Origin: a virus
Taxonomy: Duplodnaviria; Caudoviricetes
Strand: one strand, 5' to 3'
Virus record (IMG/VR): IMGVR_UViG_3300021387_000104
Location: 3,409-67,408 of that record
Length of the DNA: 64,000 nucleotides
Shown here: one piece after another, positions 1-64,000 of the stretch
Numbering within the stretch: the stretch's first letter is position 1
How the letters are laid out: every line of letters begins with the position of its first letter
Notes under the pieces: model-generated
What the model was told of the DNA's origin: nothing
What the model saw: only the letters and a program-made list of their open reading frames with translations
The model's database searches: none
Program-made: the position numbers and the translations under genes

Positions 1-2
1 AT

Positions 3-953
3 TCGGAGGGTGAACAGACTAACGCTTCTGGCGCATCCGCTCACGCTGAGGGGCTTCTGAGTATCGCCAACCACAAATCGCAGCATGTGTTTGGCGAATA
101 TAATGTCGCTGATACTTCTGAGCAACCGGCTACCAGTCGAGGCAATTATGTAGAAATAGTCGGCAATGGTACGGGCACCAACGCCCGCTCAAACGCCCGC
201 ACCCTTGACTGGTCTGGCAATGAAGAGCTGGCCGGAGACCTTACCATCAAAAAAGGAGCGTCCGGCGAAAAGAAAATTTCTGATATTGTGAACGACGTGG
301 CGAGTCTGAAAACCCATTTCCCGTCAACTGGTAGGTTCGTCAGTGGCGGCGGCGCTGCCAGCGCAAATTACGCGACGGCTGAGGGCAATAATACAACCGC
401 GTCAGGTCTTTGCTCTCATGCTGAAGGCACCGGTAGTCAAGCTACCAATGAGAACGCCCACGCGGAAGGAAACGGATCAATTGCGTCAGGGAAAAATGCT
501 CATGCAGAAGGCGGATGGAACACTGGCATGACTTCTGATCCTGGCAAAAGGTATTCTACTGCGTCGGGGACAAGTTCACATGCTGAGGGCAGCGGATGTC
601 ACGCTGAAGGCACCGGTACGCACGCCGAAGGCGTAGCAACAACCAGTATTGGTGAGGGTGCGCATGCCGAGGGCCGAGTTACAACCGCGAGGGGGACTGC
701 TTCGCACGCGGAAGGTCTACAGACTATTGCATATTATAATTACCAGCACGTATCCGGCCAATTCAATGCTACTGAAAATGCCGCGGAGATTGTCGGCAAT
801 GGTGTGGATGATGCTAATCGTTCTAATATCCGGGTGCTTGACTGGAACGGCAACGAAAAAATTACCGGTTCGCTAACCCTTGGCATGGGCACGGCAGACG
901 AGGTGACCGTTACCGCCGCGCAGTTGAAAGCGCTGTTGGCGATGCTTACTTAA
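3..953 (+). CDS. Tail fibre/adhesin-like protein, 5'-partial
   Basis: Frame is open from position 3. Many (S/A)HAEG beta-roll repeats and a duplicated EIVGNG...R.LDW.GNE module; lies just before the lysis genes. Confidence 0.8.
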   Translation, partial: SEGEQTNASGASAHAEGLLSIANHKSQHVFGEYNVADTSEQPATSRGNYVEIVGNGTGTNARSNARTLDWSGNEELAGDLTIKKGASGEKKISDIVNDVASLKTHFPSTGRFVSGGGAASANYATAEGNNTTASGLCSHAEGTGSQATNENAHAEGNGSIASGKNAHAEGGWNTGMTSDPGKRYSTASGTSSHAEGSGCHAEGTGTHAEGVATTSIGEGAHAEGRVTTARGTASHAEGLQTIAYYNYQHVSGQFNATENAAEIVGNGVDDANRSNIRVLDWNGNEKITGSLTLGMGTADEVTVTAAQLKALLAMLT

Positions 954-989
954 AAAAAGTCTCGAAGACATACTGAAAAGGAGGCCCAC

Positions 990-1895
990 ATGAACAAACC
1001 TCAACTGGTCAAAAATGCCGCCATTGAGCGGATCGGCTGTCCCTATGTTATGGGCGGGACGGGGAAAGTATGCTCCCCGTCCTACCGGGAAGCCAGGGCG
1101 GCGCAGTATCCGAATTATGCGACGCAAATCCGCAACAATTGTCCGCGCCTGAAGGGCAGCGCCAGCACGTGTATCAATTGCCGTTGGTGCGATCCAGAAA
1201 CGGGTAAGGGGAAACCGTGTTATGACTGTGCTCAACTCGCGTTAGCTTGCATGAAGGCGGTGGATATACCGCTTGTCAGCGGAGCAAACAGTCAATGGCT
1301 AAAGACACAGTTTTCTGAGAAGGGCGTTATTGCAGACCTTCCTCGCGATAAGGTGTGTCTGGTATTCCGAAAGGACGATGACGGCAAGATGCACCACGTG
1401 GGCGTTTACATGGGAGACGGCACTGTCGTTCACGCACGCGGTCATGCTTATGGCGTTGTTCAAGATCGGCTGGATGAAATCAGCAAGCCCTTCACCCACT
1501 ACGGCATTCCTGTCGGGCTGTATGACAGCGGATTGCCTACTGTCAGAAGGGGAAACAGCGGCGTGTACGTCAGGACCATGCAACAGGCGTTAGTGAAAGC
1601 TGGCTACAGCATAGATGTTGACGGCAAGTTCGGCAAGAATACGGAAGCCGTTGTAAAGGCGTTCCAGAGCAACAACGGGCTGACAGCCGATGGCATCTGC
1701 GGCAAGAAAACATGGGAAGCGCTCGAAAAATACATTCCTGACCAGCCTGAACCAGAGCCAGAACCAAAGCCCGATCCTGAACCTGAACCGCCGATAGACA
1801 CTGACGATTTTGTGACCATCGACCGTGACGAAGTGCAGTCTATCATTGAGCGCGTCGAAGCGCTTGCACAAACGCTGAGAGGTTGGCTGAAATGA
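990..1895 (+). CDS. Endolysin (NlpC/P60-like catalytic domain plus peptidoglycan-binding domain, PE-rich linker)
   Basis: YDCAQL catalytic Cys and HHVGVY His motifs; PG_binding_1-like LQQAL...DG.FG..T..AVKAFQ...GL.ADGICG..TW. Confidence 0.88.
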   Translation: MNKPQLVKNAAIERIGCPYVMGGTGKVCSPSYREARAAQYPNYATQIRNNCPRLKGSASTCINCRWCDPETGKGKPCYDCAQLALACMKAVDIPLVSGANSQWLKTQFSEKGVIADLPRDKVCLVFRKDDDGKMHHVGVYMGDGTVVHARGHAYGVVQDRLDEISKPFTHYGIPVGLYDSGLPTVRRGNSGVYVRTMQQALVKAGYSIDVDGKFGKNTEAVVKAFQSNNGLTADGICGKKTWEALEKYIPDQPEPEPEPKPDPEPEPPIDTDDFVTIDRDEVQSIIERVEALAQTLRGWLK

Positions 1896-2098
1896 TCAAG
1901 CCAGTACCTTGCCCATGCCACGAATGTACACACAGGAGCGCGTCGTGTCATGGCGGCTGTCAGGATTACGCCCTGTATGCACATTATAGGCAACAGATTC
2001 GTGAGGCACGGCAACGCGATCACGAAGTCACTTCGTCCCTGATTGCAGGAGCGGAGAAGATACACAAAGAAGTTTATCGGAGGAAACGAAATGGATAA
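1892..2098 (+). CDS. Small Cys/His-rich hypothetical protein
   Basis: ATGA overlap with the endolysin stop; CPC..C..R...CHG.C motif. Confidence 0.6.
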   Translation: MIKPVPCPCHECTHRSASCHGGCQDYALYAHYRQQIREARQRDHEVTSSLIAGAEKIHKEVYRRKRNG

Positions 2099-2387
2099 GA
2101 TCACGCCGGATATGCTAATGACCTTCCTGATAGTTGCGGCTGCGCTGGTTGGATTCGTTTTGCTGATTTGGCAGTTGGCGGATAAGATCAAAGCCGCCAG
2201 AAAACCGCAGACGGAATTGGAGAACTGGCGCAAGCAGACGGATGGTAGGCTCAAGGCCACAGAGGACGGCAACCGAGTAATCTGCCGTGGAATCCTCGCG
2301 CTGTTGAGTCATGAGATCAACGGGAACTCAACGGACAAGCTCAAGGCAAGCCAAAGTGAAATCACCAACTACCTGATCGACCGATAA
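2091..2387 (+). CDS. Single-TM membrane protein, holin-like
   Basis: GGAGG RBS, N-terminal hydrophobic helix, position in lysis module. Confidence 0.6.
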   Translation: MDKITPDMLMTFLIVAAALVGFVLLIWQLADKIKAARKPQTELENWRKQTDGRLKATEDGNRVICRGILALLSHEINGNSTDKLKASQSEITNYLIDR

Positions 2388-2441
2388 CGGAGGTGATGCC
2401 GGTTGGAAGCAAGCTTACAACGCCCTTTGATATACAGCCCC

Positions 2442-2540
2442 ATGGACGGCGCTGATCACTGCGTCTGCTGTGGGGCGGTCATTCCGGAAGGTAGCATTAT
2501 TTGTCCGCTGTGCGCCGATGGCGTGGAGCATAAACTGTGA
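2442..2540 (+). CDS. Putative 32-aa zinc-ribbon peptide
   Basis: MDGADHCVCCGAVIPEGSIICPLCAD: CxxC...CxxC. Confidence 0.4.
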   Translation: MDGADHCVCCGAVIPEGSIICPLCADGVEHKL

Positions 2541-2553
2541 AAGGAGAACAATA

Positions 2554-2904
2554 ATGAACAACATTGATCTGACACCTATTTTTCAGGCTGTTATCGCCCT
2601 GCTTGCCGCTCTGGTGACTTACAAGTTGATTCCGTGGATTAAGAGCAAGACAGACAAAAACCAGCAGGACAACATTGCCGCTGCCGCTAAGATTGCCGTC
2701 TATGCTGCAGAACAACTCTACGGTGCTAATCACGGCGATGAGAAGCTGGATTATGCCCGTAGGGTATTGCAGGCTGCTGGCTACGATATGAATACTGATA
2801 CTCTCCGAGCTGCGATTGAAAGCGCCGTGTACAGCTTGCCTATTTGGGACAAAAAGAATGAACTGAAACCACCTGAACAACCGACCGAAAGCGTTGACGA
2901 ATAA
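2554..2904 (+). CDS. Holin (LL-H-like family)
   Basis: AAGGAG RBS; one N-terminal TM helix, then IPWIKSK and AVYAAEQLYG...G.EKL motifs. Confidence 0.8.
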   Translation: MNNIDLTPIFQAVIALLAALVTYKLIPWIKSKTDKNQQDNIAAAAKIAVYAAEQLYGANHGDEKLDYARRVLQAAGYDMNTDTLRAAIESAVYSLPIWDKKNELKPPEQPTESVDE

Positions 2905-2951
2905 CCGCTGAAAATGCTATACTGTCAAAAAATGGCAGGAGGCTGAAAGGC

Positions 2952-3254
2952 ATGTTTAGCAAGAAAGAAAACACCGAACCGAAACTGAACGAAGAACAAA
3001 GGAACGCGCCTATGCCTTATTATGTGCATGAGGGCGAAATGTACCGCGCGGAACGGATTCAAAAGCGGCTTTGGATTGTTATTATCCTCCTGATTGTCAT
3101 TCTGGTCGGCACAAATACGGGGTGGATCATATACGAAAGCCAGTTTGAGGATGTTTCCGTAGACCAGATGGTAGATACTGGCGAAGGCGACGCATACGTG
3201 ACAGGCGTAGGAGATTTGAATTATGGCAAAGATCAGGCAGGTAATCCGAATTAG
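2952..3254 (+). CDS. Hypothetical membrane protein
   Basis: ORF with RBS and a central TM helix (LWIVIILLIVILVG). Confidence 0.65.
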   Translation: MFSKKENTEPKLNEEQRNAPMPYYVHEGEMYRAERIQKRLWIVIILLIVILVGTNTGWIIYESQFEDVSVDQMVDTGEGDAYVTGVGDLNYGKDQAGNPN

Positions 3255-3328
3255 ACGATTGAAAACTGGCGGTAATTCCGGCTACAAAAAGTGCGGCACA
3301 TGTAACGGGACCGGCAGGGTGAAGAACA

Positions 3329-3553
3329 GTGAGCCTTCCAAGCGACGTCGGACGGTCTGATATCGAAGCCGCGATCCATGAATGGATTATCGGACCTAAA
3401 GCGGAACGCGACAGAGCCATATTATCAAGAAGACTGTTTGATGGCATTTGTTACGAACCGTTAGCCGAAGAATTTGACATGTCAGTGCCGCAAATCAAGC
3501 GCATTATATACAAAGGTATGGAGCGCGTGTTCTCACACTTGTTGCACAAATAA
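3329..3553 (+). CDS. Sigma-70 region-4-like HTH protein
   Basis: RDRAILSRRLFDGICYEPLAEEFDMSVPQIKRII pattern. Confidence 0.65.
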   Translation: MSLPSDVGRSDIEAAIHEWIIGPKAERDRAILSRRLFDGICYEPLAEEFDMSVPQIKRIIYKGMERVFSHLLHK

Positions 3554-3563
3554 ACCAGCGGTT

Positions 3564-3590
3564 AAGGTCGGGGAAACCCGGCCTTTTTTT
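3564..3590 (+). terminator. Rho-independent terminator
   Basis: AAGGTCGGG-GAAA-CCCGGCCTT hairpin followed by a T run. Confidence 0.8.
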
Positions 3591-3724
3591 GTTGCGCAAA
3601 AATGATACGCTGATGATACGAAATTGAACAAAAAGAGATACGAAAGAGACCCGTTCATGAACTCGTGAGCGGGTCGTTTTTTTGTCAAAATATTGCCATC
3701 AAGAAGGGAACGGAGGGACTTCGC

Positions 3725-3922
3725 GTGACTGATGTTGGATACCCGGAGACGTGCAAAGAGCAAGTCAAGCAAGTGTCAAAAGCGCTCCACATGGACGAGG
3801 ATACGGCATATGCGTGCATTGCGATGTATTCCATTCTGACGGATCTGTCGCCGACTGACCCTGAACTTATTCAGTTGGTCATAGACGAATACGGCGGGTC
3901 AGAAGTAGTCCCTGTTGCATAG
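3725..3922 (+). CDS. Hypothetical protein
   Basis: GGAGGG RBS with GTG start. Confidence 0.5.
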   Translation: MTDVGYPETCKEQVKQVSKALHMDEDTAYACIAMYSILTDLSPTDPELIQLVIDEYGGSEVVPVA

Positions 3923-3924
3923 TT

Positions 3925-4302
3925 ATGTGGATTAAGACGAACCCAAACCCGCGGAAAAAGGAAGTTAATGATTGCGTCATCCGCGCCATTGCAATAGCTA
4001 CCGGCATGTCGTGGCTGGACGTGTACGACGACCTGTACCGCGTAGGGCGCAGTGAATACGACATGATGAGCAGCAATGCGGTATGGGGCTTGTACCTGTA
4101 TCAGTGCGGGTTTGAACCGTTCCTTCTTCCGGAATCCTGCCCGAGGTGCATTACCGTGCGCGAGTTTGCCAGACGGTTTCCGCACGGACGGTACATTGTC
4201 GGAACAGGCACACATGCGATTGCCGTAATTTCCGGCGATTATTACGACTCTTGGGATAGCGGAAGCACCGTTCCATCCTATTTCTGGAGAATCAGCGACT
4301 AA
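3925..4302 (+). CDS. Conserved phage protein, possible papain-fold peptidase
   Basis: NPNP...DCVIRAIA (Cys), HAIAV (His) and YYDSWDS (Asp). Confidence 0.6.
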   Translation: MWIKTNPNPRKKEVNDCVIRAIAIATGMSWLDVYDDLYRVGRSEYDMMSSNAVWGLYLYQCGFEPFLLPESCPRCITVREFARRFPHGRYIVGTGTHAIAVISGDYYDSWDSGSTVPSYFWRISD

Positions 4303-4319
4303 AAACGGAGGAAACAAAA

Positions 4320-4826
4320 ATGCCTAACTACAACAACTTCCAGTCCGGCTATGGCTACCCGATGTACAACACACAGGGCTATCAGCAGTATTCCGGTGCA
4401 CAGCCACAGTATCAGCAACAGCCTTCCATGAGTTACCAGACACAGCAGACGCCCGTTGGAATCGTCTGGGTAGACGGTGAGGTCGGTGCGAAGGCGTATC
4501 AGTTGCCTGCGAATTGGCCCGTCAATGCGCCGATGCCGCTTTGGGACACCAACGACACGGTGATTTATCTCAAATCCACAAACCAGATGGGTATGCCAAA
4601 CCCGCTTCAAAAAGTGCATTACACCATGGAAGAGGTTCAGCGTTCACCGATGATGGGGCAGTCTGGACAGACGCAGGCGCTTCCAGCACCGGAACAGGCG
4701 ATGCCTGATATGTCGGCTTTTGTGACTAAGGATGATCTTGAACAGATGAAAGAGGAACTGAAATCCGCTCTGGCGACCGCTAACGAGGCAAAGGGGGCGC
4801 GTTCAAATGGCAAATCCTCTGTTTAA
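4320..4826 (+). CDS. Gln/Tyr/Pro-rich hypothetical protein
   Basis: GGAGG RBS; low-complexity N-terminus, then IVWVDGEVGAKAY core. Confidence 0.7.
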   Translation: MPNYNNFQSGYGYPMYNTQGYQQYSGAQPQYQQQPSMSYQTQQTPVGIVWVDGEVGAKAYQLPANWPVNAPMPLWDTNDTVIYLKSTNQMGMPNPLQKVHYTMEEVQRSPMMGQSGQTQALPAPEQAMPDMSAFVTKDDLEQMKEELKSALATANEAKGARSNGKSSV

Positions 4827-5121
4827 CGCTATTATGCGCGGTTCTAAGCCGCCTGTTGCTCAACCGTCACAGGATTACGAGCAGAACAACGGAAACGCTC
4901 AGAGCGCAAATAACGCGCCGCAAATGGGCTTTCAGGACGCAATGCGTGAACTGCGTTCTCATCCGGCACAAATGATAAAACAGGCTGGATTTAACGTGCC
5001 TGATGAAATCGCAAACAATCCGCAGGCATCAGTCATGCACCTGATCCAGTCTGGGCAGGTAGGTGGACCGATGATGCAACGGATCAGACCGATGCTGAAC
5101 ATGCTGATGGGGAGAAGGTAA
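4807..5121 (+). CDS. Gln/Met-rich hypothetical protein
   Basis: ORF overlaps the previous stop; MANPLF start. Confidence 0.65.
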   Translation: MANPLFNAIMRGSKPPVAQPSQDYEQNNGNAQSANNAPQMGFQDAMRELRSHPAQMIKQAGFNVPDEIANNPQASVMHLIQSGQVGGPMMQRIRPMLNMLMGRR

Positions 5122-5291
5122 CACGCAACTAAAGCATTTACCATTCTGGTTTAATTGCGCTTTGAAAGATTCGCGGTAACTAAGGATGGCTTTAATTGCA
5201 AAACAAAAAGCGCCCGCGATGCGGAACGCTTCCGGCTGTAAACAGCCCCCCACCAGCTACGCACCATTCAGTGCTTCACTGGTTCGTGTGT

Positions 5292-5320
5292 ATTATAGCA
5301 TAAAAACAAAACCGGCGCAA
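5292..5320 (-). promoter_or_regulatory. Sigma-A-type promoter, minus strand
   Basis: Minus strand reads TTGCGC-17 nt-TATAAT with an extended -10 TG. Confidence 0.55.
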
Positions 5321-5480
5321 GTGAGTACCAGTCACAAGCGCCGGAAGAAACCAATCACGGGGACAACCGCAACAGGCTTCTTTGCATGTCCATTTTAAGG
5401 CTGTTTCCGTGATGTGTCAAGCGCAATTCCGCTCAGTGCGCAGGGGCGGTTTGCAAATAAATGAAAGGAAACAGACAACA

Positions 5481-6413
5481 ATGACTTCCGAAAACAATGG
5501 AATGTATATGCCCGTAGCACCTGCCTATGGTTACGGTGGCGGCAATGGTGGCTTCGGAAACTTCGGCGGTGATGGCTGGTGGCTGATCCTGCTGTTTCTG
5601 CTTTGTGGTAACGGCATGTGGGGCGGCTTCGGCGGCATGGGCGGCATGATGTGGCCTATGATGATGGGCGGCATGGGTGCCGGCATGGGTCTGGACTATC
5701 TGTACCCCTGGCTGAATAACAGCGAACACATCTCTGACGGCTTCCGCGACCAGCAGTTGCAGACAAGCGTTAGCGGTATCCAGAACGCCGTGACTACTGG
5801 CTTTGGAAATGTGCAGAACGCTTTGTGTCAGGGCTTCGCCGGGACTACTGCCGCTGTAACTGGCGCTCAGAATGCTATCGCCCAGCAGCTTTATGGCAAT
5901 GAAATCGCCAGCCTGAACCGCTCTTTCGCGGAGCAGACTGCCAATGTGCAGGGCTTCAACAATGTTCAGGCTCAGTTGGCTCAGTGCTGCTGCGACAACC
6001 GCGCCGCTACCGCTGACCTGAAATACACGGTTGCGACCGAAGCGTGTGCCGACCGTACCGCTGCGGCTACCAACACCCGTGACATTATCGACGCTCAGAC
6101 CCGTGGCACTCAGGCAATCCTCGACAAGCTCTGTGCTCTGGAACTGGATGGCGTGAAGGGTCAGCTTGCTCAGGCGCAGCGTGAAAACGTTGGTCTCCAG
6201 AATCAGCTGAACATGGCGGCTCTGCGTGAAAGCCAGACGGCCCAGAACGCGTTCATCTCTCAGGGCTTTGCCAATGAGGTTGACGCGCTGTACAACCGTC
6301 TGAATAACTGCCCCGTTCCAACCACACCTGTCTATGGTCGTACTCCGATCTTCACCTGTGGCGCTCAGAACATGGGCTGCGGCTGCGGCGGCAACGCCTT
6401 TGTGAACGGTTGA
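5481..6413 (+). CDS. Gly/Met-rich N-terminus plus coiled-coil protein (spore-coat-like phage family, function unknown)
   Basis: GGFGGDGWWLILLFLL motif, Gln/Ala coiled coil, QLAQCCCD and GCGC motifs. Confidence 0.7.
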   Translation: MTSENNGMYMPVAPAYGYGGGNGGFGNFGGDGWWLILLFLLCGNGMWGGFGGMGGMMWPMMMGGMGAGMGLDYLYPWLNNSEHISDGFRDQQLQTSVSGIQNAVTTGFGNVQNALCQGFAGTTAAVTGAQNAIAQQLYGNEIASLNRSFAEQTANVQGFNNVQAQLAQCCCDNRAATADLKYTVATEACADRTAAATNTRDIIDAQTRGTQAILDKLCALELDGVKGQLAQAQRENVGLQNQLNMAALRESQTAQNAFISQGFANEVDALYNRLNNCPVPTTPVYGRTPIFTCGAQNMGCGCGGNAFVNG

Positions 6414-6423
6414 GGTGATAGCC

Positions 6424-6879
6424 ATGGCAAGGTATCTTACAAGTACGGACGCTAACGTAGCCCTGAATGGCGCGTTCCCGTTTGATGTTGTATCTATCCC
6501 GTGCAACAAGGGCTGTGTTGTCCCGATTGCGACAGGGGTTCTTACTTTGAAAGGCAGTAGCACTAATCAGTTCGCACGGTATCGTGTGACGGTACAGGGA
6601 AACGTGTCCATTCCGACAGGCGGGGCGGTCACGCCTATCGCAGTGGCGATCACGCTGAACGGCGTTGCCCTGCCTGATAGCGTGGCAATCGTCACTCCGA
6701 CCACAGTTGATGAGGTCTGGCACATCAATACGTCTACTACGATCACTGTTCCGTGCGGATGCTGTGTTTCCGTTTCCGCCGCGTATGTTGACGGAACGGA
6801 AGATGATGCCGCTGTAACGCCTACGCCTTCCATCACTGTCAGGCGGCTGGCATCTATTGACGTTACCCGTGTAGCCTGA
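6424..6879 (+). CDS. Beta-sandwich protein (BclA C-terminal/C1q-like, tentative)
   Basis: GAGGTG RBS; alternating beta-strand pattern; VPCGCC. Confidence 0.55.
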   Translation: MARYLTSTDANVALNGAFPFDVVSIPCNKGCVVPIATGVLTLKGSSTNQFARYRVTVQGNVSIPTGGAVTPIAVAITLNGVALPDSVAIVTPTTVDEVWHINTSTTITVPCGCCVSVSAAYVDGTEDDAAVTPTPSITVRRLASIDVTRVA

Positions 6880-6898
6880 CAATAAGGAGGAAACATCA

Positions 6899-7255
6899 AT
6901 GTCTGAGCATTACAAGAATCTTGAAAAAGCCATGTGCAAAGAGTTGGAAAAGCTCGATAAAAAGTACACGGCTGATACCGAAATGACCGACGTCGATGCG
7001 GAACGTGCCGACAAACTGTACCATGCGCTGAAATCTGCCGCTACTTATCATGCAATGAAGGACGCGGAAGAGGAAGACGAGGAAGAAGGTTACAGCGGCG
7101 AAGGCCGTTCCTACCGTGGGCGTTCCTATGGCATGGGTCGTTCATATGCCCGCCGGCGTGATGCCATGGGCCGATACAGCCGGATGGGTGAACCGGAGTA
7201 TTCCGGTCGCTATCCGATGGAGTACATTGACCCGTACTGGGATCGTCGGTTCTGA
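6899..7255 (+). CDS. Hypothetical protein with an Arg/Ser/Tyr/Gly-rich tail
   Basis: AAGGAGG RBS; GRSY repeats and RRRDAMGRYSR. Confidence 0.7.
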   Translation: MSEHYKNLEKAMCKELEKLDKKYTADTEMTDVDAERADKLYHALKSAATYHAMKDAEEEDEEEGYSGEGRSYRGRSYGMGRSYARRRDAMGRYSRMGEPEYSGRYPMEYIDPYWDRRF

Positions 7256-7277
7256 TAAGGACATATTTGTCCCTAAC

Positions 7278-7312
7278 AAAAAAGCCCGCCTCAGAAATGG
7301 GGCGGGTTCTTT
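7278..7312. terminator. Bidirectional terminator between convergent genes
   Basis: A6-GCCCGCC...GGCGGGT-TCTTT hairpin between the stops at 7255 (+) and 7318 (-). Confidence 0.75.
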
Positions 7313-7317
7313 ATATG

Positions 7318-8745
7318 TTACCAAGTGTATTCTGAAATGGTCTTTTCAAGCGTTCCTTCACCTTGCTCTGCCAGACGGATGAAATCAAACACCTTTTCAG
7401 ACCATCCTGCTATGATGTTTGTCTTTGGTCCGTGGAACTGCTGTGTACCATAGCCTTGCAGGTCGATAGCGTGTACCCAGATGTCGTTGCCAGACTTCCT
7501 GCGGTATTGGTCTGCAAGCGATTGTACAGGGGAACTCCATCCACAATTGCACTGATTGTCTGAAATAATGATGATTCGGTCAGCATCTACGCGGTCAGCC
7601 AGCATTTTTTCAAACGGAAGACCCATTGCTGTGCCACCACTGGCGCGCGCTTCATGGACGGTCGTGTGCAGTATGCCGTTTCTGGAAGATATTGGTTGCT
7701 TACTGATGCTGTTGTTGAATGTATAGAAAATGCTGTTATCGCACATCTTGTTCGCGATCAGTCCGAGTAACATACCGATTTCACAGCACTGAATATCAGA
7801 TTTGCTGCTTATAAGACCACTCATCGAACCTGATACATCAACGGCGATTACGGTAGTGCCAGACAGACGCGGCATGTTTTCAATAGATGCTTCTACGGCG
7901 CTTTCAAGAGCGTCATACACGCGGCTGCCGGCGGAGGCAGGGAGATTCTTATAAGCGGAGAGAAAGCGGAACGGAAGCTGCTTGGACTTGTGTACGGCAA
8001 CGGGATCTTCAATGCGGTTAAGCACTTTTTCAATGTTGTCTGGCTTTGCTTCAATGATGTTTCTCAGGTTTCTGAGTAGCGCCATATATCCGACCTTGCC
8101 GCTATTGATAAGTCCCTCCCATGTCTTCTTGTTGTTGCCGTTCTTTGAAAGTTCAGTTTCCCATGTCAGCGGGGTTTCAAGCGTTCCTTCAAGACAACGC
8201 TTCCACATTGCTTCCTGTTCTGCGTCCTTCGGCTTCGGCCTGCACAGGCACAGCAAATCGCGCATTTTTACGCCTTTGCCATCACCCTTATACTTGGCAA
8301 GGGTATATTCATCGAACGTCTTAAGCACGTCGCAAATGCCGTTTCTGACAGAGTTGGGAATGGGCTTGCCGAACGTGTTCAAATAAAAAGACATAATTTC
8401 CGTCACGTCATCGCCGCGCAACGATACGCCACGGATGGTCTCACGCGCGTGTGGCTTGCCTTCAGGCTCATGCGCAAGAAAACCGGTCAGCACGTGCGCA
8501 ACAGAACGCATGTTGAACTCCCTGCGGGCGAACACGGCCAACTTGGAAACAAACTGTGGGTCGGTTTTGATAACGCGCTGGATGGTTTCTGTCATTTCCT
8601 TGCTGTTATCACCGTAGAACTTGCTTTCGTTGAAAAAGCTCGTAAGGACTTGCGTAATAAGCTTTTCCTTGTCATTCATACGGTAAGCGACGTGACCTTC
8701 CTTGTTGGTCGTCTTGATAGTAGCGGTGTTGTTGAACTTTGCCAT
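7318..8745 (-). CDS. rsr: Ro60/TROVE RNA-binding protein with C-terminal vWA domain
   Basis: TROVE motifs (SFFNESKFYG, ARREFNMRS, TWETELS, GYMALLRNLRNI, QLPFRFLSAY), vWA MIDAS DVSGSM and IIIISDNQ; AAAAGGAGGT RBS. Confidence 0.93.
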   Translation of the reverse strand: MAKFNNTATIKTTNKEGHVAYRMNDKEKLITQVLTSFFNESKFYGDNSKEMTETIQRVIKTDPQFVSKLAVFARREFNMRSVAHVLTGFLAHEPEGKPHARETIRGVSLRGDDVTEIMSFYLNTFGKPIPNSVRNGICDVLKTFDEYTLAKYKGDGKGVKMRDLLCLCRPKPKDAEQEAMWKRCLEGTLETPLTWETELSKNGNNKKTWEGLINSGKVGYMALLRNLRNIIEAKPDNIEKVLNRIEDPVAVHKSKQLPFRFLSAYKNLPASAGSRVYDALESAVEASIENMPRLSGTTVIAVDVSGSMSGLISSKSDIQCCEIGMLLGLIANKMCDNSIFYTFNNSISKQPISSRNGILHTTVHEARASGGTAMGLPFEKMLADRVDADRIIIISDNQCNCGWSSPVQSLADQYRRKSGNDIWVHAIDLQGYGTQQFHGPKTNIIAGWSEKVFDFIRLAEQGEGTLEKTISEYTW

Positions 8746-8780
8746 GCAGTACCTCCTTTTACGGTGGACAAAATAAAAAA

Positions 8781-8860
8781 CAAACGCGATAAATCCGCAA
8801 CCGGGTAAGCCAGTGTCGAATTACAAGTTCGATGCATCCGATTACTGCAATGCGCGTTTG
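8781..8860 (-). ncRNA. Array unit E: short stem-closed RNA with the shared CAUUGC/UUUAU motif, no T arm
   Basis: Minus strand: CAAACGCG-CATTGC-A...TTTAT-CGCGTTTG; internal hairpin TCGAA-CTTGTAA-TTCGA. Confidence 0.6.
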
Positions 8861-8870
8861 TCTTTGGTGT

Positions 8871-9018
8871 GAAGCGGATAAAAACGGAAACGGTACGTTT
8901 AGCGCTCTGCCGATTGAGCTACTACGATTACTCATAAAGAGCCACACTCGTAGACGGGGCTCGAACCCGCAACCTCTCGCTTAACAGGCGAAGTAACCTT
9001 TTCCTACAATGCCGCTTC
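8871..9018 (-). ncRNA. Array unit A: circularly permuted tRNA-Asn(GTT)-like RNA (Y RNA/YrlA-like candidate)
   Basis: Minus strand: GAAGCGG-CATTGT...GGTTAC-TTCGC CTGTTAA GCGAG-AGGTT-GCGGG TTCGAGC CCCGT-CTACGA-linker-TCGTAG-TA-GCTC AATCGGCA GAGC...TTTAT-CCGCTTC. Confidence 0.8.
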
Positions 9019-9026
9019 AGTGGCGT

Positions 9027-9163
9027 GATGCTGATAAATTCGATAACAGTACATTTACGGTGTGCTACCATTACACCATCCCACACATATGGGCGTGGGA
9101 GCAGGAATCGAACCTACACTACCGGCACCATAGCGAAGTAACTGTCATCTGCAATGCAGCATC
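9027..9163 (-). ncRNA. Array unit B: circularly permuted tRNA-like RNA
   Basis: Minus strand: GATGCTG-CATTGC...GTTACTTCG...GTAGG TTCGATT CCTGC-TCCCAC-loop-GTGGGA-TG-GTGT AATGGTA GCAC...TTTAT-CAGCATC. Confidence 0.8.
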
Positions 9164-9170
9164 ATTGGCA

Positions 9171-9281
9171 CGGTGCGGATAAAACTTGATTCTGTAAATG
9201 CCAACCATGGCTAAAGACGGAATCGAACCGGCAGTTCGTAAATATGCACACGAAGTAACAGAATCATGCAATGCCACACCG
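9171..9281 (-). ncRNA. Array unit C: reduced unit with T arm only
   Basis: Minus strand: CGGTGTGG-CATTGC-A-TGATTCTG-TTACTTCG...CCGG TTCGATT CCG...CAGAATCA...TTTAT-CCGCACCG. Confidence 0.72.
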
Positions 9282-9283
9282 AA

Positions 9284-9330
9284 CTCTCCCGACAGGGTTT
9301 GAACCTGTGACATTCTGCTTAACAGTCAGG
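9284..9330 (-). pseudogene. 3' half of tRNA-Asn(GTT); left inversion junction
   Basis: Minus strand: CCTGA CTGTTAA GCAGA ATGTC ACAGG TTCAAAC CCTGT CGGGAGA G; no D arm upstream in this orientation. Confidence 0.8.
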
Positions 9331-9470
9331 TGAAAAACCTGAATTTTACAGCGTTTTCAAGCACTATGTTATAAACATGTTATAAACCGGAATACAGTTT
9401 TATCAACACAAATAGTCTTATTACACTGGCTTTGATGACATATTATTGACACAATTGATATATGAACGGG

Positions 9471-9499
9471 TTGCAAAACAAACAAAAGCAGTGTATTAT
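9471..9499 (+). promoter_or_regulatory. Sigma-A promoter inside the putative invertible segment
   Basis: TTGCAA-17 nt-TATTAT with TG before the -10; followed by hairpin CGTGTTCA-CT-TGAACACG. Confidence 0.7.
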
Positions 9500-9521
9500 A
9501 TATGCGTGTTCACTTGAACAC

Positions 9522-9657
9522 GAACGGCATTGCAGGTAACGGTTACTTCAAGCCAGATTTGTGTCAATGGTTCGATTCCATTCCCAGTCCTACGGGCTGG
9601 CGTAGCTCAGATGGTAGAGCAAAATCACGAAAACACCGTTGCCAAATTTATCCGTTT
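9522..9657 (+). ncRNA. Array unit D: circularly permuted tRNA-like RNA (plus strand in this orientation)
   Basis: GAACGG-CATTGC-A-GGTAACGGT-TACTTC...AATGG TTCGATT CCATT-CCCAGTCC TACG GGCTGG-CG-TA-GCTC AGATGGTA GAGC...ACCGTTGCC-AAATTTAT-CCGTTT. Confidence 0.8.
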
Positions 9658-9663
9658 GTCTTA

Positions 9664-9754
9664 TGCGTGGGTTCATGACACGGCCCGTCTGATCAACGGA
9701 GCACGCCATGACAATGAGGCTAACATTGTGAAGGGTAGCCACCTTCCCCACGCA
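9664..9754 (+). ncRNA. Four-way-junction RNA candidate with complementary loops
   Basis: Closing stem TGCGTGGG/CCCACGCA and three internal arms; loop segments GGCTA (9718-9722) and TAGCC (9736-9740) are complementary. Confidence 0.55.
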
Positions 9755-9760
9755 GGTTAT

Positions 9761-9836
9761 TCTCCTGTAGCTCAGTCGGTAGAGCGTCTGCCTGTTAATC
9801 AGGGTGTCCCGGGTTCGAGTCCCTGATGGCGCACCA
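9761..9836 (+). pseudogene. Chimeric 76-nt tRNA: Asn(GTT) 5' half joined to an unrelated 3' half; right inversion junction and att core
   Basis: Canonical D arm, T loop and CCA, but the acceptor TCTCCTG/ATGGCGC pairs at only 3 of 7 positions and the anticodon stem TCTGC/TCAGG is imperfect. Confidence 0.8.
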
Positions 9837-9840
9837 CATG

Positions 9841-9884
9841 AAAGCCCCGAAAGTTTCGAGAGATTCAGAACTTTCGGGGTTTTT
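9841..9884. terminator. Hairpin terminator downstream of the att core and integrase
   Basis: AAA-GCCCCGAAAGTT...AACTTTCGGGGT-TTTT. Confidence 0.75.
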
Positions 9885-9996
9885 CCTGTTATAAACGGGT
9901 TCTTCAATAATTCTCTGAAATTCCCTCTGGTTTATAACACGGTTTATAACATTAGATTACGGGTTTTTTGGCGAAATCTACGACACTATTCTGACA

Positions 9997-11061
9997 CTAT
10001 TTGATCTGGTCGGTAATCGCCTTTAGGTCGGATAAGGTAGAAGACTGATAGTGCTTCTTGGTGGTCTCGTAACTGGCGTGGCCCATCAGTTCGGCCTTGT
10101 CTTTGTCCGCCCCGACGAGTTTTTTAATTTTATTGGAATAGGTGTGTCTGGTGGCATATGGTACTTTGCCAACGATGCCGAGCTTGTCCATCATGGGATG
10201 CCAGATGAATTTGTTAAAGTACCTGGTAGGCATGACGGAATAAGTGCCGGTGGGTTTGCCTTTCCGGTCAAGGTCGATGCGCGGGAAAAGCAAATCCGTA
10301 CCATCAATCGCAAGGCAACGCTCGATAATCGGCTGCACACTGGATGGAATGGGAACTATACGGGTTTTTCCGGCCTCGGTCTTGATGCCGCCAGCAATGT
10401 AGTGTACGCTGTTTTCGGTATAGTAGTCAGACTTTTTGAAATTGAAAAACTCAGTTGGGCGATGACCAAGGTAGCATAAGGCGACTACATAATCAGCATA
10501 AGGAAGTCCTGATTCGGAGATACGTTTCAGTTCTTCCTCGCTTAGTGGTTCGTAATGTGTGGTCTCCTCATCGCCGGTGTAGAGGTTCGCGGCATTGTTC
10601 TTATAGATTTGGTCATCGTCGATGGCGTATTTGAAAACCAGTCCGGCAGTGACCTTCATCAAATCTTTTGTGCGTCTTCCTTTAGAGCAATTATCTATAC
10701 AGTTTTGCAAGTCAACCGCGCTGATCATGTCGATCTTCGTATAATGCAGTGGTTTGAAATGAATATTAAACACAGATGCATAGCCTTCCATGGTCTTTGC
10801 AGACACACGGTCAGCATATGACGCAGACCAACTTTTGAAGTTGTCAAGGAACGTCTTTGGTGGATGTTTGACGCGCTTTTTTTCAATGAGATCAGATAGA
10901 TAGTTCATCGCGTCTTTTTTCTTTTCAAAGCCGCCCTTGGTCTTCCAAACCGGCTTCAAACCAGCTTTGTTATCGGCAGGCTCATAGTGATCCACAACGC
11001 GTGCCGTCCAGGTGTTTCCGCGTTTATAGACGTTCCCTGTGCCGTTGGGGCGTTTGGACAT
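9997..11061 (-). CDS. int: Tyrosine integrase
   Basis: N-terminal arm-binding-like KRPNGTGNVYKR; catalytic GHRPTE (R), KTEAG (K), YATRHTY, LMGH and HY; AAGGAG RBS. Confidence 0.93.
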   Translation of the reverse strand: MSKRPNGTGNVYKRGNTWTARVVDHYEPADNKAGLKPVWKTKGGFEKKKDAMNYLSDLIEKKRVKHPPKTFLDNFKSWSASYADRVSAKTMEGYASVFNIHFKPLHYTKIDMISAVDLQNCIDNCSKGRRTKDLMKVTAGLVFKYAIDDDQIYKNNAANLYTGDEETTHYEPLSEEELKRISESGLPYADYVVALCYLGHRPTEFFNFKKSDYYTENSVHYIAGGIKTEAGKTRIVPIPSSVQPIIERCLAIDGTDLLFPRIDLDRKGKPTGTYSVMPTRYFNKFIWHPMMDKLGIVGKVPYATRHTYSNKIKKLVGADKDKAELMGHASYETTKKHYQSSTLSDLKAITDQIK

Positions 11062-11066
11062 ATCAT

Positions 11067-11711
11067 TCACTCCTTAAACATTCGCGTGAAGCCGACCGGC
11101 TTGCCTAAGATGCGAACGATGTTGTACTCGTCGAATGGCATAAACATAGGCTGATATGATGGATTGTCACTAACCAGCAACAGACCGTTATTCTGGCGAT
11201 AGACGTGTTTGAGCGTCGCGCTGTCGTCGAGCAATACGACAAGCACTTGTCCGTCATAGTCGATGGTATCTTGTGCGCGGATGAATACCACATCGCCGTC
11301 AAGAAAGTTGGGGCTCATGCTGTCACCGCTGATGCGGAGGGCGTAGTCTGCTTTGCACGGGCAGTCGATATAAGCATCATAACTCTCCTCGGCCAGGATC
11401 GGAGTGCCGGCGGCGACGGAGCCGATAAGGGGAACTTTGCTGAATGAGTCGGGGTTGATTTCCTTTAAACCGTTTGGCAAGCTGGTTTTATTCCATCCCA
11501 AGACAGCGGGAACATCAAGCGACAGCACTTTACATATTTTGACGATACTATCGAGAGAGAATTTTTGAGTTTTCCCTGTGACCCATCGATTAATAGACGA
11601 CTTGGCAACGCCTGTCTTTTCGCCAAGTTGCTCATAAGTAATTCCTTCAGAGGTCATGGCTTCAAGTATCCGTTGCCTTATGACCGGGGCTAATACTTCA
11701 TAATTATCCAT
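11067..11711 (-). CDS. cI: CI-like repressor (HTH plus S24 autoproteolytic domain)
   Basis: XRE HTH; VPLIGSVAAG cleavage region; GDSM (Ser) and TLKH (Lys). Confidence 0.92.
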   Translation of the reverse strand: MDNYEVLAPVIRQRILEAMTSEGITYEQLGEKTGVAKSSINRWVTGKTQKFSLDSIVKICKVLSLDVPAVLGWNKTSLPNGLKEINPDSFSKVPLIGSVAAGTPILAEESYDAYIDCPCKADYALRISGDSMSPNFLDGDVVFIRAQDTIDYDGQVLVVLLDDSATLKHVYRQNNGLLLVSDNPSYQPMFMPFDEYNIVRILGKPVGFTRMFKE

Positions 11712-11736
11712 AGAAACGACCTCCTTTTCAAAAAAT

Positions 11737-11852
11737 ATTATAATGTAGGAATCCCAATAATGCAATACTAAATCAAAAATTTTTGAAATTTTATCCCAAA
11801 AAGGGGTTGACAAGTTATTTCGCTTGTGTTAAGATTATCCCAGTTCCGGGAC
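11737..11852. promoter_or_regulatory. Divergent cI/cro promoters with three operator-like palindromes
   Basis: Rightward TTGACA(11807)-17-TAAGAT; leftward TTGCAT-17-TATAAT (11765 to 11737). ATCCCA-N4-TGGGAT variants at 11751, 11793 and 11837; a perfect copy at 12081. Confidence 0.8.
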
Positions 11853-11871
11853 GAAAGGAGGGCAAGGCAGG

Positions 11872-12090
11872 GTGATTAACACAAATCTGTTAAAAGCCAA
11901 GATCGTCGCAAACGGCTTTACACAAGAACAGATTGCACAGAAAATGGGAATGTCAAAGAATACGTTTTCCTCAAAAATCAACAACAAATCGCCGTTTAAT
12001 ATTGCGGAAGTATTCCAACTTTGTGAACTTCTTCATATTGAAAACGCTGAAGAAAAATGTGCTATTTTTTTAGCCGGGGCATCCCAATAA
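11872..12090 (+). CDS. cro: Cro-like XRE regulator
   Basis: Short HTH protein divergent from cI. Confidence 0.82.
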   Translation: MINTNLLKAKIVANGFTQEQIAQKMGMSKNTFSSKINNKSPFNIAEVFQLCELLHIENAEEKCAIFLAGASQ

Positions 12091-12292
12091 TGGGATAATG
12101 GAGCAAAGGAGGTGAAGGCTATGAAGCACGGCAACGGTCCGCCTGAGAAAAGAAAAAGCCCTGCACAGCGGCAACTGTGAAGGGCGGTCAGCCGGAGGGC
12201 TGATGTAATAACTACTGGTTAAGTGTAACAGAAAAAAGTGAAAATGTCAAATCTGAAATGAAAAATGAAAAATGAAAAGGAGTAAATGAGTT

Positions 12293-12991
12293 ATGGCTAA
12301 GAAGACTGAAGAAAAGGCTGTCATCAAGATCAACCCCATCAAGCTGCAGAAGGCGCGCATCACTATCGTGGGCGACACGCCGCTGATCGTGCATTCCTGG
12401 TCGGAAAAGGCGAAAAAAGAGATGCTGGCGGTTCAGCAGAAAGTTGCAAAAGCCAAGAAGGCCAAGGACATTCGCGATCCGTTTGCTGAGTTCATGGATG
12501 CTGCTTACTGGATTACCCCTGAACCGGAAGAGAAGACCCCAGAAGCGTTTGAAAAAGCCGTGGCAGACGGTGCGAAGTTCGGCTTCAAGGTCATTCCGTT
12601 TAAGCTTGCGGCTATCAGCGCCTGCTACCGTGCCGGCATCACCAAGAACAAAGTGGATCTGATGTGCTCATTCTTTGTGAACGCTGTGGACGGTGTGTGT
12701 CACGCGACCGGTGAAGAACTGGCAGTCATCCGCTCCGACAGGCCTCCCATTCTGCGCGAGGACATGGTGAGGATCGGCGGCATCAGCAAGACTGCCGACC
12801 TGCGTTATCGTCCTTCCTTCGTCAACTGGAAGACTGACCTTGAGGTTACCCTGATCGACACCGGTGTGTTCGATATGCGCAGCATCATCGAGGCGATCAA
12901 CTTGGGCGGCTTCATGAACGGTGTCGGCGAGTGGCGAATGGAAAAGTGCGGTGATTTCGGGCGATTCCATGTGGAACTTGCGGAGGAGTAA
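12293..12991 (+). CDS. RAMP/Cas7-like RRM-fold protein (candidate guide-RNA-binding effector, Vipr-like)
   Basis: N-terminal strand ITIVGDTPLIVH and C-terminal glycine-rich loop GGFMNGVGEWRMEKCGDFGRFHV; lies upstream of the pentamer array. Motif-level recognition only. Confidence 0.7.
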   Translation: MAKKTEEKAVIKINPIKLQKARITIVGDTPLIVHSWSEKAKKEMLAVQQKVAKAKKAKDIRDPFAEFMDAAYWITPEPEEKTPEAFEKAVADGAKFGFKVIPFKLAAISACYRAGITKNKVDLMCSFFVNAVDGVCHATGEELAVIRSDRPPILREDMVRIGGISKTADLRYRPSFVNWKTDLEVTLIDTGVFDMRSIIEAINLGGFMNGVGEWRMEKCGDFGRFHVELAEE

Positions 12992-12992
12992 G

Positions 12993-13460
12993 ATGGCGGC
13001 TTTCAGTTACGCATACCATGTCCCTGGCTTGCAGAAGAACCCGGTCGAGGTTGTCGGCAAGGTACTGAACGAGTTGGCTAACAGCAACGGCGGACTAACC
13101 CCAAAGACGCTGCTGGATGCCAGCCGCGACGTGAATGCACCGCTCCACAACGAATTTGAATGGAATGACGGCATCGCCGCTGAGAAGTACCGAGAGTACC
13201 AAGCAAGGCAGATCATCCTGAATGTGTACGTCAAGTACTCTACCGACGAGCAGGAACGCGAACAGCAGGAACGGGCGTATGTCCCTGTTCCTGGCGGTAA
13301 AAGCGCCTATGTATCGCTGAAAGCCGCCCTGACCAATGATGAGTGGAAAGCCCATCTGATGGAAGAGGCCAAGCGCGACATGAAAGCCTTTGCCGCGAAG
13401 TACCGCAGACTGATTGAACTGCAAGACCTGATCCATGAAATGGAAGCGTTGTTCACATGA
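12993..13460 (+). CDS. Conserved partner protein of the RAMP-like gene
   Basis: GGAGGAG RBS; LTPKTLLDASRD...PLHNEFEWND..AAEKYR..QARQII motif; sits between the RAMP-like gene and the array. Confidence 0.75.
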   Translation: MAAFSYAYHVPGLQKNPVEVVGKVLNELANSNGGLTPKTLLDASRDVNAPLHNEFEWNDGIAAEKYREYQARQIILNVYVKYSTDEQEREQQERAYVPVPGGKSAYVSLKAALTNDEWKAHLMEEAKRDMKAFAAKYRRLIELQDLIHEMEALFT

Positions 13461-13575
13461 GAGCAACGGAAATGAAGGTGCCTGAACCGTACCAGAGAGG
13501 ACGGCACCGAAGTAGCACGGACGAAAAGCCTGTGTGAGGTAGCCTGAGATGGTGAGACATGGTACGACAAGATTA

Positions 13576-14370
13576 GGCAGTATTGGCAAGTTTAGACCTG
13601 TCGCGTTAAGGCAAGGCGCGGAATGGCAGTATCGGAAAGGCAGGTCGTGGTGAGGCGAGGCAATGCACGGATTGGCAGTCTAGGAGAGGCTTGGTGTGTC
13701 AGGGCGCGGATAGGCGTGTTCAGGCTTGGCAGTCAAGGTTCGTCACGGTCGTGTTGGGTTCGTAATGGCATGGAACGGAACGGCAGTTAAGGCAAGGAGC
13801 GGTTAGTTCAGGCGAGCCACGGCATGTAAAGGTCAGTTTAGGCAGTCCTGGATAGGCGAGCCGAGGCGTGGCCCGGAGAGGTACGGCCTGGGATGGCAGT
13901 CAGGGCTTGTTGTGGACGGGCACGTATCGGCCTGGCTTGGAGCGGCAGTCGCGGATAGGCAGTGTTCGGTTAGTCGCGGTTGGGACTGGCAGTATCGGAA
14001 TGTCAGGTAATGGCTTGTTCAGGCAGATTTTGGTTTGGCTATGTCTGGTATGGACAGGCAGTCAGGGCAAGGCCGGTTTAGGCGTCGATGGGATCGCATC
14101 GGACGGGCAGTCAAGGTAAGGCGAGTCGCGGAATGGCTTGCACAGGCTCGGAAGGGCAGTCTTGGAGAGGATGGGCTAGGCTCGGACCTGTTCGTCAAGG
14201 CATGGCAGTCATGGATGGGTTTGGCAAGGCTCGTACAGGCGCGGAATGGCAGTCATGGATGGGCCCGGAAGCGTTCGTTTGGTTGCGGCAGGGGGTGGCA
14301 AGCTCTGGCATGGCAGTCATGGAGAGGCGTGTCAAGCTGAGACGTGGACTGGCTGTGCGCGCAACGGCAG
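13576..14370 (+). repeat. Array of 15 units: GGCAG-TNNN head plus 7-12 GGN-NN pentamers (candidate guide-RNA array)
   Basis: GGCAGT heads at 13576, 13625, 13674, 13728, 13782, 13841, 13895, 13944, 13988, 14057, 14106, 14155, 14204, 14248 and 14312; closing GGCAG at 14366. All spacings (44-69 nt) equal 5n+4. Confidence 0.92.
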
Positions 14371-14400
14371 GAATGAAAACATCGAAAGGGGTGAGGAAGC

Positions 14401-14640
14401 ATGACATTCAGCGAAATTGAGAGTTCTGAAAAAGACTTTCTCACTCCTTCCGATGTAGCGCCAATTATGGGTTGTATGCCGTACAGCCTGAACGTGCAAG
14501 CCAAGGAGGATATCACGAAACTTGGGTTCCCTGCGTCGCTGGTCGGCACAAGGTTACTGATCCCACGCCTTGGCTTCATCCGGTGGGTGAAATACGGGAA
14601 CGCTCCGTTAGGAGAAAGGGAGGAAGAATATGGACGCTGA
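14401..14640 (+). CDS. Excisionase-like winged-helix protein
   Basis: FLTPSDVAPIMGC...LVGTRLLIPRLGFIRW. Confidence 0.65.
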   Translation: MTFSEIESSEKDFLTPSDVAPIMGCMPYSLNVQAKEDITKLGFPASLVGTRLLIPRLGFIRWVKYGNAPLGEREEEYGR

Positions 14641-14824
14641 GACGATGAAACTGTTGCAGGATGCGGAGATGGCGCTGAAGACCGTGAAGGACGACGGCGT
14701 GATGATAGGTATCGGGCTGTTCGTGGTCATCGGGCTGACGATCTGGTATCTGTCTTATCTGCTGGACCGGTGGTCGTGGATCCCGCGCAAGCGGCACAAC
14801 CGCGTATTCAACGAACGGTTCTGA
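14630..14824 (+). CDS. Small membrane protein
   Basis: One TM helix; GGAGG RBS. Confidence 0.55.
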   Translation: MDAETMKLLQDAEMALKTVKDDGVMIGIGLFVVIGLTIWYLSYLLDRWSWIPRKRHNRVFNERF

Positions 14825-14835
14825 GGTGACGGCGC

Positions 14836-15036
14836 ATGGGAAAGCATGAGTATTACTGTACACAGCGTCCCGCTGTGCCAGGCGCGATACCGCGCGGCGT
14901 GGTCGGAATCATGGAACTGGACAAGGCGAACATCATTCCGGAAATCGGGAAGGGCGCTTACTCCATCGTAGTATATGACCGTGAACTGACTTGGCAGGAA
15001 ATGCAAGACTTTGAACTGACGGAAAAGAGGAGTTGA
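14836..15036 (+). CDS. DarA C-terminal-like small domain protein (tentative)
   Basis: YYCTQRP..PGAIP...VYDRELT..EM.DFEL pattern. Confidence 0.5.
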   Translation: MGKHEYYCTQRPAVPGAIPRGVVGIMELDKANIIPEIGKGAYSIVVYDRELTWQEMQDFELTEKRS

Positions 15037-15453
15037 ACATGCTATCCAGACCGTGGGCAGACGATGACGAGATGATCGAAGACGCGCGGAGACACCACTG
15101 GGTCGGATGCTACTGGGAACAAGGCGATGAGTGGGTCACTGAGCCTGAAAGTGAGGGCGAAGAAGATGACGGGTCTGATGAGTGATGTGATGCTGATTCT
15201 GGGCGGGATGCTGGTCGCCGGACCTATCGGATACCTGATTGCAACGGTCAAGCGCGACAGACGGGAACGGCGATATGACGCGCCGATTCCGGTAACGCCT
15301 GATTATGACGAAACGAATCCGATCAACGGCAAGGGCAACCACGGACAGACCGTAGAGATGTGCGGGGCTACGTGGTATCTGAGATGAACAATGCTTTGCG
15401 GCACAGACTAAAGCATAGCCACAGATAATATCATCAAAAAGGAGGTACGCAAA

Positions 15454-15741
15454 ATGGGGAAACTGTCGCGAATCGAATGCGAAAGCGCGATACTGCGCAA
15501 GATGAAAGAAATCATAGATATTTACCATAAATACGACCCGGATGGCGACTATATATCATTATGTATGATTGATAACAAAAGCATCCATATCAATAACGTC
15601 AGTTATGAAGACGGCAAGACTATCAATTGCTTCATGCCAGACAGAAATGGGAACAACGCCTTTGGTACTGTGTTCATGCACGGCAACAACCATTGCATTG
15701 AGTTTGACATCCGTGACGCAAATCTTGTAAGCGGTGACTGA
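15454..15741 (+). CDS. Hypothetical protein
   Basis: AAGGAGGT RBS. Confidence 0.6.
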   Translation: MGKLSRIECESAILRKMKEIIDIYHKYDPDGDYISLCMIDNKSIHINNVSYEDGKTINCFMPDRNGNNAFGTVFMHGNNHCIEFDIRDANLVSGD

Positions 15742-15743
15742 CT

Positions 15744-16061
15744 ATGGCATGGAATAGAAAAACACGGCGTGAGTTGAGCCGGTACGGCATCGGTGAACAG
15801 ATTGTCAAGGACAAGTTTTCAGAGCAGTTCAACATCCAGCGCGCCAACGATTATAAGTTCGCCTGGGCGGCAGCTTTTACGGCATTCTGGGAAAAGACCG
15901 GCATGAGCAAAGACGAATTGCAACAGGTAGCGGAGCGCACGGTCGAATTGCGAAACAATGCTCTGTGTGCAGAGGAACTGGTCGCGGATCTGAAGGACAA
16001 GACTGGGTTTGACGTGAACCAGCCGCCGTCCACCTACATCTACGACGATTTGGGGGTGTGA
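15744..16061 (+). CDS. Hypothetical protein
   Basis: Tightly packed co-oriented ORF. Confidence 0.6.
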   Translation: MAWNRKTRRELSRYGIGEQIVKDKFSEQFNIQRANDYKFAWAAAFTAFWEKTGMSKDELQQVAERTVELRNNALCAEELVADLKDKTGFDVNQPPSTYIYDDLGV

Positions 16062-16213
16062 GCATATGCGCGTTATCGACGCAGACCTATTTATCCGCTG
16101 GCATGAGCGAGACAAGGACGGCAACGAAATAGACTGTTGCGGCACGGTAGAGGACTATCTGAGCGAAGCGAGGACAGAAGACGGGCAGAGGATCATCGGG
16201 GAGGAAATGGACG

Positions 16214-16633
16214 ATGGCTGACAGGGAGAAGGTCATCAGGGCCGTTGAAACTTGTTTTGATAGCTGGATTGATAAGCACCGGAACATGGGTCTTGATTTG
16301 CATGAAGTCGATCGGTTGAAACGAGAAGCGCTGGAATTGCTGAAAGAACAGGAGCCAAAGGTACTGACACGGGAAGAGCTAAAACAGTTTGATGAACGTC
16401 CTTGCTGGTTTGAATCTCACGGGACGTATATGGGTCAAAAAGGCTTTTGGATCATACCATATATGTTTACTTGTTATGAAACTATGTACTACGTGTATCC
16501 ACTTATGCAAATAAACGATCGTGGAGACTGTCATTTTTCTGAATTGGGATTGAGTGCATATAACAAAGCGTGGCGCTGCTGGTCCGCTCGACCGACAGAT
16601 GAACAGCGAAAGGCGGTGAAGTGGGATGACTGA
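16214..16633 (+). CDS. REK/KEQEP family protein 1
   Basis: DREKVI...ALELLKEQEP...AVKW. Confidence 0.65.
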   Translation: MADREKVIRAVETCFDSWIDKHRNMGLDLHEVDRLKREALELLKEQEPKVLTREELKQFDERPCWFESHGTYMGQKGFWIIPYMFTCYETMYYVYPLMQINDRGDCHFSELGLSAYNKAWRCWSARPTDEQRKAVKWDD

Positions 16634-16886
16634 CAGGGAGAAGGCCATAAGCAATTTTGAGCATGAAGTGAACAAGACCCACGACAGAGGGTGGGGCATT
16701 GTCGATTTGCGCATAGAAGACGCCAAGGAAATACTTGCGTTGCTGAAAGAGCAGGAACCCGCTCGTATTCAAAAACGCGAATTTGCACATATGTGGTTCT
16801 GGTGCTGTGGGTCTTGTGGCGTAGCAATAACAGAAGGGGATAGGTTTTGCAGGATGTGCGGAAGGGCGGTGAAGTGGGATGAATAA
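16626..16886 (+). CDS. REK/KEQEP family zinc-ribbon protein 2
   Basis: LLKEQEP...CGSCG...FCRMCGRAVKW. Confidence 0.7.
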   Translation: MTDREKAISNFEHEVNKTHDRGWGIVDLRIEDAKEILALLKEQEPARIQKREFAHMWFWCCGSCGVAITEGDRFCRMCGRAVKWDE

Positions 16887-17073
16887 AAAACGCAAGTATT
16901 ATCGAAGGTGTGGAATTTGCGGAAAAAGGTATGAACAGAAAGAGATGAAGAGAACACCATATAGCAAAAACGGATGGCTTTGTAAAGAGTGCTATGAAGA
17001 TGAAACAGATGCGTTTTTGATGTTTGATAATAATACAGGAGACCCTATTGGCTATGATTTAGATGAATGGTGA
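16879..17073 (+). CDS. Small CxxC zinc-binding protein
   Basis: CGICG...CKEC. Confidence 0.55.
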   Translation: MNKKRKYYRRCGICGKRYEQKEMKRTPYSKNGWLCKECYEDETDAFLMFDNNTGDPIGYDLDEW

Positions 17074-17310
17074 ATGGAAAGCAGGCAAAGTAGGATGATG
17101 ATAAAGAAGCGGCCAACGGCAAGGATTGAATGGAGCAACGGTAACGACGGTTGGGATGGGCGTTATTACATAGCGTATTACTGCCCAGAGTGCGGTCGAA
17201 GAATACAACACTATGCCAAAGACAACGCCTGTGAGCGGTGCGGAACCTTTTACGACTGGGGAGAGCGTGAACCCACCATTGAAATAACGAGGAGCGTCAA
17301 ATGGGAATGA
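17074..17310 (+). CDS. Small zinc-ribbon protein
   Basis: YCPECG...CERCG. Confidence 0.55.
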   Translation: MESRQSRMMIKKRPTARIEWSNGNDGWDGRYYIAYYCPECGRRIQHYAKDNACERCGTFYDWGEREPTIEITRSVKWE

Positions 17311-17702
17311 AAAAGACAATTTGCCTGTTGGTACTGGTTGTGTTTATGGCGGTCATACTCACAGGGTGTATGGAGCAGGAAGCAGATAAGGTCACAAGAA
17401 ATCTCAGCTTACAGGCCGACAATTTCAATGTGACTCGCCGGGTGACGGTGTATAACTGCCGTACCGACAAGATACTGCTTGAAGTGGTCGGGAACCTGAG
17501 TGTGCAAAAGTCTGGCGGTGACGTTGACCTGATCATTGAAGTCGCTCCGGGGCAGTACAAAAAGCACTTCGTTCGCCTGAACGACTGGACGATGTACGTT
17601 GTCGAGGACGTTTCCGGTGCTTTTGCGGATAAATACCATTACACAATCAATTTCCTCCCGGATTCGATCATGCCTATCAGGTTTACAAACAACATTGATT
17701 AA
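17301..17702 (+). CDS. Phage lipoprotein
   Basis: Signal peptide with LTGC lipobox. Confidence 0.75.
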   Translation: MGMKKTICLLVLVVFMAVILTGCMEQEADKVTRNLSLQADNFNVTRRVTVYNCRTDKILLEVVGNLSVQKSGGDVDLIIEVAPGQYKKHFVRLNDWTMYVVEDVSGAFADKYHYTINFLPDSIMPIRFTNNID

Positions 17703-17716
17703 GGCGGTGAAATGGG

Positions 17717-18013
17717 ATGACTGATCGAGAGAAAGCTATCAAGGGGCTGACACATTGTACCGCGTGGAGTGGCTTACATGAATGTCAGCCGAAGGTTGGG
17801 GACGATTGCCCATATGAAGACGAGGCTGACTGTCAGTTGTCTCTTATGCGTGATGCCCTTGTCCTGCTGAAAGAGCAGGAGCCCGTGAAACCGATCACCG
17901 ACCAGGGCGCTGTGTTCAGGACGTATGCTTGCGGCAATTGCAAGACGCACTTTTACCTGCGCCAGCAAAAATACTGCGCCATATGCGGAAGGGCGGTGAA
18001 ATGGAATGAATGA
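17717..18013 (+). CDS. REK/KEQEP family zinc-ribbon protein 3
   Basis: DREKAIKGL.HC...LLKEQEPV...CGNC...YCAICGRAVKW. Confidence 0.7.
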   Translation: MTDREKAIKGLTHCTAWSGLHECQPKVGDDCPYEDEADCQLSLMRDALVLLKEQEPVKPITDQGAVFRTYACGNCKTHFYLRQQKYCAICGRAVKWNE

Positions 18014-18212
18014 CTTCAAGGAAGGCCAGTACATCATCTATCAGAATGGCGACATGTTTGAGATCGGGAAGATCAAACGCCTCACGCCGACCGGCGCGTT
18101 TGTATGGTATTCATGCGGTGATACTGCTGCAAAGACGCCGTATGACTGTATGCACCCGATTCTGAATGCGTATGTGATCGGCGAGACTGGGCTTGGAGGG
18201 TGTATGGCATGA
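18006..18212 (+). CDS. Hypothetical protein
   Basis: Overlapping start/stop chain. Confidence 0.55.
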   Translation: MNDFKEGQYIIYQNGDMFEIGKIKRLTPTGAFVWYSCGDTAAKTPYDCMHPILNAYVIGETGLGGCMA

Positions 18213-18402
18213 GTAGACTTGCCGCCAATGAGATCACCATAGAGGTCAATGCGACCATGAACGTATCGGAAAAGACGGCTATCGTGTGTCTGCTGCTGCT
18301 CGAAACGTACATGAACGCGCACCCGGAAATGGATCTGATCGGGAATTATGACGAGCGTGGCTGTGTGAGCTATGAACTGAAAAAGAAGGGAGGCCCGGAC
18401 GA

Positions 18403-18708
18403 ATGCGACCGATAGACGCCGATGCGCTGATGGATTACTGCAACAACCAGAAGAGCAAAACGATTGACGCGAACGATATTGCGAGATTCCCGACCGCTAT
18501 CGGCTGGACCAGTGTCAAGGAAAGACTGCCGGAAAAGAACCAGATCGTGATTGCGTCTGACGGAGAACATACATGGGACGTTGGTATGTACAAAAGCTTT
18601 TGCGGCAAGCCGTCTGAGTGGAACTGGAAAAAGAACACCGTTAAAACCGTACTGTGGTGGATGCCAAAGGATGGCGCTTTGCCAGAACCGCCGAAGGAGG
18701 AAGAATAA
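18403..18708 (+). CDS. DUF551-like protein
   Basis: MRPIDADAL...WTSVKERLPE...WWMP...LPEPP. Confidence 0.6.
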   Translation: MRPIDADALMDYCNNQKSKTIDANDIARFPTAIGWTSVKERLPEKNQIVIASDGEHTWDVGMYKSFCGKPSEWNWKKNTVKTVLWWMPKDGALPEPPKEEE

Positions 18709-18711
18709 ATC

Positions 18712-19290
18712 ATGGTTGATTACGCAAAACGAGAACTAGACATCCTCTGCCCGCCGGATGAGAACGGTAGGAAAGACCCGATGCAGGAGATGGCAGACAA
18801 AAACGTTCTGGACATCGTTGCTATGTTTGCTGAACAGGGCCATAGTGGCATGACTGCGCTCTATGTACTGAGCATCCTGGATCGCGTATTGCGTTTCAAG
18901 CCCATTACACCGCTCACGGGAGCGGATGAGGAGTGGAAAGACGTAGGCAATGGCGAAGAGCAAAACAAGCGCTGTTTCTCGGTGTTCAGGTATAATCACG
19001 ACAACACGACCGCCTATGACAGCGAAGGCAAGGTATTCAGCGATGACGGCGGGAAGACGTTTTACAGCTGCCGCGAATCGCATGTGCCGGTCACGTTCCC
19101 CTATACGCCGCCCACTCACCCTGAGCACGTGATCCTGAAGGAGGCTGAACCTACCACCGCAGAAATGCAGCTTCAGATGGCAATCGAGGACGCGGAGCAG
19201 TTTATGAAAAAAGCGCCGTATCTCGGCTACGATCACGCAAAAAACCTGATCGCGGCGGCAAAGGAGGTCATACATGCCGACAAAAGGTAA
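18712..19290 (+). CDS. Conserved phage hypothetical protein
   Basis: FAEQGHSG...PITPLTGADEEW...QNKRC..VFR. Confidence 0.65.
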   Translation: MVDYAKRELDILCPPDENGRKDPMQEMADKNVLDIVAMFAEQGHSGMTALYVLSILDRVLRFKPITPLTGADEEWKDVGNGEEQNKRCFSVFRYNHDNTTAYDSEGKVFSDDGGKTFYSCRESHVPVTFPYTPPTHPEHVILKEAEPTTAEMQLQMAIEDAEQFMKKAPYLGYDHAKNLIAAAKEVIHADKR

Positions 19291-19525
19291 ATGCTGGTCA
19301 TGCGGGGAGTTTGCTTATCTGACCGGACGGCTCCTGCAGAATCTCGATGACGGACACATGGAGTTTCACATGATTTGTTTGAAGTGCGCTGAGTATTTTG
19401 CAAAGAAAATGCAGGGGAGGCTGTGCGATGGCGTTTAGAATCTGGAGATTTCTTGCCAACACCATGCTGCGCATGGTCGACCTGTGCATTCGCCGGATGG
19501 AGAGAATAAAGGACGCGAAGATGCG

Positions 19526-20220
19526 TTAAATAGGAGCATAAGATGGATAAAATAGAATTGACACATGAGGAACGACTAATTATATCGTTAGCCCTCGCAA
19601 TGTATCATGATGCTATCCTGAAGATCAGTGACAAGATAGGCTTGCCGTCAAAGAAGGATGTTCTAAAACTTTACTACAAAATCTTGGAGAGCTGACTTAA
19701 ATAGGAGTTTTGACATCATGGAAAATAATCATGTGCATCTTTGTAATTCATGCTGCAATTCTTACCCTGAATGTGATGACGATAAATTAGCTATCGAATT
19801 TGGTGACGGTATCGGTAACGATAATATTTGTTGTTGCAATAAGTACGAGCCACTAACGGAGCATGATTATGATCGAGGCGGGTACAAATAACTTAAATAG
19901 GAGCTTACGATGCTTAGAAAGCTGATTGCAAAATGGAAGTATAGGCGTTTCTGCAAACACAATCGTTGCCCGGATTGTATTTATCACGATTTTGTGTTTG
20001 ACGGTAGCATCTTCAGCGGTAATCGTTGCCGTCATCCTGCGGCAAGGTTATGACTTAAATAGGAGGATAAGAAATATGGATTGCCCGTGGTATTTAGGGC
20101 TTGAGGCCACCGAAGAATGCCTCAAAACATGTCCAATCACTGATGATAACAGAGATAGCTCCATTTGCCCGGAGAGCACAAGCGCAGATGACTGTTATCT
20201 CGACTTGACTTAAATAGGAG
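19526..20220 (+). repeat. Five TTAAATAGGAG junctions delimiting four 45-57-aa micro-ORFs
   Basis: Motif at 19526, 19697, 19893, 20055 and 20210; ORFs 19543-19695, 19718-19891, 19910-20053 and 20076-20213; a sixth copy at 22646. Confidence 0.75.
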
Positions 20221-20660
20221 GAGGCCGTTATTAACGGTGATTGAAATGATACGGTGTCTGGTTCTCAGCAAGAGCAAATGCACACTACTGGACTTAATTT
20301 CACGTTCGATTCGTGAAGCCGTATTGTTTTAAATAACACTTTCCACAAAACGGAGGAAACATGGGTAAACTGATCGACATTGACGAGAACAGGCCGCACA
20401 AGGTCAGCGAAGTGGTCTGCCTGAAGTGCCTGCATCGGTGGATTGCCGTGCGCCCGGTCGGGACGCTGCTCAAAGAGCTGCATTGCCCGAAATGCGGCTG
20501 GCAATGCGCGATAGAAACTGGGGAGGAAATCGACGATGATGTGGGTTGATACGTTCCTGAAACTGTGCGCGATCACAGCGCTCGTGGTATTCATCATGTT
20601 CATGGCTACGCTGTCTGTCTGCATCGTGATTTCCGTAAAGGACGAAAGGAGAAAGAAACA

Positions 20661-21071
20661 ATGAAAATCAAGATTGATCCTGGCGCATATGAACCGGTCC
20701 GCGCCCATGACGTGGACGCTGGGCTGGACTTACGCGCCATGAACACGGCGGTCGTGCCGCCAAGAGGGAGCGCAGTATTCAATACGGGTGTGCACGTGGA
20801 ATTGCCTCACGGTTGCGCCGGATTATTGGTGAGCAAATCTGGTCTGAACGTGAACGCTGATATTACAAGCACAGGACTAATTGACGAGGGTTACAGCGGC
20901 GCGATCAAGGTCAAATTGTACAACCATGGCAACAAGTGTATCACTATTTCAGAGGGACAAAGGATCAGCCAACTTGTCGTAATTTCTGTCAGGTACGAGC
21001 CTGTTGAACTGGTAGACGAAATAGAGGTCAAAGGGCGCGGAAATGATGGGTTTGGAAGTACGGGAAAATGA
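20661..21071 (+). CDS. dut: Trimeric dUTPase
   Basis: DAGLDL, SKSGL, GLIDEGYSGAI, RISQLV and RG..GFGSTG motifs. Confidence 0.93.
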   Translation: MKIKIDPGAYEPVRAHDVDAGLDLRAMNTAVVPPRGSAVFNTGVHVELPHGCAGLLVSKSGLNVNADITSTGLIDEGYSGAIKVKLYNHGNKCITISEGQRISQLVVISVRYEPVELVDEIEVKGRGNDGFGSTGK

Positions 21072-21502
21072 TGAAGGGAGCTACTATGAATTACATTATT
21101 GATCCGTCTGTATTCTATTGGATTAACGTCTTCGGTATTCTTCAAACAGTTTGCGCTGTTATTGGCGGCGTTCTTTTAGCTGCTGGAATTTGCTGCTGTA
21201 TTGCATATTTCTATTATCGTGACGATACAACCAAACGTGTTTATGACGAAAAAAAGAGAGATTATGTCGATATTCCGGATAAAGATATATTAGATAGAAT
21301 TCACGATCTTCTAATATTGGCAAAAGTATGCTTTGTACTCGGGGCTGTATTGTGCGTGGCTTCGATATTTATTCCTGGCAAAGTCGCAAGCGTCGAAATG
21401 CTAATTGCGCGTACAGCTACCTTCGACAATGTAAACATGACTGTCGATGGCATCAAAGACCTTGTTGATTACATAGTTACAGCCATTAAGAGCGCTGTGT
21501 AA
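21068..21502 (+). CDS. Two-TM membrane protein
   Basis: Two hydrophobic helices. Confidence 0.6.
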   Translation: MMKGATMNYIIDPSVFYWINVFGILQTVCAVIGGVLLAAGICCCIAYFYYRDDTTKRVYDEKKRDYVDIPDKDILDRIHDLLILAKVCFVLGAVLCVASIFIPGKVASVEMLIARTATFDNVNMTVDGIKDLVDYIVTAIKSAV

Positions 21503-21527
21503 TTATAGTTAAAAGGAGAAGAAAAGT

Positions 21528-22103
21528 ATGAAAAAGCTATGGTTTATCATGCTCCTTATGACCGTTATGATTGCTACTACGGCGTGTTCAGATGAACCGC
21601 TGCCAGTTTCTGGGTCTGCCGCAGACAAAATTGCTCAGAAAGCCGTTGCTAACAATCTTGCCAGCAACCAGCCAACGCCGACCGATATTAACTATTCGCT
21701 TGAGCGGTATAACCTGATCCGGCGCACATATTGGGTCAACGGTCAGCGCGAAAAGGCGAACACATTGGTATGCGAGATAGAAAAGCCGCTTGGATATATC
21801 GTTCTTTTCGCAGGGAACGCCACTGTGGGGCGTTTCGTTGTAGACGGAAAGGTATCGTCCCTCAATAGTTTCCTTACGCCTGACAGCGATTATTATGAAC
21901 TGGTTTACAATGGTGAAAGCTACACAAAATATAACAATTGGCTTGCGGACGTGGACGGCAGTTACGGAGAGAATGACAACGGAATCTTCTTCTTCACGCC
22001 TGATGGAAAATACGTGGAATGGACTGGCGAGTATCTGTACAGTGACATTCCGTTCACGGTCGAAAAGCCTGTTGTGACATATGAGGTAAACAGCAATGAG
22101 TGA
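21528..22103 (+). CDS. Phage lipoprotein
   Basis: AAGGAG RBS; signal peptide ending TTAC-S. Confidence 0.72.
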   Translation: MKKLWFIMLLMTVMIATTACSDEPLPVSGSAADKIAQKAVANNLASNQPTPTDINYSLERYNLIRRTYWVNGQREKANTLVCEIEKPLGYIVLFAGNATVGRFVVDGKVSSLNSFLTPDSDYYELVYNGESYTKYNNWLADVDGSYGENDNGIFFFTPDGKYVEWTGEYLYSDIPFTVEKPVVTYEVNSNE

Positions 22104-22485
22104 AACAACAAAGATCATTGTAGCCGTGACTTGCACGATCCTGATACTGGCAACGCTGTTTTTCACGCTCGTGCCGTCTGGACGGGCTGTCTGGAACAGT
22201 TACCAGTATACCATGCACAAGGTGGATGACGCGACATTGTACCAGACGCGAAAGAAGGTTGAAGATTCCTGCCGCGCCATGATCAGCAGCTATACCAGCG
22301 ACATCTTGACCTACGATCAGTACAAAGACAGCGCCGACAATGAGAAACAAGACTGGGCAGAACAGGCGAAAATGAGAGCTAACAAGACTGCGGCATCCTA
22401 CAATGAATATGTGCTGAAAAACTCGTATGTATGGGAAGGCAACGTTCCGAGTGATATTCGCAAGCAACTGGATTACATAAAGTAG
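22096..22485 (+). CDS. Membrane-anchored hypothetical protein
   Basis: N-terminal TM helix; overlaps the previous stop. Confidence 0.65.
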   Translation: MSETTKIIVAVTCTILILATLFFTLVPSGRAVWNSYQYTMHKVDDATLYQTRKKVEDSCRAMISSYTSDILTYDQYKDSADNEKQDWAEQAKMRANKTAASYNEYVLKNSYVWEGNVPSDIRKQLDYIK

Positions 22486-23300
22486 GAGTTTTGGTCATGA
22501 CCGTAAAAGAATTGATTGAAAAACTACAACAAGAGAATCCTGATGCGCTGGTGTATACGATGGATAATTCAGATGATATTGCTCTCATTGTAACCAAAGT
22601 TAGCAGGAATATCCTTGAAGGGAAAGACGAGACAGTTACAATACATTAAATAGGAGTTTTGACCCATGACAGAAGATGAAGAATTGGACGAATTTGTGCG
22701 AGAGGTATACAATAGCGTTAATAAAAATTATCTCAGACAACAGGCTATAAATGCGCTTGTAGCGAGCGGCAAAAGCCGAGAAGAAGCAGAGGCATGGATT
22801 AACCAAGCGGAAATCTTCATTAAATAACACCTTAACATGCCGGACAATGGCAACTGGCACAGCGAGGCCAGCCGTTCAAGTCGGCAGTCCGGCACCACAC
22901 AGCATCCGGCACTTCTCCGCGCCGGGTGCGGGGGCGGGTGGCTAAAAGCCGAGCGGAATGTGTACCTCACTCACCCGTGCCATCCTCGGCAACGCAGTTT
23001 TGTTTCTTCGCCGCGCTGCCGTGAAGGATGACTATCGCCCTGACTACAAACTCCGCGCGTTCAACTCCTGCGTGCGGTCAGGTTTGGCGGCACAGCCTGG
23101 GCAAAAACCGCCATTTCCTTCTAAAATCAAAGAAAGGCAGATGATTCACATGTACACGCTTTACAGGAAGCCCGATAACGGTCCGCGTCAGTTGGTCGGC
23201 TACTATGATGACGTAATGGAAGGCGCTGCCGCCATTGAAGTGGACAAGGAAAAATTCGACGATAACGCGCAATATGAACTGGAAAAGGATGAGGAAAAGG

Positions 23301-24110
23301 ATGACTGAACAGGAATACAACCAACACGAGGGCGTCAGGCGTAGCGACCTGTGGAAGATCCGCGAAAGCCCAGAAAAATACCTATGGGCTATCGAGCATC
23401 CCGAAGAACCGACGCCGGCGCTGATATTCGGCGCAATGGTGCACAAAATGCTATTAGAGCCGCTTTCCTTCGCCAATGAGTACGCTGTAGCACCGAACGT
23501 GGACAGACGCACCAAGGCTGGCAAGGAAGCGTGGCAAGCCTTTACAGAGCAAAATAGCGGCAAGGTGATTATCAGCGCGGATGACTTCGACCAGGCGAAC
23601 GCGATGGTCAATCAGGCGATGAGCCATCCGATAGCGCAGAAGCTATTGGGTGGTCGGGCTGAACTGCCGCTGTTCTGGACGGACGAGGACACGACTGAAC
23701 TGTGCAAGGTGCGTCTGGACATGCTGACCGAACTGGATGGGCAGCCCGTGGTGGTGGATTACAAGACGGCCACCAGCGCCATGACGGATAAGTTCAATGA
23801 ATCGATTTTTAAGTACGGTTATGCGCTTCAAGCCTTCATGTACACCGAAGCGGTCATGAAGAACATGTGCCTGGCCGAACGGCCTAGATTCATCTTTATC
23901 GTGCAGGAAAAGAAACCTCCGTATAGTGTGAACGTGGTCGAAGTGACGGAAGACGTGATGACCAACGGCATGGACACGTTCAGGGAACTGATCGGTGTCC
24001 TGCACCAGTGCAAAGAGACCGGATACTTCTATTCGTTCAACGGGCCGTTCGATGAGATCAACGAGACATATCTTCCTGGCTGGCTCAGTATGGGGGATGA
24101 AGATGAGTGA
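23301..24110 (+). CDS. RecE/exonuclease VIII-like PD-(D/E)XK nuclease
   Basis: ALIFG..VH..LLEP, KVRLD, VVVDYKT and YGYALQA..Y motifs. Confidence 0.85.
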   Translation: MTEQEYNQHEGVRRSDLWKIRESPEKYLWAIEHPEEPTPALIFGAMVHKMLLEPLSFANEYAVAPNVDRRTKAGKEAWQAFTEQNSGKVIISADDFDQANAMVNQAMSHPIAQKLLGGRAELPLFWTDEDTTELCKVRLDMLTELDGQPVVVDYKTATSAMTDKFNESIFKYGYALQAFMYTEAVMKNMCLAERPRFIFIVQEKKPPYSVNVVEVTEDVMTNGMDTFRELIGVLHQCKETGYFYSFNGPFDEINETYLPGWLSMGDEDE

Positions 24111-24639
24111 GGAAATTTGGAAGGACGTTGACGGTCTAGAGGGGTGCTATCAAATAAGCACATTTGGGAGAGTCAAGTCACTTGCACGTTATGATTATAG
24201 TACTCGTTATCTAAAAGAAAAGATAATGAAACTGTCCAAAGATAAAGACGGCTACTACATTATAGGGCTAGGATGTGCTAAAAAAGGTATAAAACGAAAA
24301 ACTTATAGAGTACATCAAATGGTAGCAAAAGCGTTTATACCCAATCCATCTAATTTGCCGGAAGTCAATCATAAAGACGAAAACAAGATAAACAATTATG
24401 TGGGTAATCTTGAATGGTGTACGACAAAATACAACCTAACATATGGGCATCGTCTTGATTGTGCACGTGGTGAACGTAACGACAAGCATAAACTAACCAA
24501 AGAACAAGTACTTGAAATAAGAAGAATATATAAAAAGGGAGACTTGCAATTTGGACAAAGCGCATTAGCAAAAAAATATGGAGTTAAACATCCATCAATA
24601 GCAGCCATAATAAATCGAGAATCATGGAAACATATTTAA
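24103..24639 (+). CDS. NUMOD4/HNH homing endonuclease
   Basis: EIWKDV.G.EG.YQIS.FGRVKS; EVNHKDENK.NN...NLEW. Confidence 0.88.
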   Translation: MSEEIWKDVDGLEGCYQISTFGRVKSLARYDYSTRYLKEKIMKLSKDKDGYYIIGLGCAKKGIKRKTYRVHQMVAKAFIPNPSNLPEVNHKDENKINNYVGNLEWCTTKYNLTYGHRLDCARGERNDKHKLTKEQVLEIRRIYKKGDLQFGQSALAKKYGVKHPSIAAIINRESWKHI

Positions 24640-24649
24640 GGAGGACAAA

Positions 24650-25297
24650 ATGATACCGAAAGAACTACAAAGTATTCGACCGATGAGCGGAAAAGAGCGT
24701 CTTGGTGCCTTTAGGGATTCAGAATACCTTGGCGCCGAGGACATCGAACCTGGTACTGAACCTGTGCTGACCATCAAAGCGCTTTACAACGGCATGATCA
24801 CGCTGGCGCGCGGCAAGGAACGGCATGACGTGATCGCATTTGTAGAAGAGTCTGTGCCGGGGAGCATCAATCAGGTGCGTCCGCTGGTGGTCAACAGCAC
24901 GAACCGCAAGACACTGCGCAAGCTGTACCGTGGGACCTCTGCGGAAGCGCTGGTGGGAAAGAAGATCCAGCTTTTCTTAGAACCTAATGTAAGAGATCCA
25001 TCGACGGGCGACAAAGTGGACGGCATCCGCATCAGACCGAAAGTACCGAGCACACAAGCCAAACCGACCGGCCCAGTCCTATGCGCCGATTGCGGTCAGC
25101 CTATCACATCAGTCGGAACGTACAGCGCGGCGGATATCGCGCAGATCAATGAAAAGCGCTTTGGGCGAAAGCTCTGCGCGGCGTGCAGCAAGAAACTGGC
25201 AGAGCAAGCCAAGCAGGAACAGCCCAAGCCGGAAGAACCCGTTGCTGAAGAACCGAAGCCGCAGAGCAGTCTTGCGGAGTCACTGATGGAGGAATAA
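24650..25297 (+). CDS. Putative recombination (single-strand annealing-like) protein with C-terminal zinc ribbon
   Basis: Between the exonuclease and ssb; LCADCG...LCAAC. Confidence 0.5.
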   Translation: MIPKELQSIRPMSGKERLGAFRDSEYLGAEDIEPGTEPVLTIKALYNGMITLARGKERHDVIAFVEESVPGSINQVRPLVVNSTNRKTLRKLYRGTSAEALVGKKIQLFLEPNVRDPSTGDKVDGIRIRPKVPSTQAKPTGPVLCADCGQPITSVGTYSAADIAQINEKRFGRKLCAACSKKLAEQAKQEQPKPEEPVAEEPKPQSSLAESLMEE

Positions 25298-25301
25298 GCG
25301 T

Positions 25302-25715
25302 ATGGCAGTCAACAGCGTAGTGTATCAGGGCAGAATGACCAAGGACGTGGAACTTAAAACCACGCAGGGCGGCATCAGCTTCGCCAATTTCACGCTGGCA
25401 TGGTCTGAAAAGTACAAGGAAACGGAAAACAAATGCTTTCTCCGCTGCAAGGCGTGGCGTCAGACGGCTGAGTTCATCGACAAGTTCTTCCATGCCAAGG
25501 GATCTGAAGTGCTGGTAGAAGGACGGCTGGAGACCGAAGAATGGGAAAAAGACGGGCAGAAGCAGAGCATGACCGTGCTGAACGTGAGCCGCGCGCACTT
25601 TTGCGGCAAGCGTCAAGACGCCGCCACTACCACGGAACAGACCCACGAAAACACGAATAATCCTACGGCTACAGCCTATGTGCCGGTGAATGACGAAGAC
25701 GAACTGCCGTTCTGA
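25302..25715 (+). CDS. ssb: Single-stranded DNA-binding protein
   Basis: GRMTKDVELKTT, KGSEVLVEGRL and acidic DEDELPF tail. Confidence 0.92.
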   Translation: MAVNSVVYQGRMTKDVELKTTQGGISFANFTLAWSEKYKETENKCFLRCKAWRQTAEFIDKFFHAKGSEVLVEGRLETEEWEKDGQKQSMTVLNVSRAHFCGKRQDAATTTEQTHENTNNPTATAYVPVNDEDELPF

Positions 25716-25732
25716 CAGATGAGGCGACCATC

Positions 25733-26278
25733 ATGCCGAACATCTATACATGCACACACTGGTTGATAGAACGTGACCGGATATGCGCGTATTGTGGGAA
25801 AGTGTTTCCGACGCATGGTGACGAATGGGGCTATTACTACCGCAACAAGATCGCTTGCAGCTATGGCTGTATGCGCGCCATGGAAAGCGAAGAACAAAAC
25901 GTGACATCTGGCGGCGGAAATCGAAGCGGCGAGACTGTGCCGAAAAGACACAAAATGAACGAGCAGGACGTGGAACGCATTGGAAGTATGCGCAAAGCGG
26001 GGACTACAGTGCGAAAAATATGCGACAGCACTGGTTTTTGCGCAACGTCCGTCAAGGCGGCGCTGAGAAGTATGCACATTACAAAACCCAAGCATGTGAT
26101 CACTACAGAGGAGCAAACAGCGTTCAAATCGCTCCGTGAGCGGGGCATGAGCTACAAGGCAATCGCCATGAAGTACGATGTCAGCGCGTCTACGGTCAGG
26201 CGGTACGTGCACGGCAATGTAAACGATGACCATATAGCAACAGGAGGAGAAGAACATGTATCAGGAATTTGCGATTGA
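25733..26278 (+). CDS. Zinc-finger plus HTH protein
   Basis: CAYCG...CSYGC; C-terminal GMSYKAIAMKYDVSASTVRRY. Confidence 0.6.
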   Translation: MPNIYTCTHWLIERDRICAYCGKVFPTHGDEWGYYYRNKIACSYGCMRAMESEEQNVTSGGGNRSGETVPKRHKMNEQDVERIGSMRKAGTTVRKICDSTGFCATSVKAALRSMHITKPKHVITTEEQTAFKSLRERGMSYKAIAMKYDVSASTVRRYVHGNVNDDHIATGGEEHVSGICD

Positions 26279-27377
26279 CCAGGCTGAAATGGCGCAGGCG
26301 CTATCAGTAGTCAGCCACGCCATATCCAGCCATCCGCTGAAGCCCATCTACAGCGGCGTCATGGTGCAAGCACGGACTGGCGGGCTGATACTGACCGCGA
26401 CAGACGGCGAAATGACAGTCCGTACAACCGCTGACGCAAATATAAGCGTCGAGGGCGTAACGGTATTCCCTGCCCGATTGCTGTCAGAACTGGTCAGGCG
26501 ACAGAACAGCGGCGAAATCAGCTTTGCCGTCGATGATAAAAACACGGCGAGAATTGCCATTGCCGGCAGCAAGTCGAGCATGGTGTGTATGAATGGCGAG
26601 GATTTTCTGAAATTGCCAGTCATCAATAACGGGGTCACGGTCAGTCTTCCGGCGTCCGCCATGAAAAACGCCATCAGCAGGGTCATGTTTGCCGTTTCAA
26701 ACGACGAAAGCCGAAAAGTGCTGACGGGTGTGCTGACAGAGTTTTATCCGAACTGCGCGCGGCTTGTCAGTATCGACGGTTTCCGGCTGGCGATGATGAC
26801 CATTGACGCCGATAACCAGATCCCTGACGGTAAGGAATGTGTGAGCATCGTGATTCCAGGACGCGTGCTGAACGAATTGAGTAAACTGCTACCGGATGAC
26901 GACACGAAGGTTTCCTTCACCTTCGACGGCGCGCACTGTTTAATCACGGTCAATCATACAGATATTTACACGTCCCTGCTGATCGGTGAGTTCATCGACT
27001 ACCACAAGATCATTCCGGACGGGGCACAGACGGAAGCCATTGTAGAGCGTCAGCCGTTGATGGACGCGCTGGAACGCTGCAACCTGATGGCGCGTGAAGG
27101 CAAGAGCAACCTGATCACCATTGAAATCAACGAAACAGGGCTGCATATGAACGCCCGCGCTGAACGCGGCAACGTGCATGAGGAATTGCCGATCCAGATG
27201 ACAGGAAACGATGCCAAGATTTCCTTCAACTCCCAGTACCTGATTGACGCGGTTAAGAACGTCGGAACTGACGAAATGCGCATGATGCTGAATGGCGGCG
27301 TTGCACCGTGCCTGATTCGTCCGAAGGACGGAGAACAATTCACCTTCCTGGTGTTGCCGGTCAGGACAAATGACTGA
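26256..27377 (+). CDS. dnaN: DNA polymerase III beta sliding clamp
   Basis: 373 aa; LTATDGE, R.VLTGV, VSIDGFRLA, IGFN-like ISFNSQYLIDA and LVLPVR motifs. Confidence 0.9.
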   Translation: MYQEFAIDQAEMAQALSVVSHAISSHPLKPIYSGVMVQARTGGLILTATDGEMTVRTTADANISVEGVTVFPARLLSELVRRQNSGEISFAVDDKNTARIAIAGSKSSMVCMNGEDFLKLPVINNGVTVSLPASAMKNAISRVMFAVSNDESRKVLTGVLTEFYPNCARLVSIDGFRLAMMTIDADNQIPDGKECVSIVIPGRVLNELSKLLPDDDTKVSFTFDGAHCLITVNHTDIYTSLLIGEFIDYHKIIPDGAQTEAIVERQPLMDALERCNLMAREGKSNLITIEINETGLHMNARAERGNVHEELPIQMTGNDAKISFNSQYLIDAVKNVGTDEMRMMLNGGVAPCLIRPKDGEQFTFLVLPVRTND

Positions 27378-27843
27378 GCCGTTACTTGTCATCGTAGACA
27401 GCCGCGAAAAGCCGCAAGCCATACGCAACATCCTCGCATACTTTGACCGTCACGGCATTGCCTACGAGAAACGGGCGCTGAAGACCGGGGACTACACGCT
27501 GGAAGGGCATGGCGATGTGGTAGTTGACAGGAAACAGTCTCTTCAAGAACTTGCGCACAATCTGTTATCGCCCGACCGCGCAAGGTTCTACCGTGAGATC
27601 CGCAGGGCCAGGGCAGACGGCATCAGGCTGGTTATCCTGTGCGAGGAGCGGGGCATCAGCGGGCTGGAGGATGTACGCCACTGGGTTCCCAAGTACGGGC
27701 GTGTGTCCGGGAAGGCATTGGAAGACGCGATATTCAAGTTGTATGTGGCGTATCAGGTGCCGGTACTGTACTGCGACAAGCGGAGCACGGGAAAGAGGAT
27801 CATGGAGATTCTGACATCACGGAGCGACGAAAATGCGGAATGA
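27370..27843 (+). CDS. ERCC4/XPF-domain nuclease
   Basis: VDSRE, LKTGDY and VVDRKQSLQEL. Confidence 0.8.
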   Translation: MTEPLLVIVDSREKPQAIRNILAYFDRHGIAYEKRALKTGDYTLEGHGDVVVDRKQSLQELAHNLLSPDRARFYREIRRARADGIRLVILCEERGISGLEDVRHWVPKYGRVSGKALEDAIFKLYVAYQVPVLYCDKRSTGKRIMEILTSRSDENAE

Positions 27844-28402
27844 AGGAAATGCCTGGGCCGATATCGTGAAAACATCCGTGTCCGCGCTGGACGCTGGGCT
27901 GGCGCTTGGACTGGACATCAACCGTGACGGAAGATGCAAATGTCCTTTACACGGTGGTGTGGATTACAACATGCGTTTATATGACGGAAACAAAGGATAC
28001 TATTGCTTCGTCTGTCATGAACACGGCGACGTGATCGGGCTGGTACAGGGCGTGAACAACAGCACCTTCACAGAAGCCATTCAGTGGCTCTCAGACGCGT
28101 TTCATTTAGGGGTAGACACTCATACAGCCATTGACGAGAAAACGCGCCAGAGGGCGTCCAGACAGCGCAGAATCAGGCAAGAACTGAACGAACGGCGAAA
28201 AGAGACGGACCGGCGCGTGTACGACACCTTCCTGAACATAGCGGACTTTGTACGGACGGTTGAGCGCACAATTGAGGACAACGCCCCGAAATCACCGGAT
28301 GACGAATGGCCTGAACCGTTCTGCGCCGCGCTGCGCGTACGGACAGAGGCAAACGAATTGGCTGAACAGGCGCAGATGATGGTATTGGAAAAGACATACT
28401 GA
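27833..28402 (+). CDS. CHC2 zinc-finger primase-related protein
   Basis: CPLHGG...YYCFVCHEHGDVI. Confidence 0.75.
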   Translation: MRNEGNAWADIVKTSVSALDAGLALGLDINRDGRCKCPLHGGVDYNMRLYDGNKGYYCFVCHEHGDVIGLVQGVNNSTFTEAIQWLSDAFHLGVDTHTAIDEKTRQRASRQRRIRQELNERRKETDRRVYDTFLNIADFVRTVERTIEDNAPKSPDDEWPEPFCAALRVRTEANELAEQAQMMVLEKTY

Positions 28403-28415
28403 AAGGACTTACAAC

Positions 28416-29003
28416 ATGCTTCAACAGTTATCGTTCGATCATTGGAGTGAAGCAATCAACAAACATATTATAAGACGACAACGCAGCGGGCATGTAAAAG
28501 ACATTACAGGTCAACGCTTTGGACTTCTTACGGTGAAAGAGTTCACAGGAATTGGCGAACATGGCGGTTCTTATTGGCTATGTAAATGTGATTGCGGTGG
28601 CACGATCATCACATCATCCCACTCATTGATCGGTGGAAACACAAAAAGCTGTGGATGCCTTCACATAAAGCAGGCTTCTGAACTATGTAAGAGAAGAAAC
28701 ACAAGCCATGGGCATTCCAAAGAAGATTTGTACTTTGTATGGAAAACGATGCGGCAGCGTTGCAATAATCCGAAACAGCACGATTACAAATGGTACGGTG
28801 CAAAAGGCGTAAAAATCTGTCCTGAATGGGACGATTACGAAAAGTTCAGAGAATGGGCTTTGAACCATGGATATAAGAAACCCTTGACGATAGACAGGAT
28901 AGATTTTGATAAAGGATACAGCCCAGACAACTGCCGATTCATCACTATTCAGGAACAGCAAAAGAATAAATCGAACACAAAACGAAGAGAGGCGATTGAA
29001 TGA
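28416..29003 (+). CDS. HNH-family homing endonuclease
   Basis: DITGQRFGLLTV, CKCDCG, SCGC and TIDRID..KGYSPDNCR. Confidence 0.82.
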   Translation: MLQQLSFDHWSEAINKHIIRRQRSGHVKDITGQRFGLLTVKEFTGIGEHGGSYWLCKCDCGGTIITSSHSLIGGNTKSCGCLHIKQASELCKRRNTSHGHSKEDLYFVWKTMRQRCNNPKQHDYKWYGAKGVKICPEWDDYEKFREWALNHGYKKPLTIDRIDFDKGYSPDNCRFITIQEQQKNKSNTKRREAIE

Positions 29004-29365
29004 AGATCATCGATTTCAAAAAGAAGGGCAACGTTGTCAGGTTTTTTCTTGGAAAAGATAGCCTAAAGGAATGGTGGGGCGATGACTGGGACGATGCGCC
29101 CTATGAGTACAATGCTGGGAAGGTATACGACGAGTATGTGGCAGGGCATTCAGACGTTTTCTTTAACTTTGACAACCTCGTGCTCGAACCCAGTGATGGC
29201 ACAAACGACAGCGGATACAGCAAACAGGACATGATTGACCGTAAAGTGCCGTGTCTCATCGTTGTGCCAAAGGAATTGGCAGATGATTCATGGTATTCTG
29301 ATTTCCAGCATTGGGTAGGCGCTGCCGGCATAAAGAAATATTACTTTGGGGACGAGATTAAGTAA
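29000..29365 (+). CDS. Hypothetical protein
   Basis: ATGA overlap; WGDDWDDAPYE motif. Confidence 0.6.
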   Translation: MKIIDFKKKGNVVRFFLGKDSLKEWWGDDWDDAPYEYNAGKVYDEYVAGHSDVFFNFDNLVLEPSDGTNDSGYSKQDMIDRKVPCLIVVPKELADDSWYSDFQHWVGAAGIKKYYFGDEIK

Positions 29366-29382
29366 TAATCACAAAGACGGAG

Positions 29383-29697
29383 GTGAACGCAATGGCTGAA
29401 CTACAGAAGGTGATCGAAGGTCTTGAATACTGCACCGGACCGATGGCGAAATGCGGGTACTGTCCATATCACAGCGGAGATGAGATGCCAAACAGCCTTG
29501 ACGATTGCGGGATATTGAAGGACGCGATTGAACTGCTGAAAGAGCAGGAACCTGTTATAGTTCGGCAACGCGAGATGATGCACATGTTGTTCTGGTGCTG
29601 TGGTTCATGCGGTGTACCAATAACAGAAGGCGACAAGTTCTGTAGGATGTGCGGAAAGGCGGCGAAGTGGGATTACAAATGTAAAAGCGGTTTTTGA
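29383..29697 (+). CDS. REK/KEQEP family zinc-ribbon protein 4
   Basis: KVIEGLEYC...LLKEQEPV...CGSCG...FCRMCGKAAKW. Confidence 0.65.
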   Translation: MNAMAELQKVIEGLEYCTGPMAKCGYCPYHSGDEMPNSLDDCGILKDAIELLKEQEPVIVRQREMMHMLFWCCGSCGVPITEGDKFCRMCGKAAKWDYKCKSGF

Positions 29698-29737
29698 ACA
29701 GCTGCTGCATTGTAAAGTTATTGTTACTGACGAAGAC

Positions 29738-29938
29738 ATGTATTATTACGTTTTGCCTTACGATGTCTATAAAGATGAATGTAATGTGCTGAAAGAGCAG
29801 GAACCTGTGATGCCGAAAGAAGAACGGCTGAATGATGTAGACAGTATATACCGCTGTGGGAATTGTGGCACACATTTTTATTATCGACAGCAGAAATACT
29901 GCGCAATATGTGGAAGAAAGGCGAAATGGGATGTCTGA
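29738..29938 (+). CDS. REK/KEQEP family zinc-ribbon protein 5
   Basis: LKEQEPV...CGNCG...YCAICGRKAKW. Confidence 0.55.
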   Translation: MYYYVLPYDVYKDECNVLKEQEPVMPKEERLNDVDSIYRCGNCGTHFYYRQQKYCAICGRKAKWDV

Positions 29939-30368
29939 CTTAGCAGACGCGAATATGAAGTGCGGTACTGGTTTGGACTTCCAGAACCGCCGAAAGATGG
30001 TGAACAAAATGACAAGCCCTGAAGATTTAATCAAAAAAAGCGTTGATAAGGTGATGAATGAACCAATTTGCAACGGAATGTCTGTGATAGATTGGGCAAA
30101 ACGCGGCATGGAATACTGTTGCTGGCACAGCGTAAACGACGAGCTTCCACCAATAGATGAAGACGTACTTGTATATGCGGTGGGCAATGTAAATGGGCAA
30201 GGTCAAATCCTTATCACAAGCATGACCGACCGCTTTTACTTTGGCGGCAGAGAAATTCATTACAATAAACCGGAATGGGTAAATCCGTACCAGTATTTCA
30301 AGGTAAATAACAGAATCACACATTGGATGAAACTTCCAGAACCGCCAAATGATGATAGCGAATCATAA
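29931..30368 (+). CDS. DUF551-like protein
   Basis: WHSVNDELP...ITHWMKLPEPP. Confidence 0.6.
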   Translation: MSDLADANMKCGTGLDFQNRRKMVNKMTSPEDLIKKSVDKVMNEPICNGMSVIDWAKRGMEYCCWHSVNDELPPIDEDVLVYAVGNVNGQGQILITSMTDRFYFGGREIHYNKPEWVNPYQYFKVNNRITHWMKLPEPPNDDSES

Positions 30369-30412
30369 TGATGGAGATGTTTTGTGACAAGTGAGAGGAT
30401 TGCTGATGACTT

Positions 30413-30940
30413 ATGAGTATGAAGAAAATCCTTGACGTTACCTGCGGGGATCGCACGATATGGTTTCAGAAGCATGAGCCGCACACGGTATACTGTGACA
30501 AACGGCGGGAAGAATGGGAAGGGATGTTCGGTAAAGCGCTCAACAATGACGGCAAACAAAAGCGCCGGCATCTCGTGATCGATCCTGACGTACAGTGCGA
30601 TTTCACGGATCTTCCGTTTGAAGATAACAGTTTCGCCTTAGTGATTTTTGATCCCCCGCACATAGTAAATCTGAAGGAAAACAGTTGGATGCGCAAAAGT
30701 TACGGTTCTTTGGATGGTGATTGGAAACCGATGATCAGGAAGGGGTTTCATGAGTGTATGCGCGTGCTGAAGCCAGACGGCGTACTCATATTCAAATGGA
30801 GCGATATCTCTGTATCTACCCGCGAAATCATCAATGTGATCGGTCATGAACCGTTGTTTGGTCACAGGTCAGGCAGAAAAATGAACACACACTGGATGTG
30901 CTTTATGAAACTGGACAATGCGCAACAAATGGAGTGGTAA
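30413..30940 (+). CDS. SAM-dependent methyltransferase, probable orphan DNA adenine MTase
   Basis: ILDVTCG motif I; FDPPH motif IV variant; RVLKPDG.LIFKW. Confidence 0.75.
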   Translation: MSMKKILDVTCGDRTIWFQKHEPHTVYCDKRREEWEGMFGKALNNDGKQKRRHLVIDPDVQCDFTDLPFEDNSFALVIFDPPHIVNLKENSWMRKSYGSLDGDWKPMIRKGFHECMRVLKPDGVLIFKWSDISVSTREIINVIGHEPLFGHRSGRKMNTHWMCFMKLDNAQQMEW

Positions 30941-30941
30941 C

Positions 30942-31229
30942 ATGGATGAATCAATGAAAAACGCCTATGAAGCCCGCCACAAGCAGGCGTTCAGGATCGC
31001 GTTTGACGCGCTGAAGGAGGTCTGGCCTCCGGAAAATTCCGTGGAATACTTTGAAAAGACCAACGAGCGCCTGAAGGAAATCTACATGGCGCACATTGAC
31101 AATCCGCTGTGCAAGCAGTTGGTGTTGGGCGTGGCGATGTACTTGGGCGACGCGGCGAAAGAAATTGAGGAGATTAAAAAGCGCAGTGAATGGCACTCAT
31201 ACCAAACTATGCAAACTACGCCTGAATAA
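30942..31229 (+). CDS. Hypothetical protein
   Basis: Co-oriented ORF directly after the MTase. Confidence 0.55.
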   Translation: MDESMKNAYEARHKQAFRIAFDALKEVWPPENSVEYFEKTNERLKEIYMAHIDNPLCKQLVLGVAMYLGDAAKEIEEIKKRSEWHSYQTMQTTPE

Positions 31230-31329
31230 GGAAAAATTGCAAATGAACATGTTTGGAGCGGAAATGCATAAAAAACCAGACGAAATCAGCAAGAATCTAT
31301 CGTTTTTCGACGATTTCTGAATGACCTGA

Positions 31330-31590
31330 ATGGAGGTGCTGATGGGACGTAACATGAAATACAGCGTGGCTATACACCCGCTGGTCAGGGGCATAGAAGC
31401 GCTGCGCGTCAGAAGCGGCATGACCGTAGGCGAACTGTGCAAGAAAGCGTTTATATCAATTAACACCTACTACAAGTGGACTGAAGGCAGGACAAGCCCG
31501 AAGCTCGAACACCTTGCCGCCGTAGCAGACGTGTTCGGGCGCGAAATCGGCATGAGAAAGAAGGTGGAACAAAATGCCTCCCAGAATTGA
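31330..31590 (+). CDS. XRE-family HTH protein
   Basis: LRVRSGMTVGELC...TYYKW..GRTSPKLEHL. Confidence 0.75.
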   Translation: MEVLMGRNMKYSVAIHPLVRGIEALRVRSGMTVGELCKKAFISINTYYKWTEGRTSPKLEHLAAVADVFGREIGMRKKVEQNASQN

Positions 31591-32005
31591 CGACACCATG
31601 AGCGGAGAACTGTTCGTGATCAATCAGGACGGGACATACGCCAAGCTGACCGACATTAAGGATATTGACATCGGCATGTCCGACCCGCCTGAACCGTTCC
31701 AGACCGGCGGCTATATCAGCTACGATGACTACAAACCGCCATTTATCGACAGTACGGATTATTCCTGCGTGTTTCCGATAAAACCGATCCATCTGAGCAT
31801 GAGAAAGCTGTATATGGCGCTCATAGGTATGACCCCGCGACAGATGCGGCTGGCAATCCGGCACATGGAACGGCTGAGACGCAAGGAACTGAAAACCGGT
31901 GTAAAGATTGACAACAAACTGGTCGTCGCGTGCATGGAAGTGATGAAAAATCCCCATCCCTTCATAGCGGCATATAAACAAACACAAAACACGAATGAGG
32001 TGTAA
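31574..32005 (+). CDS. Hypothetical protein
   Basis: ORF with RBS in the early operon. Confidence 0.5.
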   Translation: MPPRIDDTMSGELFVINQDGTYAKLTDIKDIDIGMSDPPEPFQTGGYISYDDYKPPFIDSTDYSCVFPIKPIHLSMRKLYMALIGMTPRQMRLAIRHMERLRRKELKTGVKIDNKLVVACMEVMKNPHPFIAAYKQTQNTNEV

Positions 32006-32007
32006 TT

Positions 32008-32385
32008 ATGCTTGATAACGACCGAGTGAATGACGTAGCATCAAAACGTGACAGCGCAAACGGAACTCCCCGCGTGTGCGAGACCTGCAAATGGCGATCT
32101 GATGATTTTACGTCCGTCTGTGTGAACGATGAAAGCGACAATCTGGCTGATTTTGTAGGCGCGAACGATACGTGCGATAAGTGGGAAGAAAAGTACGATA
32201 TTGAGCCTGGCGAACTTCTGCCGTGTCCGTTCTGTGGTGGCAGCCCAGCGTTCAAGAAACTGTATGCCATGAATAAGGTTGTGCAAGCCTGCGTAGAATG
32301 TGCGGATTGTGGCGCAAGCATCTACAAAGAGACCTGCGATGACGTGGCGATGGCGTGGAACAAGAGACGGCATAAAGGTGAGTGA
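32008..32385 (+). CDS. Lar-like restriction alleviation protein
   Basis: LLPCPFCGG...VECADCGA...A.AWNKR. Confidence 0.7.
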   Translation: MLDNDRVNDVASKRDSANGTPRVCETCKWRSDDFTSVCVNDESDNLADFVGANDTCDKWEEKYDIEPGELLPCPFCGGSPAFKKLYAMNKVVQACVECADCGASIYKETCDDVAMAWNKRRHKGE

Positions 32386-32579
32386 AGATGGTTGATGTTT
32401 TGACGGGCAACAGCCTCGAAGTTTTGAAAACACTGCCGTCCGGAAGCGTACAGTGTTGCATTACTTCCCCCCCATATTACGGATTTGGATATGGAAGGGT
32501 GATAATAAGGATGATTACCAATTGGGGGAAGTGCTCAAGCCGGTTGTACTTAAAGAATAAGGTGGGAGGTGTAACATGA
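32382..32579 (+). pseudogene. Truncated N4/N6 DNA methyltransferase fragment
   Basis: GNSLEVLKTLPSGSVQCCITSPPYYG, then the similarity stops; only 65 aa. Confidence 0.65.
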
Positions 32580-33027
32580 CCCGCAATCAAGCAGAAGTCT
32601 ATCAGGAAGCGATCAGCAAGCTGGCGGCTACGCTCAAAATATTCTATGACAGCCTGACACAGGTAGGATTTGATGACGGGCACGCTATGTTCCTGACGCT
32701 GGAGTTCATGAAAAACTCGCTATCAAGCGCAGCGTGTAAGGCGGCGGATGCTGTCAAGGACCAATTGTTCAGTAATTGAAAACGCTGACAGCGCACATTC
32801 TGAGAAGGTTGGACTATGACTAAAATCATATGCGCAAACAGCCTGTGCACGTACAACAATGACAAAAACGTTTGTACGGCGAAAACGGCTGAAATGAGCT
32901 GGCACAGCGTAATGACTGTGCATGACGGCAGGCAAGAGTTCCTGAAGTGCAAAACCTATGAAATGGACGAACGTTCTAAAGAGATCGAAAACCAATTCAT
33001 GAATTTGTTTATGAAACATCCGTTATA

Positions 33028-34992
33028 ATGAACCGTAACGAGGTTTACAGCATGTCAACATTGACGAACATCCCGCAATGGACAGCGGATGACTACTACG
33101 GCGATACAGTATACGCATGGCTGTATGAGCATCAGGATAACAAGTTCCTGTTTCAGCGCTTCCTCGCGCAGGCGCAGATACAGGCACGGGCGCTGAAAAT
33201 AGTTGGCTTTTCGCGCATGTGGAACGCCTATGTCGAATCGCAGGACCCGCGAAAAAACGCCGTATACATCAGCGATACGCAGTTCCCGAACCAGCCCGTG
33301 ACCCTGCAATGTGGGAAATACCTGTGCGATGACAGGGGCATTACCTACACGGGCGTCATGGGCGATACGGTGGAGGTCTGCACACATCCGCTGATGCCAG
33401 TCCGACGTGTCATTAACGTGGACACGAACGAGGAAAAGATGGAAATCGCGTACAGCCGTGGACGCGCTTCCAAGTGGCGTACCATCATCACCAGCAGGGA
33501 CGTGACCGCCTCCGCACAGAAAATCATTTCTCTGAGCAAAAACGGCATTGCCGTGAACAGCGAAAACGCAAAAGAGATCGTCAAATACCTGTCCTCGCTT
33601 GAATCACTTAACTTTGACGCGCTGCCAGTCCAGAACAGTACCGGACACATGGGCTGGCTTCCTGACGGTCAATTCGCGCCATACGCCAAGGACATTGTAT
33701 ACGACGGTGAAAGCCCTGAGTTTTCCAAGATGTACAAGTCCTTCGACGAACACGGCAAAGAAGAAACGTGGATGGACATTGCCAAGCAGGTCCGGCACGG
33801 AAACAGCGTCCCCGCGCGGATCGCCCTGGCTGCGTCCTTCGCGGCACCGCTGGTGCAGAAACTGGGCGCTCTGCCCTTCTTCGTGCATCTGTGGGGCACA
33901 CAGGGCTGCGGCAAAACGGTCGGGCTGATGCTGGCGGCAAGCGTCTGGGGCAATCCTGACGTCGGCAACGGTTTTATCAAGACTTTTGCCGGCACTAAGG
34001 TGTCATTGGAACTGTACGCGGCATTCTGCGGTAACATCCCGATCCTGCTGGACGAATTGCAGGTCATCTCAGACCGCAGGTCCTTTGACGACATCATCTA
34101 TACCCTGTGCGAGGGTGTCAGCAAAGGGCGCGGCGCGAAGGAAGGCGGTCTGCAATTACAGCGAAAATGGTCTTCCTGCATCATCACGACCGGCGAAATG
34201 CCCATCGTGCAGAGCAATTCCGGCGGCGGCGCAGCTGTACGCACCATCGAAATCAACTACGGCGGGCAACCGCTGTTTGATGACGCGCGGACCGTCGCGA
34301 ACACGCTGAAGGAAAACTACGGCTTTGCCGGACGGCGGTTCATTGACGCGCTCGGTCAGGACGGCGTGATGGACGCCATGAAAGCAAAACAGCGGAAGTA
34401 TTACAGCCAACTGGCCGGAGATATTCAGGACAAACAAGTCCTGTCCGCGTCTATCCTGCTGGCGGCGGACTTCCTGGCAGACAAGGCGCTTTTCCATGAC
34501 GGCAAGGCCCTGACCGTAGAGGAAATCATGCCGTATCTGATCACCCGTGACGAAGCGGACGTGAACAACCGTTGCTACCAGTGGCTCATGGGCTACATTG
34601 CTGGCAACCCGAAACGCTTTGACACGACCGACAACAATCAGGAGGTATGGGGCGTCATCGAAAAGGGCGTGGCGTACATCATCAAGCCGTTTTTCGAGAG
34701 GATGCTCAGATCCGAAGGGTACTCCCCAGGCGCATTCATGACGTGGGCGCGGCGGAACAACAAAATCATTATCGACGCTCCGGACAAGAACGGCAACAAC
34801 AAGCGCCTGACCAAACGAAAGAAAATCGGAGAAAACAGCGTGCCATGCGTCGCGGTGGTCATGGACACTATCGATGAAGCACAGATCAGGCAAGACTATG
34901 CTTTACCGACCGCTGACCCTGTAAAGGCCGCGATGAAAGGGAAAGCAGAAGAATACGTTGAAGTAAAGGACGATGAGGACATGCCATTCTGA
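33028..34992 (+). CDS. DUF927 (Cch-like) AAA+ replicative helicase
   Basis: Walker A GTQGCGKT, Walker B ILLDEL, G..KGRG..EG and ITTGE; NYGFAG. Confidence 0.85.
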   Translation: MNRNEVYSMSTLTNIPQWTADDYYGDTVYAWLYEHQDNKFLFQRFLAQAQIQARALKIVGFSRMWNAYVESQDPRKNAVYISDTQFPNQPVTLQCGKYLCDDRGITYTGVMGDTVEVCTHPLMPVRRVINVDTNEEKMEIAYSRGRASKWRTIITSRDVTASAQKIISLSKNGIAVNSENAKEIVKYLSSLESLNFDALPVQNSTGHMGWLPDGQFAPYAKDIVYDGESPEFSKMYKSFDEHGKEETWMDIAKQVRHGNSVPARIALAASFAAPLVQKLGALPFFVHLWGTQGCGKTVGLMLAASVWGNPDVGNGFIKTFAGTKVSLELYAAFCGNIPILLDELQVISDRRSFDDIIYTLCEGVSKGRGAKEGGLQLQRKWSSCIITTGEMPIVQSNSGGGAAVRTIEINYGGQPLFDDARTVANTLKENYGFAGRRFIDALGQDGVMDAMKAKQRKYYSQLAGDIQDKQVLSASILLAADFLADKALFHDGKALTVEEIMPYLITRDEADVNNRCYQWLMGYIAGNPKRFDTTDNNQEVWGVIEKGVAYIIKPFFERMLRSEGYSPGAFMTWARRNNKIIIDAPDKNGNNKRLTKRKKIGENSVPCVAVVMDTIDEAQIRQDYALPTADPVKAAMKGKAEEYVEVKDDEDMPF

Positions 34993-35119
34993 CACACAGC
35001 CTACGCACATCATCGACGCGCGGAAAGCAAAAGACCCGGCTGATTATGCCGGATCTTTTTTGTTGCGCCAGTTGATGCAAAAATCCGAACGTTTTCATGA
35101 AAAATCCGCTCACAACCCC

Positions 35120-35425
35120 CAAAATGTACGTTCGCACACTGAAATGTACGCTCAAAAAACGGCTATGTACATTGAAAAATTCCTGATACCACTGGTGAAA
35201 AATCCAAAATGTACATTTTGTACGTTCAAAACGCGAAATACACCTATATATACTATATTTTTTGCGCTAAAAACTGAGACGCGCGTACGCGCGCGTAAGC
35301 ATAAAAAACGAGTGTACAGAGTGTGCAAAGTGTACAACAACATCATAAAACATTGATAACACAAGCGTTATCAATTTCAATTTGATGTACACTTAACAAA
35401 AACGAGCGTACATCAGTGTACATTA
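35120..35425. repeat. TGTAC-rich intergenic region, putative replication origin
   Basis: Nine TGTAC copies (six as palindromic TGTACA) and a 14-bp palindrome CGCGCGTACGCGCG at 35280-35293. Confidence 0.5.
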
Positions 35426-35616
35426 AAGCGCCTTTTCATAGCGGAAAGCAGAACATACCCGCATGTATTTTGTCAAAAACGGCACGTAGGCAGGATGTGA
35501 CCATGTGAATGTAATATATGGTTTAATGTGATACATCATACCAGCCGCGTATCACGCCGAGTAGCGCACATCAAACCGACCATGCACAGCCGTGCATCTA
35601 TCATTTTTCAAGCGAG

Positions 35617-36177
35617 GTGATAACTATCAAACCAGTGTACCACGATTTTGTCCGTCACATGTGGCGCTTTTACTTCCTGCACCAGATGGACCTGCCCGCG
35701 TATACCGACGCGAACCGCCTGAACTATGCCGCCTGCGAAAACGTGTCCGCACAGATCACGCCGGACGAATACGACCTGATCCGCACGTTTACGACCAGCA
35801 ACCTGTACAGCGACGCTCAGACCGTCCGCGATATGTCCGCAGAATCAGGTAAAGCAGAAGACTATATCTGGCGCGTCATTAAACGCGTTTTCCGGCAGAC
35901 AGCAATCATGCGCGGACTCTGGGACGCGGAACGGATGAAGCTGACAATACCTGAGCAGGGAAAGCAGAACCAGAACGAATGCGCCATAACAGAACAGGAA
36001 AAGCAGAACCAGAACGAACATACCATGCCTGACGCGGGAAAGCAGAACCAACCAGAACGTAGCATACCGGAAAACGAAAAGAAGAACGTAACCGAACAGG
36101 GAAAGCAAAACACGCATCCCGCATCGGTCATTTTTCACGCTTTGAACGATAACAATCTTTTCAAACCAGACACGTAA
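35617..36177 (+). CDS. Hypothetical protein with C-terminal EQ(G/E)KQN repeats
   Basis: GAGGTG RBS region; the repeats are encoded by the GGAAAGCAGA DNA motif. Confidence 0.55.
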   Translation: MITIKPVYHDFVRHMWRFYFLHQMDLPAYTDANRLNYAACENVSAQITPDEYDLIRTFTTSNLYSDAQTVRDMSAESGKAEDYIWRVIKRVFRQTAIMRGLWDAERMKLTIPEQGKQNQNECAITEQEKQNQNEHTMPDAGKQNQPERSIPENEKKNVTEQGKQNTHPASVIFHALNDNNLFKPDT

Positions 36178-36222
36178 AACAGAACGTAACCGCTCAGAAC
36201 GTATCATGACGCGGAAAGCAGA

Positions 36223-36831
36223 ATGGAAACAATCAGAACGTATCATGACATGGAAAGCAGGACAAAAACAGAAGGTGATAACGTGAACAGTACTGAAAAC
36301 GCCAACGCGACTGTTGTTAGCGAAACGAAAAATAAAAAACGTAACGGCTTGTCTATGATGTGGAACGGCGATACTGAACCAGGCGACAATTCGCGCTACA
36401 TCAGACACGCACTCGTCGCTTGGAACCTGCCTCCAATAGACATTTCAGATCCGCAACAGGTCCAGCAACGTATCACGGACTATTTTGATTATTGCGAACA
36501 AAACGACCGTAAACCGCAACTCGTTGGTATGGCTAACTGGCTCGGTGTGTCCAGAGAAACCTTGAATACGTGGAAAAGAGGGGAATACAGAAGCGAAACA
36601 CACTCTGACATAATCAAAAAAGCTGTTGATGTGCTCGAAGAAATTTGGGCTGATTATATGCAAAATGGCAAAATAAATCCCGCATCAGGCATTTTTTTGG
36701 GGAAGAATTTTTTTGGATACCGCGACGTTCAGGACGTTGTTGTTACGCCTAACAATCCCCTTGAATCAGCCGATACGGAAGCGGCGCGTAAAAAATACGT
36801 TGACGCGCTGCCGGAAAGCACAGAAGACTGA
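36223..36831 (+). CDS. terS: Terminase small subunit
   Basis: ITDYFDYCE...P.LVGMA.WLGVSRETL..W HTH and IFLGKNFFGY.D; start uncertain. Confidence 0.75.
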   Translation: METIRTYHDMESRTKTEGDNVNSTENANATVVSETKNKKRNGLSMMWNGDTEPGDNSRYIRHALVAWNLPPIDISDPQQVQQRITDYFDYCEQNDRKPQLVGMANWLGVSRETLNTWKRGEYRSETHSDIIKKAVDVLEEIWADYMQNGKINPASGIFLGKNFFGYRDVQDVVVTPNNPLESADTEAARKKYVDALPESTED

Positions 36832-37012
36832 CACGGAAAGCAGAAAACAGAACATACGAAAGCAGAAACGGAAAGCAGAAGAAAGCAACCTATACGCTAC
36901 GTAATATATATATTTATTTATATACTGTACATTATGTACATTATTATGAATAAATATAATATATACGACGTGAGGCGTTGCTTCAATATCGAAAGCAGAA
37001 AAAAGGGCGATT

Positions 37013-37573
37013 ATGAGCACATTAATAGATCTTACTGGAATGAAGTTTGGCGAGTGGACCGTGCTTGAACGCGCGGAAAACAGGGGTGGTGCCGTCGCAT
37101 GGAAATGCCGATGCTCATGCGGAGCGGTTCAAGACGTGATTGGTGACAGCCTAAAACGCGGCGATTCTACAGGGTGCAGAAAGTGCATATGGAAACATAA
37201 GGACCATCCGAGAATGCATAAGGACGGATCCAGGCGATGGGTTGACGGCAAGAAAACGCATATCTATAGTACCTGGTGCGGCATGCGGCAACGGTGCAAC
37301 AACACAAAAAACAAGTCATATAAAAACTATGGCGGGCGCGGTATAAAAATATGCGATGAATGGAACAGGAACTTTCAAGCGTTTTTTGATTACGTTTCAA
37401 GGCTCGACCACTACGGTGAAGAAGGCAGAACAATCGACAGAATAGACAACAGCAAAGGATACGAACCGGGGAACGTGAAATGGTCAACACGAAGCGAACA
37501 AGAACGCAATAAACGCTTCAAAAAGAATCCGGCAAGCAGCCCAGACACGGAACGCCTGACCGCGCTACATTAG
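37013..37573 (+). CDS. HNH-family homing endonuclease
   Basis: DLTGMKFGEWTV, W.GMRQRC.N and TIDRIDNSKGYEPGNVKW. Confidence 0.82.
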   Translation: MSTLIDLTGMKFGEWTVLERAENRGGAVAWKCRCSCGAVQDVIGDSLKRGDSTGCRKCIWKHKDHPRMHKDGSRRWVDGKKTHIYSTWCGMRQRCNNTKNKSYKNYGGRGIKICDEWNRNFQAFFDYVSRLDHYGEEGRTIDRIDNSKGYEPGNVKWSTRSEQERNKRFKKNPASSPDTERLTALH

Positions 37574-38009
37574 CCAGGACGCGCCCAGATGTGCAGGCGT
37601 GGACGTGCTACATTAAGCGGGAATGACGGAGAAACACGGACGCGCGCGGACAGGATCATGATACTATCCGGAATGGATCGCGCACAAGCAACACGACACG
37701 CGCCAAACATAACACGCGCGCAACAGCCGCAACAGAAAAATCACGTGCGCGCCTGATTTGTTTTTCTGTTTGGGCGGTTCATATCGTCCGCAAAACGCGC
37801 CGCGCCGATAAAATGCGCGTATTGCCGCAAAATTTGACCGTGGAGCGATTGCACACGGAAAGCCGATAAAGTTATAATGCGCAAAATAAAATGCGCTGAC
37901 GGGCTTAAAAATGGGCTTAAAACGCATTTCAGTTTTTAGCGGGCAGCAGAAGAGGTGGAAAGCAGAAGAAAAAACCGCCCTGTTTCGGGCGGTGGTGCTG
38001 CGCTGCTGG

Positions 38010-38369
38010 TCAGATGACGCGCTTTTCCCGGAGGAGCCAGCCATAGTTGGCCTTGTTCACAGTGGTAGGCACGCCGTCGACAAAGTCGGTCAGTTCGTAC
38101 AGATCCACAATGCCGTCATCATCGGACGGCTCGTCCGCGATAATGGCGTTTATGCCGGTGCCGGCGGTAGTGTGATCGCCTACAACGATATACTTCGTGC
38201 CGTCGATACTGTAGACTTCGACTTTTTCCAACTGGCGGAGCAATTCGTCAACGGACTTTTCCCAATCAGCAGCCAGGCGCGTGACCGTTTCATCGGAAAC
38301 CAGAGTATTTTCGTGACAATCTTCTCCCCACAGGTCAGCGTATTCAGGGCGGACGGTGTAGTACTTCAT
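38010..38369 (-). CDS. Hypothetical protein (reverse island)
   Basis: AAGGAG RBS on minus strand. Confidence 0.6.
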   Translation of the reverse strand: MKYYTVRPEYADLWGEDCHENTLVSDETVTRLAADWEKSVDELLRQLEKVEVYSIDGTKYIVVGDHTTAGTGINAIIADEPSDDDGIVDLYELTDFVDGVPTTVNKANYGWLLREKRVI

Positions 38370-38444
38370 AGCGTTTCTCCTTTCATTTTTCAGCAGAATG
38401 ATTGTAGCAGAACGGTCACCGGCTTGTCAACCGGAAAGCAGAAG

Positions 38445-38714
38445 TCAATTGACAGTGAAACGGCGCGTTGTACTGGTCTTCGTGAAACGTTCGGCAATCT
38501 CCGGAAGGGCCTTTTTCAGGGCGGTAGTGTCGATTCGTGTGGTGGTGACGGGCTTGTACGTAACCTTGTACGGTCCGGCAAGCAGAATCTCTTGTTCGCC
38601 CATGTGGTTTTTGATTAGGTCGGTCAGGGCCTCGATCTCAGCTGACAGTTCTTCTTGCATGCGGCGGAGTTCCTGGAGTTCGGTAACCTTGGCGGTGATT
38701 TCAGCAGTAGACAT
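38445..38714 (-). CDS. Coiled-coil plus small beta-domain hypothetical protein (reverse island)
   Basis: AAAAGGAGG RBS; KVTYKPVTTTRIDTTALKK. Confidence 0.7.
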   Translation of the reverse strand: MSTAEITAKVTELQELRRMQEELSAEIEALTDLIKNHMGEQEILLAGPYKVTYKPVTTTRIDTTALKKALPEIAERFTKTSTTRRFTVN

Positions 38715-39093
38715 TGTAAGATCCTCCTTTTATGATTTGATTAAATGAAGTAGAAACCAGCGGACGGATGAGCGGAAAGCAGGACAGGAACGTGTTCTGC
38801 AATCTCGTCCCAGGTGCAGCCCTTGAAGTCCTCCAGCACGATGGACGGCGTAGTGTCGTGCGGATCCAGTGGGTAAAGCAGAGCAACGTAGGACCAGTCA
38901 GCAGAGGAACGGTAGAGAGGACAAACGGTGATTTCGTGGCCGTCGCTGGAGGTGCGCTGCATCTTGCGCAGGGAAAGCAGAGCGTCTTTTTTCATGGTGG
39001 GATCTCCTTTCAATGCTTGCAGAGGTAGTTTCAGAGAGCAGCGAAGATATCAGGAGTCAACCATTGCGGCCATTGCCATGGTGCAGCCTCCTC

Positions 39094-39834
39094 TCATGCT
39101 ATGCGGCATTTACTGCCGGTCCAGTAGTTTACAAGTGAGTCGATTTGTTCGTCTGTGTACATCGGAATGTTATATAGTTTGGTGCCTTCCGGCGTCATGT
39201 ATACGCCCTGTCCGTATCGCGGGAGCTGCTCCAGGCCGTTTACACCGAGAATATTTTTGCTGTCCTGTGCGGACCGCGTCCGGAGACCGACACGCGCGTC
39301 GAAATTAACCTTGATTTGTGTCGGAATGACCGCCGCAAGCGGGCACTGTGTCGCGGCAATCACATGCACGCGCGCGGCACGTCCAATTTGACATATACGC
39401 TGCAGGAGGGGCTGCACCTGGCGCTTATTGGTTGTCATCAGGTCCGCCAGTTCGTCAATTACAATGTACACGTCGGAGCCTGTGTATTTTCGCTCGTGCC
39501 TGCGCTGCATTTCCGTGTATCGTCTGTCAATGATTGCAATTCCCTTTTCAAGTGCCTTGATCATGTCGGCAGGTTCGCTTGCATATGCTATGCAATGCGG
39601 GCAATTTTTATACTGGACCAGTTCGACGCGCTTCGGATCGATCAGTATAAAACCTGATTCGCTTGGACAGTGTAGTAGCTGCGTGTAAATGATTCCATTG
39701 ATAACAACGCTTTTTCCGCTGCCTGTCGCGCCTGCAATTAACAAGTGTGGTTGTTCTGCCATATGCATATATAGCTTGTAATAAGCTCCGCCAGGGCTCC
39801 GGTAAATGGGTTTTTTTGAAAACATTGTTGGCAC
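39094..39834 (-). CDS. Stand-alone FtsK/SpoIIIE-family ATPase
   Basis: PHLLIAGATGSGKS, LIDPKRVEL, IVIDELADL, GRAARVHVIAATQ; no TM or gamma domain. Confidence 0.9.
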   Translation of the reverse strand: MPTMFSKKPIYRSPGGAYYKLYMHMAEQPHLLIAGATGSGKSVVINGIIYTQLLHCPSESGFILIDPKRVELVQYKNCPHCIAYASEPADMIKALEKGIAIIDRRYTEMQRRHERKYTGSDVYIVIDELADLMTTNKRQVQPLLQRICQIGRAARVHVIAATQCPLAAVIPTQIKVNFDARVGLRTRSAQDSKNILGVNGLEQLPRYGQGVYMTPEGTKLYNIPMYTDEQIDSLVNYWTGSKCRIA

Positions 39835-39843
39835 CTCCTATTA

Positions 39844-40086
39844 TTAGAACGTTGTTATTTCCATTGTAGCGAATGCGTCCATTTCAAACGCGATATTTTC
39901 AGGAGTGTTAGCGTATTTTTCAATCCATTCTGTAAAGTGATGAGACAAATAATTTTTAATGTTTTCGAGGTTTTCCGGCTTGTTTGCGAGCTGTTTAATT
40001 GCATTCGTAAATATTTCTGCGCTTTTCCTGTTGGTGTTTTCTGTTGATGTGTCAAACATGTTATAACGCCTCCATGAGATATTCAA
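39844..40086 (-). CDS. Hypothetical protein (reverse island)
   Basis: GGAGG RBS. Confidence 0.55.
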   Translation of the reverse strand: MNISWRRYNMFDTSTENTNRKSAEIFTNAIKQLANKPENLENIKNYLSHHFTEWIEKYANTPENIAFEMDAFATMEITTF

Positions 40087-40141
40087 CGGCTGTTAGAATG
40101 ATAAACCATGCTGCAATGATATAAAGCATTCTGCGCGCCTC

Positions 40142-40657
40142 CTATGCCGTCAATTTGCTTGCACACCAGCCGGAGCCTGTATAGATATTATCCGGATACA
40201 GCGACAACAGCAGCGATTGAATTTTTGCGGCGAATACATCGCAATTATGCTGTGCAAGCGGTAATTCGTGCGGCCATAATTCGCCGTCTCTGATCCTGAT
40301 GAATACGCTTGTATAAATATCATCGGACGTCCATCCTATTTCAACCTGTGCATTTTCAAGGATAATGTTTTCGTCGTGCCTGCTCCATCTGCTGACACTG
40401 TACAGCGACGGGAAAAGGCTTTTTAATTCGTCTGTAATATTGTGCAATTCGTCCTCGAACAAATCACAGTCAAATACAGGATAATTATAGGGCGTGCCGT
40501 GCTGATCCTCGGTCCAACTAAAACATTCATTATCAATGTGCCAGGCGTGCCCATTGTCACCAGGATAATATAAACCGCGTCCCATTGTAAAGCCTCCTTT
40601 GTGCTGCTTGTTTTGTTGTTCCGTTGCCTTGACTCTGCATTTTTCCAGGCTTGTCAC
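40142..40657 (-). CDS. Hypothetical protein (reverse island)
   Basis: Probable start MGRGLYYPG after AAAGGAGG. Confidence 0.55.
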   Translation of the reverse strand: MTSLEKCRVKATEQQNKQHKGGFTMGRGLYYPGDNGHAWHIDNECFSWTEDQHGTPYNYPVFDCDLFEDELHNITDELKSLFPSLYSVSRWSRHDENIILENAQVEIGWTSDDIYTSVFIRIRDGELWPHELPLAQHNCDVFAAKIQSLLLSLYPDNIYTGSGWCASKLTA

Positions 40658-40694
40658 TGGCTATGGCTGCATTAAGGCGGGCACGCGGGCCCGG

Positions 40695-41345
40695 TTAAAT
40701 CTTTTCGAGTGTGTAGCAATTGTAAAGCCTTCCGGATCCGACACAACGCCACTTATAGCCGCAAGCCTCAAAAACATTCTGGAAACACGACACGCCACAG
40801 CCTCCATCGAAATACGGCACTCCAGCAAACATATTAACGGAATAGGGAAATGCTTCTCCGTTTTCCGCGTGCTCGTATAAAATGCGCATTATTTCAGGAT
40901 TGCTATTCATTGCGGAGGCAATCGCGGAGGACTCTTTATCATATCCACAGCCGGACGCCGTTCCGGATGTTACGCGCTTTTCTGCTCGAATTTCTGCCGT
41001 AGGATTATAGCCCCATGTTTTACTCCGCTTCCATTCGACAGATATATCTGCATTTTTAGGCGCGTTATATTGTTCAATGAGCGCGATTTTTTCAAGTTTT
41101 TCAAGGCGCTTTTTTTCATTTTCGCGGGCAAAACGTTTGATCATGCTTGCCTTGATTGTATCCGGGAGAACGGTCTCACGGTCAAGTTGTTTTGCTGTTT
41201 CAAGCGCCTTTTTGGTCATTCTGTCGCGATAATACCAATGATCGAGCGCGTATCCGGTTGATATGTTCTGCTGCATGCCGTTTTCAAATTCCTGCATTGT
41301 TTTGTCATAATACGCATTTACGGCGGACTTGATGTTTTCAAACAT
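40695..41345 (-). CDS. Hypothetical protein (reverse island)
   Basis: AGAGGAG RBS; WKRSKTWGYNP and ASGCGYDKES motifs. Confidence 0.65.
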   Translation of the reverse strand: MFENIKSAVNAYYDKTMQEFENGMQQNISTGYALDHWYYRDRMTKKALETAKQLDRETVLPDTIKASMIKRFARENEKKRLEKLEKIALIEQYNAPKNADISVEWKRSKTWGYNPTAEIRAEKRVTSGTASGCGYDKESSAIASAMNSNPEIMRILYEHAENGEAFPYSVNMFAGVPYFDGGCGVSCFQNVFEACGYKWRCVGSGRLYNCYTLEKI

Positions 41346-41605
41346 GTTTTTGTCTCCTCTCTTTTTGTTCGTGTTAGTGTTTTGTTTTAGTGCCGTTTTA
41401 CGCTGTTTTAAGCGCCTTTATAAGTCTCTTGTTAATCGCCTTGACCGTTTTAACGTCCTCGATAGTCTGCCGCCTGGAGGCCGCTATAGCCCGCTCGAAT
41501 TCAATCACATCTTCAAGTGCGAGGCGGCGGTTTAGCTTTTCAAGCCGTCTGCCGATCCGGATATCATATATAAAATCTGTTAGTGTTTTCATCGTTATGC
41601 CACCT

Positions 41606-41995
41606 TCATGCAACGTATGCAGGATTGTTAATGAAATTGATGTTAGTATATTGTAGCGCGTTATCAATCGCACATTTGACGGCTTTTGCTTTTCCCTTGA
41701 CCGTATAATGTACCTTGTCAGGCGTCGCCACTGTTATGGTCCACTGATTGTCACATTCCGGATAGATTGTAACCTTGACAACCTGTTTGCCGCTCATAAC
41801 ATCGAATGAATCAATAATGATCCTGTTGGTTAATTCGTTCAATTCTTTGTTGAAATACTTTTGAAGACGTTCTACCGTTTGATAATTATAGGCGTCATAA
41901 ATTCCGATTGTCTTTGTGACGTCGGATCCGTCCGGCCATAGCGGGCTGTATTCGCGCTTTTCAATAGTAGCCGTGAAACTTGCTTTTTTCTCCAT
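41606..41995 (-). CDS. Hypothetical protein (first gene of reverse island)
   Basis: AGGAGGG RBS. Confidence 0.6.
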   Translation of the reverse strand: MEKKASFTATIEKREYSPLWPDGSDVTKTIGIYDAYNYQTVERLQKYFNKELNELTNRIIIDSFDVMSGKQVVKVTIYPECDNQWTITVATPDKVHYTVKGKAKAVKCAIDNALQYTNINFINNPAYVA

Positions 41996-42573
41996 TGCTT
42001 TTTCCCTCCTGCCTTGCGGCGTCCGCTGTTGGTTGCAACGGTTATTTCCGTTGACAGTTATTATTATACGGATATTTCCGACATTTGCAACGGTTATTTG
42101 CGTATTTTTCGGAAATATTCGTATTTACGGATATATTCTAACAATTCAACAGTTTTTGCACGTTTATTCCCGTATTTTTCCGGACTTTTTGCTGCATGTT
42201 CTAAAACAATGTTCGTGTTTTTTGCGCGTGCTGTGGTCGTTGTCGGTTTGCGTTATTTCATTATATAGGCGGTTCGCGTCCGCGTCCGGCGCTGGTCCGG
42301 TTTGTTGCCGTCCTGGTTCGCTGCTGTGCTTGCCCGCGTGCCGTCCGCCGTCGTGCCTGCTGTGGGATCCGCTGCGCGCGTCCGTTGTCCTGCTTCGCGT
42401 CCGTGTCCGGATCCGTTGCGCGTCAGCCTGCGCACGTTCGTCCACCCGCCTGCTTGCGCGCCTGCGCGCGCCTGCGCCGGCGCATACCTGCGGGGTTTTG
42501 GCGCAGGCCAGCCCCCTTCTTCTAACCCCTCCGAGTCCCGAAAAAAACAAAAAAGATTATTACGGAAATATAC

Positions 42574-42602
42574 TTGACAAACGCAAAAATCCGTATTATA
42601 TT
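42574..42602 (+). promoter_or_regulatory. Sigma-A promoter for the XRE/recombinase genes
   Basis: TTGACA-17 nt-TATATT, flanked by TACGGA/TCCGTA half-sites. Confidence 0.65.
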
Positions 42603-42633
42603 ATATACGAAATAAACACACGGAGGACGGCGT

Positions 42634-42858
42634 ATGAAAACGAGTGAAGCAGTACGGGCTATCATGAAGGAGAAGAATATTGGTAATAGTGCTTTGGCGG
42701 ACAGGGTTGGGAAGTCACCGCGGCTTGTTAGTGACAGATTGCGGCAGGATAATATCAGCATTGACAAACTGCGCGAATTACTCAGGGTGATGGATTATAA
42801 GATTGTTATAGTGCCAAGAAACACTGTACTCAAAACAAACGAGTACGAAATTGAGTAA
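42634..42858 (+). CDS. Small XRE-type HTH protein
   Basis: GGAGG RBS; LADRVGKSPRLVSDRL. Confidence 0.7.
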   Translation: MKTSEAVRAIMKEKNIGNSALADRVGKSPRLVSDRLRQDNISIDKLRELLRVMDYKIVIVPRNTVLKTNEYEIE

Positions 42859-42861
42859 TCA

Positions 42862-43476
42862 TTGCCAAGTGCGATGAAATGCAGGGGTGTGATTGAAGTG
42901 ATTTACGGCTATGCTCGTGTCAGCACAAGGGGACAAGCGCGTGACGGGAACAGTCTGGAAGATCAAGAGCGCCAGTTAATTGATAACGGGTGTGAGGAAA
43001 TCTATCATGACAGTTTTACGGGAACGAAGATGGACAGACCGGCGTTCACGGAACTGTATGGTAGATTGAAGGCTGGTGACAAGTTGGTCGTAACGAAACT
43101 TGACAGGTTTGCAAGGACGGCTGGTGACGGCATCAAGGCGATTGATGAATTGTTAAAGCGTGGCGTGTCGGTTCATATTCTCAACATGGGGCTGATTGAC
43201 AATACGCCTACTGGCAAACTGATGGTTACAATGTTGCTGGCGTTTGCACAGTTCGAGCGCGACATGATTGTTGAAAGGACATCTGCTGGAAAAGCCGTTG
43301 CAAAAGCGAGCAATCCGGAATGGCGCGAAGGTCGGAAGAAAAAACAGATTGACGAGAAGGTATTCTTGAAAATCGTCGAAAAAAACAAAAAAGGCGAACT
43401 CACAGTAGATGAGTGCTGTACCGAGTTAGGCATCAGCAAAGGCACGTGGTACAACAGGTTGAAGGAGGTGGCGTAG
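42862..43476 (+). CDS. Serine recombinase (resolvase/invertase family) with C-terminal HTH
   Basis: IYGYARVST catalytic Ser, [14 protein letters not shown] and [11 protein letters not shown]; true start probably a GTG at 42889 or 42898. Confidence 0.92.
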
Positions 43477-43778
43477 CGGTTGTGGTGGATACTGCTTGCG
43501 AGTGCGTTAATCGGGTTTGGCGTGGCTGAGTTGGAAGGGCTGGTACTCGGTCCTGTGATTGGGCTGGTGGTGATGCTGGCGATGCATGGTTTTACAAAGA
43601 ATGCTGGGAAGTGAAAAATCGCTCGAAAAACAAAAAAGCAGGTTAGTTATATATCAAAAAATCCGCGAAAAACAAAAAAGTCGTATTGTGGGCATGACTA
43701 AAATCACGCAAAAATGAAAAAGGCTTGTTATGTGTATAGCCGAAATTGCGCGAAAAAATAAAAAAGGGAGGAAGAATT

Positions 43779-43997
43779 ATGGGGCTTTTTAATGACGGAA
43801 CGAAGTTCAGGAACAAGGAGGTTGAGAAGGCGAAGATTGTAGGTGTTCGCACGGCAGAGCAGACGAAAATCATGGCAACATACAACTTCGGGATTTACAG
43901 TGTCCTGGTAAAGTTCGTTGACGGCAGTGTAGAACTGGCGGAAGTGAAGTATGACAGTCCTGACATGAAAACGCTGGTCAAGTTCATGGACGTATGA
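43779..43997 (+). CDS. Hypothetical protein
   Basis: GGGAGG RBS. Confidence 0.55.
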   Translation: MGLFNDGTKFRNKEVEKAKIVGVRTAEQTKIMATYNFGIYSVLVKFVDGSVELAEVKYDSPDMKTLVKFMDV

Positions 43998-44191
43998 AAA
44001 GCATCAGTAATAAAGAGTACGAAGCATACGAGCAGTACAAGACGGCGAAGGTACGCGGCGAGGTGCTGACGGTGGACGGGCTGCGTTTTATATGCGAAGC
44101 GAACGGATGGAACGCGGAACGGATCGGTCGGCACATGATAGAGACTATACAACATATAGAGCAGAAGCGGAAAGAACGATATATAGTATAG
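43994..44191 (+). CDS. Hypothetical protein
   Basis: ATGA overlap. Confidence 0.55.
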   Translation: MKSISNKEYEAYEQYKTAKVRGEVLTVDGLRFICEANGWNAERIGRHMIETIQHIEQKRKERYIV

Positions 44192-44307
44192 CTGCGTAGC
44201 GTGCGATAACAACTGAAGATATTATAACGGCGCATTATTGCGAATAAGATCGTGATAGTGCGCTGTTTTTTTATTTGCGGAAAGGAAAGGAAAGGGGATG
44301 CGGGGTA

Positions 44308-45975
44308 ATGATAGATATTACCAGTACGGACAGGGAATTGATGAACGCGCTGAAGTACATAGAGCGCAGACCGGACGAGCCTGAACCGTATGGTGACGTG
44401 CTTACGATGATGTATGAGCACATCAAGGGCGGCGAGAAGGAATACCACGGGTTTAATAAGCAATTCAGGGAACACGAGATCATACCTGCGACGCGCAGGC
44501 TGATGGATGCAGACATACACGTGCTGGAAAAGCTGAACGGTGCGTACAGAAAATCTCTGCTGATGGACGCAAAGACGGACTTTGACGCATACATGCTGTA
44601 TATTGAGCAGAACAGGGAATCAAAGAAGCGCTTTTATCAGCCGAGAAGGTCAAAGCTCAGACCGGTCGTACAGACATTGCAGGACTTGGAAGATGACAAG
44701 CTGGATATTGCGGGGGTCTCACTGCCGCCTGGTGTGGGAAAGTCTACTGTTTCCATTTTCTTCCTCTCATGGTTGGCAGGAAAGTATCCGGATGACCAAT
44801 TGCTGACGGGTTCACACAGCAATGCGTTTGTGCGCGGCGTGTACGATGAATGCCTCAGAATACTCGCGAAGAACGGGGAATATCTCTGGCATGACGTGTT
44901 TCCTGATTTGTCTGTATCGAACACCAACGCGAAGGACTGCCGCATAGATGTTGGCAAGCGGAACAGGTTTGAAACGCTGGAGTTTACGTCCATCGGCACA
45001 GGAAACGCCGGCCTGTACCGCGCGTCAAAACTGTTGTATTGTGATGACTTGGTAAGCGGCATTGAGGTAGCTTTGTCCCGTGACCGCTTGGATAAGCTAT
45101 GGGAGACCTACACGACCGACCTGCGGCAGAGAAAAATCGGCGACCATTGCAAAGAACTGCACGTCGCTACGCGCTGGTCTGTCAGGGACGTGATCGGGCG
45201 GCTTCAAAACCAGTACGAAGGGAACGACAGGGCAAGGTTCATTGTCATTCCGGCGCTGAACGAAAAAGATGAAAGCAATTTTGATTATATCGGCGGTGTG
45301 GGGTTCAGTACCGCATTCTATCATGAGCAGCGGGATATTATGGATGACGCATCATGGCGTGCCTTGTACATGAATCAGCCGATAGAGCGGGAGGGCCAGC
45401 TTTACCACCCGGATGATCTTCGGCGTTTCTTCGACATCCCGGAGCGTGAACCGGATGGTATCGTGGCCATATGCGACACGAAAGCTAAGGGCAGTGACTA
45501 CGCATTCATGCCGATAGCAATGCTGTACGGTCAGGACGCCTATATCATCGATTGCATTTGCGACAACGGTGACCCAGGCCTGGTCGAGGAACGGATCGCG
45601 CAGTGCCTGTTCAAAAACAAAGTGCAGGACTGTCAGTTCGAGAGCAACAGCGCAGGTTGGCACATCGCGGAAAAAGTGCAAAAAAGGGTCGAGCAACTTG
45701 GCTGGCATACACACATCACGACAAAGCCGACCACGTCCAACAAGGAAACGAAGATCGTTGTAAACGCCCCAGAAGTAAAAAGGCGCTGTCTGTTCTTCGA
45801 TAGCAGTAAATACAAGATGAACAGTGACTATGGTAAGATGATGAACATGCTGACCGGATACACGCTTGTCGGGAAAAATAAGCACGATGACGTTCCGGAT
45901 GGTATGGCTATGCTCATTCTGTATTTGCAGAGCATGGTCAGCGGTAAGGTGGAAGTCATACAGCGCCCGTTCTGA
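44308..45975 (+). CDS. terL: Terminase large subunit
   Basis: Walker A PPGVGKS, Walker B YCDDLVSG, VATRWS and nuclease HDDVPD. Confidence 0.92.
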   Translation: MIDITSTDRELMNALKYIERRPDEPEPYGDVLTMMYEHIKGGEKEYHGFNKQFREHEIIPATRRLMDADIHVLEKLNGAYRKSLLMDAKTDFDAYMLYIEQNRESKKRFYQPRRSKLRPVVQTLQDLEDDKLDIAGVSLPPGVGKSTVSIFFLSWLAGKYPDDQLLTGSHSNAFVRGVYDECLRILAKNGEYLWHDVFPDLSVSNTNAKDCRIDVGKRNRFETLEFTSIGTGNAGLYRASKLLYCDDLVSGIEVALSRDRLDKLWETYTTDLRQRKIGDHCKELHVATRWSVRDVIGRLQNQYEGNDRARFIVIPALNEKDESNFDYIGGVGFSTAFYHEQRDIMDDASWRALYMNQPIEREGQLYHPDDLRRFFDIPEREPDGIVAICDTKAKGSDYAFMPIAMLYGQDAYIIDCICDNGDPGLVEERIAQCLFKNKVQDCQFESNSAGWHIAEKVQKRVEQLGWHTHITTKPTTSNKETKIVVNAPEVKRRCLFFDSSKYKMNSDYGKMMNMLTGYTLVGKNKHDDVPDGMAMLILYLQSMVSGKVEVIQRPF

Positions 45976-46042
45976 TCCTGAGAAAATGTGAAATGCAAAA
46001 TAATATATAAATTATAATAAACGGCAAAAATACCGTGAATTA

Positions 46043-46071
46043 TTGACAAATCATAATGTTTGTGTTATATT
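46043..46071 (+). promoter_or_regulatory. Promoter for the head operon
   Basis: TTGACA-17 nt-TATATT with extended -10 TG. Confidence 0.7.
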
Positions 46072-46187
46072 AGTAGCGGGTTAGACTACTGACCCGCTTT
46101 AAGGCGCTACATTGCGCAGACTGCACGAGCAGTTTGTTTTTGCAATGCAGCGCCTTTTTCATTTCACGGTCAAGGGAGGGACGGCAA

Positions 46188-47876
46188 GTGGCTTTGGAAG
46201 CTGACACGATCAGAAGCGACGGCATCACGAAACCGTCCAGCCTCTTCGGGCGGCGTCAGATTTTCACTGACGAGACTGAGATCACGCGGGAAAACGTACT
46301 CAGCGTACTGAGCAAGGCGCTGGCGGTGCATCAGCGTAACCGGATCGAGGAAAAGTACCTTGAATGGTATGTGCGCGGCAATCAGCCGATTCGCAACCGT
46401 GTAAAGGAAGTCAATTCCAACATCAACAACAAGGTCGTCGTGAACATTGCCAACCAGATTGTCACGTTCAAGACGGCCGAGTTCGCGGGTGAGCCGATCC
46501 AGTACGTGTCCCGTGGCCGCAAGAAGAGCGTGCCGAAGAAGATCGAACAGTTGAACTCCATGATGCTTTCCGAAAAGAAGCAAAGCAAGGATATGGAGCT
46601 TGCCTACATGATGTTCACGTGCGGCGTGGGCTATCGCCTTGTCACGCACGATGCGCACGGTATGGCTGATGAACTGTACGATGAAGCGCCGTTTGAAATC
46701 TATGTGCCGAATCCGCAGAACACATTCGTGGTTCGTCTGAACGACGTGAGCAAGCGCGTCGTGATGGGCGTGACGTATGTGAACAAGATCGGCTCAAATG
46801 ACGGCGGCATCAGGTATACGGTGTACACGGACAACGTGACGTATACCATCGACGGCAACCTTGAACGTGCCAGCGCTATTGTCAATGAAGTGCACCACAA
46901 CTTCGGCATGGTTCCCATGATCGAGTACCCATGCAATCCGCTTTATATGAGTCCGATTGAAGTGGTACATGACCTGCTGAACGCCATTTCATTGACACAG
47001 AGCAACCGTCTGGACGGCATTGAGCAGTTTATACAGGCCATCATGGTCTTTGAGGGCGTAGACATCACCCGCGACCAATTCCTCGAACTGAAAGACCTTG
47101 GCGCGCTTAAACTGCCTCCGTCCACCGATGGACACACCAGCAGGGTCTACTACCTGAACGAACAGTTGGACCAGAGCCAGACGCAGACGCTCGTTGACGA
47201 CATGTATCAGACGGTATTGCAGATCGTCGGTATGCCGTCTCAGGGCAACGCGAACACGTCCGACAGTTCCAACAACGGCGCGATCATCATGAAAAACGGC
47301 TGGTGGAACGCCGAAGCCCGCGCTCTTGAAACCGAGGGCATGTGGAAGGCGGCTGAAACTGAGTTCTTGAAGGTCGTGCTGAAGATTTGCCAGCAGACGG
47401 AAACGCTCACCGGGCTGGTCGTGTCAGACCTTGAACCGAAGTTTGGCCGCAGGAGTTACGAAGACCTGCTTACGAAAACGCAGTCCTTCAGTACGCTACG
47501 TTCCGCGCAGATGCCGGCGATTCAGGCGTTCAAGTTCAGCCGCCTCAGTAAAGACCCTGAGAGCGACGCCATGGTATTCGACGCATATCAGGAAGAACGC
47601 GCAAAGCAGCTTGATGATGCGAACGGCGTTGACGCAAGCGGCGGAGGTGGCGGAGTCAGCGGTGGTTCGGTCACTTCCTTCGGTGATAGCGTTGATGACA
47701 AACAGGCGTATTCCGGTTCGATTACCGGTACGGGTCATCCGGAAGGCAAGACTGCGGTATGCCCTGTGTGCCATAGAACCTTTGTGAAGCGCACGAACAA
47801 TCAGGTGTATGACCGAACTGTGTGCCGTAACAAGGCGAAGAACAGCGGCGCGTATGACAAGCCGAGAGAGGCGTGA
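46188..47876 (+). CDS. Portal protein (SPP1 gp6-like)
   Basis: GGGAGG RBS with GTG start; NKVVVNIA.QIV.F...F.GEPIQY and VP.IEY; follows terL. Confidence 0.88.
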   Translation: MALEADTIRSDGITKPSSLFGRRQIFTDETEITRENVLSVLSKALAVHQRNRIEEKYLEWYVRGNQPIRNRVKEVNSNINNKVVVNIANQIVTFKTAEFAGEPIQYVSRGRKKSVPKKIEQLNSMMLSEKKQSKDMELAYMMFTCGVGYRLVTHDAHGMADELYDEAPFEIYVPNPQNTFVVRLNDVSKRVVMGVTYVNKIGSNDGGIRYTVYTDNVTYTIDGNLERASAIVNEVHHNFGMVPMIEYPCNPLYMSPIEVVHDLLNAISLTQSNRLDGIEQFIQAIMVFEGVDITRDQFLELKDLGALKLPPSTDGHTSRVYYLNEQLDQSQTQTLVDDMYQTVLQIVGMPSQGNANTSDSSNNGAIIMKNGWWNAEARALETEGMWKAAETEFLKVVLKICQQTETLTGLVVSDLEPKFGRRSYEDLLTKTQSFSTLRSAQMPAIQAFKFSRLSKDPESDAMVFDAYQEERAKQLDDANGVDASGGGGGVSGGSVTSFGDSVDDKQAYSGSITGTGHPEGKTAVCPVCHRTFVKRTNNQVYDRTVCRNKAKNSGAYDKPREA

Positions 47877-48514
47877 GTATGAAACTGTACGGTACTGCCG
47901 ACAAGTTCATATCCATGATCAACCGGAGAATCCTGAAAGTGTTTGACCGTCTGCGGCTGATGAAGAAGGACGAACTCAACATCATCCGCGAGGTATCTGA
48001 AGCATACGACAGCACTGCGGCAAGGGCACGCGCCAACTACTTTGAAATCGCGTATGAGGCGTACATTGTGGCGCTGATCCAAGCGCACAAGACCAACGGC
48101 GAAGCGACCAGCATGGCGGAGCAGGACATCAACCTTGATTGGGTGGATGAAATGCTTGAAGAAACAGACTTTGTGACGCTGTACAGGTTCAACAACGAAA
48201 AGGAACGCAAGAAGCAACGTCTGGTTGAGGCGCTGGCTGTTCCGGAACAGTGGAACACTGAAATCGACAAGGCTACGCGGTACTGGTCGTTGCAGTTGGG
48301 GCAGTACGCCATCAACGCGGTTGACAGGGCGAGACTCGACGCGTTCAGACGGGCCGGTGTAAAAAAGGTGAAGTGGAACACGGAAAAAGACCAGCGCGTG
48401 TGCCCCACGTGCCACAGTCTGGACGGCAGGGTGTTTGACATCGAGGACGCTCCGCCAAAGGCTCATATCCAGTGCAGATGTTTTTATACGATTGCAGACG
48501 AGTTTAAAAACTGA
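47873..48514 (+). CDS. Minor head/head morphogenesis protein (Mu gpF/SPP1 gp7-like)
   Basis: W.T.KD.RVC..C..LDG...PP..H..CRC. Confidence 0.8.
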   Translation: MSMKLYGTADKFISMINRRILKVFDRLRLMKKDELNIIREVSEAYDSTAARARANYFEIAYEAYIVALIQAHKTNGEATSMAEQDINLDWVDEMLEETDFVTLYRFNNEKERKKQRLVEALAVPEQWNTEIDKATRYWSLQLGQYAINAVDRARLDAFRRAGVKKVKWNTEKDQRVCPTCHSLDGRVFDIEDAPPKAHIQCRCFYTIADEFKN

Positions 48515-48608
48515 AACAACTTTGGCGGATAGATCGACGGGTCGAAAAGTGGAGTGCCTTGCCACCTGCCGCCAATTAAAAAAGGCAAACCTATTAGGAG
48601 GCAATAGG

Positions 48609-49286
48609 ATGGCTATTAAAGATATTTCCGGTCAGCGTTTCGGGAGACTTACTGCTATCGCGTATACCGGAAGAAAAACAGAACCTGGGGGGAATTCTAT
48701 TTGGTTATTTAAGTGTGATTGCGGGAATTATGTCGAACGTCCAAACTCAAACGTGACATGTGTTTCAAAAGTTCCAAGTTGTGGATGCTACATTAGAGAA
48801 CGTGCTGGCAATTTGAACAAGACTCATGGTGGACGACACGAACGTCTTTATCTTGTATGGATGGATATGAGACGCCGGTGCTATGACAAAAAGGACTCAA
48901 ATTACAGCAACTATGGTGGTCGAGGGATAACCGTTTGTGAAGAATGGAAAGATTATTCAAAGTTTAGAGAATGGGCAATCTCAACAGGGTACAACAAAGA
49001 AGCAAAACAACAATCATGTACGATTGACAGGATTGACAGCAATGGCAACTACACTCCGGAAAATTGTAGGTGGGCAGACTCAGTAATTCAAAACAACAAC
49101 AAGAAAAACAACATTGTTATTGAGTATAAGGGAAAGAAACAAACGCTTCCGGAATGGTCGAGAGAACTCGGATTCAAGTATTCGTTGGTTTTGAAAAGAC
49201 TGTCAACAGGATGGGACTTCGAGAGAGCGATTACTCAAGAACCAAGAGTATGTAAGAAAAGAGATTGTTCACGGCTATGCCGTTGA
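48609..49286 (+). CDS. HNH-family homing endonuclease
   Basis: DISGQRFGRLTA, FKCDCG, SCGC and TIDRIDSNGNYTPENCRW. Confidence 0.82.
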   Translation: MAIKDISGQRFGRLTAIAYTGRKTEPGGNSIWLFKCDCGNYVERPNSNVTCVSKVPSCGCYIRERAGNLNKTHGGRHERLYLVWMDMRRRCYDKKDSNYSNYGGRGITVCEEWKDYSKFREWAISTGYNKEAKQQSCTIDRIDSNGNYTPENCRWADSVIQNNNKKNNIVIEYKGKKQTLPEWSRELGFKYSLVLKRLSTGWDFERAITQEPRVCKKRDCSRLCR

Positions 49287-49407
49287 ATATATCGTCGCAG
49301 AGAAGCGACGTTAAACAATTCGCAAGTCGCCAGAGAAGGCGGGATATAAGTATCGCAGACTTTCAAAATGGTGGGAGATCACCTAAAAGCGCAAAGGAGA
49401 GATGACC

Positions 49408-49992
49408 ATGGCTGAAAACGAGAACATGCCCGAAGTTCAGACACCAGAAACGATTGCACCCGTTTCCGCAGAAACCGATGAGCAGAACGCCAACAGCAAC
49501 GAAGAACTTTCCAAGATGAAAGCCGAGCTTGCCAAAATGAAGGCGGCGCTGGACAACGCGACAAAGGAAGCGGGTGACTACCGCAAGCAGCTGCGGGCAA
49601 AGCAGTCTGCTGAAGAAATCGCCGCCGAGGAAAAGAAGGCGGCAGAGGAAGCGACGCGGCAGGAAATTGAGCAGCTTCGCAGGGAAGTCGCCAAGACCAA
49701 TACCATCAAAAGCGTAATGGGCAAGCTTGGTACTGACGAGGAAGTTTCAAGCAAGATCGCCGAATGTCTGTACGGCGCAGAGGATGTTGACGCTGTTCTG
49801 ACAGAAATTCAGCGCGCGTGGACAGCCAGAGAAAAGGCTCTCAGACTGGAGTTTGGCAAGATTCCTGCACCAGGCGTAGGCGGGACGGATGGTGAAGAAA
49901 ACGTAGCCATCACACGCGCCCGCAACATCGGCAAGGAAAAAGCCGAGGCGAACATCAAGGCTCAGGAAGCGATGAAAGCGTATATGCGCTGA
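49408..49992 (+). CDS. Capsid scaffolding protein
   Basis: Ala/Glu/Lys-rich coiled coil located before the decoration and capsid genes. Confidence 0.75.
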   Translation: MAENENMPEVQTPETIAPVSAETDEQNANSNEELSKMKAELAKMKAALDNATKEAGDYRKQLRAKQSAEEIAAEEKKAAEEATRQEIEQLRREVAKTNTIKSVMGKLGTDEEVSSKIAECLYGAEDVDAVLTEIQRAWTAREKALRLEFGKIPAPGVGGTDGEENVAITRARNIGKEKAEANIKAQEAMKAYMR

Positions 49993-50098
49993 TTCACTTT
50001 ATAAATGCGGCAACTGCCGCGAATACTAACGGCGCACAGCGCATCCACATGAAGGGTGTTGCTGTGCGTTTTTCTATCTCAAGAAAGGAGAGATACGA

Positions 50099-50449
50099 AT
50101 GATTTTCAATGAAACCCCCATCGCAGGCGGCGTGGAAATCCTCGCCTCCAAAGACTTTCAGGCGATCCCCGTGAAGGTTGCCACCCCTTCCGGTGAGGGC
50201 GTAACCACCACCGTTGTCAAGGCTGGCACCCCCCTGACCGCCGCTGGCGCGTCTACCACCGGTACCGGTGCTGTTGGCGTGCTGCTGTATGACGTGGACA
50301 CTGCCGTCAATCCCAATGGCGCGGCTGTTGTGCATGGCATTATCGACGCCACCAAGGCGCAGGCGCATTCCGGAGTGACCTATGCCGCCGCCCTGTACAC
50401 TGCGCTGCCCGGTGTTGTGTTCCGCACCAACATTGGCGTGAACGCTTAA
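50099..50449 (+). CDS. Head decoration protein
   Basis: VKAGTPL...GVLLYDVD; position before the major capsid gene. Confidence 0.7.
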   Translation: MIFNETPIAGGVEILASKDFQAIPVKVATPSGEGVTTTVVKAGTPLTAAGASTTGTGAVGVLLYDVDTAVNPNGAAVVHGIIDATKAQAHSGVTYAAALYTALPGVVFRTNIGVNA

Positions 50450-50467
50450 TAGGAGGAGGGACGAAAT

Positions 50468-51538
50468 ATGAATCTGTTTGAACTTTTCAGCCCCGCTGCG
50501 ATTGCGGCTAACTGGACTGAAGCCGCCAGCAACCGCATCCCCTATCTGGGCGAAGCGCTGTTCCCCGCCAAGAAGAAGGCCGGTCTTGACCTGAAGTGGA
50601 TCAAGGGTGCGAAGGGTGTTCCGATTTCTCTGATGCCCACCGCTTTTGACGCGAAGGCCACCTTCCGTGACCGGATCGGCATTGAGAAGCTGGAAACCGA
50701 AATGCCCTTCTTCCGTGAGGGCTTCAAGATCAAGGAACGCGACCGTCAGGACATCCTGCGCGCGCTGGATTCCAACGATCCCTACGCCGCCGCCGCCATC
50801 GCCCGTGTCTTCGACGATTCCACAGAACTGATCGAAGGCGCGAACGTTGTGCCTGAGCGTGAGCGTATGCAGCTTTTGTTCCCCATCAACGGCAATGCCG
50901 GCATCACAATCAAGGCGAACGGCGTTGACTACACCTATAACTACGACCCCAACGGCACCTGGAAGACGAACAACTACTTCGCCCTGTCCGGCACCGCCCT
51001 GTGGACTGCTCCTTCGACCGCCGACCCCTTCAACGACATCCAGACTGCGAAGGACGCCGTGCGTGCCCGCACCGGCACTGACCTCAGCATTGCCGTGATG
51101 AACAACGCCACCTTCAAGCTTCTGCGCAGCATCAACGCCATCAAGAACCGTTATCTGAGCACCAACGGTCTGTCGCTTGGCTACCTGACCGACAACGAGA
51201 TTATCGCTGTTCTGAAGGATGCCGCCGGTCTCAATGGCGTGGTGGTGTACGACAAGCAGTACCGCAATGAGAGCAAGGTTGCCGCGAAGTTCGTTCCCGA
51301 CGGCTATGTGGCCCTGCTGCCCGAAGGCGCGCTGGGCGCTACCTGGTACGGCACGACTCCCGAGGAAGCCGACCTGATGGGCAAGACCGACGCGCAGGTC
51401 GCGCTGGTGAACACCGGTGTCGCCCTGACTCAGATCATTGACCAGCATCCCGTGAACGTGAACACCTTCGCGTCCGAAATCGTGCTGCCCAGCTTCGAGC
51501 GCATGGACGAATTTGCCCTTCTGAAAGTTATCGCTTGA
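50468..51538 (+). CDS. Major capsid protein (lambda gpE-like family)
   Basis: 356 aa, GGAGGAGG RBS, strong codon bias; YLGEALFP and MPFFRE motifs. Confidence 0.88.
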   Translation: MNLFELFSPAAIAANWTEAASNRIPYLGEALFPAKKKAGLDLKWIKGAKGVPISLMPTAFDAKATFRDRIGIEKLETEMPFFREGFKIKERDRQDILRALDSNDPYAAAAIARVFDDSTELIEGANVVPERERMQLLFPINGNAGITIKANGVDYTYNYDPNGTWKTNNYFALSGTALWTAPSTADPFNDIQTAKDAVRARTGTDLSIAVMNNATFKLLRSINAIKNRYLSTNGLSLGYLTDNEIIAVLKDAAGLNGVVVYDKQYRNESKVAAKFVPDGYVALLPEGALGATWYGTTPEEADLMGKTDAQVALVNTGVALTQIIDQHPVNVNTFASEIVLPSFERMDEFALLKVIA

Positions 51539-51554
51539 TAGGCGGTGACAAAGG

Positions 51555-51722
51555 ATGAAGGTCAAGGCTGAACACTGGATCAACGTAAACGGCACTTGGC
51601 ATCAGCCGGGGGAGGTATACGAGACGGACGAGCAATCGCCCGTCCCGACCGCCCACGAAGATAAGGAAGCAAACGGCGATGAAGCGCCGCGCCGTGGACG
51701 CAAGCGTAAGGCTGAAGAATGA
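51555..51722 (+). CDS. Small post-capsid protein
   Basis: MKVKAEHWINVNGTWHQPGEVYE...RRGRKRK. Confidence 0.55.
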   Translation: MKVKAEHWINVNGTWHQPGEVYETDEQSPVPTAHEDKEANGDEAPRRGRKRKAEE

Positions 51723-51740
51723 GCAAAGGAGGGAAGCAAA

Positions 51741-52064
51741 ATGACGGACGCTGAGATGCTTCAAGAACTGAGAAACGTGACTGACAGCAAGGATGACGAA
51801 CGCATTTTGCTTTTCTTTCTTGCTTCTGCGAAAAGGCGGATTCTGAACAGGATGTACCCATACGCGCAAAACTACTCAGACCTGAAAGTGCCTGAAAAGT
51901 ATCAGAGCATACAGATCGAGGTAGCCGCGTTCCTGATGAACAAGCGCGGGGCGGAGGGCGAAGTGCAGCACAACGAGAACGGCGTCAGCCGCACGTATGG
52001 CGGCGCGGACGTACCGCCTTCCATGTTGGCTGAAATCACCCCCATGTGCGCGTTGCCGGAGTGA
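51741..52064 (+). CDS. Head-tail connector (adaptor)
   Basis: NKRGAEGEVQHNENGVSRTY. Confidence 0.8.
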   Translation: MTDAEMLQELRNVTDSKDDERILLFFLASAKRRILNRMYPYAQNYSDLKVPEKYQSIQIEVAAFLMNKRGAEGEVQHNENGVSRTYGGADVPPSMLAEITPMCALPE

Positions 52065-52068
52065 TGCC

Positions 52069-52446
52069 ATGAGACTGCTGAAACGCAACCTAAAGCCGTT
52101 CGAGTACCGCGCGTATGCGGGAAAAGAGGAAATCATGACTGCCAATATGCGCCACACGGGAAACTACAAAGCCAAGTATGCAGACCCTGTTCAGTACATG
52201 GGCAGTTTCTCAGAAGCGCGCGGGTATGCGTCGCAGAAGGTGTTCGGATGGAACGCCAACTATACGCACGTGCTGTTGGTGGATGACACGACAGCCGAAA
52301 TCAAGGAAAACGGTCTGGTCAGTTTTGAAGAAAACACCTACACCATCACTTCGGTCGTGCCATCTCAAAACTACCTGTCCGTCGCGCTCAAATTGCGGAC
52401 TAAGAACACCGTTCCGGAGGATGAGTTGAATGCCGTCAAAGACCAT
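52069..52446 (+). CDS. Head closure protein
   Basis: Gene order and beta-rich sequence. Confidence 0.6.
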
Positions 52447-52981
52447 CTCCTTCTCTCTTGACGCAGGTTCTGTCGAAAGGGCGATTCGGGAAGTCGAACG
52501 CTATGCCGAAGAACTTAGGTCAAAGATGGGAGAGCTTATACAGCGGCTTGTTGATGATGGAAAAAATATTGCAAAGGCACAGATTGTACAGTACGACGCC
52601 ATCTTTACAAGCTCTCTTTTAAGCAGCATAGACGGCTATTACAACGAAGACACGCGAACTGGATTCATTGTCGCCGGTGCACCGCACGCCATATTCGTTG
52701 AATACGGCACAGGCATTGTTGGCGCAGGCTCAAGCCACCCTGAAATGGATGGTATGTGGGCACCACCGCCTGGTGAATACACCAAGTACGACACGAATGA
52801 GCACGGTTCGGCTGGCTGGTGGTATCCGGCTCTTCATGGCTGGTACATTCCGAAACATGGCGACGGCTCTGTAAAACTTGCGTGGACATCAGGTATGCGG
52901 TCGAGACCGTTCATGTACGGAACGTTCAAGCAATTGGAACGGCTTTCAGTGGACATATACAACGAATTGTTCAGCAAATGA
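52430..52981 (+). CDS. HK97 gp10-like neck/tail-component protein
   Basis: AIFVEYGTG...GM.SRPFM. Confidence 0.75.
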   Translation: MPSKTISFSLDAGSVERAIREVERYAEELRSKMGELIQRLVDDGKNIAKAQIVQYDAIFTSSLLSSIDGYYNEDTRTGFIVAGAPHAIFVEYGTGIVGAGSSHPEMDGMWAPPPGEYTKYDTNEHGSAGWWYPALHGWYIPKHGDGSVKLAWTSGMRSRPFMYGTFKQLERLSVDIYNELFSK

Positions 52982-52997
52982 CGGGAGGTGAGCACAG

Positions 52998-53390
52998 ATG
53001 ATCGACGCCGAGGTTGATGTGTTCGATTCTGTCTATAAAGCGGTTCAGTTCTTGTTCCCAGAAGGCTGTTTCACATCCGAGTATACGCCATCCCCGCCGG
53101 CGCTTCCCCATGCGTGCCTGAAAGAAGAGGATAACTACACTGACGACAATCTTCAGGACTCATCCGGAAATGAGCGCTTCGCAAATCTTATGTACACGGC
53201 AAATGTGTATGCGGAAGACAAGTTCCAGTGCCGGAAACTGATGAACGCGATTGACACAAAAATGCTGGCTCTTGGGTTCAGACGGATGTCATTGCGTCCG
53301 GTCGATAACGCGGCGGACACATCCATCTACCGCATCGTGGCGCAGTGGCGCGGCAAGGTAAACCAGGATAAGACCATATTCCGTTTTTAA
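52998..53390 (+). CDS. Tail terminator/completion protein
   Basis: Gene order; LGFRRMS...IYRIVAQW. Confidence 0.65.
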   Translation: MIDAEVDVFDSVYKAVQFLFPEGCFTSEYTPSPPALPHACLKEEDNYTDDNLQDSSGNERFANLMYTANVYAEDKFQCRKLMNAIDTKMLALGFRRMSLRPVDNAADTSIYRIVAQWRGKVNQDKTIFRF

Positions 53391-53453
53391 TCCGAAGAAT
53401 CGCATTTAAGGATTTCCAGATACACCAACAAACCTACAGAAAGGATGATTGCA

Positions 53454-53903
53454 ATGGCAGCTTCTACCACCCCTATTTCCACCTACCGCACCTACCTGAT
53501 GTATAAGGCCGACGGAAGTTCTGATTACACCAAACTGTGCGACATCAAGAGCTTCCCAGACATGGGCGGCGAACCTGAGCGCATCGACGTGACGAGTTTG
53601 AGCGACGGTCAGCGCAAGTACATTCCCGGCGTGCAGGATATCTCTTCCAGCACCTTTACGGCAAACTACGTAGCCGCTGACCTCCAGAAGATCAACGCCC
53701 TGACCGGCAAACAGACGCAGTTTGCGCTGTGGTTCGGCGCTACCGGCGATGTCGGTCAGGAAGTGCCCAGCGGCTCGGACGGTCAGTATGAGTGGACCGG
53801 CGACATCATGGCGTATGTCAACGGCGGCGACGTGAACAGCGCGGTCGAAATGACCATCGTCACCTTCCCGACCACCGCGTTTGTGCTGACCGTGCCCACC
53901 TGA
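53454..53903 (+). CDS. Major tail (tube) protein
   Basis: PDMGGEPERIDVTSL.D..RKYIPG. Confidence 0.82.
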   Translation: MAASTTPISTYRTYLMYKADGSSDYTKLCDIKSFPDMGGEPERIDVTSLSDGQRKYIPGVQDISSSTFTANYVAADLQKINALTGKQTQFALWFGATGDVGQEVPSGSDGQYEWTGDIMAYVNGGDVNSAVEMTIVTFPTTAFVLTVPT

Positions 53904-54058
53904 TCGCATACAGTCACAAACACAAATAACGGCGCAGCAATATGAACAAGCGAAGAACAGCGGCTAAAACCGCCGCAAGCGGTCGTGATAACGACAAAAC
54001 AGCGGATCAATCCGCAAATAATCATCTTCATGATGAACAAACAGGAGGGTATTTCAAA

Positions 54059-54391
54059 ATGTCCAAGAGACTGATTCTGACCGACAAGGAAGGCAACAAG
54101 TACACGCTTGAGTTCAACCGCATTACCGTTGACCGTATGCAGCGCAACGGCTTTGTTCTGGACACGGACCGTCTTTACATGTCCGCGAAGGATCTGATTT
54201 CCGGCGCGTTCCGTATGCATCATCGCGGCATGGAATGGCCTGAGATCGAAAAGGTATGGAAGGCGCAGAACCGCCGAGACGAACTGCTGAAGAAGCTGGT
54301 TGAAATGTTCTACGCGCCCACTATTGACCTGATGGGCACTGCGGACGAGAAGGACGAAGAAGAAAACCCTACCTGGGCGGAAGAGACCTGA
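54059..54391 (+). CDS. Tail assembly chaperone
   Basis: GGAGGG RBS; lies between the tube and tape measure genes. Confidence 0.72.
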   Translation: MSKRLILTDKEGNKYTLEFNRITVDRMQRNGFVLDTDRLYMSAKDLISGAFRMHHRGMEWPEIEKVWKAQNRRDELLKKLVEMFYAPTIDLMGTADEKDEEENPTWAEET

Positions 54392-54432
54392 CCCAAGGCG
54401 ATGGCGCGGAAAAGCCGAAAACGGTATCCGAA

Positions 54433-54876
54433 TTGTATCACGAGGCTTTTCCGCACTATCTCGCCATGGGCATGACGTGGGAACAATTCTGGGAACAGGA
54501 CAGCGCCCTCGTTAAGGACTACCGCGAAGCGAAACGACTTAGGATCGACGAAGAAAACTACGTTGCCTGGTTGCACGGACTATACATATATGAAGCATTG
54601 TGCAACGCGTCACCGCTGTTCAGGGCGTTCAGCAAGTCCGGTACGACCGCAAGACCGTACCCGGACAAGCCGCATGAGCTTGAACGGCGAAAGCGCATGA
54701 CGGAAAAAGAGGAAAACGAACAGAAGATGCGCGATGGCATGGCGTACATGCAACGTATGACCGCAAGATTCAATCAGGCGTTCTATCAGAAACAGAAGGC
54801 AATGGAACTTGCAGGGAAACAAACAATAGCCGTGCAGAAAGGAGAGACCAAGGATGGCGGACACACCAACGCTTGA
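54433..54876 (+). CDS. Second tail assembly chaperone ORF (probable -1 frameshift extension)
   Basis: The -1 frame relative to the upstream gene is open from 54328; no good RBS or ATG. Confidence 0.6.
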   Translation: MYHEAFPHYLAMGMTWEQFWEQDSALVKDYREAKRLRIDEENYVAWLHGLYIYEALCNASPLFRAFSKSGTTARPYPDKPHELERRKRMTEKEENEQKMRDGMAYMQRMTARFNQAFYQKQKAMELAGKQTIAVQKGETKDGGHTNA

Positions 54877-57800
54877 ACTGAGGATACAAGATAATTCAGA
54901 AAAAGCGATTCAGGGGCTGCAATCCTTGGCCTCTTCTTTGAGTGACTTGAAGCGGACGCTCACCGGCGGGCTGGGTATCGACAAGACTTTAGAAGACCTT
55001 GAAAAGCTGAATCAAAAGTTTACCGCTACTTTTGACACACAGACGGTTGATAATATCAACAAGGTTGCCGACGCGCTGGAACGGTTGCAGAAGGCAAGCG
55101 ATGTAAAACTGCCGGACATGAAGGCCGATAAAAGTAGCGGTGCTGGGCTTTTTATGTCGGCAATTGATACGCCGATTGAGTACGCGAAACCGGACATAAG
55201 CGCTTTTGATAGTGCTAATGAAGACATCGAGCGCAAACTTCAAGACTTAAAGGATAGGATTGAGATTGATAATTCATATCCAAGCATTGAAGAACTATCA
55301 AACAAACTTGACGCATTAAACTCCGAAATTGGTGTGTTAGGCAGTGAAACCGGCAGCGCAAATGAAGAAGTAGGTCACCTCGACAAAACGCTGAAAGATG
55401 TGAAGGAAAATGCTGATGGCGCTTCAAACGGATTCGGCAATTTTGGCAAAGGGATAAACAAAACAATCTCCCCGCTGGACAAGTTAATCAAAGCCTTTAA
55501 CCGCATTCTGTTCTATCGCGTGATCCGTTCGGTGATTAAGGAAATCTCCAAGGGCTTCAGCGAAGGCATTGCCAATGTCAGAGAGTACAGCAAGGCAATC
55601 AACGGTTCTTTCAACACTGCCATGACCAACGCTGAAAACGCGCTGTTCAAGATGAAGAATAGCGTGGGCGCGGCATTAGCGCCTGCGCTTGAAGCGCTTG
55701 TTCCAGTACTTCAGACGCTTGTGTCGTGGTTTATCACGCTGGTCAACTATGTGAATCAGTTCATTTCCCTGCTGACTGGCAAAACGGAATGGACGCGCGC
55801 CATTGACGCGTCCGCATCATCGTTTGAAAAGACGAAGAAGTCCGCGTCCGGCGCTGCAAAGGAAGTTAAAAACCTGTTGGCTGACTTTGATGAATTGAAC
55901 ATTATTCAGAGCCAGTCCGGTGGTGGCGGAGGAGGCGCTGGCGGAGCGGTAACGCCAGACTACACAAAGGCGTTCGAGCAGGTCACGCAGTTTGACGGCA
56001 AGATCAGGGAAATCGTAAACTGGACAAAAGAAAACCTTGATTTGATCAAGGACACAGCCATTGCAATCGGGGCTGCGATTCTCGGCTGGCGTGTATCCAG
56101 CGCGTTTGGCGGGCTTATCAGCCAACTCGGCTCGCTCGTGGCCATGGGCGCGACCATCAAACTGGTCTGGGACTTCGTCACTTATTTCGATAACCAGTTC
56201 ATAAGAACCGGCGACATCGGGTGGCTCGTCGGCGATGTGCTGACCACGGCGGCCGGCGCGTACATCGGATCCAAACTGATGGAGAAGGTGATCGGGGAGG
56301 GCGGCGGCACGGTCGGTATCTCGATCGTTCTGGCCGTCAGCGCGCTGGCCTCTATCGTTGCCAGCATCCAGAACGCTGACGTGAGCGCCCTGTCCAGGGA
56401 AAACATCATCAACACCATACTCGCGTCCATGAAGATGGGCGGCGCTGGCATTGCCTTGGCCAAGTTCTTTAAACTCAACACGGCTGATGCGCTGAAAATC
56501 GGAGGCGGGGCCGCGCTGATCACGTTTGGTGCAGCCGTGGCCATCAAAGCCATTGCACAGGCAGCCGTATCGGATGATTTCTCATGGGAAAACCTCAAGG
56601 CGCTGGCCATCGGCTCAATTACCATGGGCGGCGGCGTCACGCTGCTCGGTAATACGCTTGGTTTGCCGATGCTCAAGTCCGTCGGGCTTGGGGCGGGTGT
56701 GGCCGTGCTGACGGCAGGCGTGTATGTAGGTGTCAAGGCGGTCAAACAGGCTGTGGATGCTGGCTTTACCGCTGAAACGCTCAAGAGTACGGCGCTTGCC
56801 TCTGCCGGGATCGGATTGGGCGCGGGGCTTATCGCGCTGTCGGCCGGTGCCGGACTGGGCGTGGCCGGTATTATTGCCGGAGGCGCTGTGCTGGCGACGG
56901 TCGGCGCGATCATCGGCATTTCCGCCATACTCAGGGCGCAGAAGAATGACATCAAATGGGGCGATATTTCGCTGACAGAGGCAGAAATCCAGTCCTTCGT
57001 GCTTGAGAGGATGTTCACCGTAGACGTGCCTACGCAGATTAATCTTGTTGACGTGAAGATCGGCAACGTGACACAGGCGGAAGAACATCTGAAGACGAAC
57101 GCGGCTGAACTGCTGAGTACGCTGAACGTGCTTCGCTTTGGTCTGGATGAGAAAAACACGTACAACACGCTGCTCGACCAGGTACTCGGCGAGAGCCGCG
57201 ATGGCAACGGCGGGATCATCAAGGACATCAAAGACGGCATTACCGTGAGAAAGGATCTGCTCACCCTGTCTCTGACTGTTATGCCGGTCCTTGATACCAA
57301 CGGCAAGGATATATCGAAATCCTTTGCGCAGAGCGATTCAGATGGCTGGGGGAAGGTCGAAAAGTTCGTTGAAGAGCAGGGTAATAAGCTGAGCAACCTG
57401 CTGATCGACCCGAACACGAAGCAGTTGAAGGAGAACCTCTCTGAGTACGAAAAGAACGCAGTCAACGAGATCATTGCCACGATGGCGAATATCAGCAACG
57501 CCGTTGGCGGCGCGAACATCGAAACGACCGCGCTTTCCAATCTAAGCCTTGGCTTGTCTGACCTGACGGAAGATTCCGCCAAGGACGTGATGCAGAAGTT
57601 CGCGGAATACCGCAAGGAACTGACTGAGAAATACACCAGCCTCCAGTATGAGACTGCAGGCAGCATCCTGTCCCGTGCGCGGGCGCTGGAAGCCATCGGA
57701 GATAAGGAAGGCGCGGAAAAGGCGATGAAGGAATATGAAGCCTACATAGCCGGGATCCCGAAGCGCGTTTCTGATGCCGTAGATAAAGCGTCCGGACAGG

Positions 57801-59164
57801 GCGTCGGCATGGTTAAAGACATGCTCGACAAGTTGTTTGTTGGTGAGCTTGGGAAAACAAGCAATTATGACCCGATCGAAGATTTCCTTGCTTCCACCTA
57901 CAACATCAGTGAAGAAAAGCGCAACGGCGCGTCGTTCAGCGAATATGTCACGAAGTTCGTGATGAGCAATATCGATGACAGCATCAAAAAAATCACCGGC
58001 ACGTCCCGCGAAGAATTCAGCAAGATGGGCGTGGACATTCTGGAGTTTATTCCTGAGTCCATCAAGCAGAATTACCTTGTGCAGGCGGCTGAAAAGTTTG
58101 GGCTGGATATAGCGGACGCATTGGCAGAGGCTATTGGCGTAAAAATGCCTGACGAAGTGCGACAGGCGATTATTGATGCGGAGGCGGAGGCCATGCGGAA
58201 CGCGGCGCTCGAAAGCGAGATTGACCGTGTGAACGAGGCCGGCGCTGCTATGCGCGCCGAACAGGCGAGGAAGAAGCAGGAAGAGCGCGAAGCGGAGATG
58301 CTCAGGGAAGCGCAGTATATTCTCGAACTCACCAACGCGCAGAGCGACCTGACATCCGCCGAGTATGACGTCGACAATAAACGCAAGCGCATCGAACAGA
58401 TTGAGAAGGACATCGAAAAGTACAGGAACAAGTACGACAACCCAGGCCCGTTCGACTTCCTGACCGGCGAGTACAAAAACGCGGAGAGAGCGCTGTTCTA
58501 CGGCACCGGCGTGTTCGATACGAGCGGCGGCCTGTATAAGCAGTTGGAACAGGCCAAAAAGGAGCTTGAAGAAGCGACAGCCAAAGCCGCTGAACTTCAG
58601 AAACAGCTTGATAATCTGACGCTTGGTGATGACCTTCTTGGCGATGACGGCGAAGAGATCACTGAAATTGAGTTCGTTGTCGATGATTCTGCGCTTGAAC
58701 CACCTGTCACAGCACCCGATCTGTCCGGCGTAACCGGCGCGTTTGACGCGGCACAGGCACAGGTACACGGAGATGTTGATGGCATTTTAAGGGATGCGGC
58801 GCGGCTTGGCAATATTCAGTTCCAGTATTCATTCGGCGGCGGTGGCGGCATGAAAATGGTCATGAAGGCCGGCGGCGGTTTCGTCGGAACGGGTGACCTG
58901 TTCATGGCCCGTGAGGCCGGTCCGGAACTGGTTGGACGCATCGGAAGCCGCACTGCGGTCGCCAATAACGACCAGATCGTTCAGGGCGTGGCCGGCGGTG
59001 TCGCGGCTGGCCAGAGCGAACAAAACTCGTTGCTCAGACAGCAAAACGACCTGCTGATGCAGATTTTGCAGAAGAGTGGCAAGGCGGAGGCTGTTCCGTC
59101 CGCTGATTGGGGGCGGTTCATCAAACGCAGCAGTGAAATGTATGCCAACAATACCGGCACGTAA
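54854..59164 (+). CDS. Tape measure protein
   Basis: 1436 aa, Ala/Gly-rich helical; C-terminal GDLFMAREAGPELVG motif. Confidence 0.9.
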   Translation: MADTPTLELRIQDNSEKAIQGLQSLASSLSDLKRTLTGGLGIDKTLEDLEKLNQKFTATFDTQTVDNINKVADALERLQKASDVKLPDMKADKSSGAGLFMSAIDTPIEYAKPDISAFDSANEDIERKLQDLKDRIEIDNSYPSIEELSNKLDALNSEIGVLGSETGSANEEVGHLDKTLKDVKENADGASNGFGNFGKGINKTISPLDKLIKAFNRILFYRVIRSVIKEISKGFSEGIANVREYSKAINGSFNTAMTNAENALFKMKNSVGAALAPALEALVPVLQTLVSWFITLVNYVNQFISLLTGKTEWTRAIDASASSFEKTKKSASGAAKEVKNLLADFDELNIIQSQSGGGGGGAGGAVTPDYTKAFEQVTQFDGKIREIVNWTKENLDLIKDTAIAIGAAILGWRVSSAFGGLISQLGSLVAMGATIKLVWDFVTYFDNQFIRTGDIGWLVGDVLTTAAGAYIGSKLMEKVIGEGGGTVGISIVLAVSALASIVASIQNADVSALSRENIINTILASMKMGGAGIALAKFFKLNTADALKIGGGAALITFGAAVAIKAIAQAAVSDDFSWENLKALAIGSITMGGGVTLLGNTLGLPMLKSVGLGAGVAVLTAGVYVGVKAVKQAVDAGFTAETLKSTALASAGIGLGAGLIALSAGAGLGVAGIIAGGAVLATVGAIIGISAILRAQKNDIKWGDISLTEAEIQSFVLERMFTVDVPTQINLVDVKIGNVTQAEEHLKTNAAELLSTLNVLRFGLDEKNTYNTLLDQVLGESRDGNGGIIKDIKDGITVRKDLLTLSLTVMPVLDTNGKDISKSFAQSDSDGWGKVEKFVEEQGNKLSNLLIDPNTKQLKENLSEYEKNAVNEIIATMANISNAVGGANIETTALSNLSLGLSDLTEDSAKDVMQKFAEYRKELTEKYTSLQYETAGSILSRARALEAIGDKEGAEKAMKEYEAYIAGIPKRVSDAVDKASGQGVGMVKDMLDKLFVGELGKTSNYDPIEDFLASTYNISEEKRNGASFSEYVTKFVMSNIDDSIKKITGTSREEFSKMGVDILEFIPESIKQNYLVQAAEKFGLDIADALAEAIGVKMPDEVRQAIIDAEAEAMRNAALESEIDRVNEAGAAMRAEQARKKQEEREAEMLREAQYILELTNAQSDLTSAEYDVDNKRKRIEQIEKDIEKYRNKYDNPGPFDFLTGEYKNAERALFYGTGVFDTSGGLYKQLEQAKKELEEATAKAAELQKQLDNLTLGDDLLGDDGEEITEIEFVVDDSALEPPVTAPDLSGVTGAFDAAQAQVHGDVDGILRDAARLGNIQFQYSFGGGGGMKMVMKAGGGFVGTGDLFMAREAGPELVGRIGSRTAVANNDQIVQGVAGGVAAGQSEQNSLLRQQNDLLMQILQKSGKAEAVPSADWGRFIKRSSEMYANNTGT

Positions 59165-59177
59165 GGGGGTGATTTGA

Positions 59178-59591
59178 ATGACGGAAGTGATCAGCGAAGG
59201 TGTGATTACACCTCAGGCTTTCCCAGAACTGAGGTACACAATGGGCTTCAGCGTTGATAAAACGCCACTTCCAGATCCGACGTCGTTCTCCTGTACAGAG
59301 TCAGACTTGGACACCATGGGCGAACGCGACGCCACCGGCTACCTGCACAGGAACATGGTGGCAAGCAAGTTCAACATGAAAATCAGTTGGGCGGTTCTGC
59401 CGTGGGACACCATTATGGACATTGGGAAGCTGACCAAAGGACCCAAGTTCAAATTCACCTTCCCGAACCCGTTCACCGGCGGCATAGACACCATAGACGC
59501 CTACGCCGGCGACAGAAGCACCAACGACAAGTGGAGTCCGCCCAATGGGATATGGATGGGCGACCTGAGCTTCAGCGTGATTCAGTATTGA
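59178..59591 (+). CDS. Distal tail (Dit-like) protein
   Basis: Directly after the tape measure gene; LPDPTS...DLD...RDATGYLHR. Confidence 0.7.
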   Translation: MTEVISEGVITPQAFPELRYTMGFSVDKTPLPDPTSFSCTESDLDTMGERDATGYLHRNMVASKFNMKISWAVLPWDTIMDIGKLTKGPKFKFTFPNPFTGGIDTIDAYAGDRSTNDKWSPPNGIWMGDLSFSVIQY

Positions 59592-59602
59592 GGTGATATG
59601 GA

Positions 59603-60475
59603 ATGTATGAGTTTTCCGAAACGCTTCAAACGGCGCTGAACGCGAACAACCCGCAGCGCGTACTGATTGAGTTTGCCAGCGGGGAGCAGTTCACCAACGA
59701 GGACATCGTAATGAGCACAGGCGTACAGGTCAGAAGCGAGTTCAATTCTGAAACAGACCTGACCATCGGACTGTGTCCATCCTCAGAAATCCAGTTTGCC
59801 ATGCTGAACGATGTCAATCAACTTGCAGACTTTGAGTTTGGTGAGTTCACCGCATATCTCGGCGCAAGAATCGACACCGGAACACCGGAAGTGACGGCGA
59901 AAACAGCGACCTTCACGGAAGGTGGCAGCACTGCGCTGTACGAGTTCGCGCCGCTGGGTGTGTTCATTGCCAAGCGCCCCAACGTGGTCAGGACAAACAT
60001 CATTGACGTGGACGCCAACGACCGCATGATGCTGTTTGACGTGGACATGCCCAGCAAAACAGCGCTGAACTTGACCTATCCGACCACGCTGGGCACGCTG
60101 GCGCAGAAGATGTGCGACTACCTGAACGTGCCGCTGAAAAGCGCGTCCTTCCTGAACAGCACGCTGGAGGTCAGCGAAGAACCTGAAGTGTTTGAAAGTT
60201 CCACCATGCGGGAGGTCCTCGGTCTGATTGCCGAAGCCGCGTGCAGTATCGCGCGGTTTGACAGGACGGGAAATTTGGAGTTCGTCTGGTTCAATCCAGT
60301 GAACAAGACCTACGACGAGCACGACTACAAAGACTTCACGCAGTATTGGTACGAAACGAAAAGCATTGACAAACTGCACATCCGCAACGGCGATTCCACC
60401 GCCGAATATATCTACGGCAACGGAAATAACGCCTACATGATCCAAGACAACCCGTTCCTGAGACAGCCCGATTAA
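59603..60475 (+). CDS. Tail hub/baseplate protein, N-terminal part
   Basis: Gene order; DAND.M..FD and LI.EAAC..ARFDR.G.L. Confidence 0.7.
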   Translation: MYEFSETLQTALNANNPQRVLIEFASGEQFTNEDIVMSTGVQVRSEFNSETDLTIGLCPSSEIQFAMLNDVNQLADFEFGEFTAYLGARIDTGTPEVTAKTATFTEGGSTALYEFAPLGVFIAKRPNVVRTNIIDVDANDRMMLFDVDMPSKTALNLTYPTTLGTLAQKMCDYLNVPLKSASFLNSTLEVSEEPEVFESSTMREVLGLIAEAACSIARFDRTGNLEFVWFNPVNKTYDEHDYKDFTQYWYETKSIDKLHIRNGDSTAEYIYGNGNNAYMIQDNPFLRQPD

Positions 60476-60528
60476 GAAGGTCGTGTCCTTTGAACGGTGG
60501 AATTTACCAAAGAAGGGGGTGAGAGCGG

Positions 60529-62619
60529 ATGGCAACAGCAGAAAAAGCGATTTATGACCGGCTTGCCGCCGCGCCAACCTTCCATCCTGCAAGCGTGGCG
60601 CTTTTCGCCAATGACTGGGCGCTGGACGCCGGCGACGTGGTAGCGGTCAAGTCTGGTGAGGACACCTTCAGCGTGCCGATATACGGCATGACGCTGGACT
60701 GGAAGGGCAACAGCATGATCGAAATCCAGTCCACCGGCAATGAAGAACGCAAGCCGATTTCAGCACTGAAAAGGCGGCAGTTCGCCAGCGGGCGAGGCGG
60801 TTACAGGCAGAAAAAGGAAATCGACGGATATTATCAAAGGCTGATCGAGGACCACGGCAGCATGGGTATGATCGCCGGCGCGCTCGGCGTAGTGCTGGAC
60901 GCTGACGGAAATCCAGTGACAGACCCGACAACCGGCAAGCTCGTATACGACCAAAATAGCCCCGCCGAAATGTTTTCAAGGCTGCTGACCACGCCGAACT
61001 ACGCTGAACTCGTATCCGCGCTGAACAACGGCACACAGCAAATCAGCGGTGCCAAGATCAACCTGTCATCTCAAGGCTCCGTCCTGATTCAGGCTATCAA
61101 CAACCGACCGAGCGGGGAGTCCTCCGTCACGATTGATGCGGATAAGATCAACCTGACGGGGTATGTTACCGCCACAGCGCTGGATACGCGCATGGCGAAT
61201 GTGGACCAGTTGTTTACCACGGCGGGCTACGCCGGAACGATCTATGCTGGGAGTGCCAGTATTACCGGCCAGGTCGCTGCGAATACTGTCATCGGTTCGC
61301 CTTATGTGCAGGCAGCGCAACTGTGGCTGTTGGACGGTGAAGGAAACCGGAGCGTGCGTATTACCGGCACGGGCGTAAGCGGATTTGGAACAGTGACCTC
61401 ATCCACAACCGGTGAAATATCCATTCCTTACTACACATTCCAAGTTCCGGTTGGTTCCGCGAATCCGGCGGGCACGATAAATTTTAATATCGCCAACATG
61501 GCTTACTACCAGAACCATGTTGGCATCAGCACAGTTTCCCCCGCGAAAGCATGGTCATGGGATGCGGATGACGGATACAGCATGTTGGTCACTGCAACCG
61601 CCAAAGACGGCACAACCAAGTCCTGCGGCGTACAGCCGCCTACTATCACCCTGAGTACCAACCTTGGCACGTCAGCTACAACAGCAGTACATTGCTACGG
61701 CCCGGAGGTCAGCGGAAACCAGCACGCGCTGGCGATGCAATATTCGCTGTACCTCAAAGCGGATAATGACTATTGCTACATCACAAAATCCGACGCCACG
61801 CCGGACACGTCTGCGTCAGGTAACGTGCTGGCAAGGATCGCTAACCCCGGCGGTAACAGTAGCATCACATGGCCGGAGGCCGGAACGAGCGGCTCTATGG
61901 TAGTGGCAGCTACAATCAATGGAACAGCGGATAACAAAACGTTCTATGTAGTCGAAGACAACAATTACGCTTATATCCGCAGCGTGAGTTCAACATCTGG
62001 CGGCGTGACCTACGCAAGGGTGACAAACAACGCATATGGTAACGGCCAGTCAAGTGTCACCATCGATGCCATGACGGCTGATGCACGTACAGACGATGAA
62101 ACTACTTATAACAACTGGACCATAAATAATACCCTTGGCACGGGCGGCTATAAATATGTGAAGGCCACATTCACCGCCAGCAATAATAACACCTATGTAG
62201 TTCGTGTAAATGCCGCCGCCACATACAACGCTGGTCACACCGCAGGCGTAGCAGATGGTGAAGCGAAATTTACACAAGCTACTGTCACGCTACAAGGTGC
62301 ATCAGCCGGAATAATTTATAAGCGAAAAACATCGGGCTCGATTAGAATTAAGTCTACTTCAATTGTGAAAGTAGGTACGGCTTATTACTATACACGGCAT
62401 GCCGTGTCAGAAACGCCGACATCTGCTTGGTATACAAGATCCACTTCAAAACCGGCATCAGGGACTACATACGACGAACGTTATGCATCAGGTGGAAGCA
62501 CTTCAGTATACGTGTCAGATAGTAGCGGAACATATTACTATCTTGGAGATGGTAGTGTATCTAATTTATATAACGCTGGCACTCCTGACTCCACCACTTA
62601 CTACACCAAATCATCATAA
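60529..62619 (+). CDS. Tail spike/Tal-like protein
   Basis: WALDAGD.V.V motif, then Thr/Ser/Tyr-rich beta domains. Confidence 0.65.
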   Translation: MATAEKAIYDRLAAAPTFHPASVALFANDWALDAGDVVAVKSGEDTFSVPIYGMTLDWKGNSMIEIQSTGNEERKPISALKRRQFASGRGGYRQKKEIDGYYQRLIEDHGSMGMIAGALGVVLDADGNPVTDPTTGKLVYDQNSPAEMFSRLLTTPNYAELVSALNNGTQQISGAKINLSSQGSVLIQAINNRPSGESSVTIDADKINLTGYVTATALDTRMANVDQLFTTAGYAGTIYAGSASITGQVAANTVIGSPYVQAAQLWLLDGEGNRSVRITGTGVSGFGTVTSSTTGEISIPYYTFQVPVGSANPAGTINFNIANMAYYQNHVGISTVSPAKAWSWDADDGYSMLVTATAKDGTTKSCGVQPPTITLSTNLGTSATTAVHCYGPEVSGNQHALAMQYSLYLKADNDYCYITKSDATPDTSASGNVLARIANPGGNSSITWPEAGTSGSMVVAATINGTADNKTFYVVEDNNYAYIRSVSSTSGGVTYARVTNNAYGNGQSSVTIDAMTADARTDDETTYNNWTINNTLGTGGYKYVKATFTASNNNTYVVRVNAAATYNAGHTAGVADGEAKFTQATVTLQGASAGIIYKRKTSGSIRIKSTSIVKVGTAYYYTRHAVSETPTSAWYTRSTSKPASGTTYDERYASGGSTSVYVSDSSGTYYYLGDGSVSNLYNAGTPDSTTYYTKSS

Positions 62620-62723
62620 AGAGTGTTCAGCGATCAGTGAGCAGTAGACAGAACTAACTGACAACTGACCACTAACCACTGCCCACTAACCACTGCCCAT
62701 TATCTACTAAAAAGGAGGCTCCC

Positions 62724-62999
62724 ATGACCCCACAGGAAATTAACCAGAACCTGACCAACATCAAAAACACCCTGAACACCGTCACCGTGTCCGGCGCAGA
62801 GAACATGAACCGCCTGCTTGGCTGCATCCTGCTCTTGGACAAGCTCCAGCCGGAAATCGCCGCTCTGGTCCAGCCTGAGGCAGAGGAGGTCACCGTCGAT
62901 GCGGCAGACCTGGATAAACAGCAGCCCGAAATCGCCGCTATGACGCGGCCAGAGCCGGAGGAGGAGGTCACCGTCGATGCGGCAGATCAGACTGACTGA
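62724..62999 (+). CDS. Small hypothetical protein with an internal duplication
   Basis: AAGGAGG RBS; QPEIAA..PE.EEVTVDAAD occurs twice. Confidence 0.6.
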   Translation: MTPQEINQNLTNIKNTLNTVTVSGAENMNRLLGCILLLDKLQPEIAALVQPEAEEVTVDAADLDKQQPEIAAMTRPEPEEEVTVDAADQTD

Positions 63000-63243
63000 C
63001 GGCAGCACCTATCCCGTGGACCGCTGCGGCGCGACGAGTGACACGCTGTACCTCAACGTGCCTGGCGGAGACATGCCAGCGTTGGTGGCCGTGTTCGCCC
63101 GCCCGGACCTGACCGACCGCATCGAGCATTGGTTCGACGGCACGGAGGTCGATCACATTACCTACGAGGGCTATACGCGCCTTGCCAGCGCCAGCCTGAG
63201 TCCCACCGGCGTGAGCCTGATGCTGCAGAGAGGAGAGACCTAA
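62977..63243 (+). CDS. Hypothetical tail-associated protein
   Basis: Co-oriented ORF overlapping the previous gene. Confidence 0.6.
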   Translation: MRQIRLTDGSTYPVDRCGATSDTLYLNVPGGDMPALVAVFARPDLTDRIEHWFDGTEVDHITYEGYTRLASASLSPTGVSLMLQRGET

Positions 63244-63244
63244 C

Positions 63245-64000
63245 ATGCCTGATATAAATGTGAACTGCATTGTAAATTGCAATATCAAACTGAGCGAACC
63301 GACCAAGAAAATCTTTCTGAGCACACCGCTGGCGTATAACAACATGTTGGCACACGCCATGCGCGTCACCGTGTACAACGATGACGGCACAGCGGCAGAC
63401 CTGACTGGCGTTGGCGTGACGGGCGTGTTCCTGCGTGCCGACAACAAAACGGTCAATCCGATCAACGGCACGACCGTTGAAAGCGCTTCCGGTGTCAGGA
63501 ACATTGCCGAAATCATCCTGCCTGCTTCATGCTACATCGTTCCCGGTCGCTTCACGTTCACCATGAACCTGACTGCCAACGGCTCTACCCGCACAGCCCT
63601 CTGGGTGGAAGGGCATGTCGAGCGCAATACCAGCGAGGAAATCATCGACCCCGGCACGCCTGTCGGCAATATTGAGCAAGCCATCGGAAACGCTAACTCT
63701 GCCGCGTCAGCTGCTAATGCCGCCGCCTCCGATGCCAACGCAGCCGCCGAAACCGCCACCCAAGCCGCCGCTGCCGCGCAGGAAGTAGCGGATAATGTGG
63801 AGGGGGAAGTCGATGAGTTAAGGAGCGCTATTGACCTCTCCGATCAGGAAATCGCGAAGAAGGCGAACCGCTCCAGCGTCACGGAAGATCGTACCATCAG
63901 CGGCACGGGCTCCGTCACCGTGGAAGACGCGCTGGACGAGCCCGCAAAGGTCGTGATCGGTCTGGAACCGAAACAGGACTTGCACGGATATGATAAACCG
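63245..64000 (+). CDS. BppU-like baseplate/tail-fibre protein, 3'-partial
   Basis: GAGGAG RBS; ADLTGVGVTGVFLRAD...ILPASCY.VPGRF N-terminal domain, then an Ala-rich coiled coil; runs off the window. Confidence 0.7.
   Translation, partial: MPDINVNCIVNCNIKLSEPTKKIFLSTPLAYNNMLAHAMRVTVYNDDGTAADLTGVGVTGVFLRADNKTVNPINGTTVESASGVRNIAEIILPASCYIVPGRFTFTMNLTANGSTRTALWVEGHVERNTSEEIIDPGTPVGNIEQAIGNANSAASAANAAASDANAAAETATQAAAAAQEVADNVEGEVDELRSAIDLSDQEIAKKANRSSVTEDRTISGTGSVTVEDALDEPAKVVIGLEPKQDLHGYDKP

What the first reader, a model, noticed from the sequence alone, without database searches (positions are those of the whole stretch)
12293..14370. RAMP-like gene, partner gene and 5-nt-periodic array: candidate RNA-guided system with a gapped code
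Seen: 13576-14370 divides into 15 units, each starting GGCAG-TNNN and followed by 7-12 pentamers. For example, unit 3 is ggcag|tcta|ggaga|ggctt|ggtgt|gtcag|ggcgc|ggata|ggcgt|gttca|ggctt. All 15 spacings (49,49,54,54,59,54,49,44,69,49,49,49,44,64,54) are 4 mod 5. By hand count, 122 of 131 pentamers start with G and 89 with GG, while the last two bases vary freely. No two units are identical, and a 5-nt period is incompatible with coding. The upstream 232-aa protein has an RRM-like first strand and a C-terminal G-rich loop (GVGEWR..K.G.FGRF). Established: such loops mark RAMP/Cas7 proteins, which polymerise along guide RNA with fixed periodicity. Inference: each protomer binds a GGN scaffold and displays NN, so each unit spells a discontinuous target and unit length sets filament length. 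There is no Cas1/2, Cas3 or nuclease, so it may act by binding and repression, for example against competing phages. I recall a recent report of this architecture named VIPR; if that is right this is a new member rather than a new class, which I could not verify.
Basis: partly seen in the sequence, partly recalled or inferred. Interest (0 to 1): 0.93.

Follow-up and report, generated by a model that had tools for sequence, protein, structure and literature searches.

The report
Phage VIPR system with staggered guide array
This is a real member of the recently described VIPR family, in which a small phage protein coats a guide RNA made of 5-letter repeats to silence rival phages. Several of its 15 guides match replication and lysogeny-switch genes of other phages, so it is a clear new example rather than a new class.

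Summary
There are 15 units, and every spacing is 4 mod 5. Of 131 inner pentamers, 122 start with G and 89 with GG.

The 232-aa protein is a Vipr. The only solved structure its sequence matches is the SUSP1 Vipr protein (profile E 3.6e-13; hhalign probability 98.4%). Its AlphaFold model (pLDDT 93) matches only CRISPR Cas7-type RAMPs.

The array fits the "staggered, 1-nt-overlapping" vrRNA architecture that the paper describes only bioinformatically. Each guide reads GTCNN-(G K H N N)n-GGCAG and shares one G with the next guide. It has no 3' tail and no ribozyme.

Under the published 1-nt-skip rule, four guides have targets above chance in other phages:
- the HExxH codons of ImmA/IrrE peptidase genes (24/24);
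- a DUF2800 exonuclease (20/20);
- a family-A DNA polymerase (18/20);
- a Cro/C1-type regulator (25/26).

All four put the skipped base on the codon wobble position. None matches the phage's own contig.

A further 33 guides from 29 related loci hit the same rival replication module. Skip-0 and skip-2 controls give almost nothing.

Verdict: a new member of a known kind. Expression, processing and binding are untested.

The parts
12293..12991 (+). vipr gene: a 232-aa Vipr (minimal RAMP). It has an RRM core, a helical insertion (about residues 38-91), a thumb beta-hairpin (about 153-176, with the invariant YRP arginine R173) and a G-loop (209-224, GVGEWR...GDFGRF).
   Evidence: The only hit among solved-structure sequences is SUSP1 Vipr 36pp_D: E 0.0038 with the single sequence, E 3.6e-13 with profile A1, and hhalign probability 98.4% against the SUSP1 gene product. 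AlphaFold2 gives pLDDT 93.4. Foldseek top hits are Csm3 and type VII Cas7 at E about 5e-5. In VIA-align the top 40 or so are all CRISPR RAMPs, Z up to 10.3. It matches PHROG 4652 and no Pfam family.
12993..13460 (+). vap-like accessory gene, 155 aa, translationally coupled to vipr (GGAGGAG 4 nt upstream of the ATG). The model shows a weakly winged-helix-like N-terminal part and a C-terminal helical hairpin.
   Evidence: tblastn finds a homologue beside vipr in 81 of 86 related loci. It matches PHROG 15946 and no Pfam family. AlphaFold2 gives pLDDT 92.2. Foldseek finds nothing significant. VIA-align gives only weak Z 4.2-5.3 hits, among them winged-helix proteins such as Z-alpha, MecI and ArsR-type regulators. 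There is no detectable similarity to SUSP1 vap1.
13461..13575 (+). Leader between vap and the array. It contains the motif GCCTGAGA(C/T)ATGG (here 13541-13563, partly duplicated), which recurs just before the first unit in related loci.
   Evidence: Leaders from 15 related loci share the motif. The fold is only modestly better than shuffles, z = -2.3. No sigma-70-like promoter was found here; the nearest one on the + strand is at 11807-11835, before the cro-like gene.
13576..14370 (+). Staggered vrRNA array of 15 guides. Each guide runs from the last G of one GGCAG to the last G of the next, so neighbours share one nucleotide. A guide is 9-14 pentamers: a first pentamer GT(C/A/T)NN, inner pentamers G-(G/T)-(A/C/T)-N-N, and a constant last pentamer GGCAG.
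   Evidence: Searches give the units and statistics. The array has no more RNA structure than shuffles, z = -0.6. Rfam finds no family and no ribozyme. Tandem Repeats Finder does not call it. Related loci carry the same GGCAG(T/C)C punctuation with 4-mod-5 spacing.
13732..13786 (+). Guide 4. Its predicted target is the DUF2800 / PD-(D/E)XK exonuclease gene of other phages, at the codons for VVMIEQRVDF. The guide is antisense to the coding strand and the skipped base falls on the wobble position.
   Evidence: There are 26 exact 20/20 matches in viral contigs, all in the same motif. Pfam gives DUF2800 at E 1e-158 and PHROG 69 'exonuclease'. The shuffled-guide null reaches at most 16/20.
13845..13899 (+). 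Guide 6. Its predicted target is the family-A DNA polymerase gene of the same phages, at the codons for LYEDVPDTL, in sense orientation and wobble phase.
   Evidence: It matches 18/20 in 12 of the loci fetched for guide 4 and in four of five whole target contigs, with 17/20 in the fifth. Pfam gives DNA_pol_A. The null maximum is 17/20, so this is the weakest of the four.
13992..14061 (+). Guide 9. Its predicted target is the first 13 codons (MRISYNKLWKMLI) of a 67-aa Cro/C1-type HTH gene in a phage that also carries the guide-4 target.
   Evidence: It matches 25/26 at L098:5842-5880, which is G001:22982-23019, and 21/26 in G004. Pfam gives HTH_26 at E 1e-19. The null maximum is 20/26.
14252..14316 (+). 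Guide 14. Its predicted target is the catalytic HExxH motif codons, (I/M)RFTLAHELGHI, of ImmA/IrrE (Peptidase_M78) genes. The guide is antisense and in wobble phase.
   Evidence: It matches 22/24 in the ImmA-like gene next to the integrase and repressor of the related phage L068. Exact 24/24 matches occur in 2 viral contigs and 6 genomes of different phyla, and all encode the motif. The null maximum is 19/24. The variant of this guide in L007 reads IRFAIAHELGHI.
13678..13732 (+). Guide 3, identical in the near-identical phage L007. Its only exact matches are in EcoEI-type type I restriction R-subunit genes (YDFVRAYVHF) from metagenomes. These are not above chance.
   Evidence: There are 9 exact 20/20 hits in metagenome contigs, all homologous, in sense orientation and wobble phase. 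Pfam gives ResIII + EcoEI_R_C + HSDR_N. By my estimate, about one chance event is expected in a collection of that size. No exact hit was found in viral contigs.

Best explanation
The stretch 12293-14370 is a VIPR (Viral Interference Programmable Repeat) system carried by a temperate phage from an animal-gut metagenome.

Layout. The system sits just downstream of the integrase / LexA-like repressor / cro-like switch and consists of vipr, a vap-like accessory gene and a 15-guide array. The array is probably transcribed as one RNA on the + strand, possibly as part of the early rightward operon (inferred).

Assembly. By homology with SUSP1 Vipr, one Vipr protomer binds each pentamer. The conserved thumb arginine (R173) and the G-loop E213-W214-R215 would hold G1 and G/T2. 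Position 3 is tucked away and unread. N4 and N5 are presented for base pairing.

Punctuation. Each guide ends with GGCAG, and the next guide starts on that pentamer's last G. The pentamer register therefore slips by one base at every junction. I infer that this slip stops a filament from running into the next unit and so defines separate ribonucleoprotein complexes of 9-14 protomers.

Targeting. The filament pairs its dinucleotides with double-stranded DNA and skips every third target base (published for SUSP1; supported here by natural targets). No nuclease gene is present, so the effect is most likely transcriptional silencing.

Predicted targets. They are genes of rival phages: the exonuclease and DNA polymerase of a replication module (DUF2800 exonuclease, Enc34-type ssDNA-binding protein, family-A polymerase, D5-like primase); a Cro/C1-type regulator in one of those phages; and the active-site codons of ImmA/IrrE anti-repressor peptidases. 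This phage uses a self-cleaving S24 repressor and has none of those genes, so it can silence rivals without harming itself.
For: Membership.
- The sequence matches the solved SUSP1 Vipr and nothing else.
- The model has a RAMP fold with thumb and G-loop.
- SUSP1 R138, D177, W178 and R179 align with R173, E213, W214 and R215. R173 and R215 are invariant across 79 diverse homologues.

Array.
- Its statistics are far beyond chance.
- The logo is G-K-H-N-N, with no information at positions 4 and 5.

Gene-array linkage.
- In 86 related loci (1.3 Mb), 61 have a same-strand period-5 array next to vipr, and only one such signal lies elsewhere.
- Of the other 25 loci, all but two carry repeated GGCAG next to vipr (counted), and the four I read in full are GGCAG(T/C)C-punctuated arrays.

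Code.
- Four guides match rival-phage genes well above shuffled-guide nulls, always with the skip on the wobble position.
- Skip-0 and skip-2 controls gave no hit at 85% or better in the same 318 kb.
- 33 guides from 29 related loci hit the same five rival contigs: 122 hits at 88% or better with skip 1, against 2 with skip 0 and 0 with skip 2.
- The hits concentrate on the DUF2800 / SSB / PolA module.

Self versus non-self.
- No guide matches the phage's own 67-kb contig better than the control rules do.
- No guide from related loci hits it either.
- It has no homologue of the targets.

Guide evolution.
- L007 encodes an identical Vipr. Between its array and this one, substitutions fall mostly on pentamer position 3 (16 of 28) and never on position 1.
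- The changed dinucleotides of guide 14 still spell a valid ImmA motif.

The mechanism itself is taken from 10.64898/2026.04.26.720920 and 10.64898/2026.04.26.720927.
Against: - Nothing was measured for this locus. There is no evidence of transcription, of RNA ends, or of Vipr binding.
- The staggered architecture has no small-RNA data in the paper either.
- Position 3 is A in 29% of pentamers, whereas SUSP1 Vipr sterically excludes purines there.
- The accessory protein has no detectable similarity to SUSP1 vap1 and no confident fold match, so its role is unknown.
- I could not assign one of the seven VIPR types from the text.
- Only 4 of 15 guides have targets above chance, and guide 6 is only one match above its null maximum.
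- The guide-4 and guide-14 hits in the pooled loci are there by construction, because those loci were fetched by exact match. Their support comes from the collection scans, and I estimated the collection sizes rather than being given them.
- That the rival phages infect the same host is not shown.
Confidence: 0.9

Rival explanations
1. The G-rich periodic stretch works at the DNA level, for example as iterons for an origin or as binding sites for the accessory protein, or it forms two-tetrad G-quadruplexes. On this reading it is not a guide array, and the protein is a RAMP-like RNA-binding protein with another job.
For: GG every five bases could in principle form G-quadruplexes. The array follows a protein with a weakly winged-helix-like model. 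No transcript has been shown.
Against: The variable dinucleotides match conserved codons of rival-phage genes only under the 1-base-gap rule, and do so across 29 related loci. A DNA-site model does not predict that. The periodicity is always on the gene strand (61 loci on the G strand, none on the C strand). The register slip and the unit lengths of 9-14 pentamers match published vrRNAs.
Confidence: 0.03
2. It is a VIPR-like system that ends in destruction of the target rather than silencing. The accessory protein, or a host factor, would supply nuclease activity, as proposed for VIPR types III-V.
For: The paper reports types with nuclease or helicase accessory genes. The accessory protein here has no assigned fold. 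Targets inside replication genes would suit either outcome.
Against: Neither gene matches a nuclease or helicase family. The accessory model looks, weakly, like a winged-helix protein plus a helical hairpin. The nuclease-bearing types are described as enriched in host defence islands, whereas this locus is in a phage early region.
Confidence: 0.07
3. The array is a decayed or orphan remnant, and the target matches are by-products of codon-like composition.
For: Eleven of 15 guides have no target above chance. The guide-3 hits are at chance level.
Against: The G1 position and the punctuation are kept intact in all 15 units. L007, whose Vipr is identical, keeps the scaffold while position 3 drifts. 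Matches of 24/24, 20/20 and 25/26 exceed shuffled-guide nulls by 4-5 positions. Most natural targets are probably not in the collections I could scan by exact match.
Confidence: 0.02

Closest known systems
SUSP1 and Pseudomonas fulva VIPR systems (type II), bioRxiv 10.64898/2026.04.26.720920, 10.64898/2026.04.26.720927 and 10.64898/2026.10.15.759431
   Same: Both have a homologous Vipr protein with the same thumb YRP and G-loop (D/E)WR motifs, a two-gene operon followed by guides made of 5-nt repeats with two free bases, a phage location, natural targets in rival mobile elements under the 1-base-skip rule in wobble phase, and no self-targets.
   Different: SUSP1 guides are GGTNN repeats, each with its own leader and a 3' hairpin/pseudoknot tail. 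Here 15 guides abut with a 1-nt overlap, with no tail and no separate leaders. Position 3 is A, C or T rather than a pyrimidine. The accessory protein is unrelated to vap1 by sequence. Only the C-terminal 68 residues align by profile.
'Staggered vrRNA arrays' of other VIPR types (fig. S18 of 10.64898/2026.04.26.720920)
   Same: [quoted passage not shown] That is exactly what spacings of 5k-1 imply here.
   Different: I could read only the legend, so I cannot say which type or clade the figure shows, or whether this clade is among the 667 representatives. The paper says small-RNA sequencing confirmed the ribozyme and single-guide architectures, and does not say so for the staggered one.
Cas7-family backbone subunits of class 1 CRISPR effectors (Csm3, Cmr4/Cmr6, type VII Cas7, Cas7-11)
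   Same: They are the best structural matches (Foldseek E about 5e-5, VIA-align Z up to 10.3). They share the principle of one protomer per fixed RNA step, with a thumb that interrupts the guide-target duplex.
   Different: The step is 5 nt rather than 6. Three guide bases and one target base are displaced per step instead of one of each. There is no repeat-spacer array, no Cas6, Cas5, large subunit, Cas1/2 or nuclease, and sequence identity is about 10%.

Membership tests
VIPR | Vipr protein: a minimal RAMP with an RRM core, a glycine-rich loop and a thumb | tested here: met
   AlphaFold2 gives pLDDT 93.4, with a beta-hairpin at 153-176 and a G-loop at 209-224. Foldseek and VIA-align return only CRISPR RAMPs at the top.
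VIPR | Sequence homology to an experimentally characterised Vipr | tested here: met
   SUSP1 Vipr (PDB 36pp_D) is the only significant solved-structure match: E 0.0038 with the single sequence and 3.6e-13 with the profile. hhalign gives probability 98.4%, E 9e-15, to the SUSP1 gene product, over the C-terminal 68 residues only.
VIPR | Residues that hold G1 and G2 of the repeat (SUSP1 H17, R138, D177, W178, R179) | tested here: met
   R138, D177, W178 and R179 align with R173, E213, W214 and R215. R173 and R215 are invariant in 79 homologues. The counterpart of H17 is probably H34, which is 90% or more conserved, but the N-terminus did not align, so that residue is inferred.
VIPR | vrRNA: tandem pentanucleotide repeats with a fixed GGY (or related) scaffold and two hypervariable bases, 9-16 repeats per guide | tested here: met
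   There are 15 guides of 9-14 pentamers. The logo is G (0.90), G/T (0.94), not-G (0.97), N, N. Position 3 is not restricted to pyrimidines, which falls under the paper's 'related consensus'.
VIPR | Minimal locus of vipr plus one accessory gene beside long non-coding guide regions, with no cas genes, mostly in (pro)viruses | tested here: met
   vipr-vap-array follows the integrase, the S24 repressor and the cro-like gene. The record is a virus record. The accessory gene is conserved in 81 of 86 loci.
VIPR | Targets follow the 1-base-skip rule, the skip falls on the wobble position, targets lie in rival mobile elements, and there are no self-targets | tested here: met
   Guides 4, 6, 9 and 14, the clade-wide convergence and the absence of self-targets. 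This is computational only.
VIPR | vrRNAs are expressed and co-purify with Vipr, and the complex binds dsDNA and represses transcription | not testable with these tools
   No RNA run on record holds the stretch. This needs small-RNA sequencing, pull-down and reporter assays.
VIPR type II (SUSP1 clade) | Each vrRNA carries a conserved 3' tail with a hairpin or pseudoknot, and the accessory gene is vap1 | tested here: not met
   Units end in a 5-nt GGCAG and abut the next unit. The array has no excess structure. The accessory profile has no similarity to SUSP1 vap1. The SUSP1 array read for comparison shows tails.
VIPR with ribozyme-interspersed arrays | Hammerhead ribozymes between guides | tested here: not met
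   No Rfam family matches at E 1 or better in 12000-14700. The junctions are only 9 nt of semi-constant sequence.
CRISPR-Cas | A repeat-spacer array with adaptation (Cas1/Cas2) and effector cas genes | tested here: not met
   There are no direct repeats longer than the 6-9-nt punctuation. No cas family was found in the two genes. The only RAMP is the Vipr homologue.

The most novel reading that the evidence does not exclude
In this clade the one-base register slip at every GGCAG|TC junction may itself be the punctuation. It would end one Vipr filament and seed the next, so a single transcript yields 15 separate silencing complexes with no tail, ribozyme or Cas6-like nuclease.

The guides may also be aimed at catalytic-motif codons, such as the HExxH of ImmA/IrrE. 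That would give family-wide silencing that is hard to escape, across hosts of several phyla.

A weaker extension is that guide 3 is aimed at a type I restriction R subunit, which would make VIPR an anti-defence tool as well.
Probability: 0.3. Interest if true: 0.6.

Novelty: new member of a known kind. Interest (0 to 1): 0.4.

Why it matters
VIPR was described only in 2026, and all its experiments are on type II systems of Proteobacteria phages. This locus is a compact, well-preserved example of the staggered-array form in a gut phage.

It comes with concrete target predictions: the ImmA active site, and the exonuclease and polymerase of a rival replication module. It also has dozens of related loci that converge on the same rival.

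That makes three things directly testable:
- how staggered arrays are punctuated;
- how far the third repeat position can vary;
- what a second, unrelated accessory protein does.

It also gives independent computational support for the 1-base-skip, wobble-phase code in a distant Vipr clade.

Tried and rejected
- **Exact scans with no hit.** Guides 3, 5, 6, 9 and 15 gave no exact hit in viral contigs. Guides 6 and 9 were then found with 1-2 mismatches in loci fetched for guide 4.
- **Guide 3.** It matched 9 homologous EcoEI-type HsdR genes in metagenome contigs. About one chance event is expected at that collection size, by my estimate, so I do not count it.
- **Guide 7.** A 16/18 hit in L087 and L092 is out of wobble phase and within the null range, so I rejected it.
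- **Sequencing runs.** No RNA holder is listed. The holders are animal-gut DNA metagenomes. Two runs labelled metatranscriptomic, which the tool flags as 'probably DNA', hold contigs about 90% alike covering vipr, vap and parts of the array. This says nothing about expression.
- **Host identification.** A single-protein scan of genome contigs found nothing. A sample of 401 genomes from one phylum had no Vipr match at E 1e-10. The host remains unknown.
- **The search for related loci with the diverse alignment A1** failed because no stretch was conserved enough. The closer alignment A2 worked.
- **Accessory protein.** Pfam, the solved-structure sequence search and Foldseek gave nothing significant.
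- **Tandem Repeats Finder** does not detect the array.
- **Position 3 as part of the code.** I tested whether pentamer position 3 pairs with the skipped target base. It matched in 25 of 88 cases, which is chance level.
- **VIPR type.** The type (I-VII) could not be read from the text or from the one held supplement.
Full report
**1. Observation**

The region is as described. GGCAGT recurs 15 times between 13576 and 14312, and the array closes with GGCAGG at 14366. The spacings are 49, 49, 54, 54, 59, 54, 49, 44, 69, 49, 49, 49, 44, 64, 54, all 4 mod 5. The chance of that is 3e-11.

The logo is G, G/T, not-G, N, N, with essentially no information at the last two positions. G autocorrelation peaks at every multiple of 5. 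Local period-5 power is about 30 standard deviations above shuffles, and no other part of the window shows it.

The array has no excess RNA structure, matches no Rfam family, and is not called by Tandem Repeats Finder.

**2. A better parse of the unit**

The four bases after GGCAG, read together with the last G of GGCAG, form a normal pentamer of the same G-(G/T)-H-N-N type: GTCAT, GTCAA, GTATC and so on. Each unit is therefore a whole number of pentamers, 9 to 14. It starts with GT(C/A/T)NN and ends with GGCAG, and it shares one G with the next unit (units re-derived).

That is exactly what spacings of 5k-1 mean. [quoted passage not shown]

GGCAG inside a unit without the slip behaves as an ordinary pentamer. 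In guide 14, the AG of an internal GGCAG pairs with a Leu codon of the target.

**3. The literature**

VIPR is real and recent. Three preprints matter here.

- bioRxiv 10.64898/2026.04.26.720920 reports a phage-borne minimal RAMP (Vipr), an accessory gene (vap), and vrRNAs of 9-16 GGY/NN pentamers. The NN bases pair with dsDNA while every third target base is skipped. The complex silences transcription, natural targets lie in rival phages and satellites, and the authors define seven types and several array architectures.
- 10.64898/2026.04.26.720927 gives the structures. There is one protomer per repeat. G1 is read by H17 and D177, and G2 by R138 and W178. Y3 sits in a pocket that excludes purines, and the skipped base sits in a pocket between the thumb and the helical bundle.
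- 10.64898/2026.10.15.759431 shows the biology in E. coli and describes the target-scanning method and nulls that I followed.

**4. The protein**

Pfam finds nothing. PHROG 4652 (function unknown) matches.

Against all solved-structure sequences, the only hit is 'SUSP1 Vipr protein' 36pp_D. The E-value is 0.0038 with the single sequence and 3.6e-13 with a profile of 79 diverse homologues.

I fetched phage SUSP1 (NC_028808.2) and located its locus by the gaps around two minus-strand genes. The 195-aa product aligns to my profile with probability 98.4%.

SUSP1 YR138P and GVGD177-W178-R179 align with YR173P and GVGE213-W214-R215. R173 and R215 are invariant in the family alignment.

The AlphaFold model is confident (pLDDT 93.4). 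Its matches are Csm3, Cmr4/6, type VII Cas7, Cas7-11 and other RAMPs, at Foldseek E about 5e-5 and VIA-align Z up to 10.3.

The family is large. It has 5,490 proteins at E 1e-3 or better in the 90% clusters and 2,412 representatives at 50% identity. Members occur in Gordonia, Mycobacterium and Pseudomonas phages.

**5. The partner gene**

The partner starts at 12993, 4 nt after a GGAGGAG. A homologue lies beside vipr in 81 of 86 loci.

Its model is confident (pLDDT 92) but has no significant structural match. Weak VIA-align hits (Z 4.2-5.3) include several winged-helix proteins, followed by a helical hairpin.

It has no detectable similarity to SUSP1 vap1. This fits the paper's statement that some vap genes encode DNA-binding proteins, but it does not prove it. 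Together with the missing RNA tail, it means this is not a type II system.

**6. Gene-array linkage**

I fetched 86 loci with Vipr homologues of 41-100% identity, 1.3 Mb in all.

A simple period-5 detector finds a G-strand array next to vipr in 61 of them. It finds only one such signal anywhere else, and none on the opposite strand.

Of the 25 loci the detector missed, all but two carry repeated GGCAG next to vipr (counted). The four I read in full are GGCAG(T/C)C-punctuated arrays richer in GT pentamers.

Two layouts occur. One is vipr-vap-array, as here and in the closer relatives. The other is vipr-array-vap, sometimes with a second array upstream.

A motif, GCCTGAGA(C/T)ATGG, recurs just before the first unit.

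**7. Targets**

I used the published rule: the guide is the NN of every pentamer except the final GGCAG, written NNxNNx and searched on both strands.

- **Self.** The phage's own 67-kb contig has no match better than the control rules give.
- **Guide 14.** It matched 22/24 in a Peptidase_M78 (ImmA/IrrE) gene that lies next to the integrase and HTH repressor of another Vipr-bearing phage, L068. The exact 24-base pattern occurs in two viral contigs and six genomes from different phyla. In all eight it encodes (I/M)RFTLAHELGHI, the HExxH active site, with every skipped base on a wobble position.
- **Guide 4.** It has 26 exact matches in viral contigs, all at VVMIEQRVDF of a DUF2800 / PD-(D/E)XK exonuclease.
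- **Guides 6 and 9.** Within the loci fetched for guide 4, guide 6 matches a family-A DNA polymerase at LYEDVPDTL (18/20 in 12 loci). Guide 9 matches the first 13 codons of a 67-aa Cro/C1-type regulator (25/26). Both are in wobble phase.
- **Nulls.** Skip-0 and skip-2 versions of all guides gave no hit at 85% or better in the same DNA. Shuffled-guide null maxima are 16/20, 17/20, 20/26 and 19/24 for guides 4, 6, 9 and 14. The guide-4 and guide-14 hits in this pooled DNA are there by construction, because those loci were fetched by exact match.
- **The phage lacks the targets.** It has no homologue of any target protein. It uses an S24 self-cleaving repressor rather than an ImmR/ImmA switch.

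**8. Clade-wide convergence**

I parsed 413 guides from the related loci and scanned five whole rival contigs plus three other target loci.

At 88% identity or better there are 122 hits under skip 1, coming from 33 guides in 29 loci. Skip 0 gives 2 hits and skip 2 gives none. None of these guides hits this phage.

The hits pile up on one replication module: DUF2800 exonuclease, Enc34-type ssDNA-binding protein, family-A polymerase and D5-like primase.

This is the same picture the paper reports for the P. fulva clade. It is strong independent support that the 1-base-skip code holds in this distant clade.

**9. Guide evolution**

L007 encodes an identical Vipr, and the region around it is 94% identical in DNA. 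Its array is a variant of this one: three units are identical, nine carry point changes, and the rest are replaced.

In the 12 matched units, substitutions by pentamer position are 0, 5, 16, 1 and 6. Position 1 is fixed, position 2 toggles between G and T, position 3 drifts freely, and the NN positions change less.

In guide 14 the NN changes convert IRFTLAHELGHI into IRFAIAHELGHI, with Arg read as CGN instead of AGR. That is still a plausible ImmA motif.

Position 3 does not track the skipped base (25 of 88).

**10. Mechanism**

The published, shown steps are these: one protomer per pentamer, a sequestered scaffold, NN pairing with a 1-base skip, and silencing without cleavage.

Shown here by computation: family membership, the array grammar, the gene-array linkage, natural targets consistent with the code, and the absence of self-targets.

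Inferred:
- The array is transcribed from the + strand, perhaps from the early promoter upstream of the cro-like gene. No promoter-like site lies in the leader.
- The register slip at each junction separates the filaments.
- Silencing ImmA would keep a rival prophage from inducing, and silencing the exonuclease and polymerase would block a rival's replication.

**11. Verdict**

This is a genuine VIPR system, a new member of a known and very recently described kind, in the staggered-array form.

It differs from the characterised type II systems in four ways: it has no 3' tail, its guides overlap by 1 nt, A is tolerated at position 3, and its accessory protein is unrelated.

It is not a new class, so I score interest as moderate. 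Its value lies in the concrete, testable target set and in the punctuation question.

Noticed in passing
window 16214-18013 (+): A run of small early genes encodes paralogous proteins that end in a shared (A/S)VKW(D/N)(E/D) motif, several after CxxC pairs. Examples are the ORFs at 16214-16633, 16626-16886, 17074-17310 and 17717-18013. They look like a family of zinc-ribbon-like small proteins of unknown role.
   Followed up: no
window 13541-13563, and the leaders of L001, L003-L005, L008-L012, L014, L020 and L023: The motif GCCTGAGA(C/T)ATGG lies immediately upstream of the first guide in many related loci. It could be a transcription start, a processing signal or a filament-nucleation signal.
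   Followed up: partly
L098:3544-7121 (IMGVR_UViG_3300029735_000021): In the rival phage, the Cro/C1-type gene predicted as the guide-9 target sits between an AAA_13 ATPase gene and a C5 cytosine methyltransferase gene. It may therefore be a controller of a methylase or abortive-infection-like module rather than a lysis-lysogeny switch.
   Followed up: partly
L068 (IMGVR_UViG_3300021255_002239) and L007 (IMGVR_UViG_3300021255_001880): The phage whose ImmA-like gene matches guide 14 at 22/24 carries its own vipr-array-vap locus (45% identical Vipr). By its contig name it comes from the same metagenome as L007, the near-identical relative of this window's phage. That hints that VIPR-bearing phages which target each other occur together.
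   Followed up: no
L019 and L023, the 3' ends of their arrays: In these relatives the last GGCAG is followed by a conserved terminator-like hairpin (CGCG..GGGGAGACGCGAT..AAATATCTCCCC). In this window the array instead runs straight into the ribosome-binding site and ATG of the next gene at 14401.
   Followed up: no
window 7318-9951: Other first-stage notes on this window describe a Ro60 (TROVE) gene with tRNA-like RNAs, and a tRNA-linked attachment site next to the integrase. I did not examine them.
   Followed up: no

What the first reader, a model, noticed from the sequence alone, without database searches (positions are those of the whole stretch)
13576..14365. Decoded dinucleotide strings give testable target predictions
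Seen: the variable NN strings are U1 aa ta ct gc aa aa gc at; U2 aa ag gt ga ga aa ac tt; U3 ga tt gt ag gc ta gt ca tt; U4 tc ac cg tg tc at at ac ac; U5 aa gc ta ca ga ac at aa ca ta; U6 ta ga ga gt cc ga ac ct at; U7 tt gt cg ac tc ct tt gc; U8 ta ag tc ta gc tg ct; U9 at ag at tt ca ag tt tt ta ct at ca; U10 aa cg ta gt tg tc tc cg; U11 aa ga gc at tt ca tc ag; U12 ga tg ta tc cc tc aa at; U13 tg tt aa tc ca gc at; U14 tg cc ag tc tg gc ag gt aa ct at; U15 ga gt aa ga gt ct tg gc ac. Each carries 14-24 informative bases, enough to be specific in a phage-sized genome. Inference: if one target base is skipped per dinucleotide, the register is 3 nt and in-frame targets would tolerate synonymous wobble changes. 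A limited look at this phage's cI/cro and att regions found no self-match; I could not search exhaustively.
Basis: partly seen in the sequence, partly recalled or inferred. Interest (0 to 1): 0.7.

Follow-up and report, generated by a model that had tools for sequence, protein, structure and literature searches.

The report
Phage VIPR guide array with targets
This stretch is the guide-RNA array of a phage "VIPR" system, a CRISPR-related DNA silencer first described in 2026, and at least three of its guides spell conserved parts of replication and induction genes of rival phages.

Summary
All 15 dinucleotide strings match the sequence exactly. The 14 GGCAGT spacings all equal 4 mod 5.

The array is the guide part of a VIPR system (bioRxiv 10.64898/2026.04.26.720920). 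It has three parts:
- a Cas7-like RAMP gene, 12293-12991 (Foldseek E 1.7e-5 to type VII Cas7);
- an accessory gene, 12993-13460;
- a "staggered" array of 15 guides built from xNNGG pentamers.

- Guide U14 has 65 exact sites in IMG/VR, all coding the HELGH motif of ImmA/IrrE proteases.
- Guide U6 has at least 117 sites in family-A DNA polymerases.
- Guide U4 has 56 sites in DUF2800 nucleases, lying about 3 kb from the U6 site in the same phages.
- Three other guides scanned with the same 18-base pattern type gave 0, 0 and 1 hits.
- The carrier phage has no self-target and none of the three target gene families.

This is a new member of a known kind. This scan has already found VIPR loci in at least 7 other genomes.

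The parts
11807..11835 (+). Promoter-like site ahead of the cro-like gene. It is the only such plus-strand site upstream of the module, so it probably drives the early transcript that carries vipr, vap and the array (inferred).
   Evidence: TTGACA, 17-nt spacer, TAAGAT, 10 of 12 matches. No terminator-like site lies between it and the array other than one weak in-array match.
11872..12090 (+). cro-like HTH gene, first gene of the early operon.
   Evidence: HTH_3 and DUF739. PHROG repressor families.
12293..12991 (+). vipr: a single-domain Cas7-like RAMP protein of 232 aa. It is predicted to polymerise on the guide RNA, one protomer per pentamer.
   Evidence: model pLDDT 81.6. Foldseek top matches are type VII Cas7 (8z4l_F, E 1.7e-5), Csm3 and Cas7-11. 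H34 and the glycine-rich GGxxxGxGEWR motif (G205, G206, G210, G212, E213, R215) are invariant in 24 of 24 sequences and W214 is present in at least 90%; 5,490 relatives, none named; phrog_4652, unknown function.
12993..13460 (+). vap-like accessory gene (155 aa from the ATG at 12993), always next to vipr.
   Evidence: both genes are adjacent in 20 of 21 viral loci; the 21st is cut off; phrog_15946; model pLDDT 87.5; only weak winged-helix-like matches (Z 4.4-5.3), so inconclusive.
13461..13575 (+). 115-nt leader between the vap stop codon and the first GGCAGT. Its role is unknown.
   Evidence: sequence read.
13576..14371 (+). Staggered vrRNA array of 15 guide units. Each unit is CAGT plus 8-13 pentamers of form xNNGG. 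Neighbouring units are offset by -1 nt, because the last G of one unit is the first letter of the next unit's GCAGT. The array ends with a final GGCAGG at 14366.
   Evidence: RNA fold z-score -0.89, so no structure beyond shuffles; no Rfam family.
13734..13783 (+). Guide U4, 10 NN. Read on the antisense strand it spells V-V-M-I-E-Q-R-V-D-F of DUF2800 PD-(D/E)XK nucleases.
   Evidence: 56 exact 20-base sites in metagenome contigs, 55 of them in this motif. PF10926 on 3 of 3 pieces tested; 19 of 20 bases in 3 of 5 polymerase-bearing phage contigs, with 0 of 100 shuffles as good.
13847..13896 (+). Guide U6, 10 NN. Read on the sense strand it spells L-Y-(E/D)-D-V-P-D-T-L of phage family-A DNA polymerases.
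   Evidence: The 10th NN never matches (TC in 110 sites, AG in 7). PF00476.
14254..14313 (+). Guide U14, 12 NN. Read on the antisense strand it spells (I/M)(R/S)F-T-L-A-H-E-L-G-H-I, the HEXXH zinc site of ImmA/IrrE (Peptidase_M78) proteins.
   Evidence: 65 exact sites for NN 1-9, and 65 of 65 read TLAHELGH. NN10 matches in 41 sites, NN11 in 17 and NN12 in 14; two sites match 12 of 12; the site lies inside a PF06114 domain in 5 of 5 contigs; 24 of 24 bases in G005.

Best explanation
The region is the guide array of a phage-borne VIPR (Viral Interference Programmable Repeat) system.

What the sequence shows here: a conserved three-part module made of a Cas7-like RAMP gene (vipr), an accessory gene (vap) and a plus-strand array of xNNGG pentamers. 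The array is cut into 15 units by a 4-nt CAGT step.

What the preprints showed for E. coli phage SUSP1 and a Pseudomonas prophage, and what I infer for this clade:
- The array is transcribed and cut into vrRNAs.
- One Vipr protomer binds each pentamer and hides the constant GG(Y) bases.
- The exposed NN pairs base-pair with double-stranded DNA, skipping every third target base.
- Binding silences transcription.

What the sequence searches show here: at least three guides read the first two codon positions of very conserved motifs in genes of other phages.
- U14 reads the HEXXH site of ImmA/IrrE anti-repressor proteases.
- U6 reads a motif of family-A DNA polymerase.
- U4 reads a motif of the DUF2800 nuclease that sits in the same replication module as that polymerase.

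The carrier phage has none of these genes.

Inference: the module appears to sit in the early operon behind cro. The phage would therefore make these complexes early in infection or on induction. They would shut down replication of co-resident or co-infecting rival phages and keep ImmA-dependent rival prophages from inducing. Because the wobble base is skipped, rivals cannot escape by synonymous mutation.
For: Anatomy
- Unit spacings all equal 4 mod 5, with constant G at positions 4-5 and near-random NN.

Conserved module
- In-frame xNNGG runs lie on the gene strand in 20 of 21 viral loci and 66 of 73 genome loci. The opposite strand has only a single minimal run in each of 4 of the 94 loci.
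- vipr and vap are adjacent in 20 of 21 viral loci.
- In distant relatives the array lies between the two genes.

Protein
- RAMP fold.
- An invariant H34 and a glycine-rich loop ending E213-W214-R215. These resemble the H17 and D177-W178-R179 contacts reported for SUSP1 Vipr (10.64898/2026.04.26.720927, section 5 read).

NN positions carry information
- Between this array and its close relative L001, orthologous units differ at 16 of 105 position-1 letters.
- They differ at only 7 of 210 NN letters, 5 of 210 GG letters and 0 of 44 CAGT letters.

The code
- Family-wide excess of long matches at gap 1 only.
- 14 of those 15 hits lie in a wobble-phase open frame of at least 100 codons.

Targets of this array
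- U14: 65 sites.
- U6: at least 117 sites.
- U4: 56 sites.
- Same-type controls: 0, 0 and 1.
- The sites are diverse, not clonal. U14 has 53 distinct core sequences and its flanks are only 32% identical on average.
- U4 and U6 converge on one module (DUF2800, then an ssDNA-binding gene, then PolA) in 3-4 of 5 contigs.
- A guide from another VIPR locus (L058) hits motif A of the same polymerase family.

No self-targeting
- One search found no self-match.
- PF06114, PF00476 and PF10926 are all absent from the complete carrier genome.
Against: - There is no expression, processing or binding evidence for this locus or for any staggered array. No RNA run holds it, and the first preprint says staggered arrays were not among the architectures confirmed by sRNA-seq.
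- Only 3 of the 8 guides tested have convincing targets. U3, U15 and U12 found no site and U5 one chance-level site. U2's sites, including four contigs matching 9 of 9 NN, look like chance: one AT-rich big-phage ORF family.
- The L001 variant of U14 decodes to IRFAIAHELGHI. My prediction that it retargets another ImmA allele found no exact site; its 3 hits belong to one unrelated family.
- The 10th NN of U6 never matches.
- The hit counts for one guide are not independent events: each guide hits one gene family.
- Position 1 is a pyrimidine in only 103 of 146 pentamers (A in 41). The published consensus is Y, and the SUSP1 pocket is said to exclude purines.
- The vap protein's fold is unresolved.
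Confidence: 0.88

Rival explanations
1. The array is a protein-binding scaffold or sponge with no targeting role, like the TRAP site with its GAG/UAG triplets and 2-nt spacers. A ring or filament protein binds GG every 5 nt and the NN letters are free spacers. This was my own first guess.
For: Five-nt register with constant GG and variable NN. Units of 8-13 repeats resemble the subunit counts of ring proteins. The RNA has no structure beyond shuffles.
Against: - NN letters are as conserved as GG between close relatives (7 of 210 against 5 of 210), while position 1 drifts (16 of 105).
- NN strings of three guides spell conserved motifs of rival-phage genes in codon phase.
- The family-wide excess is seen only at gap 1.
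- The partner protein has a RAMP fold.
Confidence: 0.03
2. The array is a DNA-level element: a replication origin with iterons, a centromere-like site, or a G-quadruplex-forming tract (GG-N3 repeats).
For: G-rich strand with GC skew 0.33-0.42 across the array. GGN3 repeats could in principle form two-tier quadruplexes (my own knowledge). It lies in the early region, where origins often lie.
Against: - The phage has a separate replication module 10-20 kb away: SSB, sliding clamp, primase zinc ribbon and a DUF927 helicase.
- The array always lies on the coding strand of vipr (94 loci), which fits an RNA.
- Neither an origin nor a quadruplex explains the CAGT frame step, the NN conservation or the gapped codon-phase matches.
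Confidence: 0.02
3. It is a real VIPR array, but the three 'targets' found here are not what it acts on. The matches arise because codon-like NN strings easily hit abundant conserved motifs. The true targets are elsewhere: host genes, regulatory DNA, or the targets of the 12 guides still unexplained.
For: U2's 16-base pattern picked up 59 in-frame coding sites that look like chance, so gapped patterns do gravitate to coding DNA. Hits for one guide come from one gene family, so they are not independent. In a sample of 121 Oscillospirales-order genomes only 1 carries an exact U14 site.
Against: - Three 18-base controls of the same type gave 0, 0 and 1 hits, against 65 and at least 117.
- All 65 U14 sites read H-E-x-x-H although the pattern also allows Q and D.
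- U4 and U6, scanned in different collections, fall about 3 kb apart in the same phage module.
- An unrelated VIPR locus targets the same polymerase family.
- The carrier lacks all three families.
Confidence: 0.07

Closest known systems
VIPR systems (Vipr + vap + vrRNA), bioRxiv 10.64898/2026.04.26.720920. I read Results, Discussion, Methods sections 20, 26 and 27, and passages that included several supplementary figure legends. Structural companion 10.64898/2026.04.26.720927: abstract and section 5 read.
   Same: - Phage-borne.
- A minimal locus of one small RAMP protein plus one accessory gene.
- Guides of 8-13 pentamers with constant GG and hypervariable NN.
- Gapped targets with one skipped base, aligned to the codon wobble, on either DNA strand.
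- No self-targets.
- Targets in rival mobile elements, including lysis-lysogeny genes and other vipr genes.
- A glycine-rich loop ending (D/E)-W-R.
   Different: - The characterised type II systems (SUSP1, P. fulva) have separate vrRNAs of about 100 nt, each with a structured 3' tail. Here the guides abut, with only a CAGT step between them and no tail.
- Position 1 is A in 41 of 146 pentamers, where the published consensus is Y.
- The hosts are most likely gut or rumen Clostridia rather than Proteobacteria.
- The VIPR type (I-VII) cannot be assigned, because the tree and data S4 are in supplements I could not open.
'Staggered vrRNA arrays' of the same preprint (fig. S18 legend, seen).
   Same: The legend describes vrRNAs derived from positions that overlap by 1 nt, the end of one marking the start of the next. 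That is the -1 frame step seen here: unit length is 5n+4, and the last G of one unit is shared with the next GCAGT.
   Different: The preprint says only the ribozyme-interspersed and single-vrRNA architectures were confirmed by sRNA-seq, so staggered arrays are still a sequence-level inference. Here the target alignments show that the guide runs from the first pentamer after CAGT up to the last or next-to-last pentamer of its unit (U4 10 of 10, U14 12 of 12, U6 9 of 10).
Wobble-aligned targeting of catalytic-core codons, bioRxiv 10.64898/2026.10.15.759431 (passages seen only).
   Same: That preprint reports a SUSP1 guide reading near-invariant codon positions next to the catalytic serine of a satellite recombinase. 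It also reports vipr-targeting vrRNAs that are about 90% wobble-aligned. The guides here follow the same logic, reading the HEXXH site of ImmA and conserved motifs of PolA and DUF2800. In related loci, guides read vipr itself.
   Different: The target classes differ: replication genes and an anti-repressor protease rather than a recombinase. One guide (U14) also covers genes whose flanks are only 32% identical on average, so it matches across a whole gene family rather than one satellite lineage. 'Polymerase' and 'ImmA' do not occur in the main text of the first preprint. 'Polymerase' does not occur in the third, where ImmA was not among the terms searched. Their supplementary target tables were not visible.
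Class 1 CRISPR-Cas backbone (Cas7/Csm3 filaments on crRNA).
   Same: RAMP fold. One protomer per fixed step of guide RNA, with periodic bases withheld from pairing (established knowledge: 6-nt step, every sixth base flipped).
   Different: There is no CRISPR repeat-spacer array. No cas1, cas2 or other cas family was found among the 77 ORFs scanned with Pfam. The step is 5 nt with only 2 pairing bases, and the target register is 3 nt.

Membership tests
VIPR system | Vipr protein: a small single-RRM RAMP with a glycine-rich loop and a thumb. | tested here: met
   Model pLDDT 81.6. The best PDB matches are Cas7-type RAMPs: 8z4l_F E 1.7e-5, then Csm3 and Cas7-11, with 28 matches at E <= 0.001. A thumb was not separately delineated.
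VIPR system | GG(Y)-contact residues as in SUSP1 Vipr: H on the beta-sheet, D-W-R in the G-loop and a thumb arginine. | tested here: inconclusive
   H34, E213, R215 and several arginines (R155, R171, R173) are invariant in 24 of 24 sequences and W214 is present in at least 90%. This parallels H17, D177-W178-R179 and R138. The equivalence is by motif only; no SUSP1 sequence or structure was superposed.
VIPR system | vrRNA region of tandem YNNGG repeats (9-16 per guide, at least 4 for detection) next to vipr on the same strand. | tested here: met
   15 units of 8-13 pentamers. GG at positions 4-5 in 104 of 146 pentamers, and a G at position 4 or 5 in 145 of 146. The same holds in 20 of 21 viral and 66 of 73 genome loci, on the gene strand. 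Position 1 is Y in only 103 of 146.
VIPR system | Hypervariable NN between constant letters. | tested here: met
   15 of 16 dinucleotides are used, entropy 3.81 of 4 bits.
VIPR system | Adjacent accessory (vap) gene. | tested here: met
   The phrog_15946 homologue lies next to vipr in 20 of 21 viral loci. Whether it belongs to one of the published vap1-6 groups could not be tested, because no sequences were available. Its fold is only weakly winged-helix-like.
VIPR system | Natural targets obey the 1-nt skip rule, aligned to the wobble position, in other mobile elements. | tested here: met
   U14, U6 and U4. Family-wide excess at gap 1 only. Five other guides tested found no convincing target.
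VIPR system | No self-targeting. | tested here: met
   best scores are no better than shuffles at gaps 0-3 across 67.4 kb; the target gene families are absent.
VIPR system | vrRNAs are expressed and processed, co-purify with Vipr, and the complex binds dsDNA and silences transcription. | not testable with these tools
   No RNA run holds the locus. The contigs laid are probably DNA.
VIPR system | Assignment to one of types I-VII by Vipr phylogeny, array architecture and vap. | not testable with these tools
   This needs the preprint's tree and data S4, and bioRxiv supplements are closed. Only the architecture ('staggered') can be named.
CRISPR-Cas | Array of identical 25-40-nt direct repeats separated by unique spacers, with cas1/cas2 adaptation genes. 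| tested here: not met
   No tandem or direct repeat of that kind. No Rfam CRISPR-DR family. No Cas family among the 77 ORFs scanned with Pfam.
TRAP-type RNA-binding site (triplets with free 2-nt spacers) | The spacer letters carry no information and are free to drift. | tested here: not met
   NN letters differ at 7 of 210 positions between close relatives, against 16 of 105 for position 1. NN strings also spell codon-phase targets.

The most novel reading that the evidence does not exclude
In this Clostridia/rumen clade the vrRNAs may be tail-less. Each guide would be delimited only by a 4-nt CAGT frame step and used over its whole length, which implies a processing or capping mechanism unlike the structured 3' tail of the characterised type II systems.

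The array may also work as a set of family-wide guides. Each would be written against the first two codon positions of a catalytic or structural motif: ImmA HEXXH, a PolA motif and a DUF2800 motif. One 50-60-nt RNA could then silence that gene in hundreds of otherwise unrelated rival phages. U14's sites have flanks only 32% identical.

In effect this would be RNA-guided recognition of a protein motif rather than of a particular genome.
Probability: 0.45. Interest if true: 0.55.

Novelty: new member of a known kind. Interest (0 to 1): 0.4.

Why it matters
The kind of system is already in print: three 2026 preprints from one group. This locus therefore does not open a new category, and this scan had already met VIPR loci in at least seven other genomes.

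Three things here are useful.
- It is an independent check of the noncontiguous code in a clade far from the E. coli and Pseudomonas systems that were tested. The check rests only on public sequence and includes gap-length, shuffle and polarity controls.
- It gives concrete natural targets for a staggered array, an architecture the preprint had not confirmed experimentally. The targets fix the guide boundaries: the guide starts at the first pentamer after CAGT and has no tail.
- It shows which genes a gut/rumen temperate phage chooses to silence in its rivals: a DNA polymerase, its partner nuclease and the ImmA anti-repressor protease. These give ready-made reporter constructs for testing the clade.

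Tried and rejected
Searches that gave nothing for the array
- Tandem Repeats Finder found nothing in the array, because the units are too unlike.
- Rfam had no family there.
- blastn of 12293-14640 against 50,697 phage records found no match.

My early ideas, dropped
- A TRAP-like or coat-protein-like scaffold, T-antigen or AAV-Rep-like pentamer iterons, G-quadruplexes, a Chi-like array and a Rho-avoidance tract.

Target searches
- Self-target search at gaps 0-3: nothing above shuffles.
- Guides from other loci against this phage: only seeds at chance level.
- This array's guides against 1.2 Mb of related loci: only 6-NN seeds at chance level.
- U3 (NN 2-10) and U15 (NN 1-9): 0 exact sites in IMG/VR.
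- U5 (NN 1-9): 1 site, and its extension fails.
- U2 (NN 2-9, 16 bases): 59 sites in about 15 unrelated protein families. Four contigs also match NN1, but they are one AT-rich big-phage ORF family, so I judged this chance.
- U12: 0 of 5 and 0 of 301 genomes at up to 2 and up to 1 mismatches. This test has little power, because the positive control U14 hit only 1 of 121 genomes of the same order.
- L001 variant of U14: 3 sites, all in one unrelated family, so the prediction was not confirmed.
- U7 scored 16 of 18 in G004, but out of codon phase, inside an integrase gene. I treated this as chance among 15 guides.
- The best scores of U3, U4 and U15 clustered near the ImmA gene of G005, but they were at chance level and out of frame.

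Expression
- No RNA holder is listed.
- Laying two bovine-gut 'metatranscriptomic WGS (probably DNA)' runs gave only contigs of related arrays and no information on RNA ends.

- Metagenome records are not held for the genome search, so the U4 target gene was named from 49-aa pieces instead.

Accessory protein
- No PDB match at E <= 0.001. The wide structural search gave only Z 4.4-5.3.
Full report
**1. What is there**

Between 13460 and 14400 no convincing gene is present. The plus strand is G-rich, with GC skew 0.33-0.42.

GGCAGT occurs 16 times in these 790 bases and 17 times in the rest of the 64-kb window. One in-frame copy sits inside a unit. Dropping it leaves 15 unit marks, spaced 49, 49, 54, 54, 59, 54, 49, 44, 69, 49, 49, 49, 44 and 64 bases. 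Every spacing is 5n+4.

After the four letters CAGT each unit is a run of 8-13 pentamers. Over all 146 pentamers:
- position 4 is G in 137;
- position 5 is G in 112 and T in 25;
- position 1 is C 70, A 41, T 33, G 2;
- positions 2-3 take 15 of the 16 dinucleotides, with entropy 3.81 of 4 bits.

**2. Surroundings**

The window lies in a complete 67.4-kb phage genome with direct terminal repeats. The local gene order is as follows.

| Coordinates | Strand | Feature |
|---|---|---|
| 9997-11070 | minus | integrase-like ORF (not scanned with Pfam or PHROGs) |
| 11067-11813 | minus | S24 cI-type repressor |
| 11872-12090 | plus | cro-like gene |
| 12293-12991 | plus | protein A, 232 aa, phrog_4652 |
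| 12993-13460 | plus | protein B, 155 aa, phrog_15946 |
| 13576-14371 | plus | the array |
| from 14401 | plus | small genes, including a DarA_C homologue (14836-15036) |
| 18712-19290 | plus | Tad3 homologue |

The only promoter-like site upstream on the plus strand is the one ahead of cro. No terminator-like site separates cro from the array. The module is therefore probably part of the early transcript. This is an inference.

**3. The module is conserved**

Relatives of protein B in IMG/VR (21 loci, 33-91% identity) carry a relative of protein A next door in 20 of 21; the last locus is cut off.

In-frame xNNGG runs occur on the gene strand in 20 of 21 viral loci. In the distant relatives the runs lie between genes A and B. 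Relatives of protein A in species-representative genomes (73 loci) have such runs in 66 of 73, nearly always starting within about 1.2 kb after gene A. These loci come from Clostridia, Alphaproteobacteria, Actinobacteria, Bacteroidota and others, and the best is 50% identical. The opposite strand has only one minimal run in each of 4 of the 94 loci. Protein A has 5,490 unnamed relatives in the large protein collection.

**4. The proteins**

Protein A was modelled from a 24-sequence alignment (pLDDT 81.6). It matches Cas7-type RAMP proteins: type VII Cas7 8z4l_F at E 1.7e-5, then Csm3 and Cas7-11, with 28 matches at E <= 0.001. H34 and a glycine-rich loop GGxxxGxGEWR are invariant apart from the W, which is present in at least 90% of the sequences.

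Protein B (pLDDT 87.5) has no significant solved relative. The weak rows are winged-helix proteins at Z 4.4-5.3, which is inconclusive.

**5. Identification**

A text search led to bioRxiv 10.64898/2026.04.26.720920. I read Results, Discussion, Methods sections 20, 26 and 27, and passages that included several supplementary figure legends. It describes VIPR systems:
- a minimal RAMP protein (Vipr), an accessory gene (vap) and vrRNAs of 9-16 YNNGG repeats;
- NN dinucleotides that pair with double-stranded DNA while skipping one target base per repeat;
- a skipped base that mostly falls on the codon wobble position;
- targets in rival phages, prophages, satellites and other VIPR systems;
- no self-targets;
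- seven types;
- 'staggered arrays' in which vrRNAs overlap by 1 nt.

The companion preprint 10.64898/2026.04.26.720927 (abstract and section 5 read) shows one Vipr protomer per repeat in a helical filament. The GGY contacts come from H17, R138 and D177-W178-R179. Protein A's H34 and E213-W214-R215 parallel these by motif. I did not superpose structures.

The -1 frame step at each GCAGT fits the 'staggered' description. The preprint states that this architecture was not among those confirmed by sRNA-seq.

**6. Are the NN letters information or spacer?**

My first guess was a scaffold with free spacers. Two results reject it.

First, I compared 11 orthologous units of this array with those of its close relative L001, whose protein A is identical and whose protein B is 91% identical. 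Differences fall as follows:

| Letter class | Differences |
|---|---|
| position 1 | 16 of 105 |
| NN | 7 of 210 |
| GG | 5 of 210 |
| CAGT | 0 of 44 |

Four units (U5, U7, U9 and part of U8) are replaced outright. The NN letters are therefore held constant within a guide, and guides turn over as whole cassettes.

Second, I ran a family-wide test. I extracted 407 guide frames from all loci, masked the arrays, and looked for seeds of six consecutive NN in 2.5 Mb (both strands).

| Query type | Gap 0 | Gap 1 | Gap 2 | Gap 3 |
|---|---|---|---|---|
| Real guides, runs of 8 or more NN | 5 | 15 | 2 | 2 |
| Three shuffles, total | 6 | 3 | 1 | 6 |
| Reversed polarity | 1 | 1 | 0 | 0 |

Both gap-3 hits are array-to-array homology. 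The 15 gap-1 hits come from 10 distinct guide frames; one guide hits the vipr genes of six loci.

The gap-1 hits are in codon phase.
- The L028 guide reads GMGTADLRYR of other vipr genes.
- The L037 guide reads the first codons of the vipr gene in L026.
- The L033 guide reads NAGGYVCG of vipr in L028.
- The L058 guide reads DFSAIEARVLAW, motif A of a family-A polymerase.
- 14 of the 15 lie in a wobble-phase open frame of at least 100 codons.

In these alignments pairing starts at the first pentamer after GCAG.

**7. Targets of this window's guides**

| Guide and NN scanned | Collection | Exact sites | Verdict |
|---|---|---|---|
| U3, NN 2-10 | IMG/VR | 0 | none |
| U15, NN 1-9 | IMG/VR | 0 | none |
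| U5, NN 1-9 | IMG/VR | 1 | extension fails |
| U2, NN 2-9 (16 bases) | IMG/VR | 59 | chance-like |
| U14, NN 1-9 | IMG/VR | 65 | ImmA/IrrE HEXXH site |
| U4, NN 1-10 (20 bases) | metagenome contigs | 56 | DUF2800 nuclease |
| U12, NN 1-9 | 5 and 301 genomes | 0 | low power |

*U14.* All 65 sites read T-L-A-H-E-L-G-H-(I/M) on the opposite strand, although the pattern would also allow Q or D. NN10 (the F codon) matches in 41 sites, NN11 in 17 and NN12 in 14. Two sites match all 12 NN. In 5 of 5 contigs checked, the site lies inside a Peptidase_M78 (ImmA/IrrE) domain. The sites comprise 53 distinct core sequences, and their flanks are on average 32% identical.

*U6.* All 117 sites read L-Y-(E/D)-D-V-P-D-T-L on the guide-sense strand, inside proteins that match DNA_pol_A. 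The 10th NN never matches.

*U4.* 55 of the 56 sites read V-V-M-I-E-Q-R-V-D-F on the opposite strand, inside DUF2800 (PF10926, 3 of 3 pieces tested).

*Convergence of U4 and U6.* I took five IMG/VR contigs chosen only for the U6 site and scored U4 on them.
- U4 scores 19 of 20 in three contigs and 16 of 20 in a fourth, about 2.8-3 kb from the polymerase site.
- In the fifth contig, which begins about 1.8 kb before the polymerase site, it scores 13 of 20.
- 0 of 100 shuffles reach 19.

In the complete provirus G010 the module reads DUF2800, Enc34-type ssDNA-binding protein, PolA, D5 primase-helicase and SNF2 helicase.

*The carrier phage.* It has no PF06114, PF00476 or PF10926 match. No site in its genome scores above shuffles.

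**8. Results against the reading, or left open**

- Five of the eight guides tested have no convincing target.
- The U12 negative has little power, because the positive control U14 hit only 1 of 121 genomes of the same order.
- The L001 variant of U14 decodes to IRFAIAHELGHI, but its 9-NN block found only three sites in one unrelated family.
- No RNA data exist for the locus.
- Related contigs from bovine-gut runs show arrays with whole units skipped or replaced near the GGCAGT marks. These runs are probably DNA and say nothing about transcripts.
- Position 1 is often A, unlike the published Y.
- Shuffled versions of this window's own guides could not be scanned against the large collections. 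The control there is the set of three other 18-base guides.

**9. Mechanism, with status**

*Shown here by sequence.* The anatomy, the conservation, the RAMP fold, constraint on the NN letters, gap-1 codon-phase targets, target gene families and the absence of self-targets.

*Shown by others for type II systems.* RNP filament formation, gapped pairing with triplex formation and transcriptional silencing.

*Inferred for this locus.*
- The same biochemistry applies.
- The guides are tail-less and delimited by CAGT.
- Expression comes from the early operon.
- Silencing the polymerase and nuclease blocks a rival's replication.
- Silencing immA keeps ImmA-dependent rival prophages from inducing.

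**10. Novelty**

The kind is already known. A third preprint (10.64898/2026.10.15.759431; passages only) already describes wobble-aligned guides aimed at catalytic-core codons and at vipr genes. This scan has reported VIPR loci in at least seven other genomes.

New here are the specific targets and the guide boundaries for a staggered array in a gut/rumen phage. 'Polymerase' and 'ImmA' do not occur in the main text of the first preprint, and 'polymerase' does not occur in the third, where ImmA was not among the terms searched.

This is a new member of a known kind, of moderate interest.

Noticed in passing
L028:3022-3086; targets in L037, L066, L093, L006, L010, L053: One guide of another VIPR locus (a Lachnospiraceae MAG) matches 9-10 consecutive NN in the vipr genes of six other loci, one of them from a Rhizobiales genome. 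It reads the conserved GMGTADLRYR codons. Guides in L037 and L033 also hit rival vipr genes. This is VIPR-against-VIPR warfare within this clade.
   Followed up: partly
L058:10650-10704; target L056:15614: A guide of an unrelated VIPR locus reads DFSAIEARVLAW (polymerase motif A). This motif lies about 15 codons downstream of the motif read by this window's U6 in the same polymerase family. Two independent arrays have converged on one gene.
   Followed up: partly
window 14204-14247 (U13) and 14248-14311 (U14): U13 shares its first two pentamers with U14. On the antisense strand it decodes to (I/M)-A-(C/W)-(D/E)-(F/L)-(K/N)-(H/Q)-(I/M), which looks like a diverged copy of the AHELGHI reading. 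Its target is unknown and was not scanned.
   Followed up: no
window 13617-13728 and 13787-14241, as laid: Contigs from bovine-gut runs carry related arrays in which whole blocks of units are skipped or replaced. The break points lie within a few bases of GGCAGT marks. This suggests unit-level recombination at the delimiters.
   Followed up: partly
window 12293-14371 compared with L002-L021: The gene order differs between clades. In distant relatives it is vipr, array, vap. In this window and in L001 it is vipr, vap, array, with vap starting one base after the vipr stop codon.
   Followed up: partly
window 7318-8745 (minus strand): The phage encodes a Ro60/TROVE protein with a vWA domain (TROVE E 4.5e-32).
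   Followed up: no
window 14836-15036 and 18712-19290: A DarA_C homologue and a Tad3 (anti-Thoeris) homologue lie downstream of the VIPR module. The early region therefore looks like a stretch of competition and counter-defence genes.
   Followed up: no
window 16214-18013: Several small ORFs end in the same peptide (A/S)VKW(D/N/E)(D/E). Each stop codon overlaps the next ORF's start, which reads MTDREKAI in two of them. This is a tandem family of small zinc-ribbon-like paralogues of unknown role.
   Followed up: no
window 48522-48586: An Rfam int-alpA RNA match (46.3 bits, above the gathering score) lies among the head-morphogenesis genes.
   Followed up: no
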